Positions 1-64,000 of a stretch of 64,000 bases of DNA are shown in pieces. Origin of the DNA: an uncultured virus (IMG/VR IMGVR_UViG_3300034101_005937) (Duplodnaviria; Heunggongvirae; Uroviricota; Caudoviricetes); the IMG/VR virus record IMGVR_UViG_3300034101_005937, positions 1-64,000 of that record; one strand, 5' to 3'. The translations under genes were made by a program, and so were the position numbers. The notes beneath the pieces are model-generated. The model searched no databases. It was not told the origin of the DNA and saw only the letters and a program-made list of their open reading frames with translations. Within the stretch, counting starts at the first letter, position 1, and each line of letters begins with the position of its first letter.

Positions 1-439
1 ATTATCTAATACAGATCCCTTGGAACCATCTGTTGAATTACTAAATAAAATAATTAAAATTATGGGATTACCTAATGCAAAAATCACAATAACTTCAAGA
101 CCATCTTTTTGTGCTGCGTCTACAACTCAAATTAATATAAATAGATCTGAAATTAGAGGAAATTTGAAAATTAGCATTTGTCCAGATTTAATAAAGAATA
201 GCACAACAATTTATTTGGTTGGAAAAGTTTCAGAATTTCTCAGATTAAGACCTTCAACACTTACACTTAGCAATATTACTGTGAATCAATTACCAGAAGA
301 AATTGATTCACAGCAAATTGTAAATCAAATGAAAGAAAAAATAAACGAACAAATTGCTAATATAGAAAAACATGAAGCGAGTTATATGTACACAAATATT
401 AAGCGTTACTTAATAAAGATATTAGAAAATTATTTTTAG
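1..439 (+). CDS. hypothetical protein, 5' partial
   Basis: Reading frame is open from the window edge; no recognisable motif. Confidence 0.55.
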   Translation, partial: LSNTDPLEPSVELLNKIIKIMGLPNAKITITSRPSFCAASTTQININRSEIRGNLKISICPDLIKNSTTIYLVGKVSEFLRLRPSTLTLSNITVNQLPEEIDSQQIVNQMKEKINEQIANIEKHEASYMYTNIKRYLIKILENYF

Positions 440-452
440 CATTTAAAAAATA

Positions 453-779
453 TTATTCAATTTCTAAAAATTTAATATAACATTCTCCGTAGACTTCAAT
501 TTCTCCAACAATTTGTTGAAATTCTTTTTGAGTGTCTTTAATAAAATCTAATTCTCGAATGACTCTTTTAGTTTCACTTTTACAAAATTTAATAGCAGCC
601 TTTAAACCATCATTTTTAAGCACTTGCATAACTTCACGATATGGCTTATCTTTTATTGCAAAGTGATAATATGAGAGTATAGCATCCCCGCCTTTTGCTT
701 TAGCATCAGCAGCATTGTTTTGTGCTCCTTTACGTCTATTCTTTAAAAACTCTAAAGGATCTTCAGATTGTTGTTTCAT
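453..779 (-). CDS. hypothetical protein
   Basis: 108-aa ORF; TATATA 5 nt upstream of ATG. Confidence 0.65.
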   Translation of the reverse strand: MKQQSEDPLEFLKNRRKGAQNNAADAKAKGGDAILSYYHFAIKDKPYREVMQVLKNDGLKAAIKFCKSETKRVIRELDFIKDTQKEFQQIVGEIEVYGECYIKFLEIE

Positions 780-818
780 AATTTTATATATGTATCATAA
801 ATAATTTAGAGGTACAAC

Positions 819-1772
819 ATGACAAATTTTTCAGCATTTGTTCTTAAAAGAGATAACGAAATTTTAGAAGAGTTCAATCGTCTTTTGGATAAAAATTATA
901 AACTAGATCAAATTATTGAACATTTTAACAGAAAAGGAATCATGCTTAATGAAAGCATTCTTGGCAGCATTGGCAGTACTGCCAAGGGATTAGTTGCAGG
1001 ATTGGGTCATGTTGGTGAGCAAAATATTAAAGGAATTTTAAATATCATTAGTGGAGCTGCTAAAGGTTCTGCTGGTGGAGCTTTTGGATTAACAAGAGCA
1101 GGATTAGGAGCAATCGAAACTGGCGTTGGTCTTCCAATAGGAGCAATAAGTAACGATTGGGCTTTGATAGATATGGGTTCAAGTGAAGTTAAAAAGGGAT
1201 TGTATTCTGCTAGTAGTTCTTTATTAAGTGGTTTAAGTCAAATAGGAAAAGGTGCTGGTCAGATTGTAGCATCTCCAGTAACTGGTGCTATAAGAATGTT
1301 TCAAGCTGCTCGTCAGCCCGGATTTGGCAAACAACCGGGAAGTGAGTTGTCTCAATATTTTGGATTAGGAAGAAAGTCAAGACCCGGAGATATGGAAGAA
1401 GAATCTCCAGAAGAAACAGAATCACCAATACCTGAAAGAGGCAGTCACAAAAAAGATCCAATTATTAGTAATGGCGTTGAAGCTTTAAGAGTTTTATTAT
1501 CACAAGAAGAATTTGGAAATAATGCTTTAATATTATCTTACATTCCACCAGAAGATGGCGATAGGATATACTCATTCAGAGTAAATGAATTGATTGAAAA
1601 GATAAAAGAAATGGTAGATAAAATTAATTCCATGGAAGGATCAAATAAAAAAGAACAAAAAAATAAGTATAAAAACTTAAAACCAGCTGTAGAACAGATG
1701 TTGAAACGTATTATAAATACTTATGGAAGAGATTATTCATTGTATTTTAGGGAACACAGTTCTCAAATATAA
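819..1772 (+). CDS. Gly-rich putative virion/internal head protein
   Basis: TAAATA at 798-803, SD GAGG; LNE followed by a long Gly/Ala-rich amphipathic segment. Confidence 0.5.
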   Translation: MTNFSAFVLKRDNEILEEFNRLLDKNYKLDQIIEHFNRKGIMLNESILGSIGSTAKGLVAGLGHVGEQNIKGILNIISGAAKGSAGGAFGLTRAGLGAIETGVGLPIGAISNDWALIDMGSSEVKKGLYSASSSLLSGLSQIGKGAGQIVASPVTGAIRMFQAARQPGFGKQPGSELSQYFGLGRKSRPGDMEEESPEETESPIPERGSHKKDPIISNGVEALRVLLSQEEFGNNALILSYIPPEDGDRIYSFRVNELIEKIKEMVDKINSMEGSNKKEQKNKYKNLKPAVEQMLKRIINTYGRDYSLYFREHSSQI

Positions 1773-2451
1773 ATTTTTCTTGATATAATTTATTGATTTC
1801 TTCAGTGTTAAAATCTTTAAATTTATCACATTCACTGATGTTATAAATTTCATCACGAATTTCTTCTGGTAATTTTTTCACCCAATTGCTGCAAAAACAC
1901 CAAATGGGATCTAGTTCTCTACATCTTACTTGAAGCAAGATTCTTTTTATATTTTTCACAAAAGTTTCATAATCTAAGTTATCACCAAGAGTTCTTTTGA
2001 GTGATTCTAATGATTTATTAAGTCCTACGTTTATGCTAGACTGATCTAATGTTTTATCATTAGCTTTCAGAACCATTCTTTTTTCTTCAATTTTTTTACT
2101 CCAAACATAAAAACGGTTCATTGCTTTTATGCCATGTAACATTCCGGGATAAATGTATGGATTGTTTTTTTCAAGTATTTTAGCTATTTCAAATTGAGCT
2201 TTTATAAAAAGAAAATAGTTAGAAGATGTTTCAAATTCAGCTCTTCTATCTTTGACGAGTTTAAGCAAATGTTTGAAAACTGCTTGTTTTTTAACTGGCT
2301 TTAAGTCGTTAAATGGCGTGTGTTTATAGTCAGGAAAATAAAATCTCTCACAATTTAGGTAGTAGATTGTGAGATGGTATGCAAAAAGCATATCTGGTTC
2401 GCCAGATAGCTTGAACATTTGCTCGTTGGATGCTTTGTAAAATTCTCGCAT
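1747..2451 (-). CDS. hypothetical protein next to origin-like region
   Basis: 234-aa ORF with SD AGGA. Confidence 0.7.
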   Translation of the reverse strand: MREFYKASNEQMFKLSGEPDMLFAYHLTIYYLNCERFYFPDYKHTPFNDLKPVKKQAVFKHLLKLVKDRRAEFETSSNYFLFIKAQFEIAKILEKNNPYIYPGMLHGIKAMNRFYVWSKKIEEKRMVLKANDKTLDQSSINVGLNKSLESLKRTLGDNLDYETFVKNIKRILLQVRCRELDPIWCFCSNWVKKLPEEIRDEIYNISECDKFKDFNTEEINKLYQEKFIFENCVP

Positions 2452-2676
2452 GTCTGAATCCTAACTGACGTTTCTGAGAAGTCAAATAGATTTTCTGGCA
2501 TACCAAAACAGTTCTGGGCTGGAAATAAGAAAACCATGTTTAAATCTAATCTTTTGGGTCTAGGAGCGTTCAATATTTGAAAATTGCATTCTGACTCATC
2601 TAAATGAGATCGTGGCTTTAAGAGGCTTTTTTGTAAAGATTATGATTTACATAATTTTTTTTATTTTTCTGTTTGA

Positions 2677-2692
2677 TTGGCACGGTATTTGT
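2677..2692 (+). promoter_or_regulatory. sigma54-like -24/-12 motif (imperfect)
   Basis: TTGGCACG-GTAT-TTGT; GG-N10-GT, one mismatch to GG-N10-GC. Confidence 0.35.
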
Positions 2693-2761
2693 TTCGTGCG
2701 TGTGCGTGTGCGCCTGCGTTTAAGTATTTAATTATATTATGTATTTGTAAGTAAGTTAATT

Positions 2762-2852
2762 TAGCAGTAGTATTTTATTACTCTGAGCGTAGCGAAGAGT
2801 AATAAATATACTACTGCTATAGAGTAGAATTACGAAGTAATTCTACTCTATA
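2762..2852. repeat. two adjacent long inverted repeats (origin-like hairpins)
   Basis: tagcagtagta..tattactct / agagtaata..tactactgcta, then tatagagtagaattac-gaa-gtaattctactctata. Confidence 0.85.
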
Positions 2853-2887
2853 TTAATTTAACTTAAATATATTAATTTAACTTTAGT

Positions 2888-2904
2888 TGCAAAAATCATG
2901 CCAA
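2888..2904 (-). promoter_or_regulatory. sigma54-like -24/-12 motif
   Basis: Minus strand reads TTGGCATGATTTTTGCA (GG-N10-GC). Confidence 0.45.
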
Positions 2905-2957
2905 AAAAAATGATTTAACAATTTGCTTTTTGAAAAATTCTGCGTAAAGTTGTTTTT

Positions 2958-4277
2958 GTGAACCAAGACTTTCTTACCTTTGAAAAAATGTTCGACGCTT
3001 TTAGCGTTGAGCCATATGTTTTTTTACAAAATTTAAATGAACCCGATTTGACTGACAGAAAAAATCTCTTATTAAATTTACAGTTTTCTGGACCCAAAGG
3101 GTCTAAATTTGAAATAAAATTACATAAAGATAATGCGTGTTCATTTGTACACCGATTTAATTCATGTTTGGAGAAATTTAATCGTCCAATTGTTTGTTTG
3201 GATGCAAAATTATTTCATTCTTTTTGTATTAAAGTTGGTTGTAATATCTTGCCAGATAGAACTAAGTTTTTCGACTTAAATTGGTTTGTTGATTATTCAG
3301 ACATAAAAAGTAGTTTTTCTACTTTCTCTGAAGTTCATTCAATCTTTATGAAGTTCATTAAGTCAGATTTAATGGAAGTTTATAGAAATGTATATCAACA
3401 ATTGATTTGCTCAACTGTTCCGCTGATGGAGAATGAAGGCATCATTCTTGATGATTCAGCTAGTTTTATTTTTCCTTATTATTCATCCAAATTTCAGGAA
3501 AACGGAAGACTTAATTCAAGTCTAGCTTCAGATAGGAATTTTAATCCTCATGGGATGACTAATGAAATAAAGAATAACCTTATCTTGCCTAATGATGATG
3601 AAGTTTTTGTTGCGTTTGACTTTAAAGCACTTGAGTTATATGTACTTGCATTTTTATGCAAAGACAGTAATCTGAATACATTACTTTATAACACATGCCA
3701 TCCTTATGAGCAGATAGCACAATATGTCTTAAATTTAAGCAATTTTGCAGATGAAAATTTGAAGGAACTAGGGAAAAAGATATTTTTGCCAGCAATTTAT
3801 GGAATTTCTGCTAATAAATTGTCAGAACTTTTAAATTGTTCAGCTATTGAGGCTAGTGATTACTTAAAGAAAATGAAGTCTATATTTAGTAAATCTTTTG
3901 ATTACGTCAGTGGTTTTATGGGTCAAGCTACCAACTTTGGTCATTGTATTGATTATTTTAATAGAAAGAAAAGTTTTAATGTAGAAGAATCTTATAAAGC
4001 AATGAATTTTTGTATTCATTCACCAGCAGCTACATTGTGCTTTATCAAGATGAATGAACTTAGTAATATAAAAACAAATGATTTCAGACTATTGTTTTCA
4101 ATTCATGACTGTTTCGTTTTTGCTGTTAAAGAAAAAAACGTCAATGAATCAATCAGTGTTATAAAAACAAAATTGGAAGAAGAATTTAAGGAACAAAAGG
4201 GTCTTAAGTTATTTGTTGATATAAAAGTTGGTAATAATCTATCCAACTTGAAAAATTTTAATTTAAATTTGACTTAA
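2958..4277 (+). CDS. divergent family A DNA polymerase-like protein
   Basis: GRLNS, motif A FDFKALEL, motif B KELGKKIFLPAIYG, motif C SIHDCFVF. Confidence 0.8.
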   Translation: MNQDFLTFEKMFDAFSVEPYVFLQNLNEPDLTDRKNLLLNLQFSGPKGSKFEIKLHKDNACSFVHRFNSCLEKFNRPIVCLDAKLFHSFCIKVGCNILPDRTKFFDLNWFVDYSDIKSSFSTFSEVHSIFMKFIKSDLMEVYRNVYQQLICSTVPLMENEGIILDDSASFIFPYYSSKFQENGRLNSSLASDRNFNPHGMTNEIKNNLILPNDDEVFVAFDFKALELYVLAFLCKDSNLNTLLYNTCHPYEQIAQYVLNLSNFADENLKELGKKIFLPAIYGISANKLSELLNCSAIEASDYLKKMKSIFSKSFDYVSGFMGQATNFGHCIDYFNRKKSFNVEESYKAMNFCIHSPAATLCFIKMNELSNIKTNDFRLLFSIHDCFVFAVKEKNVNESISVIKTKLEEEFKEQKGLKLFVDIKVGNNLSNLKNFNLNLT

Positions 4278-4325
4278 TTAAAAATCAAGCTAAGGTTCAG
4301 CTATTAGTAATTCAGGAGGCATATT

Positions 4326-4880
4326 ATGAAGATATTTGACCTTTTCAGGATTGATGCGGAAGAATTTTTAGCTTTAGAAGAGAAATTTGGTCAGTTGTGT
4401 TTGTTTGCTAGCTGGCAAATGATGCAAAATAACTCTCGTAATAACCATCAGTTGGATGTAGAAGACATCAAACAAGAACTTCTTATGGCTGTTCTTAGAG
4501 CTGGAAGTTATTACAAGAGACAAACTTATATCGAATCAAGTTTTGAGATATTAGATAAAAATGTTCCTCAAGAAGGAATATTTCGTAAAGTGTTTGATTC
4601 TTTGAAGGATCTATGGAAGAATAAGACGCATCATGGTGCTTACCGAAGGAAATTTGGTGATCCCCAAGAAGAAATTTTAGAGAAATTAGTTAAAAAATTT
4701 GTTCCCAAGGAAGACAGACCAGATATTAAGTTGAGGCTTGATATTAACACAAAATTTATCATTTACACCAAGCAGATCATATGGAATGCTGCTAGACATA
4801 TCGGTAAGAAGATTACCAAAGAAAAACATATCCGCTTTGGTCAAGTTTCACTTTCAGAACACGAACATCTTTACCTCTAA
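4326..4880 (+). CDS. putative sigma-factor-like protein (gp55-like region 2)
   Basis: DVEDIKQELLMAVLRA and FIIYTKQIIWNA..KEK resemble sigma region 2 / gp55; SD AGGAGG. Confidence 0.45.
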   Translation: MKIFDLFRIDAEEFLALEEKFGQLCLFASWQMMQNNSRNNHQLDVEDIKQELLMAVLRAGSYYKRQTYIESSFEILDKNVPQEGIFRKVFDSLKDLWKNKTHHGAYRRKFGDPQEEILEKLVKKFVPKEDRPDIKLRLDINTKFIIYTKQIIWNAARHIGKKITKEKHIRFGQVSLSEHEHLYL

Positions 4881-4886
4881 CGGAAG

Positions 4887-6419
4887 GTGCCAATGGACGG
4901 CAAACTTACTGAAGATCAAGAGAAACTTCTTGAAGCTATGCTTCAGAAGCAAAACTATCAAGCAAAATTCCGTTGGGATGAAAATTTCCAGCGGCGCATG
5001 CTTGGTATTCTGCTAACAGATAGAAACTTTCTTATTCAAGGTAAAGCATTAGTTATCCCTCAATACTTCTCAAATGAAGTACACATAGAAATATGCAAAA
5101 TACTTTTTGATTTATTTGATGAAACAAAAAATATCCCTGAAAAATTTATTATGGAAAATGAATTACTTGAAAAAGTGCGTGAAAAACCTGATGCAATTAA
5201 AATTTATTATAAATCTGAACTTGAATCATTATACGAATATTTTATTCCAAACCAATCTTCCAGAGATATATTACTTACAAAATTGCTAAACTTTTCTAAG
5301 ATTCAAAGTCTTAGATTGGCTATGGAAGAATCGCAAAGAGACCTTAAAAAGAATCCTGATTCCGAGGAAACATGGGCAAAAGTTTATGAAAGATTTCGTA
5401 ATTGCATGATGGTTTCCAAGACGTTTGATGCAGGGTTTGAATACTTCACACAAATTGATAATATGTTTCTAGAACTTAATAAAGATGACGAAAAAATAGA
5501 TAAATTTACTTCTGGCTTTTTGTCTATAGACTTTGAATTATCTGGTGGTGGTTGTCGTCGAGGTGAAATTTATGCTTTTATTGCTCTTCCCGGTGTTGGT
5601 AAATCACTTGCTTTAGTAAAAGCTGCTGTTGAAAATGTCAAGAAAGGATACAAAGTAGTATTCGTTTCTGTCGAAATGGATTGGGTTTCAATCTCTAAAA
5701 GATTTACTTCAGCTTATGCATGCGTTCCATATTCTAAACTGATGAGCAAAAAAGATGAAATTAAACAGATGATAGAATATGATATCATGAATTTCTCTGA
5801 TAAGAATCGATTGGTTGTCAAGCAGTTTCCGGCAGGAACGATTGATGTAAATGATATTCGTGCTTATTTGAATCAACTTGAGTTGCATGGATTTGTGCCA
5901 GATATGTTGATAGTTGATTATCCGGGCGAAATGAAAGATGCACCGGGGGTTCCTGTTTGGGAAAGCAAGTATAGAATCATAAGGGATCTTAGGGGTCTTG
6001 CTTGCGAGAAGAAAATGGTTGTATTTACAGCTATGCAACCAAACAAGAGTGCTTCAGAACTTTCCAGTTCTGAATTTATTGAGGAGGGTAACATTGGCGC
6101 TTCATTTGACATGTTCAAACCTTTGGATGGTTTATGGAGTATTAATAGAACTACTGATGAGGCTGGTGCCCAAGTTGGTAGAGTATTTGTTGTCAAGCAT
6201 AGAAATGGGAAAAGTAGATATCATTTTCCTATTGAATATAACAATGAATTCTTAACAATCACAGAAATAGATTTTGAAAAATACAAAACTAAGATGCATA
6301 ATAAGTCTCAGCAAGATGCTAACACTTACAGTGTGGCAAGTGATGCATCGCATCTTATTGATGATAAGAAAAAGAAGAACAAGAAAAAACAGAACGACCC
6401 TTCTAATCCAATTGACTGA
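4887..6419 (+). CDS. DnaB/gp41-like replicative helicase
   Basis: Walker A ALPGVGKS, SVEM, LIVDY, TAMQPN, KHRNG. Confidence 0.9.
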   Translation: MPMDGKLTEDQEKLLEAMLQKQNYQAKFRWDENFQRRMLGILLTDRNFLIQGKALVIPQYFSNEVHIEICKILFDLFDETKNIPEKFIMENELLEKVREKPDAIKIYYKSELESLYEYFIPNQSSRDILLTKLLNFSKIQSLRLAMEESQRDLKKNPDSEETWAKVYERFRNCMMVSKTFDAGFEYFTQIDNMFLELNKDDEKIDKFTSGFLSIDFELSGGGCRRGEIYAFIALPGVGKSLALVKAAVENVKKGYKVVFVSVEMDWVSISKRFTSAYACVPYSKLMSKKDEIKQMIEYDIMNFSDKNRLVVKQFPAGTIDVNDIRAYLNQLELHGFVPDMLIVDYPGEMKDAPGVPVWESKYRIIRDLRGLACEKKMVVFTAMQPNKSASELSSSEFIEEGNIGASFDMFKPLDGLWSINRTTDEAGAQVGRVFVVKHRNGKSRYHFPIEYNNEFLTITEIDFEKYKTKMHNKSQQDANTYSVASDASHLIDDKKKKNKKKQNDPSNPID

Positions 6420-6459
6420 TTCTGTTTCTAGTGGTAAGTTAATTTAACAGGAGGACTTT

Positions 6460-6888
6460 ATGGTTGAACGCATTTCGTTTCTAGGAAAAGAATGGACGAT
6501 TGACAACAAAGATCTCGTATTTACTGATGCTACATTGAACCAATTCTTTGAAAAGATTGGTGGAATTATTGATTATGTTGGTGCCGCTCATGCAAATAGC
6601 ATGAGATATAGTTCAGCTTGTGAACTTGCATACAAGAAAACATTTATTGAAAAGTTTAAACTTCAAAAAGATGCTGGAAAGTCTGATAAAACAGCAGAGT
6701 TATATGCTGAAGGTGAACAAGAATGTATTGATGCTAAAGAAGTATGTATTACTGCTAAGTATTATAAAGATAGGTTGTATGCACATCTTCAAGCATTAAA
6801 TGCTGCTCGTGAGGATGGACACAATCGTGGACACATGTTGCGTAAGGAAATGGATAGATTAAACATTGATTATGCTGAGAGATCATAA
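6460..6888 (+). CDS. UvsY-like recombination mediator (putative)
   Basis: Helical 142-aa protein after the helicase, SDKTAELYA segment; based on size and context. Confidence 0.4.
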   Translation: MVERISFLGKEWTIDNKDLVFTDATLNQFFEKIGGIIDYVGAAHANSMRYSSACELAYKKTFIEKFKLQKDAGKSDKTAELYAEGEQECIDAKEVCITAKYYKDRLYAHLQALNAAREDGHNRGHMLRKEMDRLNIDYAERS

Positions 6889-7487
6889 TGTTTAACATGG
6901 AATTCGTCAAAAAGTATATGTTGACTGCCAAATTATTTGGCGAATTAAAAAATCCATGTTATTCAAGGAAGATTGGCGTTGTTATACTTAACGCCAATCT
7001 TACCAAGGTGGTTGGCATGGGGTACAATGGTCCTCCAAGAGGTGCGCCACATTGTGATAGCCCAGAACATTTAAAAAATATATTTCTTCCTCAATTGACA
7101 GATGAAGATAAAAATTGCATTGCGAAAAATAAAAATTACGAAAGCTTTGATGAGGATAAATTTGTTAGAGATTTTGCTTATGAAAAAGTATGTCCAAGAA
7201 AGATTCTTGGATGTCCTTCAGGTAAAAGATTAGAATTGTGTTCTTGTGTTCACGCAGAAACAAATGCAATTGTAAATGCATCATGTGATTTACAAGATGC
7301 TCATATGTTTGCATGGTGTACTTTGCCATGCATAGAATGTACTAAATTAATTATCAATTCTGGAATAAAGAAACTTTTTTGTTTAAAAGATAATGAACCT
7401 GACTATTCTGTTGGTAGCAGGTTCTTAATTAAACAATGTAACGTAGATCTTGTTGAAATGGAAAAAGATTTTTTTAAGGATAACTAA
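6888..7487 (+). CDS. dCMP deaminase
   Basis: GYNG, HAETNAI, PCIEC zinc motifs. Confidence 0.92.
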   Translation: MFNMEFVKKYMLTAKLFGELKNPCYSRKIGVVILNANLTKVVGMGYNGPPRGAPHCDSPEHLKNIFLPQLTDEDKNCIAKNKNYESFDEDKFVRDFAYEKVCPRKILGCPSGKRLELCSCVHAETNAIVNASCDLQDAHMFAWCTLPCIECTKLIINSGIKKLFCLKDNEPDYSVGSRFLIKQCNVDLVEMEKDFFKDN

Positions 7488-7495
7488 TTTACATC

Positions 7496-8209
7496 ATGTA
7501 TGAGATCATATTTAAATATTATAAACACAAAGACAATCTTGATTATGACCGAAACGAAAGTCTAATCTTAAAGAAAAAATTCGGTCAAATTGAAGAAGAA
7601 TATCCACTTGACAAGATAGCATGTTATATCATGTCACAGCTTGCTAGAAGAGATATATTTATACATGATGTAGAAATATATTCTTATGTTAAAAAGAATG
7701 TTAGTTTTAAGATTAGTAAGAATGGATTTTCTATAAATGGTCATAAGTTTGGACATAATGATACGGTTACAGAATTTAATTTAATTGAATCAACGCCTGA
7801 AAAGCCTCCACAACCTGCTTGTGAAGCTATCACGCATAAAGATTTTACACCAAAGTCTGATTTTGCACAACTTCAAAAAAAAGTTGAAAGTAATAAAGAA
7901 CGAAGAATAATTAAGAATGTTATTTTTATCCCACCATTGCAAATGGATAAAACTAGATTCCCATATAAGTTTACAATTAATAAAAAATATCCAGTTTATG
8001 CAGAAAAGCTTAGTCCGAGTGGAATTGGAATGACAATTTCAACAAATGATGATAATGGTAATCCTATTGATGTTTCTGATGAATATTTTATTCCTGCGAA
8101 TAATTCTTTAGAGTTTGACAATGATATGAATGCAAGTAAAAGAGGAAACAATGATTTGTTAAACTGGCAGGGTGATAGGTCATCAGGATCAATGCCAAAG
8201 TTGAGGTAA
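7496..8209 (+). CDS. hypothetical protein
   Basis: 237-aa ORF in the operon. Confidence 0.7.
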   Translation: MYEIIFKYYKHKDNLDYDRNESLILKKKFGQIEEEYPLDKIACYIMSQLARRDIFIHDVEIYSYVKKNVSFKISKNGFSINGHKFGHNDTVTEFNLIESTPEKPPQPACEAITHKDFTPKSDFAQLQKKVESNKERRIIKNVIFIPPLQMDKTRFPYKFTINKKYPVYAEKLSPSGIGMTISTNDDNGNPIDVSDEYFIPANNSLEFDNDMNASKRGNNDLLNWQGDRSSGSMPKLR

Positions 8210-8214
8210 TTAAT

Positions 8215-8502
8215 ATGAACCAGCGACAGAAAGATCAGAAGAATAAAGCTCGTAAAGTAGAAGCTCGAAAACGAGTTCTTGCTCGCAGAGAAGATATTCG
8301 CAAACAGAGAAGAGAAGAAGATAGGCTTGAAAAGGAATTTGAGGCAAGAGAATCTAAGTATTTGAGTCGAGAAGAAATTCTTCAAAGACTCGAACATAAC
8401 ATGAAGATACTTGAGCAGTTAGAATCACAGATTGCTGAACAGGAAAAAGTTCTTGACAAAGAACAACCAGTTGAGCATAATAACGAGACACCGATGGTGT
8501 AA
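8215..8502 (+). CDS. charged coiled-coil hypothetical protein
   Basis: SD GAGG; R/E/K-rich. Confidence 0.7.
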   Translation: MNQRQKDQKNKARKVEARKRVLARREDIRKQRREEDRLEKEFEARESKYLSREEILQRLEHNMKILEQLESQIAEQEKVLDKEQPVEHNNETPMV

Positions 8503-8550
8503 CCTTTAGGTCAGGTTAAGACCTAGCTTTGCAGAGAAAGGCAGACGAAA

Positions 8551-9498
8551 ATGGCAGACTATGAATTGGATACGCTAGATATTGGCGATATCACAAAAGA
8601 AGCAGAGAGATTAAACAAAGAACAAAATAGTGGCGGCATTAACGATAATTACGTTCGTATGCCAGAAAAAGATGGATTTGTTTTGCTTAGGTTGTTGCCT
8701 AAGCTTAAGGGCAAACCATTTTTTCACCCCACAAGAATTCATCGCCTTGGTGAATATCCAAATGCAAAAACAATTTTTTGCACAAGGAGGTTGACACATA
8801 CACCAAGAGGTCCACAGTGGAAAGCTGTTAACCCAGACACTGATTGTCCAATTTGTCGTGAATACAATGCTATGTGGGAGAAATCTAAAAAGATGCCTCC
8901 TGATCGAGCAAAAAGTATTCAAGAGAAAGCTCGATCAATTAAGCCAGTCGAACGATACTACTACAATTGTATCGTTAGGTCTCAGCTGAATCCTAAGACC
9001 AATAATATTGAAACGAATATTGGACCCAAGATTTTTTCTTGTGGAAAGACTGTTCACAATATTATTTGTCTTTCAATTTCAGGGAACGAGACAACAGGCA
9101 AGCGAGCTTTGGGCGATGTTGCTCATCCATTGAGTGGCAGAGACTTCAAGGTTGTTAAGGTTCTTCGTGGCAAGGATGGATTTCCAAACTACGATCAAAG
9201 TTTCTTTGAAGATGCTTCTCAGTTGGGCACAAAGGAACAGATCAATAGATGGTTAACGTCTTATCATGATTTGGAAGTAATTCCAACTTATCTGACAATT
9301 GATCAGATGGAAGAAGCATTGACTGCTTTTCTTGATAATGGCAACAGTCAATCTGAACCTAAACAAGCTACATTTAAGTCATCAACACAGTCAAAATCTG
9401 CGCCTAAAGTTGAAAGCAGTCTTTTGGATGGGATTGATGGCATGCTTGATGATGACATGGAAGCACAGCTTGGAAATATTGGATTTGGCAGAAAGTAA
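8551..9498 (+). CDS. gp32-like single-stranded DNA-binding protein
   Basis: LRLLP, CPIC, RYYYN, GRDFKV, FPNYDQS, acidic C-tail. Confidence 0.85.
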   Translation: MADYELDTLDIGDITKEAERLNKEQNSGGINDNYVRMPEKDGFVLLRLLPKLKGKPFFHPTRIHRLGEYPNAKTIFCTRRLTHTPRGPQWKAVNPDTDCPICREYNAMWEKSKKMPPDRAKSIQEKARSIKPVERYYYNCIVRSQLNPKTNNIETNIGPKIFSCGKTVHNIICLSISGNETTGKRALGDVAHPLSGRDFKVVKVLRGKDGFPNYDQSFFEDASQLGTKEQINRWLTSYHDLEVIPTYLTIDQMEEALTAFLDNGNSQSEPKQATFKSSTQSKSAPKVESSLLDGIDGMLDDDMEAQLGNIGFGRK

Positions 9499-9519
9499 TA
9501 TTTGCTGAACAATTGTCAG

Positions 9520-9550
9520 AAAACACCCATATTTTTATGGGTGTTTTTTT
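9520..9550 (+). terminator. intrinsic terminator
   Basis: aaaacacccata-tttt-tatgggtgtttt followed by a T run. Confidence 0.85.
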
Positions 9551-9560
9551 GTTTATATAC

Positions 9561-9566
9561 TAAATA
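9561..9566 (+). promoter_or_regulatory. T4-like late promoter TAAATA
   Basis: ttgtttatatacTAAATA, near-repeated at 10109-10126. Confidence 0.6.
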
Positions 9567-9582
9567 ACTCAAGGAGAAAGTT

Positions 9583-10104
9583 ATGAAAAGTTTTCAAGAA
9601 TATTATCTTATGCGAGAAAATGCTGTTAATACCATCAACATAGAAGAAGTTGCTGCTGGTCTAAAATTTTTACCAACTACTAAACAAAATAAAAATTATA
9701 ATTATGTTGCTACAGATGAAAATATGCCTCCTTTTTCCTACACAGTATCACAAGAGTCAAAACCGATTGTTACTGTTACCGAGGATGGCGAAGAAACTAC
9801 TAATACAGTTGAAGTTAATGACATTATTGTGAGTGGACCTAGTCGTGAACAATATGTTGTTAAGCCTGAAAAATTTTCAAAATCTTATGTAGGAAACATT
9901 GGTGGACCTGTGCGTCCAGAACAAAGTCCTAGAATGGTTGCTTTGTACACAGGTAATGAACATGTTGAGTTCATTTCGCCTTGGAACAAAAAAATGACTT
10001 TGAAACCTCAAGATTATCTTGTTAAAGAGGACGAAGGCAAATTTTATAGAATCGCAAAGTATGAGTACGGACAAACATACAATCCACTCGGTCAACAAGG
10101 ATAA
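9583..10104 (+). CDS. PGDYG-like protein with capsid-targeting-like N-terminus
   Basis: MKSFQEYYLMRE; GPSREQYVVKPEKF..Y and LKPQDYLV..YRI..TY. Confidence 0.55.
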   Translation: MKSFQEYYLMRENAVNTINIEEVAAGLKFLPTTKQNKNYNYVATDENMPPFSYTVSQESKPIVTVTEDGEETTNTVEVNDIIVSGPSREQYVVKPEKFSKSYVGNIGGPVRPEQSPRMVALYTGNEHVEFISPWNKKMTLKPQDYLVKEDEGKFYRIAKYEYGQTYNPLGQQG

Positions 10105-10151
10105 TTTCTTGTTTATACACTAAATAGTTTTGTAAAAATCAGGAGAATCAT

Positions 10152-10850
10152 ATGAAGTTTCATGAATATGTTCAGTTAAGAGAAGGTGCTGGAGATCATA
10201 TTTTTGCTGACGAAGCAACGGTTTTTCATCATCGTGATAAGGCTCATGGTAATCCTTTTACTTTAGGAATACCAGAAAAACGAATTGAAAGAACAAGCAT
10301 TATTGTAAGTGTAAATCAACCTTCAGAAACCAATGGATATAACTATGACATTCATACAAAAAGTGGAAGCATTTATACTATAAAAGATTTCTCGATTGAT
10401 AATGATGGCGAATTTGATGTAGAATCACTTTTTGTAAGATTTAATTTAAAACCTGTTCCGGGTTCTAAGTATGATCGTTATCTAAATAAACAAAAGGCAG
10501 AAGCAGCGCCATCGACAGATACGTCAGCACAATCAACTCCTCTTGGGGAAAATGAATCAAAAAGGATCATCATCCGTGAATTTCAACAATTGATTAAAAA
10601 ATTAATAGATAATAAAGACTCGATTATGGAAAAATATGCAAGCAATCCTGCTATTGCAAGTTGGATGGAAAACTTTTTAAGTAATACAGCAATTGTAAGC
10701 AAAAAATTTAAAGAACAAGTTATATCAAATAATTACCCAGAAAAATTAAAAATACATATTAAAAATTTAGAAGAAGCAAAACAAAGTGATGAAAACATGA
10801 TTGGTTATTTGTACAATGTTGTTCAAAATTTTAGAACTAAACCATTCTAA
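10152..10850 (+). CDS. putative internal head protein
   Basis: MKFHEYVQLRE N-terminus; TAAATA at 10121-10126. Confidence 0.55.
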   Translation: MKFHEYVQLREGAGDHIFADEATVFHHRDKAHGNPFTLGIPEKRIERTSIIVSVNQPSETNGYNYDIHTKSGSIYTIKDFSIDNDGEFDVESLFVRFNLKPVPGSKYDRYLNKQKAEAAPSTDTSAQSTPLGENESKRIIIREFQQLIKKLIDNKDSIMEKYASNPAIASWMENFLSNTAIVSKKFKEQVISNNYPEKLKIHIKNLEEAKQSDENMIGYLYNVVQNFRTKPF

Positions 10851-10862
10851 CAAAGGATTCGA

Positions 10863-11429
10863 ATGAAATTTCATGAATATGTTCAATTAAGAGAATCTCA
10901 ATTGGATGAAGGCAGACTTGGTTTGCTTGGTGGTTTAGCGTTAGGTGCAGCTTCAATGTTTGCTGGTCAATCTAAAGCGGAAGAACCTTCTGTTCATCAT
11001 TTTTCGGGTTCTACGTTGACGAACCCAATTACGTCTCACAAGCAACTTGGTGATGACGAACGATTTATTAAATCTTGGACAATGTACAAGGAACAAATTA
11101 TTAGAGCAGTTAAAAGAGATCCTCATGTGCAGGATCTTTTGATTGAAATTATCGAGGAACATCATCAAGGCAAGATGGAAGCTGTTGTTGAGATTGAAGC
11201 AACAATTGAAGCCCCTTCAAAAGAAGAAGCAAAACAAATGTTAATTAGATTGATCATGCGTGAAACTGGCAAAATGAATATGCAAGGGTCAGCTATTAGA
11301 GGATTAAAGAAGATATTTGTAGATAAGAATGAAAACGCATTATACGCTAAAATAATTCGAGAGTTTTCTAATGCTGTTCATCGAGTAAAAATTAAAATCA
11401 CATCTAATGACGCAACGATTGAACCTTAA
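10863..11429 (+). CDS. putative internal head protein with hydrophobic segment
   Basis: Same MKFHEYVQLRE, then LDE-GRLGLLGGLALGAASMFA. Confidence 0.55.
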   Translation: MKFHEYVQLRESQLDEGRLGLLGGLALGAASMFAGQSKAEEPSVHHFSGSTLTNPITSHKQLGDDERFIKSWTMYKEQIIRAVKRDPHVQDLLIEIIEEHHQGKMEAVVEIEATIEAPSKEEAKQMLIRLIMRETGKMNMQGSAIRGLKKIFVDKNENALYAKIIREFSNAVHRVKIKITSNDATIEP

Positions 11430-11447
11430 ATCTGAATGATAAGTATT

Positions 11448-11879
11448 TTAATCGTTATTTGCAGCACGAACGCTTGATGTATTAACTTGCGTTACATCAA
11501 CGACGATATTTCCTTTTCCATCATCGCTTTGCACTTCGGCTACGATACCTGATGCACGACCAAATTGTCGTAAAAGTTCTTCTCTAACTTGATTCATAGC
11601 TTCTTTTTTTGCTTCTTGAGATGAACCGCTATAATTCCTGAAGCTGAAAGACCAAAAATAGGTCTGACCTTTTTCATTTTTTTCGTGCTCTACGGAAACA
11701 GAAGAATTTCCTATTTGTTGACTTGCTGGTTGTTTTAGTTTAGATGAAGGTAGTAATCCAGCAGCACCGGCAGCTAAAGTTGCACCAGCACCTATTCCTG
11801 CAATCCATCTTTTAAGAGATTCATGTAATTCGTTATCTCTTTCTTCCAACCATTCGGTAAATCGTAAAGGTATTGACAT
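11448..11879 (-). CDS. putative internal head protein with hydrophobic segment
   Basis: LRFTEWLEER; IAGIGAGATLAAGAAGLL; TAAATA on minus strand at 11908-11913. Confidence 0.55.
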   Translation of the reverse strand: MSIPLRFTEWLEERDNELHESLKRWIAGIGAGATLAAGAAGLLPSSKLKQPASQQIGNSSVSVEHEKNEKGQTYFWSFSFRNYSGSSQEAKKEAMNQVREELLRQFGRASGIVAEVQSDDGKGNIVVDVTQVNTSSVRAANND

Positions 11880-11952
11880 TTTTTCTCATTTCTAAAACAG
11901 TTAAACGTATTTATTAAACACTAGATAATTTTATGAAATTAGGAAAATTTTG

Positions 11953-11983
11953 ATGAGACTCACTCTATTAGGTTGAGTCTCAT
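11953..11983. promoter_or_regulatory. inverted repeat upstream of recA (operator or hairpin)
   Basis: atgagactca-N11-tgagtctcat. Confidence 0.45.
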
Positions 11984-12004
11984 TTTTATTACACGGAGTG
12001 TGGT

Positions 12005-13207
12005 ATGGCTCGTCAAAAGAAAGATTCTAACTCCTCTGATTTATACACCGATATTGCAAGCGCCACTGGCGCAAAAGTAGTAGCAGATCTTGATCAAGCA
12101 AGATATTTTGTAGACACAGGCAATTTTGCAATTAATTATTCTTGTTCTGGCAAGTTTTACGGTGGTGGTATTCCCGGTGGCAGACTATCTGAAATTTATG
12201 GTCCATCGGCATCTAGCAAAAGTCTTATTGGCGCAAACATCCTTGCTGGCATTCAGCGAATGGGTGGAATTGGAATCATCCTTGATACAGAAAATGCAAT
12301 CAATGGTGAATTCATTCAAAAAGCCACAAAATGTGATATCTCTAAGATTTTAAGATACACTCCAGAAACACTAGAAGATTGTTTTTCAACAATCTATCGT
12401 GTTATTGATTATATCCGAAAAACAAAGAAAATCGAAGTTCCAATTTGCATTGTTTATGATTCAATCAGCGTTTCTCCAAGTTCAAGAGAACTAAGAGAAA
12501 CAAAACTACCTGAAGGATATAGCAAAGCTGATTTCAAGCGTATTGTTGGTGGAAATGAACAGCCCGGAGAAAGGGCTAAGATTTGTTCTAAAGAACTAAG
12601 AAAACTTAATACAGAGATGGAACAGAATGATGTTACTGTCGTCGTTCTGAATCAAATTAGAGACAAGATTGGGGTTATGTATGGAAACCCAGAAACCACA
12701 GCAGGTGGTGGGCAAGGATTGCCTTTCTATGCCAGTTTGAGAATGCGTAGTCAGACTCAAAAGAAGATTGAGCAGAGCGTTGCTGGATCAGCTAAGAAAA
12801 AGATTCTTGGGATCAATATTAAGGTTCAGAATAAGAAAAATAGATCTTATCGTCCGTTTGTTGAAGTTGATAATATTCCTCTTTATTTTGATAGAGGGAT
12901 GAATCCATTGGGTGGTGTTCTGGGCGCATTACTGGATTCTGGAAGAATTATTGCTAATGGAGCTGGTAATTTCTTAGTAAATCCAGAATTTACTGGTGGC
13001 AAAGAGGTTAAGTTTAAGTCATCTATGGAAAGAAATGATATTCCTAATGAAATTGCAGAGGAATATGCACAAATATTAGATGCTACACCTGAAGAGATGA
13101 AGGAATATTTGCAAATTTATTCTGATGTGATAAACTATAAAGTGTCTGGAGAGGTTGTCGAAGCAGATGATGATGTTGATATAGAAGTAGACGACCTTTT
13201 AGCTTGA
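12005..13207 (+). CDS. recA: RecA/UvsX recombinase
   Basis: GGIPGGRLSEIYGP..KS, DTENA, YDS, LNQIRDKIGVMYGNPETT.GG..L.FYAS.R. Confidence 0.95.
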   Translation: MARQKKDSNSSDLYTDIASATGAKVVADLDQARYFVDTGNFAINYSCSGKFYGGGIPGGRLSEIYGPSASSKSLIGANILAGIQRMGGIGIILDTENAINGEFIQKATKCDISKILRYTPETLEDCFSTIYRVIDYIRKTKKIEVPICIVYDSISVSPSSRELRETKLPEGYSKADFKRIVGGNEQPGERAKICSKELRKLNTEMEQNDVTVVVLNQIRDKIGVMYGNPETTAGGGQGLPFYASLRMRSQTQKKIEQSVAGSAKKKILGINIKVQNKKNRSYRPFVEVDNIPLYFDRGMNPLGGVLGALLDSGRIIANGAGNFLVNPEFTGGKEVKFKSSMERNDIPNEIAEEYAQILDATPEEMKEYLQIYSDVINYKVSGEVVEADDDVDIEVDDLLA

Positions 13208-13689
13208 TTTTAGGAGATACTATGACTCCAGATTATGTCATGCTTAAGTGTCCAGATGGCAAAAATATAGTCACAGGCTATAACAATTTGTTGTCTTTAT
13301 CAGAATTCATTGAGTGTTTTAACATTAAAGTTGAAGCACTCAAGGCTAATGAAGCTGAAAACGCAGTTGGTCTTGAAGAAATCGCAAATATATTTTGTGA
13401 TTCTAATTATGTCAAGAATGCAACTGAAGGATTTGGGACTGATGTTGCTGTTCTTGAAAAGAACGCAACAAAAGACAAATCTTCTCGTTATATTAGAGAA
13501 AAGATTAAAGAACGTATTATTGACAATAAAGAAATTTCTTTTTCTGAAATATGTAAAATGTTTTCAAGTTTAAATTATTCTATTCCGGGTTTGAACAATA
13601 ATTTCAAACTAGCTCGTCAAGAATTGGAATCAGATGGTTATATCTGTTCTAAGGTTAAACGAGGAGTTTATAGGTTGGAAGGTCGATGA
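13204..13689 (+). CDS. hypothetical protein, possible C-terminal winged helix
   Basis: SD AGGAG suggests a start at ATG 13222; KVKRGVYRL wing-like end. Confidence 0.6.
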   Translation: MILGDTMTPDYVMLKCPDGKNIVTGYNNLLSLSEFIECFNIKVEALKANEAENAVGLEEIANIFCDSNYVKNATEGFGTDVAVLEKNATKDKSSRYIREKIKERIIDNKEISFSEICKMFSSLNYSIPGLNNNFKLARQELESDGYICSKVKRGVYRLEGR

Positions 13690-14171
13690 ACGAACAATTT
13701 ATTGTTAATCGTGTGGATGGTCTTAAAGAAGCAATTAAATATGCTAGATTGATGGGTTATGTATTACAGGAACAATTTGATTATAATAAGAACTCTGATT
13801 TAGATGTAATTTTTAAGGATTATAAAACTTGGGGATTTAACTGTGATGGTTACGATATTTATGTTTATTTTAATTGTGTTGAAACAGAGTTTGTTGAAGA
13901 TGAAAGATATGTAATTGAAACGCTTCAAATTTGGAGTGAAAACCTTTATTTCATACCATTTAATGTTGCTTTCAAGATTGTAATGGCATTTTTTGGAAAT
14001 GAAAATTTTGTGCTGACACAAATAATAACACCAGATAAATTAATTTATTGTTGGAATAAAATGTATGATGTGGACGGAAACAGCACAAAACCAGACAAAA
14101 AGATATGTATAGAAAAGAATTTTATGGGGACAGATTATTATCTTAGTAAAGAAGTGCCTTCTTTTTTCTAA
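13686..14171 (+). CDS. hypothetical protein
   Basis: ATGA overlap with the upstream gene. Confidence 0.7.
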   Translation: MNEQFIVNRVDGLKEAIKYARLMGYVLQEQFDYNKNSDLDVIFKDYKTWGFNCDGYDIYVYFNCVETEFVEDERYVIETLQIWSENLYFIPFNVAFKIVMAFFGNENFVLTQIITPDKLIYCWNKMYDVDGNSTKPDKKICIEKNFMGTDYYLSKEVPSFF

Positions 14172-14212
14172 TATTATTATCTTGTTTGTATAAATATTGA
14201 AGCAAAGATTAG

Positions 14213-14884
14213 TTATAGTAGTTTAATACGATGCAACCAAGCCAATTCCAATTCTGCATGTTCAGGATTGTTCACATAGTCTAAATTTTTAATAGGATAT
14301 TTTTGAAAATCAATTGGTGGATTATCAAAATACTTTTTATTTGCCAGTGTAATTTCCAATCCAATTGGAACTAATTCCTTGTAATCACCATGATTGTTAC
14401 CATGAACATGAGCGACATAATGTGTACTAAGCATCTTTTCCATAACCGATAATGGCGTGTTGTTAGGATTCATGTTAAGATGTAATTCGAAAGCAAAACA
14501 AAAAATCTTTTCTTCAAAATGTTGTATATTTATTGTTTCAAAAAAATTCCATTCCGCCCCTTCGGTATCTATCTTTAGAACAATTTTATTAGATTGTTTT
14601 ACTTCTGGCATATTTAAGAATTCTTCATAGGTGTCAAGTTTTGTTTTCCTCGCCCATTCATGTGGAATGTCTACAGAAAAATCACACCCAATAACTTTTT
14701 TATTTCTATTTAATAAATCTTCTTCATAAGTAATATTATCTCCTAGTCCAAAAGAAATACAAAGATCACTTTCGTCAACACATTTTTTAGGAAGAATATA
14801 TCCTCCATCTTTGTTATTTCCTATTCTTATTTTTTCAAATTTTCTTGGTATTATGTGCTTATTAATCCATTTAAATATTTTCAT
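14213..14884 (-). CDS. FkbM-like methyltransferase
   Basis: RIGNNKDGGY, ISFGLG, LKIDTEGAEW, FELH, HVHGNN. Confidence 0.75.
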   Translation of the reverse strand: MKIFKWINKHIIPRKFEKIRIGNNKDGGYILPKKCVDESDLCISFGLGDNITYEEDLLNRNKKVIGCDFSVDIPHEWARKTKLDTYEEFLNMPEVKQSNKIVLKIDTEGAEWNFFETINIQHFEEKIFCFAFELHLNMNPNNTPLSVMEKMLSTHYVAHVHGNNHGDYKELVPIGLEITLANKKYFDNPPIDFQKYPIKNLDYVNNPEHAELELAWLHRIKLL

Positions 14885-15038
14885 TTTTAAAAACCTTTGT
14901 GTAAAAACACATACAATAAGACTGTTTAATAATTTTAATTATTTAGTTTGCTTTTTTATATTTTGTTTAAATGTTAATCGTACTAATGATAGATAGATAT
15001 AATGGTCCTCTGGAGCGGCATTAACATGCTGAATAAAA

Positions 15039-15353
15039 ATGACAAATACCAAGCCATCGACCAGCAGGGTTCAATCAGCAATAATCAAACATTTGGAAAA
15101 ATTTGGAACAATTCAAATAAATCTTCCAGATGATTTTATGATAGAGATTGGTATCGTAGACGAAGATGAAGTTGGAAAACAAGTAAGATCTGAAAATTAT
15201 TGCTATGTGATAGTAAAAAATGAATTAAGGGCTACAGTTATAGACAAATATAATGTTGGATTAAGATGCAAGGATGATGATAAATTAATTGTTTTAGAAG
15301 ATAAGTTTGAAGATCCAGATGGCAATAAAGTTAAGTCAATTAATATTGTTTGA
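15039..15353 (+). CDS. hypothetical protein
   Basis: 104-aa ORF. Confidence 0.65.
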   Translation: MTNTKPSTSRVQSAIIKHLEKFGTIQINLPDDFMIEIGIVDEDEVGKQVRSENYCYVIVKNELRATVIDKYNVGLRCKDDDKLIVLEDKFEDPDGNKVKSINIV

Positions 15354-15400
15354 CTTAACTCATTTAAATTGGGTTTCCGTTGTTTTAGAGGAATAGTTAC

Positions 15401-15661
15401 TTGAAAAAGCTCAATGTTTTCTTTTCTACCATGAACGACTACGATTTTGTGTACCTTTACACAAGGTTTTTACACAGATATCAGGATGATTTGGCACAAG
15501 CTTTTGATCTTATTTCAAATAAGTTTGCTGAAATCAACGAATGGTTTTCAAATGTTTCAATGTCTTCTGACTTCCATTCTAATATTGAAGCGTTAACTGA
15601 TGCCTTTGCAGTTGAAGCAAGAAGACGCAAAATCGGCGACCCTGTCCTTAACCCGCTCTAA
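15401..15661 (+). CDS. hypothetical protein
   Basis: TTG start with SD GAGG. Confidence 0.6.
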   Translation: MKKLNVFFSTMNDYDFVYLYTRFLHRYQDDLAQAFDLISNKFAEINEWFSNVSMSSDFHSNIEALTDAFAVEARRRKIGDPVLNPL

Positions 15662-15686
15662 GGGGGTGATTTCTAGGGTGAGGATA

Positions 15687-15718
15687 TCAGACCTCCTTAA
15701 TCGGAGGTCTGTCTTTTT
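15687..15718 (+). terminator. intrinsic terminator
   Basis: cagacctcc-ttaatc-ggaggtctg followed by tcttttt. Confidence 0.7.
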
Positions 15719-15745
15719 GACAACTGTTGATTTCAAGTATATAAT
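15717..15745 (+). promoter_or_regulatory. consensus sigma70 promoter, leaderless configuration
   Basis: TTGACA-17-TATAAT, 6 nt, then ATG 15752. Confidence 0.85.
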
Positions 15746-15751
15746 AAAATC

Positions 15752-17539
15752 ATGAACACAATAGAAATCGGCGAAGTTGTCGAGAAATCATCAGATTCTT
15801 TTAAGCTTTATAAATATCCTTTTGAAAACTTCAATGTTGTTCAAAGTTCTGTTTTGGATCATGTTGACAAAGATGCCAATTTTATAATTGCATCTTCAAC
15901 AAACAGTGGTAAAACAATAGTTGCTGAATTTTTTATTTTTGAATCTTTGATTAAAAATGACAAAAAATGCATTTACATGTGTCCTTTGAAATCACTTGCT
16001 TCTGAAAAGTTTTCAGCATGGTCATCTGAAGATCATCCATTTTCTAAGAAAAAAATAACAATAATGGCAGGTGATGAAAAGAAAGATAAAGATGGAGACT
16101 TAGTCGTAGCAACAATTGAAAGCTTTTGTCACAATGTAAGAACAAATCCAAATGTATTCGATGATATAGATACAATTATAGTAGATGAAGCACATATGAT
16201 CGGTTCAGATGATCGTGGTCCTACTTTAGAATTTGCTCTAACAGAATTTGCTAGAAAAAATCATTCAAAAATAATATTTCTCAGTGGTACATTGCCAAAT
16301 GCTAACCAAATCGGTGAATGGTTGCATGATTTAAACAAGAAACAAACCTATATTCTGAATTCAAACTATCAAGCTGTTCCTTTGAAAATACATTATAAGA
16401 AGTTTGACACATCTTTAAGTTCTAGTGGTGTCCCTCATGATATGTTTGATTGCATTTCAATTTTATGCGACAAACATCAGGCAGATAAGATATTAGTATT
16501 CGTTCATTCAAAGAATATTGGCAAAAAATTAGTGTCTTATATAAAGTCTAAAGGATTTGATACAAAGTTCCATTCAGCAGACTTGTCTCCTAGTAAGCGT
16601 AAAACGCTTGAGAAGGAGTTTAAGGAAGGAGCCTTACGAATACTCGTTGCAACAAGTACACTCGCTGCTGGCGTTAATTTGCCAGCTAGAAGAGTAATTA
16701 TAGCAGGGGTAGTAAGAGGCAAAGAGTTAGTTGATAAGTCTGAGATACGCCAGATGATTGGAAGAGCAGGGAGGAAAGGCATCGATGATCAAGGTGATGC
16801 TTATGTTTTCTTTCCAGATAACAAAATAACTTTAGCCAATGAGTACAAAAAAGTAGATGATGCTTTGTCAAAGTTATTTAATCTTAATGATGATTTAGAA
16901 TATAATAAACTTGCTATTCATATTCTTGCAATGATACATCAAGAAAAGAAACTTACATTTGATAAAATATGGAACATGCTTTCTAAGACATTTGGAGGAT
17001 TTCTCAACAAAGTAAATTCAAATTACTTGAAGAACACACTTGATAGGTTAGAGCATATGAAATTTGTTGTCATTGATGATGATGGTAATTACAATTTGAA
17101 AAAATTAGGTTTACCAAGTGTGTTATTTTTTATTGACCCTTATGATTTGAATTGTTGGATAAAAAGTTTTTCTAGATATTTTGCCGGAAGCGTTAGAAAA
17201 GATTCAATTCTTACATATTATCTTGCGTTTACACCAAGTAACAATAAAAACTTCATGTCAGAAGATGAAAAGAATTTTTGCTCTTTGTATATGCAAAGAT
17301 TGCAAGAGCTTTTAGGAAGAAACTATATTGAAACTGGATCAGTAAAAATAGGATATCTTTATTACTGCATGATGAATAAAAGAAGCACAGGCATGTTATC
17401 ACCATTGATTCCCGTCATAGTAAAAGATTTTGGCAGAATCTGTGCTTGCTTAAGTCTTGTTTCAAAAATTTGTGGTTGGAATTGTGGTGATTCATTTTTT
17501 TCGGATCTAAAAAATAGATTTAGTAAAAAAGAAGTTTAG
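15752..17539 (+). CDS. Ski2/Hel308-like SF2 DEAH helicase
   Basis: TNSGKT, PLKSLASEK, DEAH, LSGT, ATSTLAAGVNLPA, QMIGRAGR. Confidence 0.92.
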   Translation: MNTIEIGEVVEKSSDSFKLYKYPFENFNVVQSSVLDHVDKDANFIIASSTNSGKTIVAEFFIFESLIKNDKKCIYMCPLKSLASEKFSAWSSEDHPFSKKKITIMAGDEKKDKDGDLVVATIESFCHNVRTNPNVFDDIDTIIVDEAHMIGSDDRGPTLEFALTEFARKNHSKIIFLSGTLPNANQIGEWLHDLNKKQTYILNSNYQAVPLKIHYKKFDTSLSSSGVPHDMFDCISILCDKHQADKILVFVHSKNIGKKLVSYIKSKGFDTKFHSADLSPSKRKTLEKEFKEGALRILVATSTLAAGVNLPARRVIIAGVVRGKELVDKSEIRQMIGRAGRKGIDDQGDAYVFFPDNKITLANEYKKVDDALSKLFNLNDDLEYNKLAIHILAMIHQEKKLTFDKIWNMLSKTFGGFLNKVNSNYLKNTLDRLEHMKFVVIDDDGNYNLKKLGLPSVLFFIDPYDLNCWIKSFSRYFAGSVRKDSILTYYLAFTPSNNKNFMSEDEKNFCSLYMQRLQELLGRNYIETGSVKIGYLYYCMMNKRSTGMLSPLIPVIVKDFGRICACLSLVSKICGWNCGDSFFSDLKNRFSKKEV

Positions 17540-17579
17540 ATTAGCTCTGTTAAAGAAAGTTTTCTTACCGGAGTATTTC

Positions 17580-18194
17580 ATGCTTGCTGAAAGTTACTAT
17601 ACAGGCAAAAAGTCAAAACCAAAATTGATGAAATTAACTTTTGGTGATGTTGAAAAAGTTGTTTATAAAATTGATATTGCTGATGAAGAATACGAAATTT
17701 GTGAATCGTTTTCAAGCAACATGTGGGCTAACAAGAAGACTGGCACATATGGAAGAGGTTTAGCTAATACAAAAGAAGACCCATATAAGGTTGAAAGAAC
17801 AGGAAAGATTGGAGAATTAGCCTTCTCTAAAGTTTTTGGTCTTCCTGTAGATTTTACTTACAGGGAAGGCGGTGATAAATATGACTTTATTGATGCAAGC
17901 AATAAAACAATAGACATAAAGACATCAATGAAGCGACCTTGGTACGATGCTGGACTTATCAGGGCAACGAATGAAGGTAAGATTCCAATGAATCTTAATT
18001 GTGATTTGTATGTGTTTGCTTATTTGTTGTTGGATGAAAAGTCTAAAAAACAAGCAAGTGTAATATTAATTGGTGCTTCAGAAAAAGAAGAAATTATCAA
18101 AAGAGAAAAATTCCCAGCAAGAAAAGGATCTCACTTAAATTATGAGGTTCCTTACAAGGAAATGATTTCTATACAGGATCTAAAGCTGAGTTAA
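17580..18194 (+). CDS. PD-(D/E)XK nuclease-like protein
   Basis: GKIGELAF ... DKYDF ... IDIKT. Confidence 0.5.
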   Translation: MLAESYYTGKKSKPKLMKLTFGDVEKVVYKIDIADEEYEICESFSSNMWANKKTGTYGRGLANTKEDPYKVERTGKIGELAFSKVFGLPVDFTYREGGDKYDFIDASNKTIDIKTSMKRPWYDAGLIRATNEGKIPMNLNCDLYVFAYLLLDEKSKKQASVILIGASEKEEIIKREKFPARKGSHLNYEVPYKEMISIQDLKLS

Positions 18195-18426
18195 GATTCT
18201 TTCCAAAGAAGTTTTCTGGGTATTCCATTTTAACAACCTTTTTACCCTTCGCTTCTTCTTCCCAGAAGCGAACTTGTTCAACAGATACGCCTAGTTCGAT
18301 ATAGTGACAATCATCGCTTGCAGCTACAGGCATGTTTAAGTTTTTACCATTATAAATGATGTTAACTTTGCAAACTTTTTTTTCTCGATCAAAGCAAAAA
18401 CAATTGTTGCATTTTTTCTTGTTCAT
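18169..18426 (-). CDS. small Cys-rich hypothetical protein
   Basis: CNNC...C...C. Confidence 0.6.
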   Translation of the reverse strand: MNKKKCNNCFCFDREKKVCKVNIIYNGKNLNMPVAASDDCHYIELGVSVEQVRFWEEEAKGKKVVKMEYPENFFGKNLNSALDPV

Positions 18427-18441
18427 GACTATAACATAGTT

Positions 18442-19074
18442 ATGAAAAATATCATTGTTGGCTTATTTGGTCAGGCAGCATCTGGTAAAGATACAGTTGC
18501 AGGAATGCTTGCTCCACGGCTGTGGCAATATATTGATCATGAAAAACCACTTGTTACAAAAATTGCTTTTGCCTATAATGTCAAAAAAATATATTGTGAT
18601 TACTTTGACGTTGATTTTGATTTTATTGAAGAATGGAAAAGAAATCCCGAACCTCCTCCCGGTTTTTCAATGAATGTCAGACAGGCTTTACAAATGATTG
18701 GTGATGGATTCAGAAAAGTTAAAAATTCTGTTTGGATCGACAAAGTTTTGAATAAAATGCAAAATGTAATTATCACAGATGGTCGTTATCTTAACGAAGC
18801 TAAAGCAATTAAAGAAAAAGATGGTATTGTCGTTCTTATTGATCGTCCCAATCATCGTAACACTGATCAAAACGATAGTGAAAAGATTATGGGAGAAGCA
18901 TCAGATTATTTTGGTAATAAAGACGCAAATGGAATTATTGCTGATAGTAACTATCCTATGTTTGATTATTACATGAAGAATGATAGTAATCTTTTGTCTT
19001 TAGAAGACAAGATAGTACAACAATTGATTCCTTTCATTGTTGAAAAGTTTGAATTAAAAGATTATAAAAATTAA
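18442..19074 (+). CDS. deoxynucleoside monophosphate kinase (T4 gp1-like)
   Basis: GQAASGKDTVA, RQALQMIG, ITDGRYLNE. Confidence 0.85.
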   Translation: MKNIIVGLFGQAASGKDTVAGMLAPRLWQYIDHEKPLVTKIAFAYNVKKIYCDYFDVDFDFIEEWKRNPEPPPGFSMNVRQALQMIGDGFRKVKNSVWIDKVLNKMQNVIITDGRYLNEAKAIKEKDGIVVLIDRPNHRNTDQNDSEKIMGEASDYFGNKDANGIIADSNYPMFDYYMKNDSNLLSLEDKIVQQLIPFIVEKFELKDYKN

Positions 19075-19692
19075 TTAGTTAAGTTTTTTTAAAGCATTTT
19101 CAGTCATTACAATAAATTCCCAGCTTCTTTTTTGGCAATAAACATTTGCTGCTTTCCATTTGGCAACATTCTTAGCCCATTTTGTTTGAGACTTGGGTTT
19201 TATTTCCCATAATTCAATCTTGCCATCTGTATACTCAACAAGAATATCTGGAATATAATTGTGTGACGATCCTTCAAAAAAGTATTCTATTTGAAGACTT
19301 TCGGCTTTATACTTTCTTACATTCGGATTTTTCTCAAGTATTTTTAAAAATTTCAACTCAAGACCACTTCTGAAAAATATATCGCATTGATTCTTTTCTG
19401 AATGAAAATTACCTTGCTTAAATTTTGAAAAATTATTTTTTTTATTTGGACTTTTTATGTCTCTTATGATTATTGCTCTTGTTTGAATGTTTTCTGGCAT
19501 ATTCATGCCTATATGCTTTGATCTATAGTGAATTTGCATGTCTCTGACAGGGTGTTGACACAGTGGACACAAGACATAATCATCACTTTCAGTATGATTA
19601 TTGACTATATGATCTTTTAACAGATCAATATCATTGAATGTATCTTGACAAACAAAGCAACAGAATTTTCTGGTTTTATCTTTTTTGTTCAT
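19075..19692 (-). CDS. C2H2 zinc finger fused to TnsA-N / T4 gp4-like head-completion nuclease
   Basis: CFVC..H..H and CPLC..H..H; FRSGLE, YIPDILV, EIKPK, KWKAA..YC. Confidence 0.75.
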   Translation of the reverse strand: MNKKDKTRKFCCFVCQDTFNDIDLLKDHIVNNHTESDDYVLCPLCQHPVRDMQIHYRSKHIGMNMPENIQTRAIIIRDIKSPNKKNNFSKFKQGNFHSEKNQCDIFFRSGLELKFLKILEKNPNVRKYKAESLQIEYFFEGSSHNYIPDILVEYTDGKIELWEIKPKSQTKWAKNVAKWKAANVYCQKRSWEFIVMTENALKKLN

Positions 19693-19710
19693 GTCATAAT
19701 ATATACTTTC

Positions 19711-20082
19711 GTGAAAACATTTATTGAATTTTTAAAAGAAGAACGAAAGAATTCAGACTTCATTGATACTTTCGGGACTATTTTCAACATAGATCAAGAT
19801 GCTTTTGAAAAAGCACTTGAAAAGACACCATCTGTATTTTCTCAGGCACTTTATGGTGATGACCAAATAGGTGTCGGAGCTTTTGATACTAAGAAGGTTG
19901 GAGAAAGAACGTATCAACTTAAAAACAGAGATGCTTTTGGCGACATAAGATATAGGAATAATGTCAAGATGCGTCAACCAGTTAAAACAATTATTAATAA
20001 ATCATTTATGGATTATCTTAAGACACAAGGGTTAGCTGGAAGTGAAAAGATAGTACCAAAAAATGAAAAGAAGGACAAATGA
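19711..20082 (+). CDS. putative internal head protein
   Basis: Likely GTG start giving MKTFIEFLKEE. Confidence 0.55.
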   Translation: MKTFIEFLKEERKNSDFIDTFGTIFNIDQDAFEKALEKTPSVFSQALYGDDQIGVGAFDTKKVGERTYQLKNRDAFGDIRYRNNVKMRQPVKTIINKSFMDYLKTQGLAGSEKIVPKNEKKDK

Positions 20083-20291
20083 AAGGATTCAAAAATTGGT
20101 TGAATGAAGTTTCCACAAGCACAGCAGATGTGGCACATTTTTCTTTACCAATTAATGCTGGAATGGTTACAAGAAACTTCCCTCAGTTCTTTAATGTTAA
20201 AGATTATGGTTTCGGTGGTCCTATACAACATTTAACTTCTACAGATTATATTCCAGAAAAAAGAAAAAAAAATAGAAAAAAACATTCTTGA
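20079..20291 (+). CDS. small putative internal head protein, basic C-tail
   Basis: MKGFKNWLNE; SD AAGGA. Confidence 0.6.
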   Translation: MKGFKNWLNEVSTSTADVAHFSLPINAGMVTRNFPQFFNVKDYGFGGPIQHLTSTDYIPEKRKKNRKKHS

Positions 20292-20399
20292 TGTATACAT
20301 AATGACGGAAGGTTTCGATCTTCTATATTGTCAAAAGATAAATTTTTAATAAGTAAGTCAAAAAAAATACAAATAATAATTAGATATATCTGGGTTTTC

Positions 20400-20430
20400 G
20401 GAGGTTTCCTTAAAAAACCTCCTTTTTTTA
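20400..20430 (+). terminator. intrinsic terminator
   Basis: ggaggttt...aaacctcc followed by a T run. Confidence 0.7.
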
Positions 20431-20481
20431 TTGATTCTTTTTAACAATTAAATATAATAAAGCAACCTAGAGGATTTTCAG

Positions 20482-21345
20482 ATGGATGCTTTTTCCCTTC
20501 TTCCAAAAACTAAAATTGATTGTTTAGACAAAGGATTTGTAGAAATAGTTGATGTAATGCCAAGAATTATTCCAGATGGACAAACATGCGATTATGCAAT
20601 TGCTCAAATGGCAAGGGTCAGTTATGGACAAGGAACTAAATCTGTCAACGAAGACAAAGGATTGATTCGTTATCTTCTCAGACACAATCATACTTCTCCA
20701 TTCGAGGGAATCGATTTTAAGCTGCATATGAAAATGCCTATCTTTATTGCTAGACAAATGATAAGGCACAGAACTGTATCGCTCAATGAAATCAGTGGCA
20801 GATATTCTGTAATGAAGGATGAATTTTACATTCCTAATGTTGAGGATTTGAGAAAACAGTCAACAACTAATAAGCAGGGTGGCGAAGAGATTTTTGAAAA
20901 AGAGTCATCTCAAGAATTTGTTGATAAGATTGATTCAAGTTGCAAAGATGCATATGCTTTTTATTTGCAAATGTTAGATGCTGGTGTTTCAAGAGAACAA
21001 GCCAGAATGATTTTGCCTCTTAATCTTTATACAGAATGGTACTGGAAACAGAACTTGCATAATTTGTTGCATCTTCTGTCCCTTCGAGCAGATGCACACG
21101 CTCAGAAGGAAATTAGGGTGTATGCTGATGCTATTCTTGAGCTTATTACGCCTTTGGTCCCATGGACTATTGAAGCATGGAATGATTATCATCCAATGCG
21201 TGGAGCAATGTCTTTAACAAAATTAGAAGTCGAAGCTATTTCAAATTCTGATATTAAAGGAACTATTCCTGAGATCCGCTCTGAAAACAAGAGAGAATCT
21301 CAGGAATGGAAAGTTAAAGCTGAAAAACTTTTTCCTAGTAAATAA
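20482..21345 (+). CDS. thyX: flavin-dependent thymidylate synthase
   Basis: HTSPFE, RHRTVSLNEISGRY, REQARMILP, HAQKEIR. Confidence 0.96.
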   Translation: MDAFSLLPKTKIDCLDKGFVEIVDVMPRIIPDGQTCDYAIAQMARVSYGQGTKSVNEDKGLIRYLLRHNHTSPFEGIDFKLHMKMPIFIARQMIRHRTVSLNEISGRYSVMKDEFYIPNVEDLRKQSTTNKQGGEEIFEKESSQEFVDKIDSSCKDAYAFYLQMLDAGVSREQARMILPLNLYTEWYWKQNLHNLLHLLSLRADAHAQKEIRVYADAILELITPLVPWTIEAWNDYHPMRGAMSLTKLEVEAISNSDIKGTIPEIRSENKRESQEWKVKAEKLFPSK

Positions 21346-21688
21346 CTTTTGATGTGTTTTGCATCTTATTATCTAATTCGATAAACTTGTTAAGCATTTC
21401 AACAAGTTTGTCTGCTCTTTCTCTTGTAATAAGGACTTCATCAAAGCTTCCTGATTTATTATTGATTCCAAACAAATATGTAAAAGCATTTTTTAATCTT
21501 TCAAAAAAAGTAGTAGGAGCTAAATGTATTTGCACATAGAACTCACAACCTTCTAACTTCTTGTTATCTGTCCACCAAGTTAATCCAAAATGTGCCATGT
21601 GTTCTAAAGACCCACATTGACAAATAATGAATTCCGATACTTCTTCATACTTTCTGACTGGCATAGTTAGCCTCCTTGATGGTCTCAT
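21335..21688 (-). CDS. hypothetical protein
   Basis: ICQCGSLEH; SD AGGAGG suggests a start near 21664. Confidence 0.6.
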   Translation of the reverse strand: MRPSRRLTMPVRKYEEVSEFIICQCGSLEHMAHFGLTWWTDNKKLEGCEFYVQIHLAPTTFFERLKNAFTYLFGINNKSGSFDEVLITRERADKLVEMLNKFIELDNKMQNTSKVIY

Positions 21689-21758
21689 TCTGCCATTTTA
21701 TTAAATGAAGTCAATACCCTTTTGTTTTATTTGACTAGTTTAATTTGGAGGAAAAATT

Positions 21759-22190
21759 ATGAATGGTGATAATTCTTGGCGTTATATGCTTTTGTTTTTT
21801 CAATTGATAACTCTGATTGGTGTTACAACTTTAAATTGTAATAACAATCGTGTTAACACATTGCAAAGCGGTGCAAAGATTGAACAATCAGAACTAGAAG
21901 CACAACTTGCTAATAAAAATTTGTATCTGGACAATTATACTTGGACTGTGTCAAAAACTCCAAGTGTAACTATCATTGACAATCAAGTTATAGATGGAAT
22001 TAACATTATTTTCTTAGAATTGAACGATAGTAGGACTGTTCGATTGAATGAAGCTAAGTTTTCAGCTAAAGAAAACGATAATGTTGTTACTGTAAAAGTT
22101 AAAGCTTTTTGCAAATCTTACGCAGAAAGAGTTAAGGGTAGAATGATTCTTACAAAGACAAGCGTGATTGATTCTAAAATTTCAGAATAA
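21759..22190 (+). CDS. putative membrane/lipoprotein
   Basis: SD GGAGG; N-terminal hydrophobic stretch followed by Cys. Confidence 0.6.
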   Translation: MNGDNSWRYMLLFFQLITLIGVTTLNCNNNRVNTLQSGAKIEQSELEAQLANKNLYLDNYTWTVSKTPSVTIIDNQVIDGINIIFLELNDSRTVRLNEAKFSAKENDNVVTVKVKAFCKSYAERVKGRMILTKTSVIDSKISE

Positions 22191-22574
22191 TTACCTTCGA
22201 CCGAAGGCTTCTGTCCTACTTTGGTCAAGTAGGACAGTATGCTTTTGATTTAACTGGTGATTTTTATAATAAGTTGGTTTTGAGTAATAGATAGGCTTGT
22301 TAGCTGTTGGTGTATTATATAATTTGGGGGTAGATGAACTGGGAACAACTTGCGGAAGAGACTTTGGTTCTTCTTTTGGACTTTCTTTTGGTTCTTTTTT
22401 TTGTTGGTTTGCCTGTAGTAACTCTTCTTTACTGTTTGCATCAAGTTCTTTGATTAACTCTTTGATCGCAGCTTTGTCTATTTCCTTTTTGCTGGGAAAT
22501 TTAACAACAGGCAAATCTTGAGCTAAACAATTTAAGCTAAATGCAAACAGTAAAAAAAGAATTAATTTTTTCAA
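22191..22574 (-). CDS. secreted hypothetical protein
   Basis: Signal peptide MKKLILFLLFAFSLNCLA. Confidence 0.65.
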   Translation of the reverse strand: MKKLILFLLFAFSLNCLAQDLPVVKFPSKKEIDKAAIKELIKELDANSKEELLQANQQKKEPKESPKEEPKSLPQVVPSSSTPKLYNTPTANKPIYYSKPTYYKNHQLNQKHTVLLDQSRTEAFGRR

Positions 22575-23080
22575 GACTTATCCTCATCAATTGCTTTTTC
22601 AATAGCTGCAAGTACTGCTTGCAAAATCTTTTGTCCATACTTTTCAAACACATATGGAATTACTTTTTCGAGCATAACTTGAATCATTGTTGCGCTCATC
22701 ATATCAATGTTTTTGTCACTGATCATATCTTCAATTTCACGTTTGCCCATAACAGTTGCACCAAATGATTTGATGCTTTCGGCTTCTACCATATTGGCTA
22801 CCATCTTTTTTCTAGAAACCATTGAGATAAAGAAATCTAAAACAAATGGACCAAACAGTCTGAATGATTCAATAATAAAGGCAAAGGAAAAGCCATTCCT
22901 AAGTCCTTCTGTTACTGTGCTAAGTACTTCAGGACCATACTTATTTAAACAATCAGCAACAAATTCTGTGGAAGCGCCCATGTTGAGAGCATCTTCCTTC
23001 ATTACTTCAATGTCAGTCAATGAATATCTTGTTTCTGGCTCACTCATATCAAGCTCCTTATACTTTAACAACAGGGACAT
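22571..23080 (-). CDS. hypothetical protein with internal repeat
   Basis: LNKYGPEVL / FRLFGPFVL / FEKYGQKIL repeats. Confidence 0.65.
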   Translation of the reverse strand: MSLLLKYKELDMSEPETRYSLTDIEVMKEDALNMGASTEFVADCLNKYGPEVLSTVTEGLRNGFSFAFIIESFRLFGPFVLDFFISMVSRKKMVANMVEAESIKSFGATVMGKREIEDMISDKNIDMMSATMIQVMLEKVIPYVFEKYGQKILQAVLAAIEKAIDEDKS

Positions 23081-23864
23081 CGTCTGCCGGATCTTTATCT
23101 AGATGATCTTCCACAATACCTTGGAAAGCAAAACAATCAAGCTTGCTTCGGCTTGTAAAATGTTCTTTTCTAACATAGCAATAGCCACCTAATCCAAAAC
23201 TGGAACCCCAACTATTCTGAAGTTTTACCAACCAGCCATACTTGCTATGTTGTTTTATTCCGCATGCAAGCATTGAATGTCCTCCACCACCACCATTTGG
23301 AAGTGGAGAAATACCTTCTGAATCAACTTTAATAAAGTTAGATCCAACAAGGATACCGATGTTTACAACAAAACCAAGATTGATTGCTTGGCAAACTTCT
23401 TCAAATGTGTCACATTGATAAGCATATCCCAGCTTAAATCTAGCAGCATTGTCATAAGAAGCCTTGGTTAGACTGCTCTTGTAATAAACACGGTCATGTG
23501 GGAATGCACTTGTTTCGCAGATTCCATACTTTCTAAGCATATTAAGGCTATCTGAAATATAAGCTCCACCATCTTGTCCACCATTAATTAAAGCATAGTG
23601 GAAGAATGGATTGAAACTTTTTTGAATGTTTTGACGTTGCTTTTGCAAAATTTCCATTCCAGCAGCAGATGCATGACCAACACAGCTGTTAGTTGACTTT
23701 TGGTTTAGGATTCTATGCCCTTGCCAAGACATATCAATTTCTTTAAGAACAGCAGCGTTAAAGCTCTTGAACGCATCTCCAAACTTTGGAGTATCATTTT
23801 CTGGACTTGGTGTGTGTGAAAGAATACGATAATAACCGTCGAAATATATTGATGGAAAACTCAT
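23058..23864 (-). CDS. papain-like (C1 family) cysteine peptidase
   Basis: NQ..TNSCVGHA, GGHSM, LQNSWG..FG..GY. Confidence 0.9.
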   Translation of the reverse strand: MSFPSIYFDGYYRILSHTPSPENDTPKFGDAFKSFNAAVLKEIDMSWQGHRILNQKSTNSCVGHASAAGMEILQKQRQNIQKSFNPFFHYALINGGQDGGAYISDSLNMLRKYGICETSAFPHDRVYYKSSLTKASYDNAARFKLGYAYQCDTFEEVCQAINLGFVVNIGILVGSNFIKVDSEGISPLPNGGGGGHSMLACGIKQHSKYGWLVKLQNSWGSSFGLGGYCYVRKEHFTSRSKLDCFAFQGIVEDHLDKDPADDVPVVKV

Positions 23865-23865
23865 G

Positions 23866-24615
23866 TTATTCTCCCTTTGTAATTTTGTTTAGAACTTTAA
23901 TAACTTCTGCTTCTGTTTTTGGAATAGCACTGTAGTAAAGGACAGTTCCATCAGTTTTTTGTACAACAAACAAATTATTACTGTTTAATTTCTTAAGAAG
24001 CCCATCCATCTTCTTCTGTTTGACAACCAAACTGTTAACATCATAAACCTTATAAAAGCTTTTTGTTTTTAGAATAATATCTCTGATATCTTTACCATTT
24101 AAAACAGCTGCAATATCTGGTGTTGATTCATTATAATCTGTTAAAAAAGTAACATGCAAACCTTCTGGAACCTTTTCTATTACTACATCTGGATCAATAG
24201 GATCATTTGGATCTGGTTTTACTGGATCAGGCTTAACGCCTTTAACTGTAATGTCGGTTCTTGCAAAATCCGTTAGCTTGCCTTCTATAAGAGCAATAGC
24301 AAAAACATTAATGCTTCCAGATTGAGGAACAGAAACAATTAAACTATTTGCAGCATCATTAGCAACATATTTAACTTTGCTGTTACCAACTACAAACCAT
24401 TTAACTTGTCCCTTGGATTTAGCTTGGACAACAAGAAATCCTTCACTGCTATCAACCGTGATTGGTTCAGGCAGTTCAAGTCCTTCAACTTTATTTGTAA
24501 TTGAATATATGGGTGACTGCGGGATTGCTGGTGGTTCAACTGCTATAAGTGAATCAGCAGAAAAACATGAAACTGTAAAAAGAGCAGAAAGCAAAACACT
24601 TAGTAGAAATTTCAT
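23866..24615 (-). CDS. secreted protein with Pro/Asp linker
   Basis: Signal peptide; KPDPVKPDPNDPIDPD linker between two domains. Confidence 0.7.
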   Translation of the reverse strand: MKFLLSVLLSALFTVSCFSADSLIAVEPPAIPQSPIYSITNKVEGLELPEPITVDSSEGFLVVQAKSKGQVKWFVVGNSKVKYVANDAANSLIVSVPQSGSINVFAIALIEGKLTDFARTDITVKGVKPDPVKPDPNDPIDPDVVIEKVPEGLHVTFLTDYNESTPDIAAVLNGKDIRDIILKTKSFYKVYDVNSLVVKQKKMDGLLKKLNSNNLFVVQKTDGTVLYYSAIPKTEAEVIKVLNKITKGE

Positions 24616-24642
24616 TTCATCTCCATGAAGCTGTGTATGCTG

Positions 24643-25920
24643 TTAAAATAGTATATTTTCTTTAATTAGTAACCAATTTTTGAAAGTCAAAGATAGTTTT
24701 GCTTCTTCTAAACTGTTGAGTAGTCGTGCAACACCAGATTGTCCAGCAGCACCAAGGGTTTTTAATCCTTCTCCGCATTTATCTGGATTGTCTATACAAA
24801 AAGAATTTAAATAATCTTTAGTATCATCTATTGCTGAAAATAAATTTTTCCAAATTTTTTCTTCCTTCAAAGTTTTATTAAGATTGCTACCTGTTAGTCC
24901 ATGATTTTTTTCATAATATTCAAATCTTCTTATCAAGTTATTAGTTAACGATTCTTTGCTAAAATCACAACTATTGTTTGTGAATATCTCAACAATTTTT
25001 TTCAACATTTCTTCATGTTCTTCTGAACCAATTTTATTTACATTTTTTTCTTTGTGAAGGTCTTGCAGATCTCTAGATCCATAAATATATCCAAATCTAT
25101 AAAGTCTTTTTAGTATTGTTAAGACAGAGAAAGGTAATTTTTTTTGTTCAATAAAACTTAATTTTTTCATTAAAATATCAATAAATTCTCTTAAATTCAT
25201 TAAGAACTCTTTATCTTTGAAAGATAATACTTCCTTTTTTGGTTCTGGTTCTGGTTCTGGTTCTGGTAATTCTCCTGTTCTTGTCATTTCTCCAGTGTCT
25301 TCATCGTCTGCTGGAAGAGGAGCAGGACCAGTTGGGTCTGACATTATTGGAGGACCACCACTGCCATCTGGCGGCGTAACAATTGGCGCAGGATCTTTTG
25401 GTTTTCTTGGTTTTCTTGGTTTTTTTGGCACTTCGGCTTCTGCTTCAGCCTCTGCCTCGGCTTCAGCTTCTATTTTTTCTTTTGCAGGAACAGGTGTAAA
25501 AGTAGGAGAACTTTTTGTTGGTCCGTATTCTTTTTCTGTTGTAGTTTCTCCACTTACTGCTTTTGTAATTGCAATGTCTGAATTTTTTCTTAAATTATCT
25601 AAGATTTTATTTGCAGTAGCTTCATCTCCAGTACTTTTTACTAAGCTATTTTTAAAGGTTCTATAAGCGAAATCTAATTGATTTTTTAAAATTTCTGTTG
25701 CTTTGGTAATATCTTTACTGCCATATCCTGATTTCCAACCATGATACAAACCGCTTAAAGCGCCACCAATACCTCCAAAAATCCCTTCATTAAGGTTTCT
25801 TGTGTTATTGATCTTCATCGCTAATGAGATCAAATCAGTTGGACTAACTCTTTTTTCAACCAAAAAATTTACGAATTGATCGTCGATTAGCTTTTTTCTT
25901 AGTTGATGTAAATTGTGCAT
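24643..25920 (-). CDS. putative virion/internal protein with low-complexity linker
   Basis: TAAATA at 25945-25950 (minus); LNE-GIFGGIGG; EA/PE/KPR repeats; C-terminal TFKNWLLIKE. Confidence 0.6.
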   Translation of the reverse strand: MHNLHQLRKKLIDDQFVNFLVEKRVSPTDLISLAMKINNTRNLNEGIFGGIGGALSGLYHGWKSGYGSKDITKATEILKNQLDFAYRTFKNSLVKSTGDEATANKILDNLRKNSDIAITKAVSGETTTEKEYGPTKSSPTFTPVPAKEKIEAEAEAEAEAEAEVPKKPRKPRKPKDPAPIVTPPDGSGGPPIMSDPTGPAPLPADDEDTGEMTRTGELPEPEPEPEPKKEVLSFKDKEFLMNLREFIDILMKKLSFIEQKKLPFSVLTILKRLYRFGYIYGSRDLQDLHKEKNVNKIGSEEHEEMLKKIVEIFTNNSCDFSKESLTNNLIRRFEYYEKNHGLTGSNLNKTLKEEKIWKNLFSAIDDTKDYLNSFCIDNPDKCGEGLKTLGAAGQSGVARLLNSLEEAKLSLTFKNWLLIKENILF

Positions 25921-25954
25921 ATTTTCCTTTAGTTTCTTTAACTATATTTACTTC

Positions 25955-27325
25955 ATGAACAATATTTTTTCAAAATTAATAGATAAGCTTTTTGTTAAAC
26001 CAATAACAATTAATGTTATTGGAGATGTTATTATTGATGAATATTATCATGTTGAAGTTGACAGAATAAGTCCAGAATTTCCAATTCCAGTTCACAGTTC
26101 TAATACATCTGAACCATATCAGACATTATGCGGAGGTGCAGCTAATGTTGCTTATCAATTCCGCAATTTTAATGTAAAAGTTAATATTATCTCTTTGTTG
26201 AACCCTAAATCAGAACAAATTTGTTCTTCAAATGGAATAAATACTCAATATTCAATTGTTGATGAAAAAATTAACAACCCAATAAAAAGAAGATTTTACA
26301 AAGATTTTCACCCTTTAACCAGATGGGATATTGAAAAGTCTAATTTTGGACTAAGCAATATTGACTCTTATCTTGAAGAACTCAAGATTCCAGAAGCAGA
26401 TATTAATATTTTTTCAGATTATGATAAAGGATTATTTTCAACAAATTGGCATAAAAAATATTTAAAGCAAAGTAAATCGCTCGTTGATCCCAAAAAGAAT
26501 CTTAACATTTGGGAAGGATGTTATTTATTTAAGCCTAATGCTGTTGAAGCAAAAAGATTTGTCAGCAAAGAAAAAGTTGAAGATCAGTTGAAATGGCTTC
26601 ATGCATTGTTAGGATGTAATAATGTTGTTATTACAAATGCAGGGGAATGTGTAGATGCAATTGATGATAATGACAAAATATATCATGTAACACCTAGTAA
26701 AAAAGTAATAAAACCAGAAAGCGTAATTGGTGCTGGAGATGCATACATGGCATTCTTGGCAATGTCACTAGGTCTAGGCATCGATTTTTTAGAATCATTA
26801 AACATTTCGTTTGAAGCTGGGATTAATTATGTTGCTAACCGTTATAACAAACCTTTAAACCCATCAGATTTTTTTGTTGAAGATAAAGTGATTGATAATC
26901 CTGCTGTGTTAAGAAACAGGGATTTTAGCTTAGTGTGGACTAATGGCTGCATGGATCTTACACATTATGGTCATATATCATCTTTAAAACAAGCAAAATC
27001 TTTTGGTGACAAACTCTGTGTTGGTATTAATTCAGATGAGAGTATAGCTAAATTGAAGGGTGAAAAAAGACCAATCATACCTTTGTCTCAAAGAATTGAA
27101 ATGTTAAAAGCAATAAAATATGTAGATTTTATTTTTGTTTTAGAAGAAGATTTCCCTCAAAATGCAATTGAATCAATTAAACCAAATGTTTTGGTTAAGG
27201 GTGAAGATTGGAGAGGTAAAAACATTGCTGGAGCCAATGTTGTTGATAGAATTGAATTCATTCCTTTGGTCGAAGGTCTATCAACAACTAATATTATTGA
27301 TAAAATCATTCATGCTTATGGATGA
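25955..27325 (+). CDS. hldE: bifunctional heptose-7-phosphate kinase / heptose-1-phosphate adenylyltransferase
   Basis: VIGDVIIDEY..RISPE.PIPV, GGAANVA, SDYDKG, GAGD, TNGCMD..HYGH, GINSDES, LVKG.D. Confidence 0.93.
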   Translation: MNNIFSKLIDKLFVKPITINVIGDVIIDEYYHVEVDRISPEFPIPVHSSNTSEPYQTLCGGAANVAYQFRNFNVKVNIISLLNPKSEQICSSNGINTQYSIVDEKINNPIKRRFYKDFHPLTRWDIEKSNFGLSNIDSYLEELKIPEADINIFSDYDKGLFSTNWHKKYLKQSKSLVDPKKNLNIWEGCYLFKPNAVEAKRFVSKEKVEDQLKWLHALLGCNNVVITNAGECVDAIDDNDKIYHVTPSKKVIKPESVIGAGDAYMAFLAMSLGLGIDFLESLNISFEAGINYVANRYNKPLNPSDFFVEDKVIDNPAVLRNRDFSLVWTNGCMDLTHYGHISSLKQAKSFGDKLCVGINSDESIAKLKGEKRPIIPLSQRIEMLKAIKYVDFIFVLEEDFPQNAIESIKPNVLVKGEDWRGKNIAGANVVDRIEFIPLVEGLSTTNIIDKIIHAYG

Positions 27326-27462
27326 GTTTTGCTTTAACAAATGGGCAGTAGTGAAACTGTCCAATGATTGTTGAAGTTACACCAACAAAAAAACCTAAAA
27401 CAAAAGCCACTACCAATGTGATAAATGTTTTCATTTTTGAACCCTCCTAAATAAATAGAGAT

Positions 27463-27780
27463 ATGTTATCATTTAAAAAATATATGAATCAAATTGAAGA
27501 AGCCGCAGCTACTATTCCAGCTGTAGGAACAACTAGTGCTACTACTAAGACACCAGCATCTACCAAGCCTATAAATCCAGCTACTAGAACTGCTCTTGAA
27601 ACAGCAGCAAAAGCCAATCCAGTTGCTCTTCGTCTATTTTCTACGGGAGATCAAAAAGGCGCAATAAAAAAATTAAGAGAAGATCCTAAATTTTTAACAG
27701 CAATGGCACAGGTGACTGCTGCTAATCCTGCTGCCAACGCCGCTGCTTTAGTTAATGCTGCTTTGGGTGGAAATCCATGA
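27463..27780 (+). CDS. Ala-rich putative internal head protein
   Basis: MLSFKKYMNQIEE; TAAATA at 27452-27457. Confidence 0.6.
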   Translation: MLSFKKYMNQIEEAAATIPAVGTTSATTKTPASTKPINPATRTALETAAKANPVALRLFSTGDQKGAIKKLREDPKFLTAMAQVTAANPAANAAALVNAALGGNP

Positions 27781-27935
27781 CTTTCAAAGACTTCTTACAA
27801 CTTGATGAAAGAAATGGTCATGGTGGCAGTCGCCATAACAGCTTTACTGTATTGAGGATGAATATTCCAAAAACAGTTGGACCACATTTCCCTAAATCTC
27901 CAAAAAATATGAGAAAGAAACTCTTTAAGTTTTGA
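27777..27935 (+). CDS. 52-aa putative internal head protein (absent from ORF track)
   Basis: ATGA-coupled to the upstream gene; MTFKDFLQLDERNGHGG...KKLFKF. Confidence 0.6.
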   Translation: MTFKDFLQLDERNGHGGSRHNSFTVLRMNIPKTVGPHFPKSPKNMRKKLFKF

Positions 27936-28513
27936 TGGTTCTATTTCCAGAAATTAAATATCCAAAGTTCAATCTAGGTATTGTTGTCCCTCCATACAAA
28001 CCATATGATGTTTTGTCATTTCTATGTTGGTTTTCTTTTTACAAGAACATGCCAAAAGTAAATCCAGTAATTTTTGTTTCAGGAAATTCTCAAGTCGATA
28101 TGGTTCCTTGGGCAAGAAAAATTGGAATTCCTGTATTTTATGTTCATTCATGTTTCAATCCAACCATTCTTACAAGAATTAATATATGGGATAGATCTTG
28201 TGCTATTGTTGTATCAAATGTTTTTTGTATGAACAAATTTAAATTTACACGAAACATTAGAGACAAATATGTATTGATAACCAGTCCTGTTCATGATACT
28301 GATTCGGTTTCTTATGGGAAAATGGAAGAAAATAAGTGTTATGATTTAGTTCATTGGAATATTCAAAATAATTTTGAAGAAGTCAGAGATAGGATAGTAA
28401 ATAGTAATAGCATCTTTTTAGGTGATAAGAGTTTAAATCAAATTAAACTTGAATCATTTTGGAATGATGCTAAGAACATAAGAACTCTTTTGGATAAGGA
28501 GGCACCGCCATGA
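27932..28513 (+). CDS. hypothetical protein
   Basis: 193-aa ORF. Confidence 0.6.
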   Translation: MMVLFPEIKYPKFNLGIVVPPYKPYDVLSFLCWFSFYKNMPKVNPVIFVSGNSQVDMVPWARKIGIPVFYVHSCFNPTILTRINIWDRSCAIVVSNVFCMNKFKFTRNIRDKYVLITSPVHDTDSVSYGKMEENKCYDLVHWNIQNNFEEVRDRIVNSNSIFLGDKSLNQIKLESFWNDAKNIRTLLDKEAPP

Positions 28514-28788
28514 AAAGATTTGATTTTGAAACATATGGCGATGATGAGTTCGATGACGACTTTGAAGATGAAGATGAAGACGGAAACGAAAGTTTCATCG
28601 ATTCTCAAATGTTAGCCATACAGATGGAACAAAATATTCTTCTTGAGCAAGAAATTCAAACAAAATTGCTTGAGGAATCATTGAAAATTTGTAAAAGTTC
28701 TTGGTTTTGGTCGTTTATATCATTAAAAAATAAAATGGAAAAAATTAAAATTGCTTATAATGAATTAAAAAAATTGATTCAAGATTAA
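28510..28788 (+). CDS. acidic hypothetical protein
   Basis: SD AAGGAGG; D/E-rich N-terminus. Confidence 0.7.
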   Translation: MKRFDFETYGDDEFDDDFEDEDEDGNESFIDSQMLAIQMEQNILLEQEIQTKLLEESLKICKSSWFWSFISLKNKMEKIKIAYNELKKLIQD

Positions 28789-28838
28789 GTTTTTCAAACC
28801 TTGCACTAATTTATTGATATAGTTCAAGGGTCAATGTC

Positions 28839-29165
28839 TTGCCTACATATAATTTTGCTTGTAAAAACTGTGATAAAAACTACGAAGCACTAGCGTCTTT
28901 CGATCCAAAAGGTCGATACGCTAGCGTTTCATGTCCTGATTGTAATTCGAAGAAAAAGAAAAAATTAATAAATGATGCTAATATTAAGTTCGCCCAACCT
29001 AAAGACACTAGTAAATTTGATAATTTTAATTACAGGGCTGGATATAACTTGGAACAAGCTCAAGATCTAAGAAGAAAAGCAGAAAGTTCTTCCCATATGG
29101 GAACAACTCCGTATAATCCGATTGATGATATTTCTAGTGGCAATCACTTTGGAGAGGTAAAATAA
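28839..29165 (+). CDS. FmdB-family zinc-ribbon protein
   Basis: MPTYNFACKNC ... CPDC. Confidence 0.8.
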   Translation: MPTYNFACKNCDKNYEALASFDPKGRYASVSCPDCNSKKKKKLINDANIKFAQPKDTSKFDNFNYRAGYNLEQAQDLRRKAESSSHMGTTPYNPIDDISSGNHFGEVK

Positions 29166-29166
29166 C

Positions 29167-31242
29167 ATGGTTAGTTTGACACAGTTTGCTAATAACAACA
29201 ATCTTGATGATTATAAGAAGCTCCATGAAGAGCTTGGTTTTGAAGAATATCTTAACAGATGTTACAGTAATCCAAAATTAGCTCGTAATTCTCATCAAAG
29301 AATTTACGACATGATCACTTCATTCGGAACAGAAGAAATTGACAAGTATCGCAAGAAGATCGTAACCTATAAATTTTTTGAAAATCATGAAGAAATTAAA
29401 GTTTTTGGTATCGAAGATCAGCTTGAGTCTTTGGTTGCTCATTTCAAGGGTGCCGCAGGACATTACGGTCCAGAAAAAAGAATCCTTCTTCTATGCGGAC
29501 CTGTAGGTTCTGCTAAGTCTACTATTTGCCGATTAATCAAGCGTAATATGGAAGATTATTCCAAGACTGAAAATGGCGCTTGGTATTCCTACAAGTGGGT
29601 CAATCTGCCAACAGGACAAAATGGCTTCTACACAAGCGACACTTGTGAATGCCCAATGAACGAAGATCCAATCAAACTTCTTCCTCTTGCAGTAAGAAAG
29701 CAAGTACTTGAGGAATTGAATAAGATTCATAGGGATAATGCTGATCCATCACAAAGAACAACTCTCTACAGCCTCAATGTAGAAGGTGAAATTAATCCAA
29801 AATGTAAGTTTTTCTTTGACAAATTGCTCAAGATGTACAATGGAGATTGGGTTAAAGTTGTAAATAACCACATTGTTGTTGTCAGAAAACAATATTCTGA
29901 AGCAGATAGAGTTGGTATTGCTTCTTTCCAGCCTAAAGATGAAAAGAATCAAGATAGCACAGAACTTACTGGTGATATCAATTTTGCTCTACTTCCAACA
30001 TTTGGAAGTGATTCTGATCCAAGAACATTTAATTTCGATGGTGAATTCTGCGTTGCAAATCGTGGAGTTATCGAATTTATTGAAATGCTAAAGCTTGAAA
30101 CAGCTTTCTTGTACGATCTTCTTGGAGCATCACAAGAAAAGTCAATTAAGCCTAAAAAGTTTTCTCAGATTAGCATTGATGAAGCTATCATCGGACATAC
30201 CAATATTCCTGAATACGAAAAGTTAAAGAACAATCAGTACATGGAAGCTTTGAAGGACAGAACTGTAAGAATCGAAATTCCTTATCTCCTAGAATGGAGC
30301 AAGGAACTCAAAGTATTAGAACAAGATTATAATTCAAATAAGATCAAGCAGCATATCGCTCCTCACACATTACAGATTGCTGCACTGTTTTCAGTCCTTA
30401 CAAGGCTTGAAGATGACAAGGACAATAAGATCACTTTGACAGAAAAAGCAGACCTCTATGATGGAAAGATGTTGCCCGGATGGACAATTGATAGAGTTAG
30501 AGAGATTAAGGATAAGAACCCAAATGAAGGTATGACTGGCATGTCTGCAAGATATGTACAGGACAAGATTTCTTCTACCTTATCAAGCAGACATGATTAT
30601 ATTAATCCATTCATGGTGCTGAATGCTTTGAAGAGTGGACTTGAGAATCATTCTCTTATTTCTAACAAAGATTTGGTACGCAAGTATCAAAACTGCATTA
30701 CTCTTGCAACTAAGAAGCTTGATGACATTCTTAAGAACGAAGTTCAAAAGGCTCTTGTGGGAGATGAAGAGGCAATTGTCAGGCTTTGTGCAAATTATAT
30801 CGACAATTTGATGGCTTACATCAATAAAGCAAGAATTACCAATAAGATTACTGGACGAGAAGAAAGTCCAGATGAAAAGCTAATGCGATCTATTGAGAGC
30901 AAGATTGATGTTCCAGAATCTACTTGTGATGATTTCCGGCGTATGATTGCAGCCTTTATTGGCGATCTTGCAGTAAAAGGTAAGACTTTCAGATGGGATA
31001 GCAACCCTCTTCTCAAGAAAGCTTTGGAATCAAAGTTGTTTGAGGATACAAAAGATCACATTAAATTGAGTGCATTTTCATCTGGAGCAACAACAGTTGA
31101 CCCAGATGTTCAAAAGAAGATTGATGCGGTCAAGCAAAGACTTGTTGAAAAATATGGTTATAATGAGCAGAGCGCAACAGATGTGCTTGATTATGTAAGC
31201 AGTATTTTTGCAAGAGGCGATTTAGCAGAAGACCTATTCTAA
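29167..31242 (+). CDS. prkA: PrkA/YeaG AAA+ serine protein kinase
   Basis: KRILLLCGPVGSAKST, PKDEKNQDSTELTGD, GEFCVANRG..EFIEMLK, EALKDR, IAPHTL. Confidence 0.95.
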   Translation: MVSLTQFANNNNLDDYKKLHEELGFEEYLNRCYSNPKLARNSHQRIYDMITSFGTEEIDKYRKKIVTYKFFENHEEIKVFGIEDQLESLVAHFKGAAGHYGPEKRILLLCGPVGSAKSTICRLIKRNMEDYSKTENGAWYSYKWVNLPTGQNGFYTSDTCECPMNEDPIKLLPLAVRKQVLEELNKIHRDNADPSQRTTLYSLNVEGEINPKCKFFFDKLLKMYNGDWVKVVNNHIVVVRKQYSEADRVGIASFQPKDEKNQDSTELTGDINFALLPTFGSDSDPRTFNFDGEFCVANRGVIEFIEMLKLETAFLYDLLGASQEKSIKPKKFSQISIDEAIIGHTNIPEYEKLKNNQYMEALKDRTVRIEIPYLLEWSKELKVLEQDYNSNKIKQHIAPHTLQIAALFSVLTRLEDDKDNKITLTEKADLYDGKMLPGWTIDRVREIKDKNPNEGMTGMSARYVQDKISSTLSSRHDYINPFMVLNALKSGLENHSLISNKDLVRKYQNCITLATKKLDDILKNEVQKALVGDEEAIVRLCANYIDNLMAYINKARITNKITGREESPDEKLMRSIESKIDVPESTCDDFRRMIAAFIGDLAVKGKTFRWDSNPLLKKALESKLFEDTKDHIKLSAFSSGATTVDPDVQKKIDAVKQRLVEKYGYNEQSATDVLDYVSSIFARGDLAEDLF

Positions 31243-31257
31243 TTTAAGGGGACATCA

Positions 31258-32448
31258 ATGCCAAGAAGGATTGATTCCGACCATAAAGACTTTAGAGATA
31301 TTGTCAGCGGTAGAATCAGAAAAAACTTGAAGAAGTTTATCAAGAGTGGCGAAGTATTTCGCCACCGTGGTAAAAACGGTAAAGTTTCAATCAAAATACC
31401 ATCAATTGACATTCCTCATTTTCTTCATGGTAGGAATCCTAATGGTGTTGGGCGTGGAGATGGCAAAGATGGCGACACCATCGGTAAAGATGGTGGACCA
31501 AAAGGAAATGGTAATGGTGCTGGACAAGATGAAAGCGAAGGCATCATCGTCCAGCTAGACATGGAAGACATTCTTCATTTCATGAAAGAAGAACTCAGTC
31601 TTCCTGATATCAAACCAAAAGAAAATGCCAATCTTGAAGATGTAAAAATCAAATATAATAACATTTCTCTTGTTGGTCCAGAATCTCTTCGTCACACTCG
31701 CAGAACAATGCTTCAGGCTTTGAAACGTCTTTGTGGCACTGGCGAAATCAACGAAATGTACGAAATTCCCGGCTTTAAAGATAAAGTCAGGATGATTAAT
31801 CCTATTAATAGTGACAAAAGGTACAGACAATATAACGAAATTGTCTTTCCTTCAAGCAACGCAGTTGTTATCTTTGCTAGAGATGCTAGCGGATCAATGG
31901 ATGATAATAAAGTTTCTGTTGTGTCTGATATGGCTTATTGGATCGACACTTATATCAGAAGTTTTTATCAAAGAGTCGAAAGACTTTATGTTTGGCATGA
32001 CGTTGCTGCTCACGAAGTAGATGCAAAGGACTTCTATAGGATAAGAAACGGTGGCGGCACCACATGTTCTACAGCTTTAGATCTAGTTGCAAAACAATTT
32101 GAGAATAGATTTCCTCCTAACAATTGGAACATCTATTTCTTTTATTTCACAGATGGTGAAAATTATGATAATGATAATGAAAAGTTTGTGTCTCTGCTGA
32201 AAAAGGAATTTCCTCAAAATATAGTCAACTTGGCTTCTATAACACAAATTGGTTCGTACACTTATAAAGGAACTGTTGCAGAAGCAGTGGAAAAAGAAAT
32301 TATAGAAGGAACATTAGGAGATAATGTGATTGTCACAGAAATTCCGCATGGTGTTCTTAAGGATGAAGAAAAACGGAACGAAGCAATACTAGGTGCTATT
32401 AGAGAAATTCTTGGAAATCCGTTCACAAGTGCGGATAGGACATTTTAA
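31258..32448 (+). CDS. yeaH: YeaH/YhbH (DUF444) vWA protein
   Basis: Gly-rich linker, DASGSM MIDAS, GGTTCS, WNIY.FYFTDGEN. Confidence 0.92.
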   Translation: MPRRIDSDHKDFRDIVSGRIRKNLKKFIKSGEVFRHRGKNGKVSIKIPSIDIPHFLHGRNPNGVGRGDGKDGDTIGKDGGPKGNGNGAGQDESEGIIVQLDMEDILHFMKEELSLPDIKPKENANLEDVKIKYNNISLVGPESLRHTRRTMLQALKRLCGTGEINEMYEIPGFKDKVRMINPINSDKRYRQYNEIVFPSSNAVVIFARDASGSMDDNKVSVVSDMAYWIDTYIRSFYQRVERLYVWHDVAAHEVDAKDFYRIRNGGGTTCSTALDLVAKQFENRFPPNNWNIYFFYFTDGENYDNDNEKFVSLLKKEFPQNIVNLASITQIGSYTYKGTVAEAVEKEIIEGTLGDNVIVTEIPHGVLKDEEKRNEAILGAIREILGNPFTSADRTF

Positions 32449-32450
32449 AA

Positions 32451-34046
32451 ATGAGTGATAAATTCTTATTTGGTTCACCTGTTCTGTTTGGATCAGCAAC
32501 CACCCCCGGTGTGCCAATTCCAGAAGAACTACAGAAACATATCCCTACCATTTTTAAAGCTTGTAAAGATTTTGGTCTTGATTTTTATCCAACCATTGTA
32601 CAAATGCTTTCTCATGATGAAATGAGTGAAGTTGCAAGCTATGGTGGATTTGCAGTAAGATATCCACATTGGAAGTTTGGCGCTGAATACGAAGAAATGC
32701 AACGTGGTTATCTGCACGGCAACCATAGAATATATGAAATGGTTATCAACTGTAATCCATCATATCTATATTGTCTAAATTCAAACACAATTCTTGATAA
32801 TATTACGGTTATTGCTCATGCTCTTGGGCATGTTCATTTCTTCAAGAATAACATTCATTTTTCTAGAACTAATACGAATGCTCATAATGAACTTGCCAAC
32901 AATGGATCTAATGTAAGAAAATACATGTCTCGATATGGAAGAGAAACTGTTACAGAATTTATTGATAATTTAATGCGTCTTGAAACACTTGTCGATCCAA
33001 TGAATATTTGGAAAGAAAGAAAAGCTAAAGAAGTTGTAATCACAGATAAAAGAGAATACTCTTTCCCAAGAAGAATTAAAACAAAAAATGATTACATGGA
33101 AGACTGGATCAATACAAAAGAATTTATTAATGCTCAAAATACAAAAATTGAAGAACGAGAAATATTAAATGATCTGAATATGATGGCTAACCCAGAATCT
33201 GATGTATTTGGGTATATTAAAGAAAACGCACCATTCAAACCTTGGCAACGAGATATTGCAGAAATTCTTTACAACGAAGCAATTTATTTTAGCCCACAAG
33301 GTAAAACTAAAGTATGCAACGAAGGTCTAGCCTCATGGACAGACTACAATATTATTGCTAAACAAGGCTATTGCAGCCTTGGACAAGAAGCAGAAGACGC
33401 TGGGATTGTTGAATATTCAATTCATAAAGCAGGTGTGCTTGGAGGCAAATATAGCACCAATCCATATAAACTTGGCTTTACTCTTTTGATGGATATTGAA
33501 GAAAGATGGAACAAAGGCAGATTCGGAAGCGAATATGAATCTTGCACAGATCCATTACTTAAAGAAAATTGGGATCAAAAATTAGGATTAGGTAAAGAAA
33601 AGGTGTTTGAAGTTTGCAAAAACTATGATGATTTTCAGTTAATTAATGAATTCTTTACTAAAGATTTTTGTGAAAAGAATGAGTTCTTTGAATATAAAAG
33701 ATATCCAACTGGTGAAGTTAAGATTGAAAGTCATGATTACAAGAAGATTAAAAAGAATCTTCTTAAGAAACATATCAATAGAGGATTGCCAAACATTAAA
33801 TTAGTTGAACCTAATTTTAAAGGGAATATTTTCTTTATACAACATTATTCTGATGGTTTAGAATTGTATAAACCATATGCTTATGAAGTAATTAAATCTA
33901 TTTGCCTTTTAATGAGACAACCTGTAGCATTGCAAACAATCAATCACAATAATGATGAAGTGTTTTATTATTGTCAAGATATGAATGGTGACTATTCGCT
34001 TGCTGATCCCAAGACGATTAGTAGGGAGCAATTGATGCGGCTATGA
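32451..34046 (+). CDS. spoVR: SpoVR/YcgB family protein
   Basis: RYPHWKFG, IYEMVIN, AHALGHVHFFKNN, YFSPQ..TK..NEG.AS, NPYKLG. Confidence 0.93.
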   Translation: MSDKFLFGSPVLFGSATTPGVPIPEELQKHIPTIFKACKDFGLDFYPTIVQMLSHDEMSEVASYGGFAVRYPHWKFGAEYEEMQRGYLHGNHRIYEMVINCNPSYLYCLNSNTILDNITVIAHALGHVHFFKNNIHFSRTNTNAHNELANNGSNVRKYMSRYGRETVTEFIDNLMRLETLVDPMNIWKERKAKEVVITDKREYSFPRRIKTKNDYMEDWINTKEFINAQNTKIEEREILNDLNMMANPESDVFGYIKENAPFKPWQRDIAEILYNEAIYFSPQGKTKVCNEGLASWTDYNIIAKQGYCSLGQEAEDAGIVEYSIHKAGVLGGKYSTNPYKLGFTLLMDIEERWNKGRFGSEYESCTDPLLKENWDQKLGLGKEKVFEVCKNYDDFQLINEFFTKDFCEKNEFFEYKRYPTGEVKIESHDYKKIKKNLLKKHINRGLPNIKLVEPNFKGNIFFIQHYSDGLELYKPYAYEVIKSICLLMRQPVALQTINHNNDEVFYYCQDMNGDYSLADPKTISREQLMRL

Positions 34047-34783
34047 GTCAACCAGCTTTAAGATTCGTTTTTCAAAATGCACCCGGCTTACCATTCGGTA
34101 AATGGTATTCTAAATTTGATAACAGTCTGGAAGATAAAAATGTTAAAATATTTTTATTCGGAGACAGATCTCTTGCTAATACATGTTTTTTAAAGTCTAT
34201 TATTCAAAAAAGATGTTTTTTTAATGTGTTTTGTGATGAAGAATTAATCAAAAATATTGATTATGTAAACAATTATATTAAAAAATATTGTGAAAGCATG
34301 TTGGTCAAAGGTGCTTTTTCAGAGTCTCCATTGAAATTTGATACTGATACTGATTTGGTTCTAAGAAATTATGAGAAAATTAATTTAAAAGAATTTTTTA
34401 AAGATGAGTGGCATTTTTATTACACAAACAAATCGCCACACTACTATAGACTTAGTGACCAATATGGCAATATGCCATTTGGTTATATATGGTCATTTTT
34501 CTTCACAGAAGATGAAACAGAAACATTAGTTCTTGATGATTATGTTCTAGAAAATAAACATATGTTTCAACATAGCATGAAGCTTACAACAGAACTTGAA
34601 CCTGAAAAAAAATATAAAATAATATTCTGGGATATGAACAAATATAAATTTGATATTAACAAAATCATGGGCGCTGTTAAAGAAAACGGCTTGCTATTGG
34701 TAAGAAATGGTGACTTTGAAGTTCCTAATATGATTGGTTGGCGGGATGTAAGAAATCGCATGCTTGGAGTGGTAAAGGTTTAA
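34043..34783 (+). CDS. hypothetical protein
   Basis: 246-aa ORF, ATGA overlap. Confidence 0.65.
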   Translation: MSQPALRFVFQNAPGLPFGKWYSKFDNSLEDKNVKIFLFGDRSLANTCFLKSIIQKRCFFNVFCDEELIKNIDYVNNYIKKYCESMLVKGAFSESPLKFDTDTDLVLRNYEKINLKEFFKDEWHFYYTNKSPHYYRLSDQYGNMPFGYIWSFFFTEDETETLVLDDYVLENKHMFQHSMKLTTELEPEKKYKIIFWDMNKYKFDINKIMGAVKENGLLLVRNGDFEVPNMIGWRDVRNRMLGVVKV

Positions 34784-34785
34784 AA

Positions 34786-34896
34786 ATGTTAAACGAAACA
34801 ATTGAATATTTTGCATTTTTAAATTTGACTTTTATGTTTATTATGTTTATGGTATACTTTAGTGTACTTGATAGGAAAGATGATTATTATGAATGA
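34786..34896 (+). CDS. small membrane protein (absent from ORF track)
   Basis: MLNETIEYFAFLNLTFMFIMFMVYFSVLDRKDDYYE, one TM helix; fills the intergenic gap. Confidence 0.4.
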   Translation: MLNETIEYFAFLNLTFMFIMFMVYFSVLDRKDDYYE

Positions 34897-35116
34897 TACT
34901 CAAGACATTTCTATTTTGATTAAACAAAGTCCTCTTGAAATGTTTAATCAAATACAACATCTCAAAAAACACAACGAAGAACTTCAATCTATTGATTCTT
35001 TACAACAAATGACAATCGAAAGATTGAATAAAGAAGTTCATCGTCTTCGTGAATCTTTGTTCTTATTAGAAGATCAATACAAAAGAAGTCTGGTACAAAA
35101 CACCTCCATTTGTTAA
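34889..35116 (+). CDS. coiled-coil hypothetical protein
   Basis: Probable ATG start MNDTQD. Confidence 0.55.
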   Translation: MNDTQDISILIKQSPLEMFNQIQHLKKHNEELQSIDSLQQMTIERLNKEVHRLRESLFLLEDQYKRSLVQNTSIC

Positions 35117-35152
35117 AATGTGGAGGTAATTTGTTGTTAGCAAGGAAGAGCT

Positions 35153-36496
35153 ATGCACATGAATATTGTTGGCTTTGAACATTTGCATTTACACAGCGAA
35201 TACAGTATCCTTGACGGTTTTGGGAAAATTTTAGAATATTGCGACAGATGGAGCACACATGGTGATTACCTTTGTGTTACCGATCATGGACTCATGGCAT
35301 CAATCCCAAGTCTAATCTCACAAACAGAACAATTTGATAAAAAGAAGTTTAAGCCAGTTTTTGGCTGCGAGCTTTACGTTAATCCTATTCACACAGAAGC
35401 AACTGAGAACGAAGAAGAAAGAAATAACTTCATAAAGAGTCTTTCTCCTGATCAATACGAAGCATTCAAAACATCAAGTCATATATTAGCCATTGCCGTT
35501 TCAAACAAAGGTTACGAAAACTTAACTAAACTTTGTAGCCTTGGTTGGTCACAAGGTTTTTATAGGAAACCTAGAGTTAATCATGAATTATTAAAGAAAC
35601 ACAGAGAAGGTATAATCTTTACTAGTTGTTGTTGCGCTTCAGAAGCAGCAAGAGCTTTGAAGCTATATGGAAAAGAAAAAGCAGAAGAAATGGTTCTGAA
35701 ATACAAGGATATGTTTGGTGATAACTTTTATCTTGAAATGATGTTGCTTGATTTTGAGTATCAGAGAGGTTATGACCAATTTTTAGTAGAAATGCATCTT
35801 AAGCATGGCATTCCTATGATTATGAGCAATGATGTTCATTATGCATATGAGGAAGATAGCAAGTATCAGACAATAATGATGTTGGTTAACACTAAGAGAA
35901 CATTAGCTGAAATTGAAAAGTTGAAGTCAGAAAATGCTGATGTTTTTGAATTGCAGGATAGAAACCTTTGGATGAAGACTGAAGATGAAATGAACAAGAA
36001 GTGGCTTGAGAAATATTCTGATGTAATTCCTTTGGAGATATTTGAACAAGCCAAGATGAATACTGTTAAGATATGTCGTATGGCAGAGAATGTTAAGTTG
36101 GATAGAAGTGTTAAATTGCCTAAGATTATTGATGAAGAGGAGAAATTGAAAGAATTAGTAATGCAAGGTTTGAAGAAGAGAGGGATTAGTAAAACTAATG
36201 ATGTTTATTTCAAGAGAATATTAGAAGAATTAGATTTGATTTTTAGAAAGCAATTTTCATCTTACTTTTTAATTGTTAAAAGTTTTACTGATGAAGCTAG
36301 GAGAATTAGTCATGAGATTACTGGTTTGGATGGTGTTTATGCGGTTGGACCCGGTCGAGGTTCTGGTGCTGGTTCTCTCGTCTTATATTTACTTGGTGTT
36401 ACTGACGTAGATCCAATCAGACATGACCTACTGTTCTCTAGATTCCTCTCAGAGAATAGAGGTAGTCAAGCTGTACTGAAGTTTAGTCAATCTTGA
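35153..36496 (+). CDS. dnaE: DNA polymerase III alpha, N-terminal part (PHP domain and start of palm)
   Basis: HLHLHSEYSILDG, TDHG, GCELY, NDVHY, GPGRGSGAGSLV.YLLGVT.VDP..DLLFSRFL; stops before PDxDxD. Confidence 0.93.
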   Translation: MHMNIVGFEHLHLHSEYSILDGFGKILEYCDRWSTHGDYLCVTDHGLMASIPSLISQTEQFDKKKFKPVFGCELYVNPIHTEATENEEERNNFIKSLSPDQYEAFKTSSHILAIAVSNKGYENLTKLCSLGWSQGFYRKPRVNHELLKKHREGIIFTSCCCASEAARALKLYGKEKAEEMVLKYKDMFGDNFYLEMMLLDFEYQRGYDQFLVEMHLKHGIPMIMSNDVHYAYEEDSKYQTIMMLVNTKRTLAEIEKLKSENADVFELQDRNLWMKTEDEMNKKWLEKYSDVIPLEIFEQAKMNTVKICRMAENVKLDRSVKLPKIIDEEEKLKELVMQGLKKRGISKTNDVYFKRILEELDLIFRKQFSSYFLIVKSFTDEARRISHEITGLDGVYAVGPGRGSGAGSLVLYLLGVTDVDPIRHDLLFSRFLSENRGSQAVLKFSQS

Positions 36497-36503
36497 TGTT
36501 TAT

Positions 36504-37856
36504 TTATTGTTTGAGTAAAGAAATTACTTCTGGATTTGTTCCTGTGTAATACTTTCTTAAGATTTGTCTCATTTTATTTTTGTTAGATGCATAATGAAGC
36601 AAATTATAAACATTATCAGAATTTAGTTTATCAATATTTTCTTTACCTAATATTCTTGCCATTTCTTCTATGTCATATGCATTACGAAGCAAACTATAAA
36701 CATCACTATTAGTTAATTTATTAATATTTTCTGGACCTAATATTTCTGCCATTTCTGCCATTTTATTTTTGTTAGATGCATAATGAAGCAAATCAGAAAC
36801 ATTTTTAGCAGTTAATTTATTAATATTGTCTGGACCTAATATTCTTGCCATTTGACCTTTGTTTTTTGTATAAATAAGCAAGTTATAAACATGATCACCA
36901 GATAATTTATTAATATTGTCTGATGAAAATATTCCTGCCATTTCATCTTTGTTTTTTGTAAGTCTAAGCAAACTATAAATATCATCATCAGATAATTTAT
37001 TAATATTGTCTGAACCCAATATTCTTGCTATTTCATCTTTATTTTCTGCATAATAAAGCAAAGTAGAAATATCGTCATTAGACAATTCTGGTTTATATTG
37101 AATTATAATTCTTGCTATTTCATCTTTGTTTTCTGCGTCATCAAGAAATTTTTGAATATCATTATTAAACAAATTTCTATTTTTTAACAATTTTTCAAGT
37201 TGGTTCAAAGGAATTTTGTTTATATCAGGTAATGGCTTCCTCAATATTTGTGGAATCACAAGTATCCTTCTCAACGCAGTACCAGTAAAAACAACACCTT
37301 GAGTTGGTTCGTTTTCATGAATTGTTTTAGTATTATGATCTACAAATCCATCAATCTCACATTTTCTTAAATTAGCATTCCATAAAACAGGTTTATGGAA
37401 TGCCATTTCTCTGGTCACAAGCCATAATTTAGAATAATTACTACGCAATTCATAATTGTTCTCAAGGCGTTCTATTGCAAGATCAACTTCTTCTTTTGCA
37501 AACACATTAAGTAAATCCAATCCTTTCTGATTATTTATATCAGAAGTCATGTGTAATATTTTTTCTGGTCTTGTAAACTCGCAAACATTAAGATAAGGTT
37601 GTTCTCCAGCAAATGGAACATTCATTTTCTTTTCAATGACAAAATCTATTGGATAAAAGTAAATGCCAAGAGGCGTATCGTATTTACTTTTTGGATTGAT
37701 GCCAACTTTATCAATCATTGTAAACGTAACAACAAGATTTTCTGGATTTGGATGAGTTTCTTGTATGTGTTTCAATGCAGTCAATGGCTCACGAAATTCT
37801 TGGTCCTTGACCGTTATTGTTTCAGATAAAATTAACCAAGATTTAAAGTTCATCAT
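36504..37856 (-). CDS. putative internal head protein with C-terminal 30-aa tandem repeats
   Basis: MNFKSWLILSE; TPLGIYFYP domain; repeats such as LSDDDIYSLLRLTKNKDEMAGIFSSDNINK. Confidence 0.7.
   Translation of the reverse strand: MMNFKSWLILSETITVKDQEFREPLTALKHIQETHPNPENLVVTFTMIDKVGINPKSKYDTPLGIYFYPIDFVIEKKMNVPFAGEQPYLNVCEFTRPEKILHMTSDINNQKGLDLLNVFAKEEVDLAIERLENNYELRSNYSKLWLVTREMAFHKPVLWNANLRKCEIDGFVDHNTKTIHENEPTQGVVFTGTALRRILVIPQILRKPLPDINKIPLNQLEKLLKNRNLFNNDIQKFLDDAENKDEIARIIIQYKPELSNDDISTLLYYAENKDEIARILGSDNINKLSDDDIYSLLRLTKNKDEMAGIFSSDNINKLSGDHVYNLLIYTKNKGQMARILGPDNINKLTAKNVSDLLHYASNKNKMAEMAEILGPENINKLTNSDVYSLLRNAYDIEEMARILGKENIDKLNSDNVYNLLHYASNKNKMRQILRKYYTGTNPEVISLLKQ
36560..37150 (-). 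repeat. about 7 imperfect tandem 90-bp coding repeats
   Basis: gataatttattaatattgtctga at 36901 and 36991; ttgttagatgcataatgaagcaaat occurs twice. Confidence 0.85.
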
Positions 37857-37858
37857 TT

Positions 37859-38152
37859 TTAGTCCAAGTGGCTAACTTCATAGTCATCAAATTTACTTGT
37901 CTTTGAAAAATCAATACTTGGTGTTCCTAAATCGCCAAAAGGCTTATCTGTGTTATAACCTTTAGCTCTATAGGGCAAACTCTTTTTGCCTTGTAGTGGG
38001 AAACCGTAATGCTTACCTTTGACAAATGTGTCTTCTGGTGCATTCGGATCAGGAAAAGCATAACTTTTCATGATGTCTTGCATTTTCTTACGAGAATCAC
38101 TGATTTCTAAATCTTTTTTATAAGCAGCTAATGATTTAATTTTTTTTGCCAT
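37859..38152 (-). CDS. basic hypothetical protein (late)
   Basis: SD GAGGTG; TAAATA on minus strand at 38170-38175. Confidence 0.65.
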   Translation of the reverse strand: MAKKIKSLAAYKKDLEISDSRKKMQDIMKSYAFPDPNAPEDTFVKGKHYGFPLQGKKSLPYRAKGYNTDKPFGDLGTPSIDFSKTSKFDDYEVSHLD

Positions 38153-38185
38153 TGTTCACCTCTATGCTTTATTTACGATTTTCGT

Positions 38186-38214
38186 TTGATTTTTACAACC
38201 AAATCTAGTAAAAT
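38186..38214 (+). promoter_or_regulatory. sigma70-type promoter for the dnaE C-terminal part, leaderless configuration
   Basis: TTGATT-17-TAAAAT, 6 nt, then ATG 38221. Confidence 0.65.
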
Positions 38215-38220
38215 ACCTAT

Positions 38221-40689
38221 ATGAGCATTACAATTGAAAATTTTACAAAACTGATCAAACATCAGTTTAACAAATTTCCTTTTTGCAATGATCCAGAACA
38301 TAAGTTCAGGCTCAGATATGAATTAATTGAAATTGAAACACAAAATTGCTGCGATTATTTCATCGACCTCGTAAGACAAAAAAAGAAATTACCCAATGAA
38401 AACAATCTCCTTGTTCCAGTTCTTCTCGGAATATGTGATGAATTTAACATAAACGAAATGCCTAAAACAAAAACAAATGAATTTCCAGACGTTGATATTG
38501 ACTTTATAGCAGATGTTAGAGATTATCTTAAAAATACATACGCACCTAGTGAATACAAAGCTGTAAATACTTGTTCAATCGGAACTTATGGAAGATATGC
38601 TCTTAAGAGCGCCATGATTGACATGGCGAGAATATATGGATTAGACAGAAATGAAGTTTTAAATATTACTAAGAATTTAAGGATGAGAGATGAAGATGGG
38701 GATGAATTGACTTATGAGGAAGCTGTTGATACTTTTCCTGAATTAAAATCATATCTTGGAAAATATCCAGAATTAGCATTAGCAGTTCAAAAGTTGCTTC
38801 ATAGAATTAGAAATACAGGCAAACATGCTGGTGGTGTTATTATATGCAGAGATGAAATTAACAAATTCGTTCCCTTAATGAAAACTACTGGTGGTGATCA
38901 CTTAGTATCACAATTTGTTGAAGGATTAGCGACACAAGAACTTGGACCGCTTGGTCTTGTAAAATTTGATTTGTTGGTAATTAGTGCTTTAGAACAAATG
39001 GCATATACTGCAAAGATGGTAAAAGAAAGACATAATGTAAAATTCATTTCAGGCAATAATGAAGATTGGGATGATATATCTTATCTGAATGATCCAAAAT
39101 CAATAGCAAATGCTAATGACGCAGATCTTATTGGTGTGTTCCAGTATGATAGCAGTGGCATTAGAGAGGTCGTAAAAGCCTCTGGGATCGATAGTTTTAA
39201 TGACTTAGTAGCAATCGTCAGTTTGTATCGTCCGGGTCCGCTTAACGCAGAAATGGATAAAGTATTCATTAGAAGAAAAACAAAACAAGAAGAATACACA
39301 CTTCATCCCGCTCTTGCACCAATTCTTTCTTCTACATATGGAATTATTGTCTACCAAGAACAAGTTATGAGAATCCTTAACGTAGTTGGTAAAATTCCAC
39401 TCAAAGACTGCGAAACAATCAGAAAAGCCATTTCAAAGAAAAAAATATCAAGCTTTATAAAATATAAAGAACAGTTTATTGAAAACGGCATCCATGTACT
39501 TGAAGCAACAAGAGAAGAAGTAGCACAAATTTTCTCTGAAATTGAAGCTTTCGCCGCTTATGGATTCAACCTAAGTCATGCCACAGCTTATACTTACGTT
39601 TCATCACGCCAACTATATTTAAAGACACATTATCCGCTTGAATTTTATGCTGCTCTTCTGATGTTAGAAAAGGATGAGGAGAAGAAAAGAGTTTACATTA
39701 CAGATGCTTACAAGCATGGAGTGATTGTTAATCCTGTTGACATAAACAAAAGCAGTTATAATTTTTCTATTCAAGACAATCAGATTTATGCAGGGTTTGG
39801 CAACATTAAGGGAATTGGAGAGGATACAGCTAGAGATATAGTATTAAAGAAGCCTTATAAGGGCATACACGATTTTCTACAGCGGTTTGGATCGGATGCT
39901 AGTGTATTGAAAGCTTTGATTCCTTTGCGTGTGTTTGGGGTCAATACTGAGAAGGATTACAAGTTCTGGCAAGCGTATTCTCTTCAGAACAAGAAAGTTA
40001 TTGACAAGAATAAAAGATCTAATAAAAGTTATTTGGATCTTAAGAAAAGTATTATGAGTTTATTGCCAGAAAAGTATTATAATTTGGAGTTATCTGAAAG
40101 TTTGTTTGGTATACTTTCAAGTATAAATCCTAGTCCAGACGTATTGAAATTGCATAAAAAATGGAAGAGGATGACACAGAAAGGAACAGCCGAGGTAGAG
40201 ATTAGTTATGATGATTTTGATGAAGATGAAATTACAATTGATGATAAAGAATTGATTCTTGATCTTAACGACATTCATTTGGCAGAAAGAAAGCATTATG
40301 GTTTTCAGTTTACTTGTCGATTGTCTACATTCAAAATGTACGATCCTAGTTGTACATTTGCAAATTCTATTGAATTGCATGCTAATGGTGTTCGCAGGCA
40401 CAATGTTCAGATTGAAGTTTTAGATGTGAATGTTAAGTATTCTAAGAATAACAAATCATATTGTCAGTTAATTGGCATGGACAGTGAGTTTAGGATAGAA
40501 AGAATTAATGTATGGGCAGACGATTATGTGATATTTAAGCATATTCTAGAAAAGAATAATTGTTTATCAATACAGGTTTCTCCACCAACCAATGGATTTT
40601 CTACTTTTAGTTTAAACTCTCCTCCTCAACATAAAAGATATCTTTTGCCATCAAACACTCTTGATTACAGAATTGTTTTAATAAACTAG
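38221..40689 (+). CDS. dnaE: DNA polymerase III alpha, C-terminal part (catalytic palm, fingers, HhH, OB)
   Basis: PDVDIDF, GKHAGGVII, GLVKFDLL, GVFQ, LYRPGPL, YQEQVM, YGFNLSHATAY, IKGIG. Confidence 0.93.
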   Translation: MSITIENFTKLIKHQFNKFPFCNDPEHKFRLRYELIEIETQNCCDYFIDLVRQKKKLPNENNLLVPVLLGICDEFNINEMPKTKTNEFPDVDIDFIADVRDYLKNTYAPSEYKAVNTCSIGTYGRYALKSAMIDMARIYGLDRNEVLNITKNLRMRDEDGDELTYEEAVDTFPELKSYLGKYPELALAVQKLLHRIRNTGKHAGGVIICRDEINKFVPLMKTTGGDHLVSQFVEGLATQELGPLGLVKFDLLVISALEQMAYTAKMVKERHNVKFISGNNEDWDDISYLNDPKSIANANDADLIGVFQYDSSGIREVVKASGIDSFNDLVAIVSLYRPGPLNAEMDKVFIRRKTKQEEYTLHPALAPILSSTYGIIVYQEQVMRILNVVGKIPLKDCETIRKAISKKKISSFIKYKEQFIENGIHVLEATREEVAQIFSEIEAFAAYGFNLSHATAYTYVSSRQLYLKTHYPLEFYAALLMLEKDEEKKRVYITDAYKHGVIVNPVDINKSSYNFSIQDNQIYAGFGNIKGIGEDTARDIVLKKPYKGIHDFLQRFGSDASVLKALIPLRVFGVNTEKDYKFWQAYSLQNKKVIDKNKRSNKSYLDLKKSIMSLLPEKYYNLELSESLFGILSSINPSPDVLKLHKKWKRMTQKGTAEVEISYDDFDEDEITIDDKELILDLNDIHLAERKHYGFQFTCRLSTFKMYDPSCTFANSIELHANGVRRHNVQIEVLDVNVKYSKNNKSYCQLIGMDSEFRIERINVWADDYVIFKHILEKNNCLSIQVSPPTNGFSTFSLNSPPQHKRYLLPSNTLDYRIVLIN

Positions 40690-40697
40690 TTTATTTT

Positions 40698-41123
40698 ATG
40701 CAAAACGAACTTATTGTAACTGAAGAAAACTTTGATAAATATTTTAGAAATATTAGGACAAAGAAAAAGCAGAAGAATGATGTTATAGCTGTATTTCAGT
40801 CTTCTGCTATTTTTCAAAAGGGTAAGTTGAAGGAAGAGATAGTTGATTTATTGTGCAATGAATTTGGAAGTGTTGCAAAATGTGTTGGCAAGTTGTTTAA
40901 ATATGCTTATGCTTCTCAGGGTGAAGCGATAAGATTGTGTAAAGAAATAATTAAAGATTTTACATCTGGTATTTCAAGAGACGATATTGTAATAAAAGAA
41001 TATCCTTTTTTCTTACAAATGTTTTTTTACACAAAAGAAAAGTATATGCCAAAAGATGATGCAAGGTGGATGGTATTGAAAGATGAAAAAAGAGAAAATA
41101 ATAACAATATTATGTCCGTATAA
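40698..41123 (+). CDS. hypothetical protein
   Basis: 141-aa ORF. Confidence 0.65.
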   Translation: MQNELIVTEENFDKYFRNIRTKKKQKNDVIAVFQSSAIFQKGKLKEEIVDLLCNEFGSVAKCVGKLFKYAYASQGEAIRLCKEIIKDFTSGISRDDIVIKEYPFFLQMFFYTKEKYMPKDDARWMVLKDEKRENNNNIMSV

Positions 41124-41628
41124 ACAAATTCCTAACAGTTTTAGTGTTGCTATAAAAAACAATAAAGGATTTTTAGTTGCCGAACAGTTTTACAAGTGCA
41201 GAGAAATATTTCATGAAGATTTTCCATATACAAAAAATCTGATTGTATGTATTCCTCCTTACAAGAAGAAAAGATTGTGTAATACATTTGAATTTATAGA
41301 AAAACACTTGAATATAAAAAATAAATCAAAAATATTTTTAACTCAAAGAAAAAATTTATTTTATGTAAAATTAAGTGATTTTTGGAAATCTAAGATCAAA
41401 TTTAGCTTACTTACCTTGCTAATCAGGTCTGGACTTAAGATAAATGATGACATAAGTATAGAAAAGTTGATATCAAAATTGTCATATTTGAAGAAAACTA
41501 AGGAAGCTTTATATGTATTTTTTATTGGAAACACTAGATATTATGGCAAGAACAGTTCTTGGTTCAAAGAATTCAAAGACAAAAGTGCAGAGGAATCTGC
41601 CAAGTTGCTGAAAAAGGCAAATAGTTGA
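41083..41628 (+). CDS. basic hypothetical protein
   Basis: 181-aa ORF. Confidence 0.6.
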   Translation: MKKEKIITILCPYKQIPNSFSVAIKNNKGFLVAEQFYKCREIFHEDFPYTKNLIVCIPPYKKKRLCNTFEFIEKHLNIKNKSKIFLTQRKNLFYVKLSDFWKSKIKFSLLTLLIRSGLKINDDISIEKLISKLSYLKKTKEALYVFFIGNTRYYGKNSSWFKEFKDKSAEESAKLLKKANS

Positions 41629-41640
41629 ATATATAGTTTA

Positions 41641-42345
41641 ATGGAGGCAACAACAATGTCTGACTGGGAAAAACAAAAAGATCAAATGAAAGACTTTTGC
41701 AAAGTTTGGGATAAAGCCAAGAGCAAAGAAGCTAATGGCGGCAAGAAGGTTGTAAAGAATCAAGCGTATTGCACATTGAAGGAATCTTTTGATAACACGC
41801 TATCAAACTACAAGAGCGATTGGGAAAGAATCCTAAAAGCTTCTGTACCAGCATTTTCCGAAGATGGAGATGGTCAGATTCTCAATGAAGTCCGTAAAAA
41901 AAAAGTAGGTAAGAAAGCAACATCAAAAACAAAGGCTAAAAAGTCAAAAAAATCTCCATATGATTTGCTTAACCCTGATGCTTTTAATTATGTAAAGCCA
42001 AGTATTGAAGATGCTGATGCTGATGATACCAGTTTGACTGTTAAGGTTAAGAAGTTAGCTAATTTGCCTAATAAAGTAGATTCTGATTCTTATGGTAGAG
42101 ATGGAGTTGGCAAGAGTGGCAGAACAAAGGTTTCTGCCGGTTGGACAGATGATCCTAACATGAAGAAATTGGTTGATTTAAAGCAGAAGCTTTATGATTT
42201 AGAGCGTGAGATGAGTGTACCAAATGGTCTTGATGAAATAAAAACTAAGAAAAACGAAAAGAAATTTAACAAATTACATGATGAGATCGCTAAGTTAAGT
42301 GATAAGTTCGTTGGCGACTACAAGACAAACCAATACTATGTCTGA
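41641..42345 (+). CDS. hypothetical (likely late/virion) protein
   Basis: SD GGAGG suggests a start at 41656; ILNE followed by a K-rich segment. Confidence 0.65.
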   Translation: MEATTMSDWEKQKDQMKDFCKVWDKAKSKEANGGKKVVKNQAYCTLKESFDNTLSNYKSDWERILKASVPAFSEDGDGQILNEVRKKKVGKKATSKTKAKKSKKSPYDLLNPDAFNYVKPSIEDADADDTSLTVKVKKLANLPNKVDSDSYGRDGVGKSGRTKVSAGWTDDPNMKKLVDLKQKLYDLEREMSVPNGLDEIKTKKNEKKFNKLHDEIAKLSDKFVGDYKTNQYYV

Positions 42346-42538
42346 TTTAGAAAAAAAATTCATGATTCGATGTCTGAAATGCCGTTGGGCAGAAACATCC
42401 ACCGGCATTTCAGATGATCTAAAACATCTTACAGAAATTCCTAGAACATGTATGAACTGTGGAACACCTCGCCAGTTCAAATGTCCTAAATGTGGTCGTG
42501 CAGCTAAAATGATGCGGATTAAAAGAAGTGCGCCATAA
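42338..42538 (+). CDS. zinc-ribbon protein
   Basis: CLKC, CMNC, CPKC. Confidence 0.65.
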   Translation: MSDLEKKFMIRCLKCRWAETSTGISDDLKHLTEIPRTCMNCGTPRQFKCPKCGRAAKMMRIKRSAP

Positions 42539-43667
42539 GTATTTAAATTTAAAAAAAGAAAATAAAGAATTATTTAATGAGCTTGTTTTTAACAAGCATA
42601 TATTTAAAGAAGAGAAACAACTTTCTGAGAAGTTGTTTTATTTTTCTTTTGGTGAATTTGGTTGTGAATCTATAATACCAACATTTTTGATTCCGAGAAT
42701 TAATAATAATTTTAAAGAATACAGGAAGATTGTTGTTGGTTGGCAAGGTAGAGAATACTTTTACAGAGATGTCTGCGATGAATTTTGGGAAATAGACAAT
42801 GAATTCATGTCTCTTAAAGACAGATCCCATGCTTTTGAAAATCACTCAACAGAAATAGCAAGTCTTGAAAAAAGATTATCTAATTTAGGCATCGTTATTA
42901 ATGGTAATAAGATGGGTAATTTGTGTTTAACGTGTAGATGTGCTGCTTGTTCTCATGAGTTTCCAAGAGACAGGGGCGATGTATATTGTCCAAAATGTAA
43001 TTCTGTTAAAATAATTAAGTCTTTGATACAAGGATGCAAAGACTACAAAAACAATGTTTATCCTTTGCCGCAAATAAATCAAAAATATATTGATTTTGCG
43101 GACGAATTGATTCCTGAAAAATCTGTTGCTCTATTTGCTAGAAACAGAAAAACGTATGGCAGAAATTTGCCAAAAGATTTTTACAATGATGTTATCAATC
43201 TTCTAACAGATTTTGGATACAAAGTAGTATTGCTTGGAGAAGTGAGTTCTAGTTATAACATTGATAATGATAAGATTATTAATCTTATGAATCATGAGTA
43301 TGTTGGCAATTTGGAAGCAGCTTTTGCAGTTGTTAAAAAATGTGATTTTTCTCTTCAATTCTATACAGCATCTACAAGAATAAGTAGTTTGTTGAATAAA
43401 CCTTTTGTGCTGGTAGAATCGCCAGAGCAAATGTTTGGCAGAGGTCAAGAAGGGTTTAGACTGTCCTTAATGACTAAAAAATATAGTGATAAAAAGCTAG
43501 TTGTATCCAATTTTGTGGATGTAGTTGATAATTTTTCAGAATTTCTAACTATGCTTAAAGATGCAGTAATAGATTTTATAGTAAACAAAAATTCTGAAGA
43601 CGTGTTTTTTAGACCGAATGATATGTTATTAGCTCAAAGTCAGAAATACAAAGAAAACATATGGTAA
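42528..43667 (+). CDS. GT9/heptosyltransferase-like glycosyltransferase with zinc-ribbon insert
   Basis: GEFG, R..YGRNLP.DFY, VVLLG, LQFYTASTRISSLLNKP; CAAC..CPKC insert. Confidence 0.5.
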   Translation: MRHKYLNLKKENKELFNELVFNKHIFKEEKQLSEKLFYFSFGEFGCESIIPTFLIPRINNNFKEYRKIVVGWQGREYFYRDVCDEFWEIDNEFMSLKDRSHAFENHSTEIASLEKRLSNLGIVINGNKMGNLCLTCRCAACSHEFPRDRGDVYCPKCNSVKIIKSLIQGCKDYKNNVYPLPQINQKYIDFADELIPEKSVALFARNRKTYGRNLPKDFYNDVINLLTDFGYKVVLLGEVSSSYNIDNDKIINLMNHEYVGNLEAAFAVVKKCDFSLQFYTASTRISSLLNKPFVLVESPEQMFGRGQEGFRLSLMTKKYSDKKLVVSNFVDVVDNFSEFLTMLKDAVIDFIVNKNSEDVFFRPNDMLLAQSQKYKENIW

Positions 43668-44806
43668 ATGCTGTTGATATAAAAGAAGTTATAGAATCTG
43701 CCTCTATAAGAGGTAATTTTATTAGAGAGAAGTTTGATTCAAGGAATATTCCTGATAATCTACAAAAAATAATTGTAATACCAATATTTCCAGAATTAAG
43801 TCATCTTTTAGTTTTTGCAAATTACATATTTCCTAGTTTAAAGAATGATATTAATTTTAAAGACAAGTACATTATAATTGTTACTTGGAAAGGATTTTCT
43901 AAGTTTTTTGCACAAGCAGATGAAGTATGGTCACAGAAATCTGTTGATAATATTGATAGATTTTATGAAAAAACTGAAGGCATGTTAAATAAATCAGATA
44001 CAATAACTGTCATTTTTAGAAGTTTGAATGAATTTTTCAGAAACGTAATTGACCCATCTAGATTTGCAAATTTATTTCAGAATGGCTTCAATAGATCAAA
44101 TATAGGTAAAAATTCTATTGATATAGTTAAATCAAATTTGCCTAATATAAATTATTTGAATCAAAGTATTGTTAAAAGTATTTCAGAATTAGGTGAAAGA
44201 AAGGTTTTTATAATTCCTTTTAAATTCATCAAGCAATGGCACTTAGGTAAGGTAATATTGCATAAATTATCGTCTTCTTTTTACCAAAGTGTGATAGAAA
44301 GTTTTACTTCTAAAAACATTAAATGTGTTGTTTTAAAGAATTATATGACGTTTGATATTTCTAAGGATTTTATTGACAATCCTAATGTTTTGTTTGTTCA
44401 AGAAGATGATTGGTTTTTGGTGATGGCGTATATGCTTTCAACTAAGATATTTGTTGATTTCTTTTCTGGTCTTAATTCAATGTCAATGTATTGTGGTTGC
44501 AGAAGTATTAGTATTGCGGAAAGAAATTTTAACGTAGTTTCTAACCAAAAAGATATAGAATTATGTATGACAGATTCAAATATTGATACTAAAGTCTTTA
44601 CGTTTTTCGATTTAAATTATAGTTTGCTTAATAAAAAGTTATTTTTCATAGATAAATTAATTTATGAGATTGTAAATACTAACCTTGACAAGCATATCGA
44701 AAATAAAAATAAATATTCAGTTGATTTGCAGGCAAGTATAGTTGAAAGAGTAAAACAGTTTCACCCCAAGTTTATAGGCATTAAAAAGAAAGTGATTGAG
44801 GAATAA
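43661..44806 (+). CDS. GT9-like glycosyltransferase paralog (divergent)
   Basis: IIVTWKG..FFAQADEVW parallels the upstream gene; FVDFFSGLNSMS. Confidence 0.4.
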   Translation: MVNAVDIKEVIESASIRGNFIREKFDSRNIPDNLQKIIVIPIFPELSHLLVFANYIFPSLKNDINFKDKYIIIVTWKGFSKFFAQADEVWSQKSVDNIDRFYEKTEGMLNKSDTITVIFRSLNEFFRNVIDPSRFANLFQNGFNRSNIGKNSIDIVKSNLPNINYLNQSIVKSISELGERKVFIIPFKFIKQWHLGKVILHKLSSSFYQSVIESFTSKNIKCVVLKNYMTFDISKDFIDNPNVLFVQEDDWFLVMAYMLSTKIFVDFFSGLNSMSMYCGCRSISIAERNFNVVSNQKDIELCMTDSNIDTKVFTFFDLNYSLLNKKLFFIDKLIYEIVNTNLDKHIENKNKYSVDLQASIVERVKQFHPKFIGIKKKVIEE

Positions 44807-44807
44807 A

Positions 44808-45086
44808 ATGGCACGAAAGGCAAATGTTAGAGTAGTTTCAAGAGACAACGGTTATGACGATCATCGTGACAGGTCTTTTAAAGCTTTGATGAGTGCATTC
44901 CGTCAAGCAGTCAATAAGGCTGGTATCTTGCGTGAATACAGGCTTAGAGAAACATATGAAAGCCCATCAGAGAAGTCACGCAGGAAGAGGCGTGAGAAGG
45001 AAGCTACTATTCTTAAGAGTCAGATGAGAGAAAGCTTCCCTGTTAAAAACAAAAAGGAAAAGCCATGTCCGAAAAACAAAAAATAA
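44808..45086 (+). CDS. rpsU: ribosomal protein bS21
   Basis: FKALMSAFRQAVNKAGILREYRLRETYESPSEKSRRKRRE; SD GAGGA. Confidence 0.88.
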   Translation: MARKANVRVVSRDNGYDDHRDRSFKALMSAFRQAVNKAGILREYRLRETYESPSEKSRRKRREKEATILKSQMRESFPVKNKKEKPCPKNKK

Positions 45087-45382
45087 TCACTTTTGGTATT
45101 CCAGAATCTTTATACAACAAAATAAATGATGTTGCTTCTGCGAAAGATCAGAAAGTATCAGTCTACATGAAAAAATTTGTAGATGATTATTTTACTGATG
45201 ACAAGAATATTGTCAGAGTTGTACTTGATGCACCAAAGGATAAGCGTGGGGATAAGCTTTATATGAGAGCTTGGTTTGAGCAAAAGGTAGAATACTTAAT
45301 CGAAAAGTTATATGATCAATTGGCTCATGAAAATCCAAATGGTCCTTGGTCTACACCTACAGCGCATGAGGACTATGAATAA
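45065..45382 (+). CDS. ribbon-helix-helix DNA-binding protein (putative)
   Basis: KIITFGIPESLYNKINDVA..KVSVYMKKFV. Confidence 0.55.
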   Translation: MSEKQKIITFGIPESLYNKINDVASAKDQKVSVYMKKFVDDYFTDDKNIVRVVLDAPKDKRGDKLYMRAWFEQKVEYLIEKLYDQLAHENPNGPWSTPTAHEDYE

Positions 45383-45636
45383 TGCCATTGAGTATCGATC
45401 AGGTTTATGACATCTGTCTTGCTAGTGATAACAAAGGTAACTGCTGCAAATATCTTTCTCAAGACAGTGGAGGATCAGACTTCCACTGTCTCAAGAAAAC
45501 TGAGTATAAAAAAGACATAGATTATGAAACTAATGTAAATGCAAAAAAAGATCCTACCATTCCTCAAGGTGATAATTGTCCGGGTTATCCAGTGTTTCAG
45601 CATTTAATTGTTGGATACGACCAAAAGAACTCTTGA
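45382..45636 (+). CDS. Cys-rich hypothetical protein
   Basis: CCKYL..CLK..GDNCPG. Confidence 0.65.
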   Translation: MPLSIDQVYDICLASDNKGNCCKYLSQDSGGSDFHCLKKTEYKKDIDYETNVNAKKDPTIPQGDNCPGYPVFQHLIVGYDQKNS

Positions 45637-45694
45637 CACAAATCTTTCAATTGATAAAATGACTGCGGACATATCCCGGAATGGAGTCTTTGAT

Positions 45695-46111
45695 ATGCTG
45701 CATAGTCTGAGCAGTGTTTGTCTTTTTGATGGTGAAGAGAATCAAGATTTTGTACCTGTCACAAAACATGAATACATAAAAAACATCTTTGAAAGAGTGT
45801 TTTCTAATTTAAAAGATGTAGATGGTAATGATCTTTCAGGAAAAGCTGAATTCCAAGAAAAATATATTTCAACTTTGGAAAAGTGTGATATTGAAAACAC
45901 AATAGATCTTATTTACAAGCTTATTGGTAAAAAAATTAAATTGGGAAGTGCGATTTATTATAAAGATGATATGGATGCAGAGCTTCCAAAAGATGTAGTT
46001 ATTGTAATAGAAATGATTAAGCATTTGCACTTCCACAGGGTGCCCAAAAAATTTGTAGCTGGGTTTTTATTACTTATGGTTAGATTTATTTATTTTCCGC
46101 TAAATAATTAG
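45695..46111 (+). CDS. hypothetical protein
   Basis: TTGACA-16-TAAAAT at 45633-45660; SD GGAG before ATG 45695. Confidence 0.6.
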   Translation: MLHSLSSVCLFDGEENQDFVPVTKHEYIKNIFERVFSNLKDVDGNDLSGKAEFQEKYISTLEKCDIENTIDLIYKLIGKKIKLGSAIYYKDDMDAELPKDVVIVIEMIKHLHFHRVPKKFVAGFLLLMVRFIYFPLNN

Positions 46112-46112
46112 T

Positions 46113-46460
46113 ATGAAAACATTTGAAGAATATAATCTACTTTGGCTCAACTTGGCTTTTGTAAAATCAAAAGCCAATAAAGAGCATTCTTTCTTATATA
46201 AATATTTTGATAAAAGTCCTCATAAAGAGGCTATGGAATATTTTTATGTTATGGGAGAGAATTATATTTATCTATTTACTGATCATACAGGGTATAAGGC
46301 AAACGCTTCTTTTCTTTCAAAACAGTTTTATAAATTTAAGAGTCTTATGAGCATATATAATAAAGCCAAGCAAGAAATTGACTTGGAAACTTTGAGAAAA
46401 TTAGATCAAGGCAAAATAAAACCAAGACATTTTAAGGAGATAAATGCTGATAAAATATGA
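46113..46460 (+). CDS. hypothetical protein
   Basis: TAAATA, 6 nt, ATG; MKTFEEY start. Confidence 0.65.
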   Translation: MKTFEEYNLLWLNLAFVKSKANKEHSFLYKYFDKSPHKEAMEYFYVMGENYIYLFTDHTGYKANASFLSKQFYKFKSLMSIYNKAKQEIDLETLRKLDQGKIKPRHFKEINADKI

Positions 46461-46665
46461 AGATTGGCGATTAATGCAAGAATCATCTCCTCTGACTCGT
46501 CAAAGGCTAGGTTGGGGCAGAAAGGGTTCTTATCCATTAAGAGCAGACTTCATGAGCCACAGCACTCCTCCTCCTGATATTATGAACAAATTAATTGATA
46601 CTTTTGGGACAACTGACGGTAAACATAAACCAAAACGCAAGAGGCGAAGGAAAAAACATGGTTAA
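46444..46665 (+). CDS. small putative internal head protein, basic C-tail
   Basis: IKYEDWRLMQE; PKRKRRRKKHG; SD AAGGAG. Confidence 0.6.
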   Translation: MLIKYEDWRLMQESSPLTRQRLGWGRKGSYPLRADFMSHSTPPPDIMNKLIDTFGTTDGKHKPKRKRRRKKHG

Positions 46666-47404
46666 TTGTAAATCTGCTTGGATTAATACAACTGATTGTT
46701 GCAATTCATCTATTTCAGGAACTCCTGATTATGTAACAAAGCAACACAGTACTTACCCTCCTCTTAGGATTGAAGTTACTGATTGCGATCAACAACCATA
46801 TGATTTGAAAGATTTGGTTGTTGAAGCAAATATGTGGACAAATGCAAAACTTAAAACTGCTTTAACTATAAATGACAATTTAATTAAATTTGCTGATAAT
46901 GTTGGATATGATAGTGTTGGTCCAAATTCTATTCTCCATGTATCTTCTGGTAGAGATTTTGAACGAATGACAGTTGTTGGCTTTGATGATGTTAATAAGG
47001 TCATTCAAGTACAACGAGGCGCTTGTGATACAAGAATTCGTCCTTGGTTGAAAGGCACACCTGTAAAAGTTTTAAGATTCATAAATGCTGCTGCTGCTTC
47101 AGAAATGGTATATTCTGACAAAGAAAATATCGATGGAACAATTTCTCTTAATGTTTTGCAGAAAAGCTTTCTCATTTATGAGTGGAAGCCAGAAGACGTT
47201 TGTTTTATAGGTAAATATTATTTCGAGTTTAAAGTCTTAAAAATGAACCTATTAACAAGCCTTGATAGCATTGATATAATACCAGCTAGCAATATTGATT
47301 ATCATTGCGAATTAGGTCTTGGTGTCGAATGGGCAAGAAGATTCCCTAACGACAAGGAAGGCTTCATAGTAGAGGTTTCAGCTAGCCCAACAGCGGAGTG
47401 TTAA
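46658..47404 (+). CDS. BppU-N-like virion structural protein
   Basis: KQHST.PPLRI..TD....PYDL ... IYEWKPED....GKYYFEFKV. Confidence 0.5.
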   Translation: MVNCKSAWINTTDCCNSSISGTPDYVTKQHSTYPPLRIEVTDCDQQPYDLKDLVVEANMWTNAKLKTALTINDNLIKFADNVGYDSVGPNSILHVSSGRDFERMTVVGFDDVNKVIQVQRGACDTRIRPWLKGTPVKVLRFINAAAASEMVYSDKENIDGTISLNVLQKSFLIYEWKPEDVCFIGKYYFEFKVLKMNLLTSLDSIDIIPASNIDYHCELGLGVEWARRFPNDKEGFIVEVSASPTAEC

Positions 47405-47405
47405 T

Positions 47406-47930
47406 TTGTCGGACATTAATCGTTTGCGTGTAAATTTTCAGATTCGTATCCCCCAAGTAAGAGTCATGCAAGATGGAAAAGTCTTGGGCATTATGCCAAC
47501 AGAGAAAGCCCGAAACATGGCTTTTGATTTGGGATTGGATCTTGTTGAAATAGTTCCAAACGCAATTCCTCCTGTTTGTCATATTCTTGATTATTCAAAA
47601 TATAAATACGAACAAAAAATGAAGATTAAGGAAAATAATAAAAAACAAAGAGAGACTGCTCAAATATCAAAAGAAATTAGATTGTCTCCTGTTATTGGCA
47701 AACATGACTTAGAAACCAAGATCAAGCATATTGTTGAATTTTTGCAAGATGAGAAAAAAGTTCAAATTACAATGAAATTTAGATCTAGAGAAATGCAACA
47801 TAAAGAAGTTGGATTTGAAAAAATTAATGCAATTTTGGAAAAGTGTAAAGAAGTTTGCTTGGTAGAATCTAATCCAAAATTTGAAGGCACACGTCTTATC
47901 TGTCGTTTAGCTCCACAAAAAACAAATTAA
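47406..47930 (+). CDS. infC: translation initiation factor IF-3
   Basis: RVNFQIRIPQVRV, GLDLVEIVPNAIPPVCHILDYSKYKYE, KEIRL.P.I..HDLETK, FRSRE; TTG start. Confidence 0.95.
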   Translation: MSDINRLRVNFQIRIPQVRVMQDGKVLGIMPTEKARNMAFDLGLDLVEIVPNAIPPVCHILDYSKYKYEQKMKIKENNKKQRETAQISKEIRLSPVIGKHDLETKIKHIVEFLQDEKKVQITMKFRSREMQHKEVGFEKINAILEKCKEVCLVESNPKFEGTRLICRLAPQKTN

Positions 47931-47968
47931 TACACTCATTTAAATTGTAGTCCTATGGAGATTTAATA

Positions 47969-48271
47969 ATGGCAGATTTGAAGAAGGTTACTGGCTGTAA
48001 GCCTTGTGGCTCACAGGTTTTGATTGAACTCTTGACAACCCAAGAACTAGCAAACACAAAGTTGTTCTTGACTAACAAGAAGCAAAAAGATGATTTTCAG
48101 GCAATTGTTTTGGCAGTAGGTCCATCTATCAAGACCGAAAATTATGGCTTTAATGTCGGTGATAGAGTTGTTATCTCAGGCGGCGCAGTTCCTGTTCCAG
48201 ATTATGGACCAGAATCTGAACGTGAACGAGTTTTGGTTGAACCATCAACCATCAAAGCTGTACTGGTTTGA
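47969..48271 (+). CDS. groES: GroES/gp31-like co-chaperonin
   Basis: KPCGSQVLIE, AIVLAVGP, NVGDRVV, IKAVL. Confidence 0.75.
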   Translation: MADLKKVTGCKPCGSQVLIELLTTQELANTKLFLTNKKQKDDFQAIVLAVGPSIKTENYGFNVGDRVVISGGAVPVPDYGPESERERVLVEPSTIKAVLV

Positions 48272-48737
48272 AAGAAACATTTTTAATTTTATAGGCGTTT
48301 CTTAAATATTGAGGACCACAGTATGACGCTTCTATACGAGTTATATTTGATGAATCAGAGCTAATGTCCTTTCCGTGTCTTTGGAAAGCGACTTTTAGCT
48401 TGGTCTTATTAGGGATGATAGGCAAATCCCCTTGAATTGATCTGTATTGACCGGGACTAAAGTAAAGTTTAGTCCCGTCTTCTAATTCAATTTCAATTAT
48501 TTTTTTCTTGTCATTCAAAACAGTTACCATTTTCTCTTTTACAACTTCTGGTATGCCAAATTCACCATCATTTATAGCTAAGTCTAAATCTGGTAAGTGG
48601 TTCGGTCTTCCAGAGTATCCAAATGTTGAAACAGCTTGTGATCCGGTGTCACTGCTTGTTTGTACAGCTCCGGGGAACGGTTTGTTAAAACCTGAAAATG
48701 GGTTTTTATTTTCTATAAATTTTTTGAATCCAATCAT
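48252..48737 (-). CDS. putative internal head protein
   Basis: Likely start MIGFKKFIEN. Confidence 0.55.
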   Translation of the reverse strand: MIGFKKFIENKNPFSGFNKPFPGAVQTSSDTGSQAVSTFGYSGRPNHLPDLDLAINDGEFGIPEVVKEKMVTVLNDKKKIIEIELEDGTKLYFSPGQYRSIQGDLPIIPNKTKLKVAFQRHGKDISSDSSNITRIEASYCGPQYLRNAYKIKNVSFKPVQL

Positions 48738-48772
48738 TATCTTAGTATGTATCATTTTGTAAAGGAATTTTT

Positions 48773-49183
48773 ATGAGTATTGAAAAGTCGAATTTTAATT
48801 TTGGTTCCAATGTTAAGAAATCATCAATGTCTGATAGGAATTATTTATTGAGAACTCAAGGTCGTTCTTCTAATTGGACACATGATTCAGTCAAAAGATT
48901 GATTGAAGCAAAAATTCAAGATGAACAAATTAAACAAAAAATGTTGCAAAAATTGAATAAGTGTCCTGATGGCGCACTTGAATCATTTGTTTTAAATATG
49001 GAAATTAATATTTCTAAAATTATTGAAGAATCATTGCCAAAACAAGAAAAAAAGAATTTGAAAAAGAAACTTGATACTATTACAATGGATGACATCATTG
49101 CGATGAGGAATACAATTTCCGAAGAAGCCAAACAGGAGCAAGGTAAAGATGACCTCCCCCCTACCGATCCAAATTTTGTGTGA
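48773..49183 (+). CDS. hypothetical protein
   Basis: SD AAGGA; 136 aa. Confidence 0.65.
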   Translation: MSIEKSNFNFGSNVKKSSMSDRNYLLRTQGRSSNWTHDSVKRLIEAKIQDEQIKQKMLQKLNKCPDGALESFVLNMEINISKIIEESLPKQEKKNLKKKLDTITMDDIIAMRNTISEEAKQEQGKDDLPPTDPNFV

Positions 49184-49592
49184 AGATTTGTTTTTTATTC
49201 CAGAGAAGTCAACTGCTGGGTCTTTGGGACTTGATCTAAAAGCAAAACTTGAAGAAGATGAAATAACAATATATCCACTTGATACTATCAAAGTAAAAGC
49301 TGGATTTTCATTAGCCATACCAAATGGCTATCATGCTAAAATTGTTTCAAGAAGTGGATTGTCAAGCAAAGGCATTGTTGTAAGCAACTCGCCGGGAATA
49401 ATTGATAGTGACTACAGAGGTGAGATTTGTGTTTTGTTAACAAATACTGGCAAGAATCCTTACAAGTTGGCAAATAAAACAAGAGTAGCACAAATGTTTT
49501 TTGATAAGAATCTTGATACAGAATTTGTTTTTGTTACTTCATTAGATCAGACTGAACGTGGTGCTGGCGGTTTCGGTTCAACTGGAGCATGA
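49149..49592 (+). CDS. dut: trimeric dUTPase
   Basis: GLDL, SRSGL, GIIDSDYRGE, RVAQ, RGAGGFGSTG. Confidence 0.96.
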   Translation: MTSPLPIQILCEDLFFIPEKSTAGSLGLDLKAKLEEDEITIYPLDTIKVKAGFSLAIPNGYHAKIVSRSGLSSKGIVVSNSPGIIDSDYRGEICVLLTNTGKNPYKLANKTRVAQMFFDKNLDTEFVFVTSLDQTERGAGGFGSTGA

Positions 49593-49804
49593 AATTGAAA
49601 GCTTATATTGTTGTTAATGTTGGGAATGAAATAGATGGCAGACTTACTGTCGTTAAAATAGAAAAATCATTTAGTTCAACCGAATCGGCACAGAAGTACA
49701 TGAACTCTGTGCCAAGAGTTTACAGTGAACCATTAAAAACAAAAGATCAAACAATTAACTGCGTTTTTGAACGAAATGTACATGAAGTTGAAATAGAGGA
49801 TTAA
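49589..49804 (+). CDS. hypothetical protein
   Basis: ATGA overlap. Confidence 0.6.
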   Translation: MKLKAYIVVNVGNEIDGRLTVVKIEKSFSSTESAQKYMNSVPRVYSEPLKTKDQTINCVFERNVHEVEIED

Positions 49805-49805
49805 T

Positions 49806-50525
49806 ATGCAACCTGATATTCAGAATAGAAACGAACTTAAGATTGATCTTGCTAAAGCAAATATACAAGATTCTGTGTCTATTGTAATCGTACACAAGGA
49901 CAAACCAGAATATCTTAATATTTGCTTGCAATCAATTGCTGTAAATTCAATCAACAATAATTATGAAATTATTGTTGTTGATAATGCTAGCGGACCAGAA
50001 ACTCAGACATTCCTTGATGATCTTGAAAAGGATGTCAAAGTTGTTCGTAATGACAAGAATCTTTATTTTAGCGCAGCAGCTAATCTTGGATTCAGACATG
50101 CTAATAAGAACAGCAAATATGTTATTTTCATGCATTACGATGTCGTCATTCTTAATCCAGCTTGGATTGATTTGATGATTAATGTCGCTGAAGCAAATAA
50201 GAGCGGATTTGTAGGACTTGAATCTGGTCAGTATATGATCGGCAATCAAAAAGTTGAATTTGTTCAAGAATGGTGTTTGCTCACAACAAGACAATGCATG
50301 GAGAAGATTAATCTTTTCCCAGAACAACTTCCTCTTGTTGGTAATGCCTTCATTGCAACACTCAGAGCACAACAGGAAGGCTTTAAACCACAAGTAATGA
50401 AGAATAACTTAGTTCATCATTACAAGGCATTCTCTGTTGATGTTAACACATATGAAAAGCTTTCTGAAGAAGCATTGGCACTTCTGCCAAAGATTGTGAG
50501 TCAGGCACAAGCTAGATCAGTTTAA
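49806..50525 (+). CDS. family 2 glycosyltransferase
   Basis: VSIVIV, YEIIVVDNAS, NLYFSAAANLG, FMHYDV. Confidence 0.85.
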   Translation: MQPDIQNRNELKIDLAKANIQDSVSIVIVHKDKPEYLNICLQSIAVNSINNNYEIIVVDNASGPETQTFLDDLEKDVKVVRNDKNLYFSAAANLGFRHANKNSKYVIFMHYDVVILNPAWIDLMINVAEANKSGFVGLESGQYMIGNQKVEFVQEWCLLTTRQCMEKINLFPEQLPLVGNAFIATLRAQQEGFKPQVMKNNLVHHYKAFSVDVNTYEKLSEEALALLPKIVSQAQARSV

Positions 50526-50537
50526 AGGAGAATAATT

Positions 50538-50993
50538 ATGAAAGTAAGTAGTTTTTTTAAGAATCTTGATACTGTTTCAGAAGATAATAAAGTAGCTTTT
50601 AAGACTCCTGATGGTAAATTTATACCATTTCATTTTCATGTCACAGAAGCTGCTACTATCAATAAAAAATTTAGAGATTGTGGCGGCGTAGAACGTAATG
50701 AAAATTATGCTTCTATTCAATTATGGGTGGCTAATGATTTTGATCATCGCATTAATGCTGGCAAGATCAGGAAGATCATTCTTAGTACATTAATAGAAAA
50801 TGAAATGGACATGGATTTAGTAGTTGAATACGAAACAGATACATTATCAACTTATAATATTGATTCTGTTGAAATCATCAAAAACACGCTTGTGTACAGT
50901 TTAATTAAAAAGAAGACCGAATGTCTTGCTCCAGACAAATGTGGCATTACAGCCCCAAAAAAGCCATGCTGTGGCGGAAATAAATGTGGTTAG
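50538..50993 (+). CDS. DUF6428-like Cys/His protein
   Basis: PFHFHVTE, DCGG, QLWVANDFDHR, ECLAPDKCG..CCGG..CG. Confidence 0.65.
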   Translation: MKVSSFFKNLDTVSEDNKVAFKTPDGKFIPFHFHVTEAATINKKFRDCGGVERNENYASIQLWVANDFDHRINAGKIRKIILSTLIENEMDMDLVVEYETDTLSTYNIDSVEIIKNTLVYSLIKKKTECLAPDKCGITAPKKPCCGGNKCG

Positions 50994-51427
50994 TCTAAAG
51001 TTTTGATAAAATCTGTCAATTCTGGAATGTTATAGGTTTCTATATGATGAGTTGAGTAGTTTGAAGCATAAACCATGCAAAAAACTTCTTCACAATTCAT
51101 TTTAGGTTTTTTATTATAAAACTTTTTGCAAAGTTTATTCCACTCTTGTTTTTGTTTTTCTGTAACAAGTTTTTCAAAAACAAGATGTGCGATTTCATGA
51201 AGTGTTGTAAATTCTCTACCATAATTCCAAGGTGCTGCTACCACTATGTCATATTTATTAATATTTCCTATGTGATTGGTATCATTATCTAGAGTGTTTT
51301 TGCAAGTAAGCTTTATTTTAAAGTTTGCTAATAACATGCGATGTTTTTTAGGCAACTTATCAATTGTTGCTTTTAAATTTTTTTGTTCTTCAGATTTTTG
51401 TTCTACGAACTGAATAAAACTTCTCAT
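50990..51427 (-). CDS. HEXXH zinc metallopeptidase-like putative internal head protein
   Basis: MRSFIQFVE; TTLHEIAH ... EEVFC. Confidence 0.65.
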   Translation of the reverse strand: MRSFIQFVEQKSEEQKNLKATIDKLPKKHRMLLANFKIKLTCKNTLDNDTNHIGNINKYDIVVAAPWNYGREFTTLHEIAHLVFEKLVTEKQKQEWNKLCKKFYNKKPKMNCEEVFCMVYASNYSTHHIETYNIPELTDFIKTLD

Positions 51428-51442
51428 GCCCTATATATGGGT

Positions 51443-52129
51443 ATGAAAAGAAGAAAAAAACCAACTCCTGAAGAAATTCAGAAACCAGTTCATGCTAGCG
51501 CCAAGAAAAAGGAGCTTTTTCATATTGAGTTCCTTAATTCTGTACAAAAAAAATGTTGGGAAACAATTCAAGACAATGATATTGTTTTCCTTTTGGGCAG
51601 TGCAGGTAGCGGTAAAACATTCATTTCTACCGCATATTCTGTTTATAGTTTCCTAAGAAAGGAAACACAAAAAATAACAATTACCAGACCTATTGTTGAA
51701 GCTGGTGAACGTCTTGGATTTTTGCCGGGATCGTTTGAAGATAAAGTCCATCCTTACATGCTTCCTATTTATGACACATTGGATGAATTGGTTGGCACAG
51801 AAGGACCACAGCGCATGGCTCTTAATAAATCTCTTGAAGTTGCGCCACTAGCTTATCTTCGTGGTCGTACTTTCAAGAATTCTGTTTGCATCCTTGATGA
51901 AGCACAAAACTGTACTTATACCCAATTAAAATTGTTTCTTACACGATTGGGACAGAACAGTAAATTGATCATCACAGGCGATCCTAAGCAATCAGACTTG
52001 CCCGGTAAAATTGCAGTTATGGAAATTGTGGAAAGACTCAGAGACGTTAAAGGAATTGGCGTAGTTGACTTGCCAGATTCATCAATTGTAAGGCATCCAT
52101 TGATATCTGCAATTGTCGAAAGAATTTAA
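51443..52129 (+). CDS. phoH: PhoH-like ATPase
   Basis: GSAGSGKT, RPIVEAGERLGFLPG, PLAYLRGRTF, LDEAQN, GDPKQSD, VRHP. Confidence 0.96.
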   Translation: MKRRKKPTPEEIQKPVHASAKKKELFHIEFLNSVQKKCWETIQDNDIVFLLGSAGSGKTFISTAYSVYSFLRKETQKITITRPIVEAGERLGFLPGSFEDKVHPYMLPIYDTLDELVGTEGPQRMALNKSLEVAPLAYLRGRTFKNSVCILDEAQNCTYTQLKLFLTRLGQNSKLIITGDPKQSDLPGKIAVMEIVERLRDVKGIGVVDLPDSSIVRHPLISAIVERI

Positions 52130-53411
52130 TATGGCTTTAGTAGATTTTGAAAAAGATCTGGTTGTTGCCTACGATCTAGGCACACAACCAACATATTGCT
52201 ATAGAATAGAATCTTATCCATACAGGAATGAAGCTGCTGATGCTCAAATAGTAGCTGGTACTGGTGGTCCAAACGAACAAACCATTATTCATACAATATG
52301 TGCTAAAAGCTTAAATGAAGTTTGCAAACAGTTAAAAAATATTGATTTAATGATGGATGTCGATACTGTTTCTATCTGGTCAAACACATTATCTGGACCA
52401 TATGGTGGAAGCAATCCAAGTAGAGAAAATTATGGTCGATATACTGAAATAACAGATTTTTGTCAGAATGCTGAATGTGTTGATTTTTGTGTTGCAATTA
52501 AAGGACATGTTAATTTTACTGCTATTTCATTTGGAGTTACTGATAACAACCAAATAACTGGAGACGGTGGAGGAGAATTAGTCGGTTCTGCTGTTTATTT
52601 TTCTAAGAAAAATCAATATATTTCGTCTGGTCTTGGGATGATTTCTTCAGGCACAGCACCTGCTTCTCAAATTGGTGGTATTGATGGAACAGCTTTTATA
52701 GGTAGTGGTGGCGCTTCTATGTCAGGGTCTGGAGGTGCCAGAGGTTCTGATCTAGGAACATATGTTCAAGATTTTGGCATGGATATTAGTTCTGTAGAAC
52801 TTAGCACGTTAGGAATTCCTTCTCAGATTCCTAATAATTTAGTTGGCTTTGGTGGTATTTCAAGATCAGATATTTGTGACTGCAAGAACGTACCTTATCA
52901 AATACAGCTTAGACATAATTTGACAAGATCTAGTGAATTGACAAGATTCACAAATAGAAACAATATAGTCATTCCAACAATTGTATCAATGACATATAAT
53001 GAAATAATTGGTTGCTATGCTGGAAACTTAAGATTTGATGGTATATCATCTTTTGTAAACAAAGATGAGAGTTGGTACATTTCTTTTAATCTGTACTGTA
53101 CAGGTGAATTGAATCAATTTGCAAATAGATATAATTGGATATTTTCTTCTGTCATTCGTAGATCTACTGTTGATTTTAATGATTCTGAAACAAGTATTAT
53201 AATATTTTTATCAAGTGATTACATATGTCCAAGTTTTAGTGCTAATAATTTTAATTTTAGAACAAATTTGAATGTTCAAACTCTTAATTTACAAGTTAAT
53301 AATACAATTTTTGTTAACTCTTCTAATATTAACGACAGGCTTAACTTGTTTTTGTCTAGTGCGTGGCTAGCGAATCCTGTGCTTAGTTTTTCTATTGGAA
53401 CTTTATTATGA
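52113..53411 (+). CDS. putative virion structural protein
   Basis: G/S/N/T-rich, beta-rich composition; probable start at 52131. Confidence 0.5.
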   Translation: MSKEFNMALVDFEKDLVVAYDLGTQPTYCYRIESYPYRNEAADAQIVAGTGGPNEQTIIHTICAKSLNEVCKQLKNIDLMMDVDTVSIWSNTLSGPYGGSNPSRENYGRYTEITDFCQNAECVDFCVAIKGHVNFTAISFGVTDNNQITGDGGGELVGSAVYFSKKNQYISSGLGMISSGTAPASQIGGIDGTAFIGSGGASMSGSGGARGSDLGTYVQDFGMDISSVELSTLGIPSQIPNNLVGFGGISRSDICDCKNVPYQIQLRHNLTRSSELTRFTNRNNIVIPTIVSMTYNEIIGCYAGNLRFDGISSFVNKDESWYISFNLYCTGELNQFANRYNWIFSSVIRRSTVDFNDSETSIIIFLSSDYICPSFSANNFNFRTNLNVQTLNLQVNNTIFVNSSNINDRLNLFLSSAWLANPVLSFSIGTLL

Positions 53412-53740
53412 TTTTTGAAGTCCTTTTGGGCATTAACATATTCTTTCTACTTATTTCAATTGGTCTTTCTTACTTTTATTATCGACAAAATTATCTTGTT
53501 TTAAAAGATAATGCTGATGCATTCAAATTGCTTGTAGAATTTTTACATAAAAATTTGGAAAAAAATTTCTCAGATCATGAGCAATTAGTAAAAGTCGTAA
53601 CAGACAATGATGAGAAAGTTGTTGTAGCTTTGACAGAAAATGATCAAAAAATAGTAAATCTTATTGTTGAAGAACAGAAAAACATTATGAACCTTGCATA
53701 TTTTTTAGGCTACAGACCTAAAAATTTAGAAGATCTTTAA
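53408..53740 (+). CDS. single-TM membrane protein
   Basis: N-terminal hydrophobic helix. Confidence 0.65.
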   Translation: MIFEVLLGINIFFLLISIGLSYFYYRQNYLVLKDNADAFKLLVEFLHKNLEKNFSDHEQLVKVVTDNDEKVVVALTENDQKIVNLIVEEQKNIMNLAYFLGYRPKNLEDL

Positions 53741-53781
53741 AATCCTTACTATTTTATTAATGATGGCACTGGAGTTCTTTT

Positions 53782-54747
53782 ATGAGAGTCAGTTACAAAA
53801 AATTTGATTCCGCAAGAAACTTCGGTGTTGAACTGGAAGTTGGAAATGAAATTTCAAGATCAGCCATATCAAGCGTTATAAAAAATACCACTAAAATGAA
53901 AGTTTCTATAGCAAATTACAGCCAATCTGTTAATAATAGTCATTGGGTTGTTAAAACTGATGCATCTTGTGGTAAAAAAGTCAGATCGAATGGCATGAAT
54001 GAAGGTGGATACGAGATAGCATCTTTTGTAGCATCTGGAATTGAAGATGCAGAAAAAATAGCTAGAGTTGCTGCATCTTTAAAAAGACGTAAAGTAAGAG
54101 CAAATGATAATTGTGGTTATCATATTCATGTTAATGTTTCTGATTTTCTTGAAGAACAAGTAGGCAATCTGGTTGGTTATTGGGTCATGATTGAAGATGT
54201 TTTGTTTAGTGCAGTACCGTTTCGCAGAACTGTTAATAAATATTGTAAAAAAGTAAAATTAAAGAAAATGTCATTTGATGGAATAATAGAATCTTTGAAT
54301 ACAGGGAAAAAATTGTGGGAGCATTTTAGACCAAAAGTTTTAAACTTAAGAAGTCCTACAGAAAAAAGATATTCACTTAATTTGTTGAATTACTTTGTTG
54401 CTTCTCGAACAAAGTTTAAAAGAAAAACAATAGAATTTAGGTTTCCTGAAGGAACACTTAGCAGAGAAACTGTTAAAAATTTCATTTTATTATTGGTTAA
54501 TTTTGTTGAAAATGTTAAAAATATGTCAACGCCTATAGTCAAGGACAAAAGGACAATAGAAGAAGCTTTAGTTTTCCTTGGACTTTCTGATGCTAAATCA
54601 TTCTGCTTATTAGACTTAAATCTCATGAAGGTTAAAGTTTGGTTACTAAAGAGAATAGTTCGTTACAGCAAAAGTGTTGCTCATAAAGATCAAGCTAAAG
54701 CTATTCTGGCAAGGATCAATAGGGGGATTGGTAATGCAAAAGGCTAA
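53782..54747 (+). CDS. putative amidoligase (COOH-NH2 ligase type 2)
   Basis: FGVELE, W.VKTDAS, EIAS, CGYHIHV, RYSLN, TIEFR. Confidence 0.85.
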   Translation: MRVSYKKFDSARNFGVELEVGNEISRSAISSVIKNTTKMKVSIANYSQSVNNSHWVVKTDASCGKKVRSNGMNEGGYEIASFVASGIEDAEKIARVAASLKRRKVRANDNCGYHIHVNVSDFLEEQVGNLVGYWVMIEDVLFSAVPFRRTVNKYCKKVKLKKMSFDGIIESLNTGKKLWEHFRPKVLNLRSPTEKRYSLNLLNYFVASRTKFKRKTIEFRFPEGTLSRETVKNFILLLVNFVENVKNMSTPIVKDKRTIEEALVFLGLSDAKSFCLLDLNLMKVKVWLLKRIVRYSKSVAHKDQAKAILARINRGIGNAKG

Positions 54748-54934
54748 AAGCAGAAGAGAAATGGCTCAAGCATTTTCTAAAAGGTATGAAAATATACCAT
54801 TGTCATTTATAATGAGAACTTTAGATAATATTGATTCATATGGAAAATGCTTTGATATATTTGAAGATTACGATAAGACATCTTCTAAAGTTTTTAATCA
54901 TGAAACTAAAAGTTGGTTAAGCAGAATTATTTGA
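54734..54934 (+). CDS. hypothetical protein
   Basis: SD AGGGGG before ATG 54734. Confidence 0.55.
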   Translation: MQKAKSRREMAQAFSKRYENIPLSFIMRTLDNIDSYGKCFDIFEDYDKTSSKVFNHETKSWLSRII

Positions 54935-55011
54935 AATGCATAATCATGCATAAATATATTGCAAAATGGAATATTAATAATTTCGGAAAAATCCTATTAA
55001 GAGGTGATAAA

Positions 55012-55314
55012 ATGACAGTAGAAACCGATACAACAGTAAATTCTCCAACAACTGTAGAAGACCGTTCTTACCATCGTATTTTTAGTCTTGTTGGATTTAT
55101 TTATGGATTGCTTAGAAGCGTTGGTATTTTCTTATTTGGCATATTTTTGGGATTAGGCATTGTTCTTAGAGATCCTCCTAAAGATAAGCAAAGTTTAGAA
55201 ATGATTTCTAAATTGCAACAGGAAAACGAATCATTAAAACTATCTTTGAAACAAGATGATTCTAAAAAACCAATATTTGGCGAAATAAAAAACAGCGTTG
55301 TCATAGGCAAGTAA
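55012..55314 (+). CDS. membrane protein
   Basis: SD GAGGTG; hydrophobic segment then coiled coil. Confidence 0.6.
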   Translation: MTVETDTTVNSPTTVEDRSYHRIFSLVGFIYGLLRSVGIFLFGIFLGLGIVLRDPPKDKQSLEMISKLQQENESLKLSLKQDDSKKPIFGEIKNSVVIGK

Positions 55315-55356
55315 AACTGTTTTTCCACGCTATATTAATTTAAGCGAGGATTAAAA

Positions 55357-55572
55357 ATGGCTGATAAAGATTATTTTAAAATGGTTCAAAACTTTGAACA
55401 AGCTAGTGCTATGATGGAACCATTTGCCAATTTTATTGGTGTTTATTTTAAGAATCTTATTGATAATGGTTTTGCCAGAGAAGAAGCTCTACAATTAGTA
55501 CAAAATTTTCAAATTTTGATTTTCAACAAAGCATTTGATAGTGTTGGGGATTCTCTTACAGAAGAAGAGTGA
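55357..55572 (+). CDS. hypothetical protein
   Basis: SD GAGG; GFAREEALQLV. Confidence 0.65.
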   Translation: MADKDYFKMVQNFEQASAMMEPFANFIGVYFKNLIDNGFAREEALQLVQNFQILIFNKAFDSVGDSLTEEE

Positions 55573-55841
55573 TACGGGAGCTAGTCATGAATTTCTTAAG
55601 CATTAACAATTCTAAGCACCAGAGAGGACAATCATTTTGCGATGAATGCCTTAATGGTTATCCAAGAAGATGTCGTTGTGGCGGTTATATTCATGCTGAA
55701 CACATAGGACAGAATCTTCCGTCTAAATATCTGTGTGATAAATGTGGAGATAAGTTCGTGAAGAACACACCTCCTCCTCAACATTATAAACCATTAGTGA
55801 AAAACAAGAAACCTAAATCAGGCGCAAAATATGGCAAGTAA
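55569..55841 (+). CDS. zinc-binding hypothetical protein
   Basis: CDEC, CRCGG..H, CDKCG. Confidence 0.6.
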   Translation: MIRELVMNFLSINNSKHQRGQSFCDECLNGYPRRCRCGGYIHAEHIGQNLPSKYLCDKCGDKFVKNTPPPQHYKPLVKNKKPKSGAKYGK

Positions 55842-56418
55842 ATCTTCGCTTTATACAGGTTATGGCGATAAAGGGGTTACTTATACAAAAAATAACCCCA
55901 AAACGCCAAAACAAGATAAACTGATCTGTCTGATTGGTGAAATAGATGATTTGAATAGCCATCTCGGATACTTAGTTTATTTGCTGGAAAAGAAAAGTTA
56001 TCAAGAAAGTTTCGTGAATTTTCAAATGAGAATTCAGTCTATTTTATTTCATATTGGTGCTTTTTTGGGTTACAGCACACCAATAAAAAAGGAAAATTTA
56101 GAAAAAGCAATTGCAACAATTGAATATCAAGTTGATGTTCAAGAACAAGAAAATGAAAAAATAAATAATTTTATTTTGCCTTATGGAACACAAGCTGCTT
56201 CTTTTGCTCACATTTGTCGCTCTAAAACAAGAGGTTTAGAGAGATTGTTTTGTGATTATCTGACAACACAAAAAACTGATCAAGAAATCAATACTTTGAT
56301 TCAAGTTTTTATTAATCGTCTCAGTGATTATTTTTTCAGTTTGGCTCGTACCATCAATCGCATCAATGGTAAAAAAGAATTTATCTGGAGAGCGGATTCA
56401 ATTGAATACGATTTTTAA
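55831..56418 (+). CDS. pduO: ATP:cob(I)alamin adenosyltransferase, PduO type
   Basis: LYTGYGDKGVT, GEIDDLNSHLG, FILP, HICR..TR..ER, INRLSDYFF.LAR. Confidence 0.92.
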   Translation: MASKSSLYTGYGDKGVTYTKNNPKTPKQDKLICLIGEIDDLNSHLGYLVYLLEKKSYQESFVNFQMRIQSILFHIGAFLGYSTPIKKENLEKAIATIEYQVDVQEQENEKINNFILPYGTQAASFAHICRSKTRGLERLFCDYLTTQKTDQEINTLIQVFINRLSDYFFSLARTINRINGKKEFIWRADSIEYDF

Positions 56419-56452
56419 AATCAAAAGAAAAAGCTGCTCCATAAATAAATCG

Positions 56453-57079
56453 ATGGACCAAAAATTGACAAAACCAGTTCTTGTCCTCAATAAGAGCTGG
56501 GTTGCTGTTGGGACAACTCCTCTTTACAAGGCGTTCAGCCTTGTATTCAATAACGATAATAACAAAAATAAAGCAGAAATTATTGATATTGATTGCTCCC
56601 CATATACTTGGGATCAATGGAGTGTTTTGAAACCACAGGAAAATGAAGAAACAATCAGTACTGTAAATTATTCTTTTAGAATACCACAGGTAATAAAACT
56701 TAACTCTTATGACAAGATCCCAAGGCAAAGAGTTATCTTTTGCCGTAGCAATCTTTATAAAAGAGATAATTATCAGTGTCAGTATTGTGCTATAAAACCG
56801 GGAACAGAAGAATTAACGATTGATCATGTGCTTCCTAGATGCCAAGGCGGTATGACAACTTGGGAAAATTGCGTCATATGTTGTCCAGAGTGTAACAAAA
56901 TTAAAGGTGGCAGATTGCCACATGAAGTTAAACATAAGAAGTTTCCTAGCGGTATGAAACTTCTTAAAGAACCTGTAATGCCAAAATATCGTGAAATAAA
57001 GATGCAAACCTTTTATCCTAGCTGGAAACAATGGCTTGACACAACTTATTGGAACATTGAGCTAGAAAATGACAACTGA
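56453..57079 (+). CDS. HNH endonuclease
   Basis: VLVLN, RDNYQCQYC, LTIDHVLPR..GG.TTWEN.VICC..CN..KG. Confidence 0.9.
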   Translation: MDQKLTKPVLVLNKSWVAVGTTPLYKAFSLVFNNDNNKNKAEIIDIDCSPYTWDQWSVLKPQENEETISTVNYSFRIPQVIKLNSYDKIPRQRVIFCRSNLYKRDNYQCQYCAIKPGTEELTIDHVLPRCQGGMTTWENCVICCPECNKIKGGRLPHEVKHKKFPSGMKLLKEPVMPKYREIKMQTFYPSWKQWLDTTYWNIELENDN

Positions 57080-57824
57080 AAAAAACATTTCAAGACCAAC
57101 AGTTATCATTTCTAATGAAAAATCTAAATTACTAGATCTCATAATACCTTTTCATGCATGTTATGAAAATGTAGCAAACTTAATTGAAAATATATTCAGA
57201 TATTCTCCCAGCATCGTTAATAAGGTAATTCTTGTTGATGATGACTCACCTAATAAAGATTTTGTAAAAATTTATGAAAATAATAAAAGAATCAAAATTG
57301 TTAAAAATGAAAAAAATATTGGATTCGGCGCAAGTGTTAACAAAGGTGTTTCAGCATCTGAAAGAGCAACTGTGGCTGTGCTTCATAGTGATGTTTTGTT
57401 TGAAGATAGAAATTCTTTAACAAATTTGTATAACGACTTTATTCTTCTTAGAAATCAGTCAGTAGCTTTTATTTCTGCTGTTAGCAATAATCCTCAAATA
57501 AATGAAAATATACTTAAGAAAAATAAAGTTACTGATGATCCACCAGAAATTGTTTCAAATAATTTTCTTCCAATGTATTGTTGTATTTTTGATTTATCTG
57601 CATGGAGAAATGTTAATGGTATTCCAGAATTTCCTTTTGCATGGTTTGAAGATGAAGGATTTTGCTATAAATTAAATAAGATCGGATATAAGATTGCATA
57701 CTCAAATAGAAGCTATGTTAAACACATCGGATCTCAGACAATAAAATATTTAGTTAATAAAAATAGGAAAAATTTAGATGTAATGAAGTCAAATATAAAT
57801 TTATTAAATAAAATTAAAAAGTAG
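57069..57824 (+). CDS. family 2 glycosyltransferase
   Basis: ILVDDDS, NIGFGASVNKG, LHSDV, FEDE, H.GS. Confidence 0.85.
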   Translation: MTTEKNISRPTVIISNEKSKLLDLIIPFHACYENVANLIENIFRYSPSIVNKVILVDDDSPNKDFVKIYENNKRIKIVKNEKNIGFGASVNKGVSASERATVAVLHSDVLFEDRNSLTNLYNDFILLRNQSVAFISAVSNNPQINENILKKNKVTDDPPEIVSNNFLPMYCCIFDLSAWRNVNGIPEFPFAWFEDEGFCYKLNKIGYKIAYSNRSYVKHIGSQTIKYLVNKNRKNLDVMKSNINLLNKIKK

Positions 57825-57851
57825 ATCCTAAATATATTAAAAGGAGGATCT

Positions 57852-58034
57852 ATGGACAATTCCGTATTTACAAATTCGATTAGCTGTATTAATAGCTTAG
57901 GGGCAACAGTTACTGTAACTATCAGAGCTTTCCCACCAAGCTGCCCAAAAATTAATTATAATAATCAGTGCAGCACAACCAACAGTGCATGGTTGCCAGC
58001 TATTACTGTCTGTCGCCAATCTCTTTTTGCTTGA
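57852..58034 (+). CDS. small Cys-containing late protein
   Basis: TAAATA and SD AAGGAGG upstream. Confidence 0.5.
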   Translation: MDNSVFTNSISCINSLGATVTVTIRAFPPSCPKINYNNQCSTTNSAWLPAITVCRQSLFA

Positions 58035-58875
58035 TTTTCAATAATTTTCTTTTGGTTCTTGCAGGAGTTTCAATAACCTTGCAAGAACCGTCTTTATTTA
58101 AATTCTTTTGCTTTTGTTTTACGAATGTTGTGCTGTCTTTTTTATCATAGCTACTAATATTGTTGTTGCCACCTGATGTAAATTTTTGAACATTATATTG
58201 AGCATAAAATCTAGCAGCTTTTTGAGCATTAACATCCCCAGCATTAATCATTTGCTCAGTCATAGTCCAATCTGATGTAAATGACTGTCTATGAACAGGA
58301 ACTAATTGTGCAATTGGAGTTTTATCACTAGGCTTAAATCTAATTGGTTTAAATTTTTGTGTGAATACAAGGTTCATCCATATGTCATACTGCATCCAGT
58401 CTGTTTCAAGCATACCTTCCATGATGTAGTAATGTTGCCGTTCAGGAAAGTTTATAGGTGATCTAATTTGCAAACACCAATTTGGATTAGTTTTAAATAT
58501 GCATCCTGTGTAAACCTGAACGACCCCTGCTTCAACCAATCCATATGTAAATTTTGATCTTCCCGTTCCAGTACTGCACCATTTTTCCATCTTAGCCAAT
58601 TCTGGTGCTCTTAAAATGCTAGAAATTATTCCGTAATCTGAATCGTCATATTCTTCATAATTTTTATAAGTAAAATCTTTACCTCCATGCCAAGTGATCT
58701 CAAAGTCTATAGGAGGATATATCCAGAAACCCATTTGGTTGGCAATCTTGTATGGCATACACCACTTGATGCCATTCTGGTCGGCACTTTCATTGAGAGT
58801 TTTTTCTGCTCTTGCGATTCTACAGGCTTGTGGATGAGTTTTAAAAACTTCAAGATTTAACTGTTCTTCTCGCAT
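58003..58875 (-). CDS. DUF6065-like protein
   Basis: C.P...ANQMGF.I..P, RSPIN, EGMLETDW, PIAQLVP. Confidence 0.65.
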   Translation of the reverse strand: MREEQLNLEVFKTHPQACRIARAEKTLNESADQNGIKWCMPYKIANQMGFWIYPPIDFEITWHGGKDFTYKNYEEYDDSDYGIISSILRAPELAKMEKWCSTGTGRSKFTYGLVEAGVVQVYTGCIFKTNPNWCLQIRSPINFPERQHYYIMEGMLETDWMQYDIWMNLVFTQKFKPIRFKPSDKTPIAQLVPVHRQSFTSDWTMTEQMINAGDVNAQKAARFYAQYNVQKFTSGGNNNISSYDKKDSTTFVKQKQKNLNKDGSCKVIETPARTKRKLLKIKQKEIGDRQ

Positions 58876-58920
58876 TTCCTTGCCCTCTTAATAATTTAAA
58901 AGAGTAAAGCAAAACAACCC

Positions 58921-58949
58921 TTGACCTAGTTGGTGAAATTGTCTAAGCT
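58921..58949 (+). promoter_or_regulatory. sigma70-type promoter, leaderless configuration
   Basis: TTGACC-17-TAAGCT, 6 nt, then ATG 58956. Confidence 0.6.
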
Positions 58950-58955
58950 TGTTTC

Positions 58956-60275
58956 ATGTGGGAAGAGAATCCCATGTTAACGCCAAGGAAGTTACACATG
59001 AAAGCAGTTGATGTTGAAGCCGGTCTGTATCGTGTTGCTTTTGCTGATATTAAACCAGCTAAAGATTTTGATGAGTTTGAGTTTTCTTTCTTCAATCCTA
59101 GAATTCTCGATAACAATAAAAAAGAAATGTACGGATTTTCTAAGGAAGAAATCGATAGTCTTAAAGAATCTATCAGAAGCAAAGGATTGATGGAAAATCT
59201 TAACATCAATGCCAATAACGGAGAATGTGGTCTTCTTGATGGTCATCGCCGACACGAAGCTATTTCTCAGTTAATCAGTGAAAACGCTCCTTGCTTTGAC
59301 AATCATACCAACCAGTGGGTGGCAGCTAAAGATCTTTACAAAGAAGTTATTGTAAAGGTTTTTAATAACCTTTCACCAGCTGATTGTTTCAGCAGGGCTT
59401 TTGATAGTGATAGCAATAAAGTTTCTTTTGGTGAAAATGCTAGCATCCGATTTGTTGATTATTGCATCAACTTTAGGATGACAGAAAAGAAAATTGTCGA
59501 GATGTGTGGTAAAACCATTTCTTGGTTGCGCTATATTAGCAAACTGTTGTCCAAAGTTAACAAAGATCCTGTTATCAAGGATGCTTTGCTAAACGGTAGT
59601 ATTAATGCCACTGCTGCTGATTCTTTAATGGACATTGAAGAAGAGCAAGAACGCCACAATGTTTACAAGGCAGCTTTGGAAAAAGCAGAAGAAGATTTTG
59701 AAGAAAAAGTAAAAAAGACTAATCTTGCTATTAAAAACACCAACAGAAAGATAGAGATTGCTAAAAAGAAGAAAGAAGAAGCAGAAGAATTTGGTGATAT
59801 TGGAGATATTACTGATGCTGATGCTTTGCTTGAAAAGCATTCCACCACCTTGGAAATAAAGAAACGGGAGAAGAATGAAATTTCTCCAAAAATTAATACC
59901 AAAAACATTGAACAAGCTCTTGATGAAGTTGGTCTTGACATCGAATCTGATGAAGAATCAGATGATGAATCTCCAAAAGCTACCAAGAAGCCAAAGATGT
60001 CTATCAAAAGCATCAAAGATGCTTGGATGAAAGAGATTGAATCTTCTATCAACCGTGGACATATGACAGAAGAACAAGAATCAATTCCACCGATTCTCAA
60101 CAATTGCTTTATCGATATGATTAAGGCAATGTTTGATGAGAAAATCAGCTATCAAGATTTCATTTATCGCTGGACAGATAAAATGATTGATGCTGGTCTT
60201 AATTTGAATGCTGGATTCACTCAGACAAAGTCTGAACCAGAAGATGAAGATGATGATGAAACTGGCGATCTATAA
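58956..60275 (+). CDS. ParB/Srx-like protein with coiled coil and acidic tail
   Basis: NPR, IDSLKESIRSKGLMENL, LLDGHRR. Confidence 0.8.
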   Translation: MWEENPMLTPRKLHMKAVDVEAGLYRVAFADIKPAKDFDEFEFSFFNPRILDNNKKEMYGFSKEEIDSLKESIRSKGLMENLNINANNGECGLLDGHRRHEAISQLISENAPCFDNHTNQWVAAKDLYKEVIVKVFNNLSPADCFSRAFDSDSNKVSFGENASIRFVDYCINFRMTEKKIVEMCGKTISWLRYISKLLSKVNKDPVIKDALLNGSINATAADSLMDIEEEQERHNVYKAALEKAEEDFEEKVKKTNLAIKNTNRKIEIAKKKKEEAEEFGDIGDITDADALLEKHSTTLEIKKREKNEISPKINTKNIEQALDEVGLDIESDEESDDESPKATKKPKMSIKSIKDAWMKEIESSINRGHMTEEQESIPPILNNCFIDMIKAMFDEKISYQDFIYRWTDKMIDAGLNLNAGFTQTKSEPEDEDDDETGDL

Positions 60276-60297
60276 CATTTTGATTTAGTTAAAATAT

Positions 60298-60328
60298 AAA
60301 ACCCACAACAAAAGTTGTGGGTTTTTTT
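60298..60328 (+). terminator. intrinsic terminator
   Basis: aaacccacaac-aaaa-gttgtgggttt followed by a T run. Confidence 0.85.
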
Positions 60329-60351
60329 ATATACCTGATTAAATATGATAG

Positions 60352-60657
60352 ATGAAAATATCTTCTTGCCCATTTTGCGGAAAACCATTCCCTCAAATTT
60401 TGCACGATGGAATTATTTTTTGTGATAAATGCAATCACATGGTTGAAAGCTCACTTAGAAACAAATTGTTAAGCGTATTCAGATCAGTAGAAAAATATAA
60501 TGGTGTAAGTCTTAGTCAGATAAAGTATGAAGCAGAACTTGATGATCAATCATGGCAATTGATCATCAAGTCCTATGAGGATTGTTTATCATGGCAGGAA
60601 TTTCAGGAATTACTAAATAAAATGTCACTGTCATCTTCTTCTTCAAGCTTGTCTTGA
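60352..60657 (+). CDS. zinc-ribbon protein
   Basis: CPFC ... CDKC; TAAATA, 6 nt, ATG. Confidence 0.65.
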   Translation: MKISSCPFCGKPFPQILHDGIIFCDKCNHMVESSLRNKLLSVFRSVEKYNGVSLSQIKYEAELDDQSWQLIIKSYEDCLSWQEFQELLNKMSLSSSSSSLS

Positions 60658-60830
60658 CGACCAAGAAGTTCTTCTCTTGCGATCACATAGTCTTTGTCAG
60701 CATCGATACCGATTTTTACTCTTCCGTTCTTACCATAACCTTGAATTCCACAGATTGTTAAGGCAATGTCTTTGCCTTCTGGGGTTTTGATGTAAACTTT
60801 TTCGTATAACTTGCGTGTAAGTACTAACAT
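60603..60830 (-). CDS. csrA: carbon storage regulator CsrA/RsmA
   Basis: MLVLTRK..E.VYI ... VKIGIDA.KD..I.REEL; SD AGGAGG before ATG 60830. Confidence 0.88.
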   Translation of the reverse strand: MLVLTRKLYEKVYIKTPEGKDIALTICGIQGYGKNGRVKIGIDADKDYVIAREELLGRQDKLEEEDDSDILFSNS

Positions 60831-60912
60831 GAAGCCTCCTTGTATGTTTATACAAATTAAATGAGTAACGGTAACTAACTTAATTTGGATTTTCTCCTCA
60901 AGGACGCAATAA

Positions 60913-61365
60913 ATGTACAATCTAAAGACAATAACAAAAAAAGTTCCTTTATTTGTTTACGGAACATTGAAAAAGGGTGAAAGAGCTTACAATAGACTTG
61001 AAGGGTCAAAGCTCATAGCCATGGCTGAACTTCAACCAGAATATAAATTACTTAATTGTGGAAGATATCCAGCACTAGTAAAAGCCAAGAATGGTACGAA
61101 TGCTATTTCTGGCGAAATTTATGAAGTTGCTAAAGATGTTCTTGAAAATTTACACAATTATGAAGGTGTAAGTTCTGGTTTGTTTTATTTTGATTATTTG
61201 TCTTTAGGCGAAATTGAAATTGTTAATCAACCAGAAGACAATTTAACCAAAATGATGCTCAACAGAAGTCTTGCTTTTGGTTATCTTTATGTTAATCAAA
61301 ATGAAAATTTACCAGAAATAGAACACTGGTCTACTGATTTTCTCTTTTCTCTAGCCATTCGTTGA
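60913..61365 (+). CDS. gamma-glutamylcyclotransferase (AIG2-like)
   Basis: LFVYGTLKKG, YPAL, GEIYEV, L..YEG. Confidence 0.88.
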   Translation: MYNLKTITKKVPLFVYGTLKKGERAYNRLEGSKLIAMAELQPEYKLLNCGRYPALVKAKNGTNAISGEIYEVAKDVLENLHNYEGVSSGLFYFDYLSLGEIEIVNQPEDNLTKMMLNRSLAFGYLYVNQNENLPEIEHWSTDFLFSLAIR

Positions 61366-62266
61366 AACTTGGCATGTTGTGTTCTTTCAACATATATTTT
61401 TTCTTGCTTTTGCGCCATGTGCCGCCATGTTTCTTATAGTCTTTTGCTGCCCATGCATTTGCATAAGCTGAATTTCCTGTAACACATGGTTGATCATTAA
61501 TATTGGTCACCCATGTGCCTAATGATGTTTCTGGACACCAAACCATTTCATTACCAGATGGATGTATTTCAAAATTGCTTAGTAAAGGCATTCCTTCATC
61601 AACAAACAATTTGGTATAGGATTGAAATCCCATTGTAGATTCAAGCAATAATTGATCGTTCTGTTCAATAACCCATTTATGATCAAGGGTAGATGTGCAG
61701 AAATAATGTCCATCAGTGTAAATTTCATGCACAGGAGCATTTTTATGGATGTGTATGTTTTCTATTTTAACAAATTTCCTTATTCTTTCATTAAGATCAA
61801 ATGCAGCAATCTCATCTCCAACTTTTAATTCATTAACGTATTTCCACCCATCCTTAGTTAAAGCTGGATAAGATACAGGCAAACATGGATACACATCAAA
61901 TTTTCTTTTAGCTTTAGCTTTTGATTGTGCCCACAACTTGGGATTATTTGGCAAGTTTTTGCCTTCACTAAGATTTTCGTGAGATACCATAACTGGTTTT
62001 CTCCCTTTGTGATGAGGGTTTTTCTTTTCTGCTCTGCGTTTTTGGGCAGTAGCCTTTTCTTTAAGCTCAGGACTCATTGCAGCGGCTTTTTTTGCTGGAC
62101 GGCACTTGGGGTAGGCTTTCTTCTGATCGCCCTTTCTAGACCCCTTTTTGGAGCTTGCACCACATGGTGGATGTTTGCCTGATTTGTCTTTGCGAGAAAT
62201 GTCTACCCATTTCTCGTCAAACCATTTACCAAGACCTGAGTTTTTGTATGTTTCGTTAATATCCAT
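61331..62266 (-). CDS. basic phage protein (DUF5872-like) containing a mini-intein
   Basis: GLGKWFDEKWVD..PCG..YPKCRP; extein KAKRKFDVYP|SAYANAWAAKDYKKHGGTW. Confidence 0.75.
   Translation of the reverse strand: MDINETYKNSGLGKWFDEKWVDISRKDKSGKHPPCGASSKKGSRKGDQKKAYPKCRPAKKAAAMSPELKEKATAQKRRAEKKNPHHKGRKPVMVSHENLSEGKNLPNNPKLWAQSKAKAKRKFDVYPCLPVSYPALTKDGWKYVNELKVGDEIAAFDLNERIRKFVKIENIHIHKNAPVHEIYTDGHYFCTSTLDHKWVIEQNDQLLLESTMGFQSYTKLFVDEGMPLLSNFEIHPSGNEMVWCPETSLGTWVTNINDQPCVTGNSAYANAWAAKDYKKHGGTWRKSKKKYMLKEHNMPSFNEWLEKRENQ
61472..61885 (-). mobile_element. 138-aa mini-intein (Hint domain, no homing endonuclease)
   Basis: Block A CLPVSYPALTKDGWK..ELKVGD, block B T.DHKW, block F VWCPET..GTW, block G TGN followed by Ser+1. 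Confidence 0.88.
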
Positions 62267-62415
62267 GATAACATTATATATTTACCTGCAAAAAAATATT
62301 AATGACCTGTATAAATATAATTGGTTTCACATAGTGGTGGGCGTTTTTGCTGTTTCCTGCTCCGGTATGTGATTAAGGATTGTTCTGAAGATTAACAGCG
62401 TCAAGACATCCCCTG

Positions 62416-62533
62416 AAAACCGTAACAATTTGTTACGGTTTTATTTTGGATAAAGTTATGAAAGATTTTTTAGTTATTTGGCGAAGAGCCTTGGACTTAA
62501 ATGAGAATGATCACTGCTTAACAGTGATCATTC
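62416..62533. repeat. two inverted repeats in an intergenic region
   Basis: aaaaccgtaaca-att-tgttacggtttt; gaatgatcactg-cttaa-cagtgatcattc. Confidence 0.7.
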
Positions 62534-62603
62534 GTACATTCTTTTGGGTGATAAATATAATTACATGTGGTTTTATTATGGCTAATTGTACAAGACATTG
62601 GAA

Positions 62604-64000
62604 TTAATTTTTTGTCATTTCGACAAACAAACTAATTTCAGGCAACATGTCAATTGTTTCTTTAATAATTTGTTTGTTTCCATTACAAAATGTTTTCTTT
62701 TCAACAACAAATCCTGCTTTTTCACCCAACGTCTTTAAACCAGCAAAATCATATGCAATCTTATGACCTTCAAATAGCAATGACCATAATTTACCTGATT
62801 CAAATTCATTTCTAGCACAGCCATCGTTAATTTCATCAAATACATTCAATTGATTGGCTTGATAATATTTAATCAATTTATCAGCATCTGGTACTGCAAT
62901 ACGCAATACAGCACCTTTTTTCATGCAACGATAACATTCACTAAGGAAACTGATACCTTCTGCGACAGTCAAGTGTTCAAACATATGACTTGAATAAGCC
63001 AAATCAATAGTTTCATTTTGAAAAGGTAATGGATTTTGTGCATTAATTGCTAAAAACTTGTATTTGTGCCTAGATGCAAAATCTTGTAAATTCAAAACAT
63101 CAGTATTGATCCATCCGTAATGGAACATATTAATAAAGCTGCCAAAGTTAACCTTAAGTTTATTGTCGCCAGCAGGAATGTTGACAGCAATATTTCCACG
63201 CTCTAAGTCTTCTTTGTCAACAACCAATTGCGTTGATGGCATTCTTTCAAGCCACCATTCCTTAGTTCTCAAAGTACAATGAGTTTTATCAAATCCATCA
63301 TCATTTTCACCAAAATCAACACCATGCAAGCCACGCTTACTAACTCGATCCATTTCTTTCAAAACAGCATCAAGATGTTCTTCTGGAATATGTTCAAAAA
63401 CCGCTGTTGAAAACGCTAAATCAAATTCTTTGTCTTTGAAATTCCAAGGAGTCTGACAAATATCCCATTCAATCACATCATTGGTAACTCTGGTTAGTTG
63501 ACAATGATGACTGATTTCTAATCCTTTAGACCTAACTCCAGCATCATTAAATTTCTTAACCATGTACCCTCTAGCAGCACCAATCTCTAGAATGGATTCG
63601 GGATTGTGTTCCATTACTTTTTGATAAGTAACCCAGTGAACAGGATAATCCCAATATCCTTCATGAGCGTAACCGCCAACTTTGCCACCACCATTGAAGT
63701 AATGTTTGTCGAATAGACTTTTGCGATCTTCTTTTTTTGGTTTTGTAACTTCAATAATCATGTCTGTTCCTAATTCCCCATGTGGTAAAACTACTATGTT
63801 TTCAAACCCTGCTTCACGCATTAGCTTGATTGCATAAACAGGACAAAGACTGTTTCTGTGCGTGTTTTCATCATAATTCTGATCACCAAATATAATGGAA
63901 GAACTGTCATCATTCCATTCTTCTTGATTCAATACCCATTCCATTTGTCTTTTTGTGTTAGCTGTTATAAAAACGGCTTTGCCACTATCACGAAGAATTC
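62604..64000 (-). CDS. multi-domain SAM-dependent methyltransferase, 5' partial
   Basis: Frame open to the window end; ILEIGAARG..FEHI..EMDRV and SHMFEHL..ECYRCMKKGAVLRIAVPD. Confidence 0.85.
   Translation of the reverse strand, partial: ILRDSGKAVFITANTKRQMEWVLNQEEWNDDSSSIIFGDQNYDENTHRNSLCPVYAIKLMREAGFENIVVLPHGELGTDMIIEVTKPKKEDRKSLFDKHYFNGGGKVGGYAHEGYWDYPVHWVTYQKVMEHNPESILEIGAARGYMVKKFNDAGVRSKGLEISHHCQLTRVTNDVIEWDICQTPWNFKDKEFDLAFSTAVFEHIPEEHLDAVLKEMDRVSKRGLHGVDFGENDDGFDKTHCTLRTKEWWLERMPSTQLVVDKEDLERGNIAVNIPAGDNKLKVNFGSFINMFHYGWINTDVLNLQDFASRHKYKFLAINAQNPLPFQNETIDLAYSSHMFEHLTVAEGISFLSECYRCMKKGAVLRIAVPDADKLIKYYQANQLNVFDEINDGCARNEFESGKLWSLLFEGHKIAYDFAGLKTLGEKAGFVVEKKTFCNGNKQIIKETIDMLPEISLFVEMTKN

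Follow-up and report, generated by a model that had tools for sequence, protein, structure and literature searches.

To our knowledge, the known family C replicases are either single chains or pairs of halves that an intein rejoins. Cyanobacterial DnaE, with dnaE likewise divided between two genes (PMC3919608, in the passages cited here), represents the second arrangement and was the comparison chosen in the initial annotation of the locus described here, but a better match is provided by intein-free enzymes encoded by genes in pieces and by a minimal polymerase of jumbo phages. For the group 2.2 jumbo phages, Iyer et al. 2021 (PMC7824862, in the cited passages) predicted a Pol III alpha that is both minimal and split: the core of the enzyme consists of two stand-alone proteins, an N-terminal part that binds NTP and a C-terminal part that binds Mg and the template, which are encoded by distant genes, are thought to reconstitute one enzyme, lack the other Pol III domains and occur beside a family B replicase. 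Unspliced precedents from T4-like phages include gp43A/gp43B, the family B polymerase of Aeromonas phages 25 and 44RR (PMC2988022), and NrdA-a/NrdA-b of Aeh1 (PMC3045599); in the portions of these papers drawn on here, each is an essential enzyme that works as two unspliced chains, with new tails that matter for assembly. The novelty of the present case is lowered because these enzymes and the minimal split Pol III alpha precede it: unspliced split enzymes are already known in principle, and the prediction of Iyer et al. dates from 2021. What is new is the full-length form, of which we found no description in open-licence PubMed Central and bioRxiv literature, the duplicated module and its spread.

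The window, a 64,000-nucleotide stretch of DNA from a very large lake phage, encodes the bacterial-type DNA polymerase DnaE in two intact genes (Table 1). The DnaE-type family C domain order (PHP, palm/thumb/fingers, HhH, OB) is complete across the two genes, and Pfam family PF07733 is shared out between them, with profile positions 1-100 on the N gene and 97-259 on the C gene, which also matches PF17657 and PF14579. Coordinates, sequence and motifs confirm the observation in the initial annotation that the N gene ends in DLLFSRFLSENRGSQAVLKFSQS and a stop codon, and PDVDIDF indeed begins at residue 89 of the C gene. Because the coding sequence forms two ORFs, the first closed by a stop codon and the second opened by a start of its own, and no joining mechanism was found, this DnaE departs from the one-polypeptide organization of the family C catalytic subunit.

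Table 1. Features of the two-gene dnaE locus (positions in the window)
Feature	Position	Strand	Remarks
N gene	35153..36496	+	447 aa; PHP domain and first half of palm
PHP domain, N gene	within 35153..36496	+	Pfam PF02811, residues 10-197
N-chain palm helices	36134..36460	+	residues 328-436; G401-R402-G403-S404, R430, R436; nucleotide-binding side
New C-terminal tail of N chain and stop	36461..36496	+	GSQAVLKF; 11 residues in the window
Accessory gene, 450 aa, C-terminal repeats	36504..37856	-	outside the polymerase; missing from some strains
97-aa gene	37859..38152	-	81-85% identical in the closest relatives, L002 and L003
Predicted sigma-70-like promoter site	38186..38214	+	TTGATT-17-TAAAAT, consensus match, 6 nt before ATG
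C gene	38221..40689	+	822 aa; head, second palm half, thumb, fingers, HhH, OB fold
C-chain head	38221..38484	+	residues 1-88; degenerate copy of N-chain palm helices, without GRGS and RFL..R
Catalytic PDVDIDF motif	38485..38505	+	residues 89-95 of C chain

The domain order, fold and checked motifs, including the catalytic ones, are those of single-chain DnaE proteins with an active PHP domain (E. coli 2HNH, T. aquaticus 2HPI, M. tuberculosis 5LEW) and of single-chain phage relatives (LR756511.1, L045, L046, L055 and L066); with LR756511.1, the split form shares about 50% identity and a common gene neighbourhood. Compared with single-chain DnaE, the enzyme is in two chains, the second of which starts with 88 additional residues (the head), whereas the first ends in a new tail. 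Like the enzyme of Iyer et al., the split DnaE falls into an NTP-binding and a Mg-binding part encoded by distant genes; unlike it, the split DnaE retains the PHP, fingers, HhH and OB domains, and family B polymerase was found in none of five large genomes; it also contains a duplicated palm module, none being mentioned in the cited description of the minimal form (PMC7824862). As in the genes-in-pieces enzymes, two intact, selected ORFs share one active site, but the enzyme family differs from those of gp43A/B and NrdA, cases that were shown biochemically; moreover, the new tails of those enzymes stem from insertion of a mobile endonuclease, in contrast to the duplicated piece of the enzyme itself found here (PMC2988022, PMC3045599, in the portions cited).

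The break in DnaE separates the nucleotide-binding residues (GRGS, R430 and R436) from the catalytic PDxDxD motif. The GS motif and the palm arginines of family C polymerases are present, but on the N chain, where R402, G403, S404, R430 and R436 are invariant in 116 of 116 rows; the equivalent of R396 (E. coli numbering) in the N-chain palm presumably contributes to the nucleotide-binding side. PDxDxD follows the GRGS loop in 0 of 120 N-type proteins. The nucleotide-binding residues of E. coli DnaE are R362, G363, S364 and R390 (PMC4374717, as given in the passages cited). On the C chain, the palm aspartates D90, D92, D94 and D250 are invariant in all 84 rows, and alignment to solved structures identifies D90, D92 and D250 with the three metal ligands D401, D403 and D555 of E. 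coli DnaE (PMC3919608, in the cited part). The N chain further contains a complete PHP metal motif (H12 H14 D21 H45 E73 H110 C160 D227 H229; the active-PHP motif is taken as given in PMC12926913), the positions of which are invariant or at least 90% conserved among 116 N homologues, and this intact domain presumably proofreads.

The predicted folds of the two chains tile E. coli DnaE, the N-chain model aligning to residues 1-398 (Z 32.8, rmsd 7.5, 375 aligned) and the C-chain model to 396-1077, with C residues 705-822 on the OB folds; the monomer superpositions, at rmsd 6-11 A, say little on the placement of the head. In the lone-chain models, confidence is lost in exactly the junction parts, namely, C residues 91-93 and 235-252 and N residues 435-447, where the tail is predicted with pLDDT below 50. 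Some N genes (P0253, P0262 and P0298) harbor cis-inteins directly before the equivalent of S404; inteins typically occupy essential sites. The tiling, the unconfident junction, the lack of PDxDxD after the GRGS loop and these inteins all count in favor of two chains forming one site. Together with the clade-wide split and purifying selection on both genes (see below), the division of residues supports the proposal of the initial annotation, a two-subunit polymerase with an active site in trans, and we consider it likely that the replicase consists of two subunits, both contributing to a composite active site, and is formed without splicing. The two separately started genes would yield two proteins that likely assemble unspliced into one enzyme, the first chain providing the nucleotide-binding GRGS loop and the arginines, and the second the metal-binding aspartates; both chains would then be made and bound to each other.

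The head of the C chain was described in the initial annotation as a degenerate copy of the N-chain end, a relationship that emerges from profiles only. BLASTP of the two duplicated segments of the window against each other gave no alignment, and the profile of the N-chain end reached the window's own head only at E 0.047, which counts against the claim as weak homology for this particular sequence. The same profile, however, detected 37 of the 121 heads at E<0.01 (best 2.6e-6, compared to 0.54 for the best reversed head), and profile-profile comparison aligned C 2-48 with N 326-373 (E 0.0007, probability 27%). The C profile aligns unbroken to E. coli DnaE 312-889, and the N profile reaches 397. 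A Pfam search with six heads alone returned a single sub-threshold PF07733 match (L173, E 0.28), and a language-model search retrieved PF07733 clusters at 0.90-0.91, a lead only. These comparisons confirm the duplication, the head being a worn copy of the palm helices of the first chain. Of the two motif pairs quoted in support, the first agrees with the profiles, but the register of the second (NLLVPVLLGICD / GSLVLYLLGVTD), set by eye, is not recovered by the profile alignments.

The head is predicted to fold into four helices (pLDDT 81-89 over residues 11-80); E34, F47, N59, N62 and L69 are invariant in 121 of 121 sequences, and E37 and Q41 are conserved at 97-98%. The pN/pS values of the C head and catalytic core are in the range of 0.09 to 0.19, the head (0.18-0.19) resembling the core (0.16-0.19), so that the head is under purifying selection like the catalytic core; the N regions, at 0.02 to 0.25, are under purifying selection as well. 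As noted originally, the head is devoid of GRGS, which precedes PDxDxD in 0 of 121 C-type proteins, and both arginines are also missing from all 121 heads. A C chain that is a self-sufficient polymerase, with the head replacing the missing palm half and the N chain serving only as a detachable PHP proofreader, would accord with the unbroken C profile, with the confident predicted fold of the head, with the invariant N59 lying, as read by eye, about at the position of S404, and with one genome (G003, see below) that has the C gene without an N gene. We nevertheless consider this unlikely: a mere exonuclease would not need GRGS and the arginines, so that their invariance on the N chain, along with their loss from every head, counts against it, as do the catalytic strands left unconfident in the lone C model and, weakly given the rmsd, the 15 of 16 C-family superpositions that start at residue 83-93 and exclude the head.

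The split is a trait of a clade of uncultured relatives, hundreds of which share the layout. In these phages, 121 of 121 C-type proteins begin 69-97 residues before PDxDxD, without GRGS. The 41 distinct N+C pairs are about 0.35-9.6 kb apart, and the N-C distances as a whole range between 0.35 kb and about 20 kb, with G006 at about 15 kb; in G002, a complete genome of 511 kb, the two genes are on opposite strands. The window is a metagenomic fragment, and no single contig of four runs spans the whole stretch, as could be the case for a broken gene or an assembly error, but independent contigs (X11, X2 and X5) cover the stop codon, one X16 contig carries both genes in the same order, and the genes are under strong purifying selection; the clade-wide shared layout refutes this explanation, to which we attach next to no probability.

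The large genomes contain one N gene and one C gene each and lack a detectable family B polymerase (PF00136 in 0 of 5, compared to 5 of 14 control rings), which favors the two-chain enzyme. Of the five records tested, one, G003 (430 kb, estimated 97% complete, classed as a provirus), has the C gene with no detectable N gene or PHP domain and counts against it; contig L148 could not be assigned as the missing N gene of G003. The beta clamp family PF00712 was detected in 0 of 5 large genomes, where a diverged clamp is possible. A short family A polymerase homologue is encoded both in the window (2958-4277) and in all five large genomes, and hence the split enzyme need not be the sole polymerase; the two-chain DnaE is presumably the main replicase of the phage.

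The 1724-nt gap between the genes contains two antisense ORFs, which vary between loci: the 450-aa gene is absent from L002, and in run X16 one contig connects 36481 with 37858, without it. The 450-aa product has no Pfam or PHROG match above the cut-off and the 97-aa product no match to a family in either collection, endonucleases included; nor is a homing endonuclease between the genes needed here, since L002 has only the 97-aa gene. The split may still have been made by an ancient endonuclease element that was later lost. The antisense orientation reported earlier is correct, but the label 'late' is not sustained, the TAAATA word being too common. This word precedes the 97-aa gene in L002 and L003 as well, and occurs 115 times in the 78-kb contig.

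The C gene was also credited with its own promoter. Here the consensus match itself is close to the shuffle frequency (22 such sites in the region compared to 20.2 in shuffles), and the promoter is credible only because both hexamers and the 6-nt distance are retained in L002 and L003, where the spacer has diverged; the C-gene mRNA is predicted to be leaderless. Start signals of their own precede the C gene in six of the seven loci read, three promoter-like and three resembling purine-rich ribosome sites (in the seventh, L017, the start was not displayed), again in favor of two chains.

If R436-G437 were followed directly by E87-F88-P89-D90, the usual three residues would separate the arginine from PD, as in the single-chain relatives. 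This coincidence of register would suit joining of the halves as RNA (by a group I/II intron or trans-splicing) or by ribosomal bypassing into an ordinary single-chain DnaE, as well as post-translational ligation by non-intein chemistry with removal of the N tail and the C head, but common descent of the two copies from a single ancestral stretch would lead one to expect it. Joining as RNA is very unlikely: no Rfam family matches the window at the gathering score, silent positions of the codons at either end show free variation, the group I rule (a U closing the exon and a G closing the intron) is obeyed by no more than 5 of the 41 pairs at any one spacing-keeping cut, the stretch that would be removed encodes a selected protein head, and the span of distances and the opposite strands in G002 are hard to accommodate. 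Ligation could find a further argument in the conserved polar residues of the head (E34, N59, N62, E37 and Q41), but the head consists of helices and descends from DnaE itself, residue 87, the first after such a cut, is always E or D (121 of 121 sequences) and never C, S or T, and no intein family was detected in either protein, in line with the initial annotation, or in the six heads scanned; we give this route hardly any credence. Intein halves at the facing ends and the C/S/T residue are both missing, so the break, unlike that of split-intein DnaE, is intein-free, and ligation of the chains is not predicted. The usual split-intein site of cyanobacteria, which we take to be YGFN..H, is intact, with YGFNLSH continuous at C residues 447-453 as originally stated.

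For the two-subunit enzyme, we infer that an ancestor underwent a single tandem duplication covering about 110 codons (E. coli 312-400); the upstream copy would then have retained the catalytic loop, and the downstream copy would have lost it. The N tail follows a family pattern, GG-K/R-x-hydrophobic-x-L-R/K-F, with G437 conserved in 99%, L442 in 87% and F444 in 96% of 114 tails. The favored possibility, at a little under even chances, is that the freed C head and this new tail act as a clasp replacing the lost peptide bond; otherwise, the head might be a folding cap or a placeholder on the free C chain. A more specific scenario, which we put forward with some doubt, is that in this huge-phage clade duplication of a palm half made DnaE two-subunit, with the copy on the proofreader-bearing chain taking over the active site by swapping, and the one it displaced turned into a docking module that grips the tail of the first chain or caps the free second chain. 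If this is true, catalysis would be impossible without a bound proofreader, the two separately promoted genes would be an assembly switch for phage replication, and the locus would present a duplication caught in the act, with domain swapping and division of labour within one active site, and the engineering of family C polymerases would gain a natural split point. A full-length DnaE cut within the palm and maintained that way in hundreds of huge-phage lineages would imply that this active site is buildable from two proteins, and would allow a direct test of how partial gene duplication yields a new subunit interface. For annotation, either half alone resembles a fragment or a pseudogene.

When metagenome and genome contigs were scanned with the C alignment, 160 ORFs were classed, mostly ordinary DnaE: 146 single-chain, 10 unclassed and 4 flagged as C-type. 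One of the latter, L183, is actually single-chain with a variant loop; the others, L173, L251 and L252, belong to the split type, and no host can be reliably assigned from them. In free quick trees, the phage forms with a single chain branch within the split ones, suggesting that they may have originated by re-fusion, which counts against the reading above; constrained one-origin trees, built after the long row L012 was dropped, scored higher. The AU test does not reject a single split event (p 0.73 and 0.66), which in both trees is also the arrangement of higher likelihood.

In the window, DnaE is divided between two intact ORFs, the N gene and the C gene, separated by 1724 nt in which two ORFs, of 450 and 97 aa, run antisense. 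The N chain carries the GRGS-loop residues R402, G403 and S404 together with R430 and R436, all invariant in 116/116 aligned homologs (116 of 120 N proteins); we take R396, the E. coli counterpart of R436, to belong to the nucleotide-binding side. The C chain carries D90, D92, D94 and D250, invariant in 84/84 aligned homologs (of 121 C proteins, those intein-free and full length). According to the relevant passages, E. coli DnaE binds metals through D401, D403 and D555 (PMC3919608) and the incoming nucleotide through G363, S364, R362 and R390 (PMC4374717). By sequence alignment, the PHP domain of the N chain has the full nine-residue motif, counted as active in a passage of PMC12926913. Single-chain AlphaFold2 models (mean pLDDT 88 and 86) superpose on E. 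coli DnaE residues 1-398 for the N chain and from 396 on for the C chain (whole-chain rmsd 6-11 A), with C residues 705-822 forming the OB fold. The core of DnaE is complete across both chains, C residues 1-83 being extra; this is DnaE by domains and residues, though not by number of chains.

Features of the split DnaE and its surroundings (window positions unless chain residues are indicated)
Feature	Position	Strand	Content or basis
Family A polymerase homolog	2958-4277	+
Gene with MK(S/T)F.E(Y/W)-like start after TAAATA	9583-11879
Gene with the same start	27463-27780
PrkA-YeaH-SpoVR trio	29167-34046		complete
N gene	35153-36496	+	447 aa; PHP, PF07733 positions 1-100 (Pfam)
450-aa repeat gene, same start	36504-37856	-
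C gene	38221-40689	+	822 aa; PF07733 97-259, fingers, HhH (Pfam)
Ribosomal protein S21 gene	44796-45086
Gene with the same start	48252-48755
Gene with the same start	50990-51427
Head helices	C residues 5-18, 25-40, 44-52, 64-68		AlphaFold2 model
N helices mirrored by the head	N residues 328-342, 350-365, 369-390, 409-413		AlphaFold2 model

The breakpoint, which the initial annotation proposed to check in related phages, recurs there. Among the query and the best 120 of 1623 matches (44-96% identical, lengths allowed up to 1439), all 121 C-type proteins have PDxDxD at residue 69-97, and none has a GRGS or PHP motif before it. The best 120 N-type matches of a search limited to 245-783 aa contain GRGS (114) or its ARGS form (6) and end in a new conserved tail, with PDxDxD in none of them; a search for longer proteins gave 61 close matches, comprising 51 N chains extended by ordinary cis-inteins and 10 full-length proteins. 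The fetched loci hold 41 distinct N+C pairs, spaced by about 0.35-9.6 kb (a range bounded by the 10-kb flank); in whole records the distance reaches about 15 kb (G006) and about 20 kb (G001), and in the complete genome G002 the two genes lie on opposite strands. Contigs assembled from independent runs extend across the stop codon of the N gene, and both genes sit on a single X16 contig that lacks the 450-aa gene, its joint lying over a 7-nt repeat with F444 kept. Together with the layout shared among relatives, this speaks against misassembly. Against three relatives (L001-L003), pN/pS is 0.02-0.25 for N regions; in the C chain it is 0.09-0.19 for the segment preceding PDxDxD (the head) and 0.11-0.19 for the core. 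Silent sites are close to saturation. In one of the five records so tested (G003; 430 kb, estimated 97% complete), the C gene is present and no N gene or PHP domain was detected; this record may be incomplete. The neighborhood of its C gene (L092, L336) is rearranged.

The absence of an intein, asserted from the sequence at the outset, held up: the N protein, the C protein and six scanned heads match no intein family. In 121/121 C-type proteins, E or D precedes F-P-D, and an Rfam scan of the window gave no match. Across the 41 pairs, silent positions at both gene ends are as variable as in the core, and the slight drop at N codons 435-437 is equalled by several core codons; the group I rule applies to at most 5 of the 41 pairs at any cut preserving normal spacing. 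Moreover, the stretch that splicing would remove encodes a selected domain, the head. The C gene has its own start. Of the promoter initially assigned to it, the motif TTGATT-16/17-TAAAAT, 6 bases before the ATG, recurs in the window, L002 and L003, but the site in the window alone is no better than chance; purine-rich runs precede the C-gene ATG in L005, L014 and L016. The data show a pair of conserved chains whose catalytic residues complement each other, without marks of splicing.

The head had been described as a degenerate copy of the end of the N chain. For the family, profiles bear this out clearly; pairwise comparison, however, shows no homology, and the match of the window's own head is weak (E 0.047). 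A profile of the N end matches 37/121 heads at E<0.01 (best reversed-head control, 0.54), profile-profile comparison aligns C 2-48 with N 326-373 (E 0.0007, probability 27%), and the C profile extends back to E. coli DnaE residue 312. The head has lost the GRGS loop, RFL..R and the long helix, and a separate set of residues has become fixed in it (E34, F47, N59, N62 and L69 in 121/121; E37, Q41 and P81 in 93-98%); the tail of the N chain, following R436, keeps G437, L442 and F444. Of 16 superpositions on structures of family C enzymes, 15 leave the head out of the aligned range. The least confident parts of the lone models are the catalytic strands of the C chain and the N tail, as would be expected, though not proved, if these fold on the partner.

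We infer that the two chains form a heterodimer, in which the helices of the N chain would complete the palm and bring an active proofreader, and the head and tail would take the place of the lost covalent link. By analogy, the enzyme would work like the genes-in-pieces enzymes split gp43 (PMC2988022) and the Aeh1 NrdA halves (PMC3045599), functional unspliced pairs according to passages of these papers. It differs from the predicted minimal Pol III alpha of group 2.2 jumbo phages, split into NTP-binding and Mg-binding proteins, as described by Iyer et al. 2021 (PMC7824862), where these phages are said to replicate with a family B enzyme. The principle of a split enzyme is known; for a DnaE that is split at full length and bears a duplicated palm module, we found no account in the open-licence literature, and the passages that mention a split in PMC3201878, PMC3919608 and PMC12926913 describe none. 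Each of five large genomes has one N and one C gene, and none of the five encodes a family B polymerase or a recognizable beta clamp, which favors a replicase role for the split enzyme. All five (L331-L335), and the window, also encode a family A polymerase homolog of 400-440 aa; in the window's copy, words resembling motifs A and C contain aspartates.

Single-chain phage relatives have the canonical junction, with 39 residues from GRGS to PD in 11/11 fused ORFs; for example, LR756511.1 (1183 codons) is about 50% identical and has the same neighborhood. They form one clade (SH-aLRT 99) in both trees (53 and 57 rows, excluding intein-bearing and truncated ones). Quick trees nest this clade among the split forms, as expected if single-chain forms arose by re-fusion, a history that keeps some plausibility; yet once the long row L012 is dropped, trees constrained to group all split forms are better by 15 and 10 log-likelihood units (AU p 0.73, 0.66). 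One old split seems the simpler reading. Cis-inteins occur in many N genes, in some (P0253, P0262, P0298) immediately ahead of the catalytic GRGS serine, and several C genes are broken again further down, yielding three-gene forms (L049, L073, L074 and L081 belong to these intein and three-gene cases).

The virus record (77,851 bases, of which the window is the first 64 kb) includes genes for UvsX, DnaB, SSB, thymidylate synthase, PrkA-YeaH-SpoVR and ribosomal protein S21, the last two flanking the polymerase genes. Relatives reach 511-595 kb, and therefore the record is a fragment of a huge phage. Near-identical DNA occurs in 20 listed runs from 19 studies, almost all from lake or fresh water. 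Split-type C genes L251 and L252 lie in contigs binned with Acidimicrobiaceae and Chloracidobacterium genomes, probably phage contigs. The MK(S/T)F.E(Y/W)-like start and preceding TAAATA, common to many window genes, resemble, respectively, the start by which T4 internal proteins are targeted to the capsid and a late promoter of the T4 type. The 450-aa gene is a variable cassette: L002 and the X16 contig (joint 36481-37858) lack it, and in L001 and L003 related genes take its place. In runs X2, X5 and X11, contigs lead from the start of this gene back to 36494, the pattern expected of head-to-tail copies. The last N-gene codons, those after F444, come from the cassette in each case.
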